NCBI GenBank assembly: GCA_043753995.1
Contig: JAYUVP010000323.1
Span: 1-24,583, forward strand
DNA: 24,583 bases
Direction: 5' to 3'
DNA from: Fibrobacterota bacterium
Lineage (GTDB): Bacteria; Fibrobacterota; Fibrobacteria; UBA11236
Position 1 is the first letter of the stretch, and each line of letters begins with the position of its first letter. Shown here piece after piece: positions 1 to 24,583 of this stretch. Both the position numbers and the translations under genes were made by a program. The notes beneath the pieces are model-generated. The model searched no databases. It was not told the origin of the DNA and was given only the letters and a program-made list of their open reading frames with translations.

Positions 1-1
1 G

Positions 2-424
2 GGCTGCGATGCCCGCCGACTCCGGCTCGATTTCGCGTAGGCCTTTTGCATCGAGGCGCGTCACGCCCACCAAGGCGTTGGCTTGAGCCTTGGCTGCCAA
101 GGCGTCGAGGCGGGGCAATTCACTTTCAGCCGTGGCGACAATGACCTTTCCACAAATTTCATGGGGCACACCTTGCTCGCGGGCGAAGTCTACGAGCTGC
201 TGATAGCCCTCACGGCATAGACGTGCTTTAGCACTGCCGGGCTTATAATAAATGCCCGAGTGAATGACGCCGCTATTGCGTCCGGTTTGGTGCTGGGCCA
301 GAGCCGCTTCTTTTTCCAGCAGCAAAAGTTTGAGACCGGGATTTTTTTTCAGGAGGCTATAAGCTGTTGCAAGACCTACGATGCCGCCACCGGTGATGAG
401 GATGTCGGTTGGGTAGGAAGTCAT
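2..424 (-). CDS. lhgO: L-2-hydroxyglutarate oxidase / FAD-dependent oxidoreductase (5' part only; runs off the window start)
   Basis: Not in the ORF track. Manual translation from ATG at 424 gives MTSYPTDILITGGGIVGLATAYSLL...LLEKEAALAQHQTGRNSGVIHSGIYYKPGSAKARLC: a GxGxxG Rossmann motif plus the QTGRNSGVIHxGIYYxPGS signature of the LhgO family. The ATG overlaps the upstream TGA (ATGA). Confidence 0.9.
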   Translation of the reverse strand, partial: MTSYPTDILITGGGIVGLATAYSLLKKNPGLKLLLLEKEAALAQHQTGRNSGVIHSGIYYKPGSAKARLCREGYQQLVDFAREQGVPHEICGKVIVATAESELPRLDALAAKAQANALVGVTRLDAKGLREIEPESAGIAA

Positions 425-1224
425 AACCTTTTTCTGACGTTGTAAATGATTTCTTTGGTAAAAATTCCAGTGGTCCCTTTTTCGTCGTCCTCGGTCCTTC
501 CACCCATGATGATGCGAACGTAAATTTGGGTCGCGGTCGTATCCATCAGGTTTTTCAGCGGAACCGTTAAGGCAATGTCTCCCCTGCTTTTCAGGGAATC
601 ATAGGCCGAAACCATACCATATTTGCCTGTATAGTTTCCCGAGACTAAAGACCCGTGTTCGATGTCGATGATATAGCGAGTATAACTATACCCTGTCCCA
701 TTGATTTCGTAGTGCAGTTGCAGCCCAAATTCACCTGAAGCGTACAATTCCTCCTCGGTCGAAGCCTTCACTATGACCAATTTGAAATCCTGATCACGGA
801 TAGTGTTGCAATTTGTAAAATTGCTGGTCTTGCTGAAAACCCAGTCACCGGAGTCCGCTTTAATATGGCTGCGGGTACCGATTAGATCTCCGGCGGGATT
901 ATTATAAAAAAGGCTGGGGCCTCGCCAAATAGAGTCATTGATATTCTGTAAGTAAATGGAATCATGAACCCTATTCATTGCCATAGCGAGATGCGGCACA
1001 TAACAAACCCTGACCCTTAAATCCTGGTTTTCCACCAAGCCAAAAAAGCGAAGGCTGTCGGAATCCACATGGATCATGAACAATTGTGTGGGATACCTTA
1101 ATTTCGGCGGCGATGACTTCAAGACCCAGAGATTGTTGGCCGACGCACCAGTATTTTCAGAAACCTGACAACCGGAAAAAATCGCACATCCAAGTGAGCT
1201 AAGCAAAGCGAATATTCTTTTCAT
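421..1224 (-). CDS. Hypothetical lipoprotein
   Basis: 267-aa ORF with N-terminus MKRIFALLSSLGCAIFSG-C (lipobox-like). No recognisable domain. More AT-rich than its neighbours. Stop overlaps the lhgO start. Confidence 0.7.
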   Translation of the reverse strand: MKRIFALLSSLGCAIFSGCQVSENTGASANNLWVLKSSPPKLRYPTQLFMIHVDSDSLRFFGLVENQDLRVRVCYVPHLAMAMNRVHDSIYLQNINDSIWRGPSLFYNNPAGDLIGTRSHIKADSGDWVFSKTSNFTNCNTIRDQDFKLVIVKASTEEELYASGEFGLQLHYEINGTGYSYTRYIIDIEHGSLVSGNYTGKYGMVSAYDSLKSRGDIALTVPLKNLMDTTATQIYVRIIMGGRTEDDEKGTTGIFTKEIIYNVRKRL

Positions 1225-1277
1225 CTTAATAGCTCTTTTTCGGATGCTGGGTTGAGAAGTCTAGGGCGGTTTCCGCT

Positions 1278-2555
1278 TCACTCTTCCTCGGATAGATAAC
1301 CCTGAAAGGCCTTGCGTCCATGCGAAAGCAGGCCATAGCCAATCAAGGCGCCCATGCCCGCGCTCAGCACATCGGTGATGTCGGGATAACGTCCCGGGAT
1401 AAAGCCCTGCGAGATTTCCAGTAAGACGCCGGTGGCCATGGCCGCCCCAATCGCTAAAGCCCAAGTCAGGGCTTGGCCGGGCAGCAAATAGGCCCAGCAA
1501 AATCCCAAAGGGGCCCACACTAAGGCATCTTCGATAAAGCGCGCCAGGGCCAGAAAAGAGGTTTGCGCGTATTCCGCCAGGAAAGGCATCAAATTGATAT
1601 CGGCCTGCCACGGTCCGAAATGAAAGGGATGCAATTCCTTAAGCGCCGCCGAAGCCGCCACGCATACATAGACCAATAAGGCACCGAAAAGGGGGTAGCG
1701 GCGCCAGCCTTGCACGGGAACTAGCACGGCACCTATCCATGAGCCGAGGACCAAGACTAAGCAATCCTGAAAGGCCGGTCCGCGCGAGGAGACAATCATT
1801 TGGCAAAGCTCAAGGCCGATTCCGAAACCCGAGGCGACTATCCCTGCTAAAAATATGCGAACAGCGGCATGACCGATGTCACGCTGTTTCAATAAGCGCC
1901 CTAAAAACATGGCCAACAAAATTTGTCGGCCGAGAAAAATCAAATCGTCGGAGGGCAAATCCAAAGCGAAAGGATGAGCCAGTAGGCCATGAATCTTGCT
2001 TTTGAATTGGCCGAAATCGAGAGTGAAATCAAAGGGCGCGAGCTCGCCCACGAAAACCAAAGCGGCGAAGGCTAAGGCGGGATAAGCCGCTTCGCTGGCC
2101 CCGAAAGCTTTCACCTCGGCATGGTGGGCAAACCCATGGACCGCACGGCGTAAAACCATAGCCCCCAGCACACCCAAAGCCGTGCCCAGGGTATTGAAGA
2201 CCAAGTCGGTGAAGGCTGGCGTACGGGTGTCGGAAAGTACTTGCACCGCTTCCACAAAAAGACTTAAGGCGCTGCCCATTCCGACAATGGCTAGGGCTTT
2301 CCAGCGCCGGTTTTTATCGCGTATGGCCGTCCATCCGAGAAAACCGAAAGGAAGGAAAAGCAAAACGTTTTGCACATCGTCGAAAAGCGAATTCGAATAG
2401 CCCGGCAAAAGGGGATACCAATTGATGCGATGCAAACGAGCGGCAATATGATCGGGGCTGAGATTGAAGGAAAAGGGTATGGTGGTGCCGTATATAATGA
2501 AGGCGGCGAAGGACAGCCAAAGCAAGCGGCTCAATTGTTTGCGTGATGTAGGCAT
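1278..2555 (-). CDS. VanZ-family multi-pass membrane protein (three VanZ-like repeats)
   Basis: DDVQNVLLFLPFG...VEAVQVLSDTRTPAFTDLVFNTLG matches the VanZ motif. Related units recur as LELCQMIVSSRGPAFQD and LEISQGFIPGRYPDITD. Many hydrophobic segments. Confidence 0.85.
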   Translation of the reverse strand: MPTSRKQLSRLLWLSFAAFIIYGTTIPFSFNLSPDHIAARLHRINWYPLLPGYSNSLFDDVQNVLLFLPFGFLGWTAIRDKNRRWKALAIVGMGSALSLFVEAVQVLSDTRTPAFTDLVFNTLGTALGVLGAMVLRRAVHGFAHHAEVKAFGASEAAYPALAFAALVFVGELAPFDFTLDFGQFKSKIHGLLAHPFALDLPSDDLIFLGRQILLAMFLGRLLKQRDIGHAAVRIFLAGIVASGFGIGLELCQMIVSSRGPAFQDCLVLVLGSWIGAVLVPVQGWRRYPLFGALLVYVCVAASAALKELHPFHFGPWQADINLMPFLAEYAQTSFLALARFIEDALVWAPLGFCWAYLLPGQALTWALAIGAAMATGVLLEISQGFIPGRYPDITDVLSAGMGALIGYGLLSHGRKAFQGYLSEEE

Positions 2556-2626
2556 GGAAGATGGAAAAGCTAATTGCAGTGACTCAAGCTGGTTTTAAAA
2601 CTCCCCCGGGACCCATAGCGCAGTTC

Positions 2627-3390
2627 TTACCAGAGATTTAGGCGAGTGGATAATGCGGTGCGGCAATGTCCCTGTGGGTTCACCTCGCTTACTCCTAGCA
2701 TGAAGGCTTTCCATTTTGGGTGCATGGCCCGGAAGCGATCGGGGGAGAGGCGGGAGTCTTGGCTAAGCTCGACGCGGCCGCCAAAAAGCAGAATCAAATC
2801 GTCCAAAGCGTCGAGGCGACGCCCGGAAACAAAACGCAGGCAGGCCTCGATGCCCATCTCCTCACGACCGGGTGACTGAATGGGGAATGCAAGACCCACG
2901 ATATCGGATCCTTCCGTCCGGAGGCCAATCGCAAAGCCGCCGTCGTTTCACACCCGTCTGTGTCAGACACGTAGACCAAGCCTCACCCACGAAGTTTTCA
3001 AAGCCACCCAAGCGGTCATGATTTCGCCCTCGTGAATTGGAGGCAATGGCACTACCCCGGCTCATTCCTGGGTTCTCCGGCAAGACGGGCAAGCAAAATC
3101 CTAAGGGCAAGAGAAAGCGCATCAAATCAGGGCAACCGACGCCGCTAGAGGACGTGAGCCATCCGGAATCAGCATGGAATTCCAGCCAAGGACTTAACCC
3201 CGCGGTGGAAACCGGGCGATGGCCTGCCGCTGGCCTGGCCTGCATCGCCGCCGCTCTAAAACCCAAACCCCGTGGAGAGTAAGGCTCGGCAAGGGCCAAG
3301 CCCAATTCCGTCTCGGAAAGCGGTCGCAGCACCGTCAAATCCGGATCGCGAAGTCCCCAGGGGTCGAAAAACCGCTTGACCCATTTTACG
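2627..3390 (-). pseudogene. Degenerate DprE1-like FAD-binding oxidoreductase (frameshifted, central part missing)
   Basis: The 2862..3338 frame carries decayed FAD_binding_4 motifs (PWG..RP, PRGLG, FLLPLGFCLPVLP, AIASNSRGRNHDRLGGF resembling AIANDVHGKNHHxxGSF). The 2627..2899 frame carries the DprE1-type C-terminus (LDDLILLFGGRVELSQDSRLSPDRFRAMHP...LSTRLNL). The two are in different frames, with no in-frame ATG and ~250 codons in total versus ~440 expected. Confidence 0.7.
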
Positions 3391-3486
3391 ATGCGGTTTC
3401 CTCGAAGTCATTTGTGACAAAGTGCCAGTCCTGTCTACCTTGAAGCCTTGATTCCCATTTCATCCCACCCCTACCGGAGAATAACC

Positions 3487-4092
3487 ATGGCTCACACTCT
3501 CGCCCCCCTGCCTTATGCGCATGATGCGCTCGAACCCCATTACGACAAAGCCACGCTGGAAATCCATCACGGCAAACATCATCAGACCTATGTCAACAAC
3601 CTAAATGCCGCCCTCGAAGGCCATCCTGATTTGCAAGCCAAAAGTCTCGACGCTTTGCTCAGCGATCTCAGTGCCGTGCCCGAAGGAATTCGCCGCAAGG
3701 TGATCAACCAAGGCGGCGGCATTTGGAATCACAATTTGTTCTGGGCCGTCATGGGCCCGAAAAAAGGTGGCGCTCCCACCGGCAAAATCGGCGAAGCCAT
3801 CACCGCCTCCTTCGGTAGCTTCGATGCTTTCAAAGCCAAGTTCAAGGAAAGCGCTCTCGCCATGTTCGGGTCGGGCTGGACCTTCCTGCTCGTGAACAAA
3901 AGCGGCGCACTCGAAATCCAAAACTGGGGCAATCAAGAATGCCCAATCTCCACCGGCCTCAAACCCGTGCTGGTTGTCGACGTTTGGGAACACGCCTATT
4001 ACTTGAAATTCCAAAACCGCCGCGCCGACTGGGTCGATTCCTGGTGGAATGTGGTGAATTGGGACAAGGTGAACGAGTTGTACGCGGGGTAA
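3487..4092 (+). CDS. sodA: Superoxide dismutase, Fe/Mn family (probably Mn-type)
   Basis: HHGKHHQTYV, GGGIWNHNLFW, FGSGW and DVWEHAYY motifs. GGG and NQ residues are Mn-type determinants. ATG 3487 is preceded by GGAGA. Confidence 0.93.
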   Translation: MAHTLAPLPYAHDALEPHYDKATLEIHHGKHHQTYVNNLNAALEGHPDLQAKSLDALLSDLSAVPEGIRRKVINQGGGIWNHNLFWAVMGPKKGGAPTGKIGEAITASFGSFDAFKAKFKESALAMFGSGWTFLLVNKSGALEIQNWGNQECPISTGLKPVLVVDVWEHAYYLKFQNRRADWVDSWWNVVNWDKVNELYAG

Positions 4093-4446
4093 GTTTCCCC
4101 CTCGGTCGAGCCTCCTCGGCGCTTTGACGCGAAAGTCTGATGTCACCGCAATCCGGGCGGGACTCGGACAGCCGCCTCTCCACAAGTGTCGAGGCGGAAC
4201 TCGCCCGTCCGTTTGCGGTGACCGCCTTTCGCTCGCCATCCCCAGGGGACTCGGCGCGCGGGTTCACCTTTCCCGCCTTATTCACGCCAGGAGCATTTCC
4301 CTGGAGCCGAATTGCGCCTGCGGGGTCTTTCCCTTCCCCCTCTGCCCCAAGGGGCGCCTTCCCTGTAGCGCGTAGGTTACTCCCCGGAATTGGTGTTTCC
4401 CTGGGGGCGCGCGAAGGCGGTCGGCGCTTTGCGCCTTCCTGTTCGC
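4086..4446 (+). repeat. Structured intergenic repeat element, copy 1 (candidate ncRNA or non-autonomous element)
   Basis: Collinear blocks shared with 9838-10210: 4093-4120 (27/28 identical), 4238-4255 (17/18), 4295-4307 (13/13), 4316-4334 (18/19), 4409-4446 (38/38). Nested stems 4129-4135/4226-4232 and 4142-4151/4213-4222. Confidence 0.85.
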
Positions 4447-4449
4447 CCG

Positions 4450-5475
4450 CTACACCTTATAATACTCGCGATACCAATCGACGAAGCGCGCCACGCCTTC
4501 GGTCACCGGGGTGGCGGGCTTAAAGCCGACATCCTTTTCCAAATCGGAAACGTCGGCCATGGTATCGGGCACGTCGCCAGGTTGCAAGGGCAGCATATTC
4601 ATTTCGGCTTTGACACCGAGCTTCAGCTCCAAAGCGTGGATATAGTCGAGCAATTCCACGGGCTGATTATTGCCGATATTGTATAGGCGATAGGGTGCCT
4701 TGCTCGTAGCGGGATCCGGATTCATGCCATCCCATTGTTCATTGGCCGTGGCGACATTAAAAAGGGTGCGATACACGCCCTCGACGATGTCGCCGACATA
4801 GGTGAAATCGCGCTTGTGATGGCCGTGATTAAAAACATTGATGGGCTTGCGGGCAAGCATGTTTTTGGTGAACAAGAACAAAGCCATGTCGGGGCGGCCC
4901 CAGGGGCCATAGACCGTGAAAAAGCGCAGGCCGGTGGTGGGTAGGCCGAAAAGGTGGCTATAGCTGTGGGCCATCATTTCATTGGCTTTTTTCGTGGCGG
5001 CATAAATTGACAAGGGATGATTCGCCCCTTCATGCACCGAGAAAGGCATGTGCAAATTGCCGCCATAAACCGAACTAGTGGAGGCATAGGTGAGATGCTT
5101 CACGCCGTGATGGCGGCAGGCTTCCAGAATATTGGTAAAGCCCACGATATTGCTGTCGATATAGGCGCGCGGATTCTCAATGCTATAGCGCACGCCCGCT
5201 TGCGCCGCCAAGTTGACGACACCGTCTGGCTTGTATTCAGTAAAGGTTCGGGTGACCAAGTCGTTATCAGCCAAGTCGCCTTTCACGAAGGAAAAGCGCC
5301 CGTCCTGATTGAGCAAGCCGAGCCGGGCTTCTTTCAATTTTGGGTCATAATAGCTGTTGAGATTGTCCAGGCCGACGACGCGATGTCCGCGAGCCAGAAG
5401 CAATTGGCTCAAATGGAAACCGATAAAACCGGCGGCGCCGGTGACAAGCACATTGGCTGGAGAAGTAGCAAGCAT
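4450..5475 (-). CDS. NAD-dependent epimerase, UDP-glucuronate 4-epimerase type
   Basis: [49 protein letters not shown] and RDFTY motifs (extended SDR, Uge/LpsL/CapI-like). Confidence 0.93.
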
Positions 5476-5566
5476 GGTCGGTAATGTTAAGAATTTGAGA
5501 TGGCTGGAAGGGTCATGTCAAGGAGGCCTTGCTACCTTGGCAGCCCGGTTTTAAGCAGGAGATCCT

Positions 5567-5884
5567 ATGTCGACAGCATTCAGCAATGTCACCGTAACAC
5601 CCAAGGCCAATATTTATTTCGATGGCAAGGTGGTGAGTCATACCGTGCAATTCGCCGATGGCAGTAAAAAGACCTTGGGGCTCATTTATCCCGGCGAATT
5701 CAAATTCAATACCGGGGCGCCCGAACGCATGGAAATCATCGCTGGCACATGCCGCGCGCGCCTCAAAGGCGAAGTCGAATTCAAATCTTTTGCCGCTGGA
5801 ACCCATTTCGACGTGCCGGGCAATGCCCATTTCGACATCGCCGTCGATAGCGGCATCGCCGAATACATTTGCAGTTTCTTGTAA
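5567..5884 (+). CDS. ppnP: Pyrimidine/purine nucleoside phosphorylase (DUF1255/YaiE cupin)
   Basis: KANIYFDGKVVSH...KTLGLIYPGEFKFNTGAPERMEI...EYICSF. AGGAGA RBS upstream. Confidence 0.9.
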   Translation: MSTAFSNVTVTPKANIYFDGKVVSHTVQFADGSKKTLGLIYPGEFKFNTGAPERMEIIAGTCRARLKGEVEFKSFAAGTHFDVPGNAHFDIAVDSGIAEYICSFL

Positions 5885-5949
5885 GTCCCTGATTTTCGAA
5901 AGTCGGGATGCCGTCTTGTGATTAGGGCATAGGCTGGGAATCGGGTGAT

Positions 5950-7239
5950 TCACAGCCGCCATAATTCGACGCCAGCGGGTTTTTGATCCCGAGGCAGGAC
6001 ATGCTTCAAATCCGCTACCACGCCTTGGCCGTCCTTGAGGCGCTTGCGCACCAAATCCCATCCACCTTGCTTATAGGCCTGGTGGGATACGGCCACGATG
6101 ACACCGGCCGCGGGCCGCAATTCTTCCATGGGCATCAATTGGATGCCGTATTCGTGCTCGGCTTCTTCGGGATATGCCATCGGATCGGTGACTTGCACTT
6201 CGACTCCATAGCGTTTCAATTCCGAAATGATGTCCACGACCTTGGAATTACGCAAATCACTCACATTTTCTTTAAAAGTGAGCCCAAGGATGGTGACTCG
6301 CGGCTTGCCTCCGTCGAAACGGGCGCAACCGCCTTGAAGCAATAAGCGAATGACTTCCTGGGCGACAAAGGAGCCCACATTGTCATTGATGCGGCGACCG
6401 CTCAAAATCACTTGCGGGATATAGCCCAAGGCTTCGGCTTTATGCGTCAGATAATAGGGATCGACGCCGATGCAATGGCCGCCGACCAGGCCGGGTGTGA
6501 AGGGCAAAAAATTCCATTTGGTGCGAGCCGCTGCCAGCACATCCATGGTGTCTATGCCGATACGGTGAAAGATGAGAGACAGCTCATTGATCAAGGCGAT
6601 ATTCAGATCGCGCTGGGTGTTTTCAATGACCTTGGCGGCTTCGGCGACCTTGATGCTGGCGGCCTTATAGACTCCGGCCTTGACCACCTTGGCATAGGTC
6701 GCGGCCACGATGTCGAGGGTTTCCTCGTCCATGCCCGAAACCACCTTGGTGATTTTGGTGAAGGTATGTTCCTGATCGCCGGGATTGATGCGCTCCGGAC
6801 TATAGCCGATTTTAAAATCGACCCCGCATCTCAGGCCTGAAGTCTTTTCGAGGATGGGCAGACAAACTTCCTCGGTGGCTCCTGGATAAACCGTGCTTTC
6901 ATAAACCACGATATCGCCCTTCTTGAGCTGACGGCCTACGGTTTCCGAAGCGCGGCGCAAGGGGGTAAAGTCGGGCCGATTAGCCCCATCCACGGGGGTA
7001 GGCACGGTGACAATCAGGAAATCGGCGAGTTTCAACCGATTTTCGTCGGTGGTGAAATCGACGTCTATGCCGCGAAATTCCTCAGGTGCCACATCCCGGT
7101 TGCGATCGCGTCCCTGCTTCAATTCCTCCACGCGCTTGGCATTCACGTCGAAGGCAATGACCTTGCCTTGTTTGCCAAAATAAAGGGCTATGGGCATGCC
7201 CACATAACCCAGTCCGATGACGGCGATTCTTCTTTCCAT
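5950..7239 (-). CDS. Nucleotide-sugar dehydrogenase, UDP-GlcNAc/GalNAc 6-dehydrogenase (TviB/WbpO-like)
   Basis: GLGYVG, ESTVYPGATEE, YSPERINPGD, AEAAKVIENTQRD, GGHCIGVDPYY and GLTFKEN motifs. Confidence 0.93.
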   Translation of the reverse strand: MERRIAVIGLGYVGMPIALYFGKQGKVIAFDVNAKRVEELKQGRDRNRDVAPEEFRGIDVDFTTDENRLKLADFLIVTVPTPVDGANRPDFTPLRRASETVGRQLKKGDIVVYESTVYPGATEEVCLPILEKTSGLRCGVDFKIGYSPERINPGDQEHTFTKITKVVSGMDEETLDIVAATYAKVVKAGVYKAASIKVAEAAKVIENTQRDLNIALINELSLIFHRIGIDTMDVLAAARTKWNFLPFTPGLVGGHCIGVDPYYLTHKAEALGYIPQVILSGRRINDNVGSFVAQEVIRLLLQGGCARFDGGKPRVTILGLTFKENVSDLRNSKVVDIISELKRYGVEVQVTDPMAYPEEAEHEYGIQLMPMEELRPAAGVIVAVSHQAYKQGGWDLVRKRLKDGQGVVADLKHVLPRDQKPAGVELWRL

Positions 7240-7304
7240 GGACCCTAGGTTATCAAAAGATTACCCCCCAAGTCACCTATATTTATCGAAGAGGTCACTT
7301 TTTT

Positions 7305-8432
7305 ATGCCCATATCTCCCGCCATCGATGAAGCCAAGGTTTTACAGGCCTTGAAGGCCGTACGCGATCCCGATTTACACAGGGACATTGTCGAGCTCGGT
7401 TTCGTGAAAAACATGAAAATCGAAGCTGGCAAGGTGGCCTTCGATGTCGAATTGACAACCCCGGCTTGCCCCGTCAAGGAAGACCTCAAGCGTCAATGTG
7501 TCGAATTCGTTTCGCAATTGCCCGGCGTGCAAAGCGTCGAAGTGACCATGACGGCCCAGCCTGTCAAAGCCACGGGTGGCAAGCGCACCGAGAATTTGGA
7601 AAAAGTCCGCCATATCGTGGCCATCGCCTCGGGCAAAGGCGGCGTGGGCAAAAGCACGGCCACCGCCAATCTGGCCGTGGCCTTGGCCCAAACCGGCGCC
7701 CGCGTGGGCGTGCTGGATGCCGACATTTACGGCCCCTCCATGAACATGATGTTCCATGTACAAGAGGCGCCTGTGCTGGACGACAAGCAAAAGCTGCATC
7801 CGGTCATCGTGAACGGTATCAAGATCGTTTCCATGGCCATGTTCGCCGACGATGAAAAGCCGGTGATTTGGCGCGGCCCCATGGTATCGCAGATGATACA
7901 GAATTTCGTTCACAATGTGATTTGGGGCGAACTCGACTATTTACTCATCGACATGCCCCCGGGCACCGGCGACGTGCAATTGACCTTGACCCAGAGCGCC
8001 CCCTTATCGGGCGGAATCATTATCACCACGCCTCAAGACGTCTCCGTGCTCGACGCCAAAAAAGGCCTGAAAATGTTTCAACGCGTCTCGGTGCCAGTGC
8101 TGGGTGTGGTCGAGAACATGAGTTATTTCATTTGTGATCAATGCGATAAGAAGCACTATATATTTCGCCAAGGTGGCGGCCAGCGCATTTCCACCTCGCT
8201 TGGCCTTCCCTTTTTGGGCGAAGTGCCGCTTGAGCCCGAAGTGGCCGTGGGTGGAGACCTAGGCACGCCCATCGTGCGCCGGGCCCCCGAGTCGACCTCG
8301 GCCAAGGCCTATCGCGACATCGCCGGTGCCATGGCCTCCCAGCTTTCCATCCTCACCGCTGCCCGGGGCGATGTACTCGGCGACTACGAATACAAATGGG
8401 AAGATTTGCCGATGGCTGAGGCCACGGTTTAA
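7305..8432 (+). CDS. apbC: Mrp/NBP35 family Fe-S cluster carrier ATPase with N-terminal DUF59
   Basis: N-terminal DPDL..DIVELG...LTTPACP (DUF59), SGKGGVGKST deviant Walker A, DADIYGPS, WRGPM, DMPPGTGD, ENMSYFICDQC. Confidence 0.93.
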   Translation: MPISPAIDEAKVLQALKAVRDPDLHRDIVELGFVKNMKIEAGKVAFDVELTTPACPVKEDLKRQCVEFVSQLPGVQSVEVTMTAQPVKATGGKRTENLEKVRHIVAIASGKGGVGKSTATANLAVALAQTGARVGVLDADIYGPSMNMMFHVQEAPVLDDKQKLHPVIVNGIKIVSMAMFADDEKPVIWRGPMVSQMIQNFVHNVIWGELDYLLIDMPPGTGDVQLTLTQSAPLSGGIIITTPQDVSVLDAKKGLKMFQRVSVPVLGVVENMSYFICDQCDKKHYIFRQGGGQRISTSLGLPFLGEVPLEPEVAVGGDLGTPIVRRAPESTSAKAYRDIAGAMASQLSILTAARGDVLGDYEYKWEDLPMAEATV

Positions 8433-8480
8433 GCCCCCTGGGGCCCCTGTGATGCGCATTCCTTCTACCTTTGGTTGGCC

Positions 8481-8780
8481 ATGAAAATTACCGCCCCAGT
8501 TCGCATCCACCGCGAAGCCGATAACGCCTTGCGAATCGCCTGGAATGACGGCTCGGTGGACACCTTTCCTGTGCATGCCTTGCGCCTAGCTTGCCCCTGC
8601 GCTGCCTGCGTGAATGAGTGGACAGGTGAAAAAATCCTCGACGCCGCGCGGGTGCCGGCCGAGGTCAAGCCGGTCAAAATCTTCTCGGTCGGCCGATACG
8701 CCATGGGCATCCATTGGAGCGATCGCCATACTACGGGCATTTTTTCCTATGACTACCTCAAAAAACTGGCCTTGAAATAG
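8481..8780 (+). CDS. DUF971 / GBBH-like N-terminal domain protein
   Basis: LRIAWNDG, LRLACPCAAC and VGRYAMGIHWSDRHTTGIFSYDYL motifs. Confidence 0.88.
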   Translation: MKITAPVRIHREADNALRIAWNDGSVDTFPVHALRLACPCAACVNEWTGEKILDAARVPAEVKPVKIFSVGRYAMGIHWSDRHTTGIFSYDYLKKLALK

Positions 8781-9006
8781 GGTCAATACCGAGGCTTAAC
8801 TCTTCATGGTTGACAAGGCCAAAGAAAGGCCGCCACAATAGAGTTGTCGGTAAGGTCGTACCCTTTGGAACAGGGGTCGGCTGTCAGATTGACAGAAGCT
8901 GTTTACCTGGTGGATAGGACCATCGGACTTTGCAGCTTGTGTCATGTCAGGATAGGGTTGTAAATTTCGCCGACAGGCGACAATAGCTTGCAAGGGGCCG
9001 ACATCC

Positions 9007-9837
9007 GTGGTTGATTATAACGAACAGCTTTACTTCCGCGACCTTTACCGGCACGAAGTCATTACGCCGGACGAGGAAAAAGAGCTGGTCTTGAAGGTCA
9101 AGGTGGGTGACAGCAAGTCACTCAATCGCCTCATTCTCGGCAATTTGCGCTTTGTGGTTTCCATTGCTCGCCGCTATCAGGGCAAGGGCCTCTCCCTGCT
9201 CGAACTCATCAATGAAGGCAATCTCGGACTTTACAAAGCCGCCAAGCGCTATGACCCCAGCCGCGAAGTGAAATTCATTTCTTATGCGGTGTGGTGGATT
9301 CGCCAAAGCATACAGAAGGCCTTATTCGAGCAAGTCGGCGCGGTGCGCGTGCCTCCCAATAAATTGGCGCTCGTCAATAAGTTCAAGAAAGCCTTGGTGC
9401 AAAACGGCGGTGATTACGAAAAGACCGTCAATCTCCCCGATTTCGTCGAGCATGAAAAAGAAATCGCCGAGGTCATGGAGAAAATCGCCGACGTATCGCT
9501 CAATGCCCCCATTGGCGCCGACAGTGATGCCCGCGATCCCGTCACCACCTTGCTTGACGTCCTTGGCAATGAGGGCAATCAAGAGCCCGACAGCGAAAAA
9601 GCCGAACTCGCCCGCGTCATCGATTCGGTGCTCGGCCAAATGAGCGAGCGCGAGGAAAAAGTCCTGCGCATGTATTACGGCATCAACTATTCCCGCGAAT
9701 TCACCCTCGACGAAATCGGCAAAGAGCTCAAGCTCACCCGTGAACGCGTTCGCCAAATCAAAAACAAGTCGTTACGGAAATTACTGCGCAGCAAGGACAG
9801 CAAGGATCGCTTGTTGCCTTTTGTGTCGGAACCGTAA
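9007..9837 (+). CDS. RNA polymerase sigma-70 factor, RpoD/RpoS-like, lacking region 1.1
   Basis: NLRFVVSIARRY, ELINEGNLGL, KFISYAVWWIRQSI (region 2) and TLDEIGKELKLTRERVRQI (region 4.2). GTG start with AAGGGG upstream. Confidence 0.92.
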   Translation: MVDYNEQLYFRDLYRHEVITPDEEKELVLKVKVGDSKSLNRLILGNLRFVVSIARRYQGKGLSLLELINEGNLGLYKAAKRYDPSREVKFISYAVWWIRQSIQKALFEQVGAVRVPPNKLALVNKFKKALVQNGGDYEKTVNLPDFVEHEKEIAEVMEKIADVSLNAPIGADSDARDPVTTLLDVLGNEGNQEPDSEKAELARVIDSVLGQMSEREEKVLRMYYGINYSREFTLDEIGKELKLTRERVRQIKNKSLRKLLRSKDSKDRLLPFVSEP

Positions 9838-10390
9838 AGGGAGAGGTTTCTCCCTCGGTCGAGCCTCCTCGGCTTTGTACGGGGTGGCTGATGTTCGGCC
9901 ATGAAAATTGGGCTCGCGGGTCCTCGGCCCAGGAGCGGCCCTGGAGTCAATGGCCTGCGGAGCGAGCCCGATTTTCAGGCGCTCACCGCCACCCCTCCGC
10001 AATCCCCAGGGGATTCGGCACGGGACCGGCCCCCCACTTTAAGCGGTTCTAGTGCCGGTAGTATTTCCCTGGAGCAAGCAATGCCTGCGGGGTCTCTCCC
10101 TGCCCTCTCAACGGGGGCCTGGCCCCCGTAACGCCCCTGTGACTCCCCCTGTTTGTTTATGCATTTCCCTGGGCGCGAAGGCGGTCGGCGCTTTGCGCCT
10201 TCCTGTTCGCGTGCTTCCGGGGTATTACCTATGGGCTTGCAGGGGATATCGGCGTGCGCCAAGGGCTGCGGTGGACGTCTCCGAAGAGGCTCGCTCCGCA
10301 GCGAGTGAAGCGAGTGAGGACCGCGAGCTTCTTCGGAGACGGAAACGTCTGCGGCCCGCCCCTTTTTGCGCGTTTCCCTGGGGGCTTGCG
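9838..10390 (+). repeat. Structured intergenic repeat element, copy 2, with an extra 3' hairpin module
   Basis: Blocks 9846-9873, 10002-10019, 10063-10075, 10083-10101 and 10173-10210 match copy 1. Stems at 9881-9888/9988-9995 and 9902-9917/9962-9977. Extra 18-bp stem 10277-10294/10323-10340. Confidence 0.85.
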
Positions 10391-10409
10391 ATTTCGGATA
10401 GGATTTGAT

Positions 10410-12119
10410 TTACCTAGGTGACCTTGGTTCCAATTGCAAAGCATTTAGGTTGCGGCCCGAGACGGTCCATGGTTTGAGCCTAGCCGCCCTTCTATGGGTC
10501 CGGGAGGATTTGGATCCTTTGAGAAGAGGGCTGGGTACGGCGGTCTGTAAAAATTTCAGCAAGGTAGGCACGTGAATATGTCCATACCCCGAGGCTCCTG
10601 AATGGGGTGGCTCGACTTGGGCCGTATAAACCAACCGGTCTCCCATGTCGCTCACCTGGGGTATCGAATGCATATGGGCCAAGGGGCCACCTCGCAATAC
10701 GCCGAGAGAAACAATGCCTTGCGAGACGAGGCTGTCATACCTGAAGAGAAAAATTCCTGAAGAATTGGGTTTGGCCTGATTGGCGGGAGATTCGTCATGG
10801 GCAAGGGCCAAGGCCATCAGTGGTGTAGGATAGCGAATCGAGTCCTGGGGGAAAACAGTTAAGCCTAATGGCCTTTGGGTCACCGTGGACATCACGCGGG
10901 CTTCAGGCAAGATGCCATCGGGTCTTAGGGTTTGCACCCGAATTTCCACACGATAAGGCTGGCTCAAACAACAGGTTCCTGGATAGGCCTGGTTATCGCG
11001 ATAGGCCATCCATTCATGGTAATCGGGAATTTTATCGCCATCGATGTCGTCGAATTGAATTCCCATCCTCAAGCCATCCCGATGAGGCGTTGATTTGAGG
11101 ATGCGCGATTCGGGTGAGGAATCGCCGGTAAAATGACGAAAGCCTTCCACCAGCCATTCTTGCGAACCCTGGCTTATCCTTCGGGTAATGGCGAGCAAAT
11201 CGGGTAGGGAATCATATCTCCATAGTGAGTCCCGATAATTTCCGACGGCAAGAGTGCGTGTCAAACCCAAACGCGATGGCTCGGTAGAATCAGGTAGATC
11301 CATATCGCCACGGGCCGTCAATAATTTTTCGGTGAGATTCTTTAAACTCTCCGAGTGCACGAGTAGGACTTGTATGCGACCGGGATGTCCTGCCAGGCCC
11401 ACGGCGATATCCGGATAATCGTCCCTATCGAATTTGCCAATAGTTACAGAGGCGGGACTTCCCTTGAGCAAAACCGAAGTGTCGGGGCGCGCCTCCAAGC
11501 ATTGCTCCAAGGAACAACCAGGCTGGAGGGTTCTAAAATTGTAGAGGTCTAGGAAATAACTCGAATCAATTCTTCTCACCATGGCTATGCCTCGATAGAA
11601 CTTATCTGGAAACGCTTCCATGACAAGCATCACATCGGCATATTTTCCTGGAGGCAAGGATTTTTTTTCTAAAAGTCCAAAACCATGATACCCTCCCCTT
11701 GTGGCCCATAAACCAATGGAATCGCTCCAGCCATTATGGGAGGAGCCCTCAAGCACCAAATGGTCGTGAATCACGTCAGCGCCATTATGAAATAAACCCA
11801 AGGCTAGGGGCCGAAGTTGCATCTGGAATGCATTCGCACCCTCGGGCAATTGTCCCCCATCGGTCAGCCCACGGGAATCGTTAAAGACGCCCGTATCCCA
11901 CTTTAGCTCCGAATTCACCGGCTCGTTGGGGAACGAGAATAATCCACCGCCAAAATCACCTTGCAAGGCGAGGGGGAGGGTGGCGTGAAAATCGCGGAAG
12001 ATTTGTAGCGAATCCTCTCGCGCCAGGGCGGATTGATTTCCGGAAGGAGAATTTGCTGCGGAAACGGGTATTAGAAAAATCGTCAGTGTTAGCCAGAATT
12101 CATGCCTTTGCATATTCAC
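10410..12119 (-). CDS. Secreted hypothetical protein with degenerate FG-GAP/VCBS-like repeats
   Basis: Signal peptide-like N-terminus (FWLTLTIFLIPVSAA). Ca-binding-loop-like motifs GKFDRDDYPDIAVG, GNYRD...DSLPDLLAI and DDIDGDKIPDY. Start could be GTG 12119 or ATG 12113. Confidence 0.7.
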   Translation of the reverse strand: MNMQRHEFWLTLTIFLIPVSAANSPSGNQSALAREDSLQIFRDFHATLPLALQGDFGGGLFSFPNEPVNSELKWDTGVFNDSRGLTDGGQLPEGANAFQMQLRPLALGLFHNGADVIHDHLVLEGSSHNGWSDSIGLWATRGGYHGFGLLEKKSLPPGKYADVMLVMEAFPDKFYRGIAMVRRIDSSYFLDLYNFRTLQPGCSLEQCLEARPDTSVLLKGSPASVTIGKFDRDDYPDIAVGLAGHPGRIQVLLVHSESLKNLTEKLLTARGDMDLPDSTEPSRLGLTRTLAVGNYRDSLWRYDSLPDLLAITRRISQGSQEWLVEGFRHFTGDSSPESRILKSTPHRDGLRMGIQFDDIDGDKIPDYHEWMAYRDNQAYPGTCCLSQPYRVEIRVQTLRPDGILPEARVMSTVTQRPLGLTVFPQDSIRYPTPLMALALAHDESPANQAKPNSSGIFLFRYDSLVSQGIVSLGVLRGGPLAHMHSIPQVSDMGDRLVYTAQVEPPHSGASGYGHIHVPTLLKFLQTAVPSPLLKGSKSSRTHRRAARLKPWTVSGRNLNALQLEPRSPR

Positions 12120-12313
12120 CTCGTAACGACGGTCATTGTTTTCATTGCACCGAACCGTTCTTTCAATGCAAGACCGAAGGCTTCGATTATTTTATGCCTT
12201 AGCTGTACATGGCCCTAGTACGGCTCTGACGCCTTTTGGTTGGGGAATACTTCCCAGGTCATCAGGCCATTTTGCCTTTCTTTTGTAACGGACCGTTTAG
12301 TCGCGCCTATCCC

Positions 12314-13375
12314 TTACTTCGCACCCGGCAATTCTACCGTCCGCCCATTGCTTCGAAATGCGCCCTTCTCTGCATCCTTAGTGAACACGGCGGTACCTTC
12401 GAATCGATTGAGGCGAATGCGGCCTTCGGCTGCCCCCTGGGGGCGCAAGTTGGCAGAGCGAATCGCCGTCGAACCGGGACGAACGCGACCGGCGATTTTG
12501 AGTTGGACCTTATAGCATCCGCCATCGCCCGTCATATACAGGGTTTTGCGATCGGGGCCGCCGAAGGCGCAATTCGAGGTATTGCCCATGGCTCCCGAAG
12601 AGAACCGTTTGCCTTGCACATCCTTGCTATCGATGGCGATACTGCCGAGCTCCTTGCCAGTAGAATCGTGTACGTAAAACTTTCCCGCTGACCAGTTGGC
12701 GCGATAGAGATTGCCCGCTTCATCAAAGGTCAAGCCGTCCGTGGCTCCCGCGAATTGGGCGCAAGCGCCGATTTCTCCGGTGCTATTGTTCACGGCGCAT
12801 TTCTGCAAGTTATTGCCGCCGATATAGAGGGTGCTTTTTTCTTCAATCCATTCCACGCCATTCGCGCCACTCACCGTCTTGGTTTTGAATTGCCCATCGG
12901 GGCTGCGATAAAAAACCGTATTGCCGCCCAGATTGGAAAAGAAGACAGCTCCGGTGGAATTGATGGTGATGTCATTTACGCGCGCCAAATTCATAGTGCC
13001 GCTTTTGGCTGCCAAGACCGTGACCTTGCCATCGGTTTCGATGCGCAGCACGCTGTCGAGCATGCAAATATGCAGGCGTCCCTGATTGTCGAATTCGAGG
13101 CCATTCGATCCGCGGCTGGGATCTTTGAATACCGACTTTTCGCCGGTGGGAGTGATTTTCCAAATACGGCCGGTATTGATGTCCGGGTCTTCAGAGAAAA
13201 ACAAATTGCCGTTTAAATCGAAAGCGGGTCCCTCGGAATAGGAGAGTCCTTCGTGTACAGATTCCACCGTGGCGCCTGCATCCGCTATCGAAGTGGGCAA
13301 GGTGACGGTGTGGGCCCAAAGGCCTTGCGCCGACACTAAAAGCAGACCCAATTTCGCATTCCTTGACATGGTCAT
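12314..13375 (-). CDS. SMP-30/gluconolactonase/LRE family secreted beta-propeller protein
   Basis: SEGPAF, SNGLEFD, NDITI, ANGVEW, DGLTFDEAGNLY and NCAFGGPDRKTLYMT motifs. Start moved to ATG 13375 (GAGG RBS, followed by a signal peptide). Confidence 0.88.
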   Translation of the reverse strand: MTMSRNAKLGLLLVSAQGLWAHTVTLPTSIADAGATVESVHEGLSYSEGPAFDLNGNLFFSEDPDINTGRIWKITPTGEKSVFKDPSRGSNGLEFDNQGRLHICMLDSVLRIETDGKVTVLAAKSGTMNLARVNDITINSTGAVFFSNLGGNTVFYRSPDGQFKTKTVSGANGVEWIEEKSTLYIGGNNLQKCAVNNSTGEIGACAQFAGATDGLTFDEAGNLYRANWSAGKFYVHDSTGKELGSIAIDSKDVQGKRFSSGAMGNTSNCAFGGPDRKTLYMTGDGGCYKVQLKIAGRVRPGSTAIRSANLRPQGAAEGRIRLNRFEGTAVFTKDAEKGAFRSNGRTVELPGAK

Positions 13376-13486
13376 GAAAACCTCATTCTTGGCTGCTAGA
13401 ATAGCTTGAAAGGGGCAAATCCGCACGGTAATTGAGCCTTTCCGAAACAATGTTCGAATCTGTACCGAATGGCGCACCGGCCACCT

Positions 13487-13717
13487 CTATTCCGGTTTGA
13501 TTTTTCCGGCTTCGCGACGTAAAGCTTCGGTAGCTAAACCTTGTGCTTTCAATATTCGCTGCACGGTAGGTCCACTAATCGGCAGACTCTTTAAGACCAG
13601 GTAATAGGCGATGCGATCGCAGCCCCAATCGGGATAAGCCAAGGCCAATTCTTTTACCCGATCTATCCAAACGGGGTCTTGCCATTTCCCCTGGCCGTTT
13701 TGGGCTTTTTTGGTCAT
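13487..13717 (-). CDS. Small helix-turn-helix protein resembling the IS481/IS3 transposase HTH domain
   Basis: VKELALAYPDWGCDRIAYYL...ISGPTVQRILKAQGL matches the 'P.WG.rrIa..L....vS..TV.RiL...GL' pattern. No DDE domain follows. Start ATG 13717 is likely, 13771 possible. Confidence 0.65.
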   Translation of the reverse strand: MTKKAQNGQGKWQDPVWIDRVKELALAYPDWGCDRIAYYLVLKSLPISGPTVQRILKAQGLATEALRREAGKIKPE

Positions 13718-13752
13718 GGTGCCGCCTTTAAGAGTAAGGGGGGCGAATAGTC

Positions 13753-13797
13753 TTGACGAGCTTTCGTCCATTGAATAAACTAAGACTAAGTCTCAAT
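13753..13797 (+). promoter_or_regulatory. Sigma70-type promoter overlapped by a Fur-like inverted repeat
   Basis: TTGACG (13753-13758), 17-nt spacer, TAAACT (13776-13781). ACTAAGACT-A-AGTCTCAAT (13779-13797) is a 9-1-9 dyad with 7/9 symmetric positions, directly upstream of an iron-uptake operon. Confidence 0.65.
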
Positions 13798-13864
13798 CTA
13801 ATCAAGAAGCCAGGGGAATCTTGTTGCTCAGGAATCGCCTGCTTTTTGAAACGGAAGAATCACC

Positions 13865-14509
13865 ATGACAAACTTGATTTCGGATACAGCCTTTCATGCC
13901 GTAGAGCGGGCCTTGCTCGCCTTGGTCCTGGGTTTAGGCCTGGTCACTATCGTGATCTTCGCCTGGCGCTGGAAAGTGGTTCAGTCGGTTCGGCATCAGG
14001 CGAGGCCCTGGCTCGACAAGTTGTCTCGCAATTTGCCACCCCAGGAAGAGCAAGGAGAATCGGGGCTCGGGGCATTGGCGGGCGAGTCTGGAGCGGCGGC
14101 GCGCATGGTACGCCTGGGCATGGCCCAATCAGATTTGACTCCCGAGGCCTTGGACAAGGTATTGGAAGTGCAAGAGATGCGCGAAATGCAAACTCTTGGG
14201 CGAGGGGCTTCCTTTATCGGAACCGTTGGCGCCAACGCGCCATTTCTGGGGTTAACCGGCACGGTACTGGGCATTTTAGCTGCTTTTCGCCGCATGGCCG
14301 AACAAGGCGGAAGCGGCGGCGTTGAAGTCATGACTGCCATTGCCGGAGCTTTGATTGCGACGGCGGCCGGATTGCTGGTGGCCATTCCTGCCGTGGTGCT
14401 TTTCAATTTGCTCAAGGCGCAAATACGCGGCGCCCGCGAAGATTTGAATATGGTGCGAAGCCTTTTGGTGGCAAGAAGCCTGCAAGCTGTGGCCCGCGAG
14501 GTGTACTGA
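13865..14509 (+). CDS. exbB: MotA/TolQ/ExbB proton channel protein
   Basis: IGTVGANAPFLGLTGTVLGI and AIAGALIATAAGLLVAIPAVVLFN motifs. TGATG coupling to exbD. Confidence 0.9.
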   Translation: MTNLISDTAFHAVERALLALVLGLGLVTIVIFAWRWKVVQSVRHQARPWLDKLSRNLPPQEEQGESGLGALAGESGAAARMVRLGMAQSDLTPEALDKVLEVQEMREMQTLGRGASFIGTVGANAPFLGLTGTVLGILAAFRRMAEQGGSGGVEVMTAIAGALIATAAGLLVAIPAVVLFNLLKAQIRGAREDLNMVRSLLVARSLQAVAREVY

Positions 14510-14916
14510 TGGCTCTTCCGCAATCGCAAGACGACGATGGCATGTATGCCATCAATATCACGCCCCTGGTTGACATTTTCCTGGTGCTGCTCATCTTGGT
14601 GATGATTTCTTCTTCCTTGCTCGATCACCGAGAAATCCCCGTGAGTGTGCCGCAAGCGGCGCATGCGGGAGAGAAAGCGCCCAAGGCTTCGGGCCTAACC
14701 ATGTCTTTGGATCGGCGCGTGTTTTTAAATGGCAAGGAAAGCGATTCCGCTTCGGTGATCTTGGCATTAAAGGCGGAGGTTGCCGCTGACTCTAGCCACC
14801 AAGTTTTGATTGCCGCCGACAAGGGCTTGCTCTACGAAGACGTGACGAGGCTTTTGGATTGGGTGCGCGGAGCAGGGATACGCAAATACGCCCTCAAGGT
14901 CGAGAAGTCCGGCTAA
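14509..14916 (+). CDS. exbD: Biopolymer transporter ExbD/TolR
   Basis: INITPLVDIFLVLLILVMI transmembrane motif and VLIAADKGLLYEDV. Confidence 0.9.
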   Translation: MALPQSQDDDGMYAINITPLVDIFLVLLILVMISSSLLDHREIPVSVPQAAHAGEKAPKASGLTMSLDRRVFLNGKESDSASVILALKAEVAADSSHQVLIAADKGLLYEDVTRLLDWVRGAGIRKYALKVEKSG

Positions 14917-14950
14917 GGCTGAAATCATCAGCAGCAAAAAAAACCAGACC

Positions 14951-15694
14951 ATGCCCATTTTACTACAACCGAATCTCGGTCGCAGGCGCAAGCGAAAAAG
15001 CCCCAAGCCATCCGTTTTTCAAGCCGTGGTTTTGCCTTCGCTTTCCGAGAAGCAAGGACGCTTTGCCGGCGCAACTTGGATCCGTGGGTCGGCGGTTTTT
15101 TTGGTTTTGGTCATGGTCACCGCTATTCTCTGGAGCCCGCGTCCAAAGCCTCTTCCGGAGAAAAATGAAATCTTCGTTTTCGAGGAAGAATCACCTCCGC
15201 TACCTCCTCCACCGGTCGAACCTCCGCCACCTCCTCCCGATCCGGAGCCGCTTAAGCCCGAGCCTTTGCCGGAAGAGCCGCCCCCTCCGCCGCAATTCGG
15301 TTTGCAAGAAGAGGCGCTTAGTGAAACGGGCGACTTGGCCGTGGCGACGGGCAATACCCTGCAAGTGGCTGCGGATTCGGTGATCTCTCCTGCGCCGCCG
15401 CCTCTGCCGCCCGCGCCCATCTTGATGGATCAGCCTCCCGGCATTCTGTCGGGGGTAACTCCGGAGTATCCCCCGCGCGCCTTGGATCGGGGTTTGGAAG
15501 GTACGGTCATCGCCCTCATCACCATAGACACCGCCGGCAAGGTGACCCAAGTCATAGTCGAAAAAAGCGCGGGCATTGATTTCGACAATGTCGTCCTGGC
15601 TTCGGCGCAGAAGACGCGATTTCAACCGCCCATGCGACATGGCCGCAGGGTGGCGGCAAAATTCCGTCGGCCTTATGAATTCAAGCTGGAATAA
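14951..15694 (+). CDS. tonB: Energy transducer TonB
   Basis: TM segment, Pro-rich linker and C-terminal PEYPPRALDRGLEGTV...IDTAGKV...FQPPM domain. Confidence 0.88.
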   Translation: MPILLQPNLGRRRKRKSPKPSVFQAVVLPSLSEKQGRFAGATWIRGSAVFLVLVMVTAILWSPRPKPLPEKNEIFVFEEESPPLPPPPVEPPPPPPDPEPLKPEPLPEEPPPPPQFGLQEEALSETGDLAVATGNTLQVAADSVISPAPPPLPPAPILMDQPPGILSGVTPEYPPRALDRGLEGTVIALITIDTAGKVTQVIVEKSAGIDFDNVVLASAQKTRFQPPMRHGRRVAAKFRRPYEFKLE

Positions 15695-15754
15695 TTGCAG
15701 CCCCTGAATCAAGCCGACCTTTTCCATCACTTTATTTCAACCCAGGAACGATGA

Positions 15755-18142
15755 ATGAAAAGCTTTCCCCTAAGGGCTACCTTCCAAAAAGGAATTTTTG
15801 CCGGCCTCTTGACGGTAGCCATGGCGATCCAAGCCCAAGAGGTTGTGGATACGGCAGCTGCACATACGGATTCCACGACTGCGGCGGCCCTGCCTGATAC
15901 TTCCAAAAGTTCCGTAGTGGCAAAGACTGTCGTAGCAGATTCGGTGGTTTCGCTTCCTATTCAAAAAGTGACGGGTCGTAAACGCGCTCCGAGTCGCATT
16001 GTAGATGCCACGGCTCTCAAACTCAGCGCGACCTTGCATGAGACCCCGCGCAGCATCACGGTCCTGAGTTCCGAACGCCTGAGGGACCAGAACATGACCA
16101 CGGTGGCCTCCACCATGGACTATGTCCCGGGCTTCTTCAAGAACAGCAATGCACGCGAAGGGTATCATTATTACTCCCGCGGTTATCGCATGGCTGCCGT
16201 AGACACGCGAGTAGACGGCTTCGCCGGCATCAATGCTGGCGGCGACATGAGCTCCAACCTTTTTGGCGTCGAGCAAGTGACCTTCCTGCGGGGACCCGCG
16301 GGCATCCTATACGGAGCGTCCGGTGCTCCCGGAGGCATGGTCAATGTCGTTACCAAGAAGCCCCAGGCCATTCCTGGCCGCCAATTCGACTTCCGGATAG
16401 GGCCCTTCGGAGGCAGCTCCGTAGGCAATAGCGGCGGCTATGGCATCGATGCTGACATGACCGGTCCCCTGGGCGACGACGGCCGCGTGCTCTACCGCTC
16501 CCTCGCCACCGTGGAAAACATGAATCAGTTTACGGCCAATGTCGAAGACAAGAATCGCTTCGGTGCCTTGTCCCTTACCTATAAGCTGGACGGCGAAGGC
16601 CGATATGCTTTCACCCCCATGGCTTCCTATACCCAGTTGGCCCGGCCCGATGGCCGCGGCATTTCCATTTCTCCCTCTACCTCCCGCAGCGCCAATGACA
16701 ATCAGGACGGGATCCATTTCGAAGACTTGTCTCCGATGGACGTAAACTTGTCCTCCGGTGGTCGTGAGGACCGGCAGTTCTTGAGTGGATTCGATTTCAC
16801 TGCCGCCCCCAATGAGAAAGTGAAGTTCCAGATTGGGTATCGCTACCTCAACTACGATTCGGAGGTCAACCAGTTCTCGCCTGATACGGCCACCTTGAAG
16901 CGGGCCACAGTCGGGGATGACAAAAGCTGGACCGTGCAGCGCCGCCAATCCCGCAGCGTCATCGAACGCTGGAGTCATAGCTTCGACGTCAATGGTTCTT
17001 ATGAGTTCAAACCGGAGGCCACCACTTGGTGGAAGAATGTCACCCAATTGGGCGTCAACGGCCGGTGGAATGGTAATGATCGTTCCGCCAGCGCTACCGC
17101 GAAATATAGCCAGAGCCCGATTAACATCTATACGGGCGTGGTGACCTCGGCTCTCAAGAATGACACCTTGCCTCTGACGGAAGCCGCCCTCACCAGTGCC
17201 TTCGCCTTCAACTTTTATGCGCAGGACCAGATCTCCCTCGACAATAATCGCTGGATCGCCACCCTAGGTCTCGGTTATGCCCAGGAAACCCCGAACCGAG
17301 ATTACCGTCCCACCAGTATCAATGCTGATACCGTACGGGATCAGAAGGCCTTTACTTCCACCAAATACGGCACACCCACACCCAATGCTGCCTTGCTTTT
17401 CAACGCCTCAAAATCCCTTGCTCTCTATGTCAGCTACGCCTCCAGCTATACTCTGGCCCCCATGGAACGCGAAAACAAAGCAGGCGAGTCCGGTGTGTTC
17501 GGGCCCGAACGCGGCGACAGTTACGAAACCGGCCTCAAGTACGATCTGCCCTCGCTCGCGGCCTCCTTCAATCTGGCGGTATTCCATATTGAGCGTTTTA
17601 ATGTCATGACGCAAAGCCCAACCTCCGATCTCAATTCCCACGGTATCCGCTACTACACCCAGAAGGATGGCGAGGGAGTGATCAGCCGCGGCGTGGAACT
17701 GAGCGGCGAAATGCAGCCTTTGCGGAACTGGCGCGTGAGCGCCGGAGGAGCCTACCTACTGGCGGAATACCAAAGTGATTTGGACAAGGTCTCCGATGGC
17801 GCACCCGCAGACAAGAGTCCGGAATGGTCGGGCAACCTGTTCACCCGTTATGATTTGGCTAATGGCCCAGTGCGCGGCCTAGGTGCCAGCCTGGGAGCCA
17901 CTTACCAAGGCGAGCGTCTCTCCGCGATACGCACCACCACCGCTCCCGATCCCTTAGTGCTGCCTTATTTCATCCGGGTGGACGCCGGCGTTTATTACCG
18001 CGCCAATAACAATATCGACTTCGCTTTCAATATCGAGAACCTGAACGACGATCGCCGTATCGCCCTGGATGGAACCACGGGCACTAATATCGAAATGGGC
18101 GCCCCACGGCGAATTTCGTTCCGCACCGGATATCGGATGTAA
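15755..18142 (+). CDS. TonB-dependent (siderophore-type) outer-membrane receptor
   Basis: Signal peptide, plug motifs ETPRSITVL and VEQVTFLRGPAGILYG..PGGMVNVVTKKP, barrel motifs YETGLKY, SRGVEL, NIENL and GAPRRISF. Confidence 0.92.
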   Translation: MKSFPLRATFQKGIFAGLLTVAMAIQAQEVVDTAAAHTDSTTAAALPDTSKSSVVAKTVVADSVVSLPIQKVTGRKRAPSRIVDATALKLSATLHETPRSITVLSSERLRDQNMTTVASTMDYVPGFFKNSNAREGYHYYSRGYRMAAVDTRVDGFAGINAGGDMSSNLFGVEQVTFLRGPAGILYGASGAPGGMVNVVTKKPQAIPGRQFDFRIGPFGGSSVGNSGGYGIDADMTGPLGDDGRVLYRSLATVENMNQFTANVEDKNRFGALSLTYKLDGEGRYAFTPMASYTQLARPDGRGISISPSTSRSANDNQDGIHFEDLSPMDVNLSSGGREDRQFLSGFDFTAAPNEKVKFQIGYRYLNYDSEVNQFSPDTATLKRATVGDDKSWTVQRRQSRSVIERWSHSFDVNGSYEFKPEATTWWKNVTQLGVNGRWNGNDRSASATAKYSQSPINIYTGVVTSALKNDTLPLTEAALTSAFAFNFYAQDQISLDNNRWIATLGLGYAQETPNRDYRPTSINADTVRDQKAFTSTKYGTPTPNAALLFNASKSLALYVSYASSYTLAPMERENKAGESGVFGPERGDSYETGLKYDLPSLAASFNLAVFHIERFNVMTQSPTSDLNSHGIRYYTQKDGEGVISRGVELSGEMQPLRNWRVSAGGAYLLAEYQSDLDKVSDGAPADKSPEWSGNLFTRYDLANGPVRGLGASLGATYQGERLSAIRTTTAPDPLVLPYFIRVDAGVYYRANNNIDFAFNIENLNDDRRIALDGTTGTNIEMGAPRRISFRTGYRM

Positions 18143-18171
18143 TCCCCTGGGATCGGAATTACCACTTTGGA

Positions 18172-19362
18172 ATGCAAAACATGACTTTTCGCAAAGCCCT
18201 TTTCTGGACCCATCTCATTGCTGGCCTTGCTGCCGGCAGCGTGATTCTCTTCATGGCCTTGACCGGCATTTTGATGTCTTTCGAGCCGCAAATCGTGGCT
18301 TGGGCCGAACGGGATTTGCAAACCGTGGTTAATCCCGCCTCGGGAGCTGGGCGGCTTCCGCTGGACACCCTCCTGTCCCAAGCGATTGGAGTATCACAGC
18401 GGGGACGTCCCAGCGCCGTTACCTTGCGGTCTGAACTTGGCGCTTCGGTAATGGTGTCCTTTGGCAAAGAAGGGGGCTCCGCCTATTTCAATCCGTATTC
18501 TGGCGCTTTGCTGGGCTGGGAATCGCGCACCCATGCGTTTCTTCATCAAGTCGAAGATTTGCATCGTTGGTTGGGTTCACGCAAAATCGGCAAGCCCGTA
18601 ACCGGCGCGGCTTGCCTGCTTTTTTTCTTCTTGCTGCTTTCGGGATTCTATATGTGGTGGCCACGCCGTTGGAATCGCGTCGCTTGGCGATCGGCGGCGA
18701 TTCCCCATTGGAAACTCAAGGGCCGCGCGCGCGATTGGAATTGGCATAATACCGTAGGCTTTTGGGCCGCGCCCTTGCTGCTGATCACCACCACGACCGG
18801 CCTCATCATTTCCTATCGCTGGGCCAATGATTTGCTTTTCACCCTTACCGGCAATGAGGCGCCTCCCCGTCCGCCAGAGGAAAAAGCCAAGCCCATGGGT
18901 GAACGCTTACCTCGTGGGGAAGGCAGAATGGGCGAAGGCACCGGAAAGGCCAATCGAGATCAAATGGCTGTAGCGCCACGCGCCAGCTTGGACACCTTGC
19001 TGGCCAGGGCGGAAGCCAAGATTCCCGCTTGGGCCTCCATTAACCTGCGATTGCCTCCAAAGCCCGGAGGTCCGGTCACGGTTTCCATTATCGAGCCGGG
19101 ATTTACGCGTCGCACGGCGCGTTCACAATTGACTTTGAACGCGGCCACGGCTGAAGAGGTGAAGTGGGAGCCCTATGCCGAGCAGAATTTAGGGCGCCGT
19201 TTGCGCTCCTGGGTTGTGCCCTTGCATACAGGACGAGCATTAGGAGCGGCGGGGCAATTCTTGGCCTTGTTATCGGCGTGCGCCGCCGCCCTGCTGGTTT
19301 ATACCGGCGCGGCCATGGCTTGGAGGCGGTTCTTCAAAACATCGGCGAAAAAATCCACTTAA
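18172..19362 (+). CDS. PepSY-associated TM helix protein (iron-regulated membrane protein, PiuB-like)
   Basis: FWTHLIAGL, DLHRWL, SGFYMWWP, WNWHNTVGFW and PLHTG conserved His motifs. Directly follows the receptor gene. Confidence 0.88.
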   Translation: MQNMTFRKALFWTHLIAGLAAGSVILFMALTGILMSFEPQIVAWAERDLQTVVNPASGAGRLPLDTLLSQAIGVSQRGRPSAVTLRSELGASVMVSFGKEGGSAYFNPYSGALLGWESRTHAFLHQVEDLHRWLGSRKIGKPVTGAACLLFFFLLLSGFYMWWPRRWNRVAWRSAAIPHWKLKGRARDWNWHNTVGFWAAPLLLITTTTGLIISYRWANDLLFTLTGNEAPPRPPEEKAKPMGERLPRGEGRMGEGTGKANRDQMAVAPRASLDTLLARAEAKIPAWASINLRLPPKPGGPVTVSIIEPGFTRRTARSQLTLNAATAEEVKWEPYAEQNLGRRLRSWVVPLHTGRALGAAGQFLALLSACAAALLVYTGAAMAWRRFFKTSAKKST

Positions 19363-20597
19363 GGAGAAAGTGGCGGAACCGATTTTTTCCCATCGACGCG
19401 ATAATTTTTTTCAAGGTAGGGGAAACCGCGCCATGCTACCGAGAACGGAACCTCCATTCCGTCTTTCCCCTGGCTCCGAGAATGGGGACGCCGTTGAATC
19501 GAAGTAATGCCTAAGGACTTCGCGGCCGCTTGCACACCCGCTTCTATGCTGCTCCAGGCGCCAAACTGATCCACGCCTGAATAGGACCAAGACATGGCCC
19601 CCGCATACGAAGAGTCCACCGCGTTTTGGTAAAACTGGGTTTCAGTGAGGTATCCCGCTTCGCTAATGCCCGGAAACTCGCCGATGACAATGGGCTTCCC
19701 TAAATTCCACGCGGAAGCCTTTTTATCGAAGGGGCTATAAGTCCAACCTCCGCCACGCATCCAGGAGTAATAGTGAACCTGGTAAAAATCCAGTTTGGCC
19801 AGCGAATCGCCAGTTGCCGTAATCAAGGCGCTGTCGCTCCATAGATTCCTTTCCGTACCCGTGGGGTTATTCCAATTCCATTTCAAGCTAGCAGAACCGG
19901 TCGTAACCAAGGCCTTAGGCGCCGCGCGATGAATGGCCGCCGCTAATTTTCCCGTCCAAGCTTGCAATTGAAGCGTCGTGACTCTTTGCTGGGTGCTGCC
20001 ATCCTTGTCGAGCATCCATTCCGGTTCATTACAGATTTCCCATGCTACGAGGGCGGGGTGGTTCGCATAGCGTTGCGCCAGGGGCGTCATGACTTTGTCG
20101 ATATAGGCCCGGGTATAAGTTGAATCTGTGATCAGCTTCGCATGCATTCCGGCATAAGGCCCGGCGCTGGCAGTGAAATCCTTCGCCATGTCAAAGGACC
20201 AAAGGGAAGGCATCACCAGAATTCCATGGCGCTCAGCCGCGCTGAGTATGGCGTCGAAATGGGAAAAGAATTCGGAATCCAATCCGGTCACCATGCCCTG
20301 ATTGTCGAATTCAGGCGTAGATCGCCCATCGCAGTGCACCCACCAACGCACCGAATTTCCACCCGCCTTGGCCACCGCGGAGAAAAGGCTGTCAAAAAAG
20401 GTCGGACTGTAAAGCACCCCCCAGGTGGAATGCTTGCCGACATCGGTGCCGAAAGCATTCCAAGGCACATTCACGCCGTTCAGGAAAATGGGTTTTTGAT
20501 TGAAGAGGATGCGATTGCTGAATTGAGCCGATGCGGAAAAGCAAGCCAGCAAAAGTATTCCCAGGCTCCATCGGACGACTCTAGAAAGGTTTTTCAA
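19359..20597 (-). CDS. GH5 glycoside hydrolase, probable subfamily 10 endo-beta-1,4-mannanase
   Basis: IFLNGVNVPW, GGNSVRWWVHCDGRSTPEFDNQGMVTG, WEICNEPE (acid/base), FYQVHYY and KPIVIGEF (nucleophile). Start re-called at TTG 20597 after AAGGAGA, followed by a signal peptide (..ACFSASA-Q). Confidence 0.85.
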   Translation of the reverse strand: MKNLSRVVRWSLGILLLACFSASAQFSNRILFNQKPIFLNGVNVPWNAFGTDVGKHSTWGVLYSPTFFDSLFSAVAKAGGNSVRWWVHCDGRSTPEFDNQGMVTGLDSEFFSHFDAILSAAERHGILVMPSLWSFDMAKDFTASAGPYAGMHAKLITDSTYTRAYIDKVMTPLAQRYANHPALVAWEICNEPEWMLDKDGSTQQRVTTLQLQAWTGKLAAAIHRAAPKALVTTGSASLKWNWNNPTGTERNLWSDSALITATGDSLAKLDFYQVHYYSWMRGGGWTYSPFDKKASAWNLGKPIVIGEFPGISEAGYLTETQFYQNAVDSSYAGAMSWSYSGVDQFGAWSSIEAGVQAAAKSLGITSIQRRPHSRSQGKDGMEVPFSVAWRGFPYLEKNYRVDGKKSVPPLSP

Positions 20598-20651
20598 TGG
20601 TCTCCTTTTCCTAAAATGAATATTCTCATGGCTAATGATAGAAGGTGAAGC

Positions 20652-21239
20652 ATGATTCTGGGAAATGAATTGTTGAAGCAGAATATCCGAAAGCACGCGG
20701 CCCTTACGAATGCCGAGATGGAGGTGTTCTGCTCTTTTTTCAAACCCCGCCAGGTGAAGAAAAAGGATTTCGTCTTGCGGGAGGGCGAGGTTTGTCATTT
20801 CGAAGGATTCGTTACCCAGGGATGTTTCCGGCTCTTCGCCACCGATAGGGAAGGCAATGAGACCGCCTTGTATTTCGCTGCGAAGGATTGGTGGGTCACC
20901 GACATCGACAGTTTCACCAACCAAATCCCCGCCCTTCTCTCGATTCAGGCCCTGGTAGACAGCGAAGTTCTCTTGATCGCTAAGGAGGATAAGGAGTCAC
21001 TCTATGCCCGTATTCCGAAGGTTGAAAAACTCTTTCGTATCATGACTCAAAAAACCCTGGTCGCGCTGCAACGTCGCGTCATACAGAATCACACCCTCAC
21101 TGCCGAAGAGCGCTATCTGCATTTCATCGGAACCTACCCCGATATTGCTCAACAACTGACCAATGTCCACGTCGCCTCCTATTTAGGCATCACTCACGAA
21201 TTCATAAGCAAAATACGCCGCAAGCTTGCTCGCAAATGA
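20652..21239 (+). CDS. Crp/Fnr family transcriptional regulator
   Basis: cNMP-binding domain (LREGEVC..FVTQGCFR), TAEERYLHF and HTH VASYLGITHEFISKIRRK. Confidence 0.92.
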   Translation: MILGNELLKQNIRKHAALTNAEMEVFCSFFKPRQVKKKDFVLREGEVCHFEGFVTQGCFRLFATDREGNETALYFAAKDWWVTDIDSFTNQIPALLSIQALVDSEVLLIAKEDKESLYARIPKVEKLFRIMTQKTLVALQRRVIQNHTLTAEERYLHFIGTYPDIAQQLTNVHVASYLGITHEFISKIRRKLARK

Positions 21240-21241
21240 CT

Positions 21242-21262
21242 GGCGGGGATTTATTTCCCGCC
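21242..21262 (+). terminator. Hairpin immediately after the Crp/Fnr gene (possible terminator)
   Basis: GGCGGGGA-tttat-TTCCCGCC stem with one G-U pair. Only a weak U-tract follows. Confidence 0.4.
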
Positions 21263-21270
21263 GACATTTA

Positions 21271-21284
21271 TTGAACTAGTTCAA
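21271..21284. promoter_or_regulatory. Crp/Fnr-type operator
   Basis: Perfect 14-bp palindrome TTGAACTAGTTCAA (TTGA-N6-TCAA geometry) between the Crp/Fnr gene and the MBL-fold gene. Confidence 0.7.
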
Positions 21285-21384
21285 GGCCAAGCAATGCTCG
21301 GGGCGAATATCTTCGGTTCATGCGCGAAGGACACCGGCAGGGCTGTCAGACAACTTTCCCTTCGCGCGAATGGGAGTCATTTCC

Positions 21385-22200
21385 ATGAATACGAATGCAC
21401 AAAATCTGAAATGGGATGTTTACCGAGCGGATGCTAACAGTTTCCATGTTGCATCTGTCATCGTATCGGGTGAAAAGGACGCGATACTGATCGACGCTCA
21501 ATTCACCTTGGCCGACGCACACAGAGTGGCCGCAAAAATTCTAGCGGCAGGGAAAAATCTCACAGCAGTCTACGTCAGCCATGGAGATCCCGATTATTAC
21601 TTCGGATTAGAAGTGCTTCGCCAGGCTTTTCCGAATGCGCAAATATTGTCCACTCAGCCCACTCTGGATCATATCCGAAAAACCTATGAGAAGAAGCTTG
21701 CCACTTGGGGACCGAAACTGGGTTTGAATGGGACCAAGACCATTGTCTTCCCCGAAGTTTTGCAAGGCAATACCCTGCAGCTGGAAGGGCATACCCTGGA
21801 AATCAAGGGCCTAGAAGGAGCCACCCCGAATCGCTCCTATGTTTGGATTCCGGACTTGAAGGCCATTGTCGGCGGCGTGAATGTTTATGACAACCTGCAC
21901 CTTTGGATCGCAGATGCAGGGAGCCAAGAAAAGCGCAAGGCTTGGCTCGCCATTCTGGACGATATGGAAAAGCTTAGTCCTGAGATCGTGGTGTCCGCTC
22001 ATGCCTTGGACGATCGCAACCTCAATGCCAAGGCTATCGGCTACTCCAAGAGCTACTTGATAGCTTTCGAACAAGAGGAAGCCAAAGCGAAAAATTCCGA
22101 AGAATTGATCGCCGCCATGCAAAAGTTGTATCCAGAAGCGCAGCTGGGCATTGCCCTGCAATTAGGCGCCAAGGTGTCCAAAGGGGAAATGACCTGGTAA
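21385..22200 (+). CDS. MBL-fold metallo-hydrolase (HxDPD variant)
   Basis: ILIDAQFT, YVSHGDPDYYFG, HLWIAD and VVSAH motifs. Start ATG 21385 follows GGGAG (21370 is an alternative). Confidence 0.85.
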   Translation: MNTNAQNLKWDVYRADANSFHVASVIVSGEKDAILIDAQFTLADAHRVAAKILAAGKNLTAVYVSHGDPDYYFGLEVLRQAFPNAQILSTQPTLDHIRKTYEKKLATWGPKLGLNGTKTIVFPEVLQGNTLQLEGHTLEIKGLEGATPNRSYVWIPDLKAIVGGVNVYDNLHLWIADAGSQEKRKAWLAILDDMEKLSPEIVVSAHALDDRNLNAKAIGYSKSYLIAFEQEEAKAKNSEELIAAMQKLYPEAQLGIALQLGAKVSKGEMTW

Positions 22201-22214
22201 GGGGGAAGGACGCC

Positions 22215-22604
22215 ATGACCCACTTAGAGATCGTGAAAAGCACTTACGAAGGCAAGACCTCGGAAGAGAACGGTAGGAACCTAGAGAATCGCCTGGCCGG
22301 GAACGCTTCCTGGAGAGAGGCGGAGGGTTTCCCCTATGCCGGTTTCTACCAGGGTTTTTTTGAAGTCGCGGAGAATGTTTTCGCAAAGCTGGCCGGGGAG
22401 TGGATCGATTACCGATTCATGCCTGAAGGCTATGTCGCGGAAGGGGACAAGGTCGTCGCCTATGGGACATACGAGGGAATATTCAAGCAGACGGGAAAAT
22501 CCATGCGGGCTCGCGTGGCTCATCTATGGCAATTGAAGGACGGCAAAATCATCGCCTTCGAACAATTCGTCGATAGCGTGCCTGTCGTTAAAGCAATGCT
22601 CTAA
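22215..22604 (+). CDS. SnoaL-like / NTF2-family protein
   Basis: WREAEGFPYAG, EGDKVVAYGTY and AHLWQLKDGKIIAFEQFVDS motifs. AAGGA RBS. Confidence 0.88.
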   Translation: MTHLEIVKSTYEGKTSEENGRNLENRLAGNASWREAEGFPYAGFYQGFFEVAENVFAKLAGEWIDYRFMPEGYVAEGDKVVAYGTYEGIFKQTGKSMRARVAHLWQLKDGKIIAFEQFVDSVPVVKAML

Positions 22605-22659
22605 CGACCCAACTCATGAAGGCATTCATGAGGAAATGGATCGCTTTCTCTTAAGCGGC

Positions 22660-22701
22660 TTGACCGGCGACCTATTACGGATATATATTATCCGTAATAG
22701 G
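22660..22701 (+). promoter_or_regulatory. Promoter overlapped by an Rrf2-type operator
   Basis: TTGACC at 22660-22665 and TATATT at 22684-22689. Perfect 13-5-13 inverted repeat CCTATTACGGATA-TATAT-TATCCGTAATAGG at 22671-22701. Confidence 0.8.
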
Positions 22702-22726
22702 ATTCCCCCTGTGAAAGGAGCCGTCA

Positions 22727-23206
22727 ATGCAACATCGCCTTGATTATTTCGCCACTTCCCCCCAGCTCGCCAAGATGCTCTCGGATTTGGGTATGGCCGT
22801 GAAGAAAAGTTCCCTCGGTATCGATCTCATCGATATCGCCAATATCCGCGCCTCTCAATTGAATGGTTGTGCCTTCTGCCTGGACATGCACGTGAAGCAG
22901 GCCAAAATTCATGGCGAGCGTGAGCTACGCCTCTACCATTTGCCCATATGGCGCGAATCGCCTCTTTTCACTGACAAAGAGCGGGCCGTGCTGGAATGGA
23001 CCGAGGCTATTACCCGCCTCGGCGCCGACGGTATCCCGGATGCGATCTATGAGAGCACGCGCGCCCAGCTTTCGGAACAAGAGTTGTCGGATCTCACCTT
23101 CGCCCTGGTGGTGATCAATGGCTGGAATCGCCTGTCCATAGGCTTCCGCAGCCCCCCGGGCTCCGCCGACGTCGCCTATGGGCTGACCAAAGCTGGCCTC
23201 GCCTAA
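22727..23206 (+). CDS. Carboxymuconolactone decarboxylase / AhpD-like protein
   Basis: RASQLNGCAFCLDMH (CxxC), WRESPLFTDKERA and INGWNR motifs. AAGGAG RBS. Confidence 0.9.
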   Translation: MQHRLDYFATSPQLAKMLSDLGMAVKKSSLGIDLIDIANIRASQLNGCAFCLDMHVKQAKIHGERELRLYHLPIWRESPLFTDKERAVLEWTEAITRLGADGIPDAIYESTRAQLSEQELSDLTFALVVINGWNRLSIGFRSPPGSADVAYGLTKAGLA

Positions 23207-23694
23207 TGGTTCTCAAGAACCAGGTGGAATGGGCCTTGCATTGTTGCGCCCTCTTGGCCAGGCTCCCCGCCGACCGCTTTTTACCGGCCAAGGATTTGGC
23301 CGAATTCCATGGCGTACCCAAGGAATATTTGTCCAAGGCTCTGCAAGCCTTGTCCCAGGCGGGCTTGGTGCTCACGACTTTGGGGCCCAGTGGAGGCTAT
23401 CGCCTCGCGAAGCCCCTGTCGGCCATTAGCTTCCTCGATATCGTGGAGGCGGTGGAAGGCGAGCGGTCGACCTTCGCCTGCACCGAAATCCGCATGAACA
23501 ATCCCTGCCGCCTAGCCAAGCACCGCGATGGCAAACCCTGCGCCATAGCGAGTGTCATGTACGGCGCGGATGAGGCCTGGCGGGCACATCTGCGGGCCAT
23601 CACCCTGGAGAGTATGCTCGAGACCTTGGTGAAGGAATTGCCCAAGGATTTGATGCGCGCGAGTGGGGAATGGATAGAGGGACGACTCAAATAG
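23206..23694 (+). CDS. Rrf2 family regulator, RsrR-like
   Basis: VEWALHC (E8, H12), YLSKALQAL, GPSGGYRLA, FACTEIR and PCAIA. TAATG coupling to the upstream gene. Confidence 0.9.
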   Translation: MVLKNQVEWALHCCALLARLPADRFLPAKDLAEFHGVPKEYLSKALQALSQAGLVLTTLGPSGGYRLAKPLSAISFLDIVEAVEGERSTFACTEIRMNNPCRLAKHRDGKPCAIASVMYGADEAWRAHLRAITLESMLETLVKELPKDLMRASGEWIEGRLK

Positions 23695-23757
23695 GGCGGA
23701 GTTAACAGGAAGGACAAACCGGCGTCAACTGCCGCATGCCGAGGAAAACCATTCCGC

Positions 23758-24519
23758 TCACTTTTGAAAGAAGTCCTCGATCGCCAGGCAAGTGGCTTGC
23801 GCAAAGCGCGCCTGATTTTTGGAATCGGATACATAGGCCTCGTCCGTGCTGTCGACCAATACCCCGAATTCAATTAAGACCGCAGGTACGGTATTTCGAG
23901 CCAATACAATGAGATCGTCAAACTGGTAAATGCCAAGGGTAGAGTCGAGCAGCGGGCGGTTTTCGCCATGTATCGGTTCGGCATGATGCATGGTCGGTTT
24001 TCTACCCAGGTTCAAAAGAGCGCGCGCAATACTTTGGGCAAGGGTGAGAGACTTTTGGTATTGGATGTTTTTCTGGGAAACGAAAACGGAGTATCCCCGA
24101 ATCGGTTGAATAGTCGAGAAGGCACCAACACCCCCCGAGTCGACTTTCACTAAGTATTTGGATTGAGCCGCATCATGGTGAAGAGCGATAAAACATTGAG
24201 CTTGACTCTTCTTGGAAATCGCCACGCGGTCTAAAAGAGATAAGTCCTCTCCCGGCTGCCGAGTCAGAAGGACGCGTATGCCATGGGCCGTAAGCGTATC
24301 CGCCAACAGGGAGACCAAGTGGTCATTGTAGATGACTTCCTTGATCCCGCGTAGGCTGGTCGCACCACCCTTTTTTGGGGTATGCCCCGGATCGAGGAGA
24401 ACAGTGAATTGGCTTGGTTTTTCAGACCAAGCCACCATGGCGCTACAGGCCATCGCCGCCGCAAAAAGGGCCGTTTGGCTTCGGTGCCTTTTACCCGCAA
24501 GAACCACCCTGCTTACCAA
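23758..24519 (-). CDS. N-acetylmuramoyl-L-alanine amidase (Amidase_3)
   Basis: LLDPGH, E, FIALHHD and PAVLIEFG zinc-amidase motifs after an N-terminal hydrophobic segment. Start codon uncertain. Confidence 0.85.
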   Translation of the reverse strand: MVSRVVLAGKRHRSQTALFAAAMACSAMVAWSEKPSQFTVLLDPGHTPKKGGATSLRGIKEVIYNDHLVSLLADTLTAHGIRVLLTRQPGEDLSLLDRVAISKKSQAQCFIALHHDAAQSKYLVKVDSGGVGAFSTIQPIRGYSVFVSQKNIQYQKSLTLAQSIARALLNLGRKPTMHHAEPIHGENRPLLDSTLGIYQFDDLIVLARNTVPAVLIEFGVLVDSTDEAYVSDSKNQARFAQATCLAIEDFFQK

Positions 24520-24583
24520 CTTGGCTTTTCAATCAAATGCGGTCGGACTTGTCCCACCTTAGTTTCGCGAAGCCTTTCATAAA

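Follow-up and report, generated by a model that had tools for sequence, protein, structure and literature searches.

What are the two diverged copies of a roughly 360-nt structured element that lie at the ends of a superoxide dismutase gene and a sigma factor gene in a Fibrobacterota bacterium? They were noticed in a contig of 24,583 nt (JAYUVP010000323.1; hereafter, the window) by a sequence-only reading, which offered two options, a functional structured RNA or an ssDNA-folding mobile repeat. We found the five shared blocks, the 38-mer common to both copies, the 5' hairpins and the four stem pairs that it named at the coordinates it gave, and each copy starts at the stop codon of a plus-strand gene, opposite a convergent gene (Table 1). 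We conclude that copies 1 and 2 are probably non-autonomous elements derived from a rolling-circle insertion sequence (IS) of the IS91/ISCR type. Sequence comparison showed four features on which this conclusion is based: homology between the core of the repeat and the left end of an IS, a fixed position and strand relative to the transposase, an oriIS in copy 2, and covarying stems.

Table 1 Features of the two repeat copies and their neighbouring genes in the window.
Feature	Positions	Strand	Remarks
sodA, Fe/Mn superoxide dismutase	3487..4092	+	Stop codon falls within first hairpin of copy 1
Copy 1, terIS-side repeat, long form, without oriIS	4086..4446	+	
Copy 1, terminal hairpin and 5' arm of core stem	4086..4121	+	Homologous to the left end of the IS in sister genomes
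Copy 1, inserted rod-like X module, variant X1	4124..4238	+	Covariance model E 3.1e-8; the copy itself is in the training set
Copy 1, B/C blocks around variable hairpin	4238..4307	+	
Copy 1, 3' arm of core stem and tail hairpin, short-core type	4314..4365	+	89% over 54 nt to C355:5968
Copy 1, 38-mer hairpin (module E)	4409..4446	+	
NAD-dependent sugar epimerase, convergent neighbour of copy 1	4450..5475	-	
Sigma-70 family factor	9007..9837	+	Copy 2 begins at the base right after its stop
Copy 2, full extent, candidate complete gene-less IS91/ISCR mini-element, terIS side to oriIS	9838..10417	+	
Copy 2, terminal hairpin and 5' arm of core stem	9838..9873	+	E 2.7e-4, profile from sister copies
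Copy 2, inserted X module, variant X2	9875..10002	+	
Copy 2, 3' arm of core stem and tail hairpin	10079..10139	+	Tail type as in the intact sister IS
Copy 2, 38-mer hairpin (module E)	10173..10210	+	
Copy 2, second X module, inverted	10255..10364	-	Covariance model match
oriIS-like right end TTTGATTTACCTAG	10404..10417	+	14.1 bits; contains stop codon of convergent gene
569-aa protein, convergent neighbour of copy 2	10410..12119	-	Without NCBIfam match

Far from being a pair, the repeat has 143 core-bearing copies at about 140 places, as found by a whole-genome search of the 97%-complete assembly. It is a modular unit of 90–560 nt with several hairpins, exchangeable modules and a shared core (terminal hairpin, imperfect long stem and tail hairpin), and has long, short-core and Z subfamilies; a sharp common 3' end of the short core was seen in 17 copies. 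Identity to the nearest copy was mostly 80–90%. The closest copies were up to 88–96% identical, but more than 40 nt of downstream sequence was common to just two nearest-neighbour pairs. Judged by its sequences the family is old in this genome, and it is probably inactive now, since only transposase remnants were found in the assembly.

The first inserts of the two copies had been called unalignable, yet X1 and X2 proved to be variants of one structured module, a single covariance model matching both. This model matched 46 times in the genome (three of the matches being self-complementary). It had no match in the 38 other genomes of the order that were scanned, which leaves most of the 360 nt without a traced source. 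A pattern for the module found nothing in 295 other genomes of the phylum and three single matches among 185,579 species; the match in Bdellovibrionales was attributed to chance, being single-copy, within the end of a protein-coding gene and not matched by the covariance model. Viral contigs gave no match to the repeat, and plasmids gave none to copy 2 at the DNA level and only short, weak ones to the sister core. No contig in two DNA contig sets from one study joined across copy 1 or copy 2. Inversion by recombination between the two copies was ruled out because they are direct repeats, a hammerhead reading of the CTGATG loop was dropped on inspection by eye, and the oriented copies do not read as a classical MITE with terminal inverted repeats, their two ends being different hairpins.

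The origin of the core was indicated by a sister genome (G277), in which it starts 230 nt and ends about 110 nt upstream of an intact 532-aa Y2-HUH transposase. This protein carries the PF14319 and PF04986 domains, as in the IS91 family (IS91, IS801, IS1294) and in ISCR elements, especially ISCR1, to whose transposase it is 33% identical; an oriIS motif lies downstream of the gene and agrees with that of ISCR1 both in sequence and in lying some 200 nt past the gene, the oriIS region of ISCR1 being 232 bp (PMC6218425). Of 23 sister matches to the core, 8 had a same-strand transposase within about 120 nt and 5 more had the conserved IS leader (13/23). Homology among these matches begins at the first hairpin, with mostly unrelated flanks.

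The same arrangement is found within the genome under study. As the sequence-only reading had noted, no cognate enzyme is encoded in the window, and no intact IS91-type transposase was found in the assembly, only remnants. Six of its 15 transposase remnants have a copy of the repeat at most 250 nt upstream on the same strand (p 1e-6; expected at 0.4% of random and 2.6% of intergenic positions), and these copies include the long, short and Z subfamilies at the same position and strand. Over 300 nt, copy 2 shares 76% identity with a copy lying 49 nt upstream of a Zn_Tnp_IS91 remnant, and positions 4086..4121 of copy 1 matched both a profile from 17 sister copies (E 3.2e-6) and the transposase-linked copy C355:5968 (83% over 41 nt). 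A profile from 10 IS-linked sister copies alone gave weak matches in the window (E 0.011, 0.28 and 0.31), and a profile search did not detect the sister IS leader downstream of this genome's copies. Its position and boundary mark the core as the left (terIS-side) end of an IS91/ISCR element, with a putative role as terminator. A match to an IS end, which the sequence-only reading had named as removing the novelty, is present at family level, although our searches found no described element with such an end. The literature searched, with few subscription journals and no ISfinder/TnCentral entries, yielded no paper describing amplification of an IS91 terIS, nor any reporting IS91 from Fibrobacterota.

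At the other end, copy 2 does not stop at 10210, as first described, but continues through an inverted X module to about 10417. It looks like a complete gene-less mini-element because it extends that far and ends in an ISCR-like oriIS, whereas copy 1 and most other copies have no oriIS at the right end. In seven of the 143 copies an oriIS match above 12 bits follows on the same strand, no more than 200 nt downstream; each of three control orientations gave 0/143. The motif resembles the oriIS of ISCR1, and the tetranucleotide after it, parsed for 17 of the 21 strong matches in the genome, was GCTC in 8, GCAC, GCCC and GCCA in 2 each and others in 3; this would be a GCTC-like target (8/17) comparable to that of ISCR1, and copy 2 is followed by GTGA rather than GCTC. 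Neither window copy has an ORF for a Y2-HUH transposase with a zinc-binding domain between its ends, and for this reason neither is an autonomous IS91/ISCR member. At the 5' side, copies show a TTRR(N) flank, some arm-less copies start with GCCC-like words (two of them after oriIS-like letters), and no terIS cleavage site was identified among the 5' ends. Orthologous sodA and sigma factor loci of relatives lacked the element (0/56 loci), and no nucleotide-level empty site was found at the examined loci.

We considered it unlikely that the hairpin is a small mobile element in its own right, REP-like or parasitic on IS91, which lands near IS91 transposase genes, was taken over by certain IS lineages as their left end, and is mobilized by the IS91 transposase or another enzyme. 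Such a repeat would fit the related transposases in genome G019 and in a metagenome contig, which have a different leader and no core, the absence of the core from 43 more distant transposase loci, and the two remnants that adjoin an oppositely oriented copy (C224:35427 and C32:7829). It would also fit the X modules that stand alone at several loci and the near absence of anything common to close copies beyond the hairpin unit. However, homology in the G277 IS starts exactly at the first hairpin and continues via the leader into the transposase in a constant order, three subfamilies occupy the same position and strand here, and searches of the assembly for RAYT (PF01797), reverse transcriptase and IS110 found none. 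The assembly does encode seven tyrosine recombinases; an all-against-all comparison of 285 proteins neighbouring copies revealed no recurring mobility enzyme.

Of the two options first offered, the mobile repeat is supported and the functional RNA is not favoured, because the insertion is absent from orthologous loci, is linked to IS91/ISCR and bears DNA-type mini-hairpins on the bottom strand. The stems do covary: 17 of 29 pairs were compensatory (0/500 shuffles as high), and in the Z stem four outer positions covaried beyond all 2000 shuffles, with a TC/TC mismatch retained in 83 and 85 of 91 copies and an invariant G-T position that pairs on the top strand. As plus-strand RNA, copies 1 and 2 folded with z-scores of -3.2 and -3.3 (0/100 shuffles as stable), within a range of -2.5 to -5.3 for the copies tested. 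This stability, together with invariant internal loops in the X module, the excess of long copies between convergent genes (13/25 versus 14.8%) and their closeness to stops (a start within 25 nt in 19 of 21 co-directional cases), would suit structured ncRNAs or domesticated 3'-end structures (terminators or stabilizers) under host selection. Yet the bottom strand folds about equally well, the suspected plus-strand G-U bias dissolved into 19 G.T versus 19 A.C mismatches over 30 module copies (a noisy, ungapped count), and predicted terminators around copy 1 were not in excess (2 versus 1.4 in shuffles). Rfam yielded no family either, the best match being MIR9657 (E 0.91, 27.8 bits against a gathering score of 53). 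Closeness to stops can be explained by the TTRR flank, since it occurs also where no stop adjoins (12/26 versus 5.8%).

The strand of the mini-hairpins favours ssDNA over RNA. GCGNAGC mini-hairpins were found on the bottom and top strands at 36:2 in Z, 10:0 in the short core (46:2 for these short subfamilies combined), 12:2 in sister copies and 6:6 in long copies, and PMC13037366 reports their RNA counterpart as much less stable. The bias is consistent with a bottom-strand ssDNA circle, the substrate of IS91 (PMC13181058). We regard host-selected RNA as improbable. More improbable still is a classical RAYT-mobilized REP/BIME mosaic whose Y1 enzyme was lost or unassembled and whose link to IS91 is due to chance: intergenic, palindromic, mosaic copies often at gene 3' ends, nine long ones with an inverted X pair resembling a REP doublet, recall such repeats, but with no PF01797 match, no GTAG-type foot visible at the 5' ends and an IS91 association far above chance, it is largely refuted by the transposase and oriIS statistics.

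Under the preferred reading, that of non-autonomous IS91/ISCR derivatives, the central loop in this lineage would have been enlarged by extra rod-like hairpins (X, B/C), and further hairpins (E, inverted X) would have been appended to the core. A Y2-HUH transposase acting in trans would nick oriIS and peel off the bottom strand, the folded terIS would be recognized as ssDNA, and the circle would be inserted beside a GCTC-like target without duplication. Copies within genes would be purged and those just behind stop codons would remain. Copy 2 would represent the whole mini-element and copy 1, like most, the terIS part only, through loss of the right part or through hairpin-only copying. Several results count against this reading: the scarcity of copies with a clear oriIS nearby (7/143), the 9 of 15 remnants with no upstream copy and the two adjoining an oppositely oriented one, the lack of the core at related and more distant transposases, the weak matches of the IS-linked sister profile, the 6:6 mini-hairpins of long copies, the top-strand pairing of the invariant G-T position, the X module without a traced source, the GTGA after copy 2, and the failure to find a terIS cleavage site or an empty site.

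A further step is tentative, and we think it doubtful rather than probable: a Y2-HUH transposase may have given rise to a REP-like system, in which the terIS hairpin was copied and re-inserted as a unit of its own, without oriIS, at TTRR-type sites behind stops and grew by module nesting. Such oriIS-independent spread is suggested because an oriIS lies near so few copies (7/143) and because closely similar copies have hardly anything in common outside the hairpin; the 143 cores also outnumber the roughly 21 oriIS about 7 to 1, and the sharp 3' end of the short core points the same way. Like REP/BIME/REPIN elements with RAYT (TnpA-REP, Y1 HUH; PMC6006769), the repeat occurs as numerous imperfect hairpins between genes, forms mosaics and inverted doublets, and is linked to an ssDNA-acting HUH enzyme; here, however, that enzyme is an IS91-type transposase of the Y2 class, and each unit is considerably longer.

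Among rolling-circle elements, Helitrons (eukaryotic, with a RepHel enzyme) offer an analogy, having a hairpin as termination end and many non-autonomous copies. The terIS side of ISCR1, like that of our copies, begins close to a stop codon (24 bp after it). Described terIS are a single imperfect subterminal palindrome (PMC13181058), unlike the multi-hairpin end found here. Known one-ended IS91 derivatives keep oriIS, described as the essential end of IS91 in PMC3189936, and lose terIS, the reverse of the excess seen here. The same paper describes miniature IS801 derivatives of 229, 360 and 679 nt as contiguous right-end fragments without the left-end stem-loop; these are likewise gene-less IS91-family pieces of similar size moved in trans, but our copies keep the left end and mostly lack the right.

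IS91 and ISCR elements are major vehicles of gene capture, and their termination end is poorly understood. The roughly 140 divergent copies of a single left end in this genome, in which stems covary while certain mismatches are invariant, offer a map of possible Y2-HUH recognition, and an intact transposase with both ends exists in the sister genome. Covarying stems in a dispersed repeat are not in themselves proof of a functional RNA. The oddity of this genome is that the normally dispensable left end is far more widespread than the end regarded as necessary for transposition. If the hairpin does move without oriIS, it would represent a second route from an HUH transposon to a REP-like genome-wide repeat, a Y2 counterpart of RAYT/REP and an exception to the indispensability of oriIS.

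The sequence-only reading had described two copies of the repeat, whereas BLAST and iterated profiles revealed a family spread across G000, the genome that holds the window. These searches returned 73 regions and 92 members of a related subfamily, Z, for which the reversed genome gave 0 matches. Merging produced 154 rows, and removal of 11 without a core (module-only pieces and one unrelated element with terminal inverted repeats, TIR) left 143 core-bearing copies: 30 long, 21 short and 92 Z. In the short form (~88 nt), an imperfect stem is combined with two hairpins, one terminal and one at the tail. The loop of long forms additionally accommodates X, a rod-like module, and another hairpin; the 38-mer and an inverted X are optional additions. 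The family is old, because nearest-neighbour identity between copies has medians of 81–87% and a maximum of 96%. A search of 38 further genomes from the order found no X.

In the window, the first description held for the five blocks common to both copies, for the 38-mer they share exactly and for the stem replacements. The first inserts had been called unalignable, which did not hold: both are variants of X, and copy 2 contains a third, inverted X, all three being members of the training alignment of the X model. RNA folding of both + strands was more stable than 100 of 100 shuffles; as DNA, either strand was about equally stable (z −2.2 to −4.1, 25 shuffles each). The earlier reading recognised no known family, and an Rfam check of the window copies matched none. 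At the sodA and sigma loci of relatives the repeat was present in 0 of 56 (some loci overlap). Sigma and sodA genes are convergent neighbours in 9 of 14 fetched relative regions, the other 5 being stretches without sodA. The block inversion seen in the window is not explained by simple recombination between copies 1 and 2, because they are direct. The window's sodA protein stops at the length of its closest ortholog (in genome G012), which suggests that the stop codon in the hairpin was kept or restored by selection.

Coordinates of the repeat copies and associated features (C, contigs of G000; L067, a locus of sister genome G277)
Feature	Sequence	Position	Strand	Remark
sodA	window	3487–4092	+	
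Copy 1	window	4086–4446		neighbours sodA and sugar epimerase
First hairpin, copy 1	window	4086–4101		contains sodA stop codon, at position where most copies have G
Rearranged interval	window	4086–10417		epimerase-to-sigma block inverted relative to sodA; one repeat copy at each breakpoint
Sigma-70 factor gene	window	9007–9837	+	
Copy 2	window	9838 to ~10417		neighbours sigma-70 factor and 569-aa protein without assignment
Third X	window	10255–10364		inverted, in copy 2
oriIS-like motif	window	10404–10417		supplies last codons and stop of convergent 569-aa gene
Strict oriIS match	window	10406		6 nt past copy 2 repeat region, same strand
~170 bp TIR element, different from the repeat	C273	21441–21910		located within X module
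~170 bp TIR element, different from the repeat	C284	8503–8674		
Copy without 5' arm of first hairpin	C38	743–821		preceded by oriIS-like letters
Copy without 5' arm of first hairpin	C249	8506–8975		preceded by oriIS-like letters
Z copy and oriIS, 1.5 kb apart	C179	650–2233		TetR-like gene (named by eye) between
oriIS end in tandem duplicate	L067	2760–2830		behind intact transposase

The intact arrangement was found in sister genomes. G277 encodes an uninterrupted 532-aa transposase (PF14319 and PF04986), 33% identical to that of ISCR1, and the same core ends ~110 nt upstream. Among 23 core matches in five genomes of genus g3, 8 lie within ~120 nt of a same-strand transposase, and the conserved leader is present at another 5; the first hairpin is the start of homology among sister copies. 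A profile of 17 sister copies, containing no G000 sequence, placed its top four window matches on the two arms of each window copy (E 3e-6 to 3e-3); limited to 10 IS-linked copies, it gave weaker window matches (E 0.011–0.31) and lost one arm. The core was absent at the transposases of G019 that have a different leader, and at 43 of 43 more distant transposase loci. A hairpin resembling a terminator, complete with T run, ends a few bases before the start of several sister copies (L131, L135, L136, L138 and L139, from G019 and G278). At L067, inspection by eye places a tRNA-like gene ~470 nt before the left end.

Within G000, both matches to an IS91-domain search adjoin repeat copies. With 15 hand-picked clusters of transposase remnants each represented by its 5'-most piece, 6 of 15 had a same-strand copy ≤250 nt upstream, against 0.4% expected at any position and 2.6% at intergenic positions (P = 1.2e-6). 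Two remnants abut a copy in opposite orientation, one more shares a decayed unit with a counted remnant, and the remainder have no copy. Copy 2 shares 76% identity over 300 nt with one linked copy, located 49 nt ahead of a remnant with the zinc domain; another transposase-linked copy shares 83–89% identity with both arms of copy 1. No RAYT (REP-mobilising enzyme), reverse transcriptase or IS110 was found in the assembly (97% complete).

The right end, oriIS, was also recognisable. A conserved motif downstream of sister transposases ends GATTTACCTAT, mostly followed by GCTC or GCAC, and resembles the ISCR1 oriIS taken from a plasmid record, which agrees with an excerpt of PMC6218425 in placing that oriIS 232 nt after the gene. 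The strict pattern matched 19 times in G000 and 0 times in the reversed control; a matrix trained on relatives gave 21 matches >18 bits against 1, a count resting partly on two training sequences from the unpublished genome G021. With a G021-free matrix, 7 of 143 copies with full flanks (153 examined) had an oriIS >12 bits no more than 200 nt downstream; the three control orientations each gave 0. Given the same-strand oriIS behind it, copy 2 reads as a putative whole mini-element; copy 1 has no oriIS. The C179 stretch is a possible captured-gene unit, and C149 carries a cluster of further units of Z and oriIS. The letters before the arm-less copies (CCTAG or CCTAT, then G) would be expected from a circle junction or from insertion into a hairpin loop.

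IS91 and IS801 cannot do without oriIS, and it is terIS, the left end, that is missing from their one-ended products (excerpt of PMC3189936); G000 reverses this ratio, with 143 cores to ~21 oriIS. Random decay of full elements is disfavoured because close relatives should then share downstream leader, transposase or oriIS, and only 2 nearest-neighbour pairs have >40 nt of common downstream sequence. Seventeen short-type copies share an identical end base; copy boundaries were set by the same homology, which makes end sharpness partly circular but not the scarcity of longer shared flanks. Short oriIS motifs drop below detection by decay earlier than long hairpins. Two routes fit the sharing pattern: precise removal of the right part, or movement of the hairpin by itself, as proposed for REPs with RAYT (excerpt of PMC6006769). 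REP-like, oriIS-independent spread by a Y2 enzyme is conceivable, if rather unlikely.

X covaries: 17 of 29 pairs are compensatory, a count that relatedness of copies may inflate, with 0 of 500 shuffles as high and slid controls far lower. For Z, covariation at four positions of the outer stem exceeded 2000 shuffles, and 83 and 85 of the 91 copies retain a TC/TC mismatch, equivalent to a tandem G·A pair on the bottom strand. The argument that stem mismatches read as G-U on the + strand fails, because G·T and A·C mismatches number 19:19. GCGNAGC mini-hairpins, described as very stable in DNA and reported to be much less so in the tested RNA counterpart (excerpt of PMC13037366), favour the bottom strand in Z (36:2), short cores (10:0) and sister copies (12:2); in long copies, which have X in both orientations, the count is 6:6. 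The IS91 substrate is reported to be a bottom-strand ssDNA circle, and IS91 terIS to carry a single subterminal palindrome (excerpt of PMC13181058). We infer that the element may act as ssDNA.

Convergent-gene intervals, by a simple in-house gene caller, hold 13 of 25 long copies (background 14.8%), and of the 21 long copies behind a co-directional gene, 19 lie ≤25 nt from its stop; enrichment is weaker or absent for short and Z forms. Among the 26 copies not adjoining a stop, 12 have a TTRR word before the hairpin, against 5.8%; this word may belong to either the element or the target. A site preference covering TAA, TAG and TGA, with purging of intragenic insertions, would yield the observed placement behind stops.

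No description of this terIS-side end was found in the literature searched; the ISCR8/22/23 paper, ISfinder and supplements lay outside that scope and may affect novelty. The link between the repeat and IS91 was tested in the present analysis. Of the two options first proposed, a mobile repeat that folds as ssDNA is favoured over a functional structured RNA, and the repeat is not read as a new RNA class. It is real, structured and expanded in the lineage, and probably represents the terIS-side end of an ISCR-like IS91 element.
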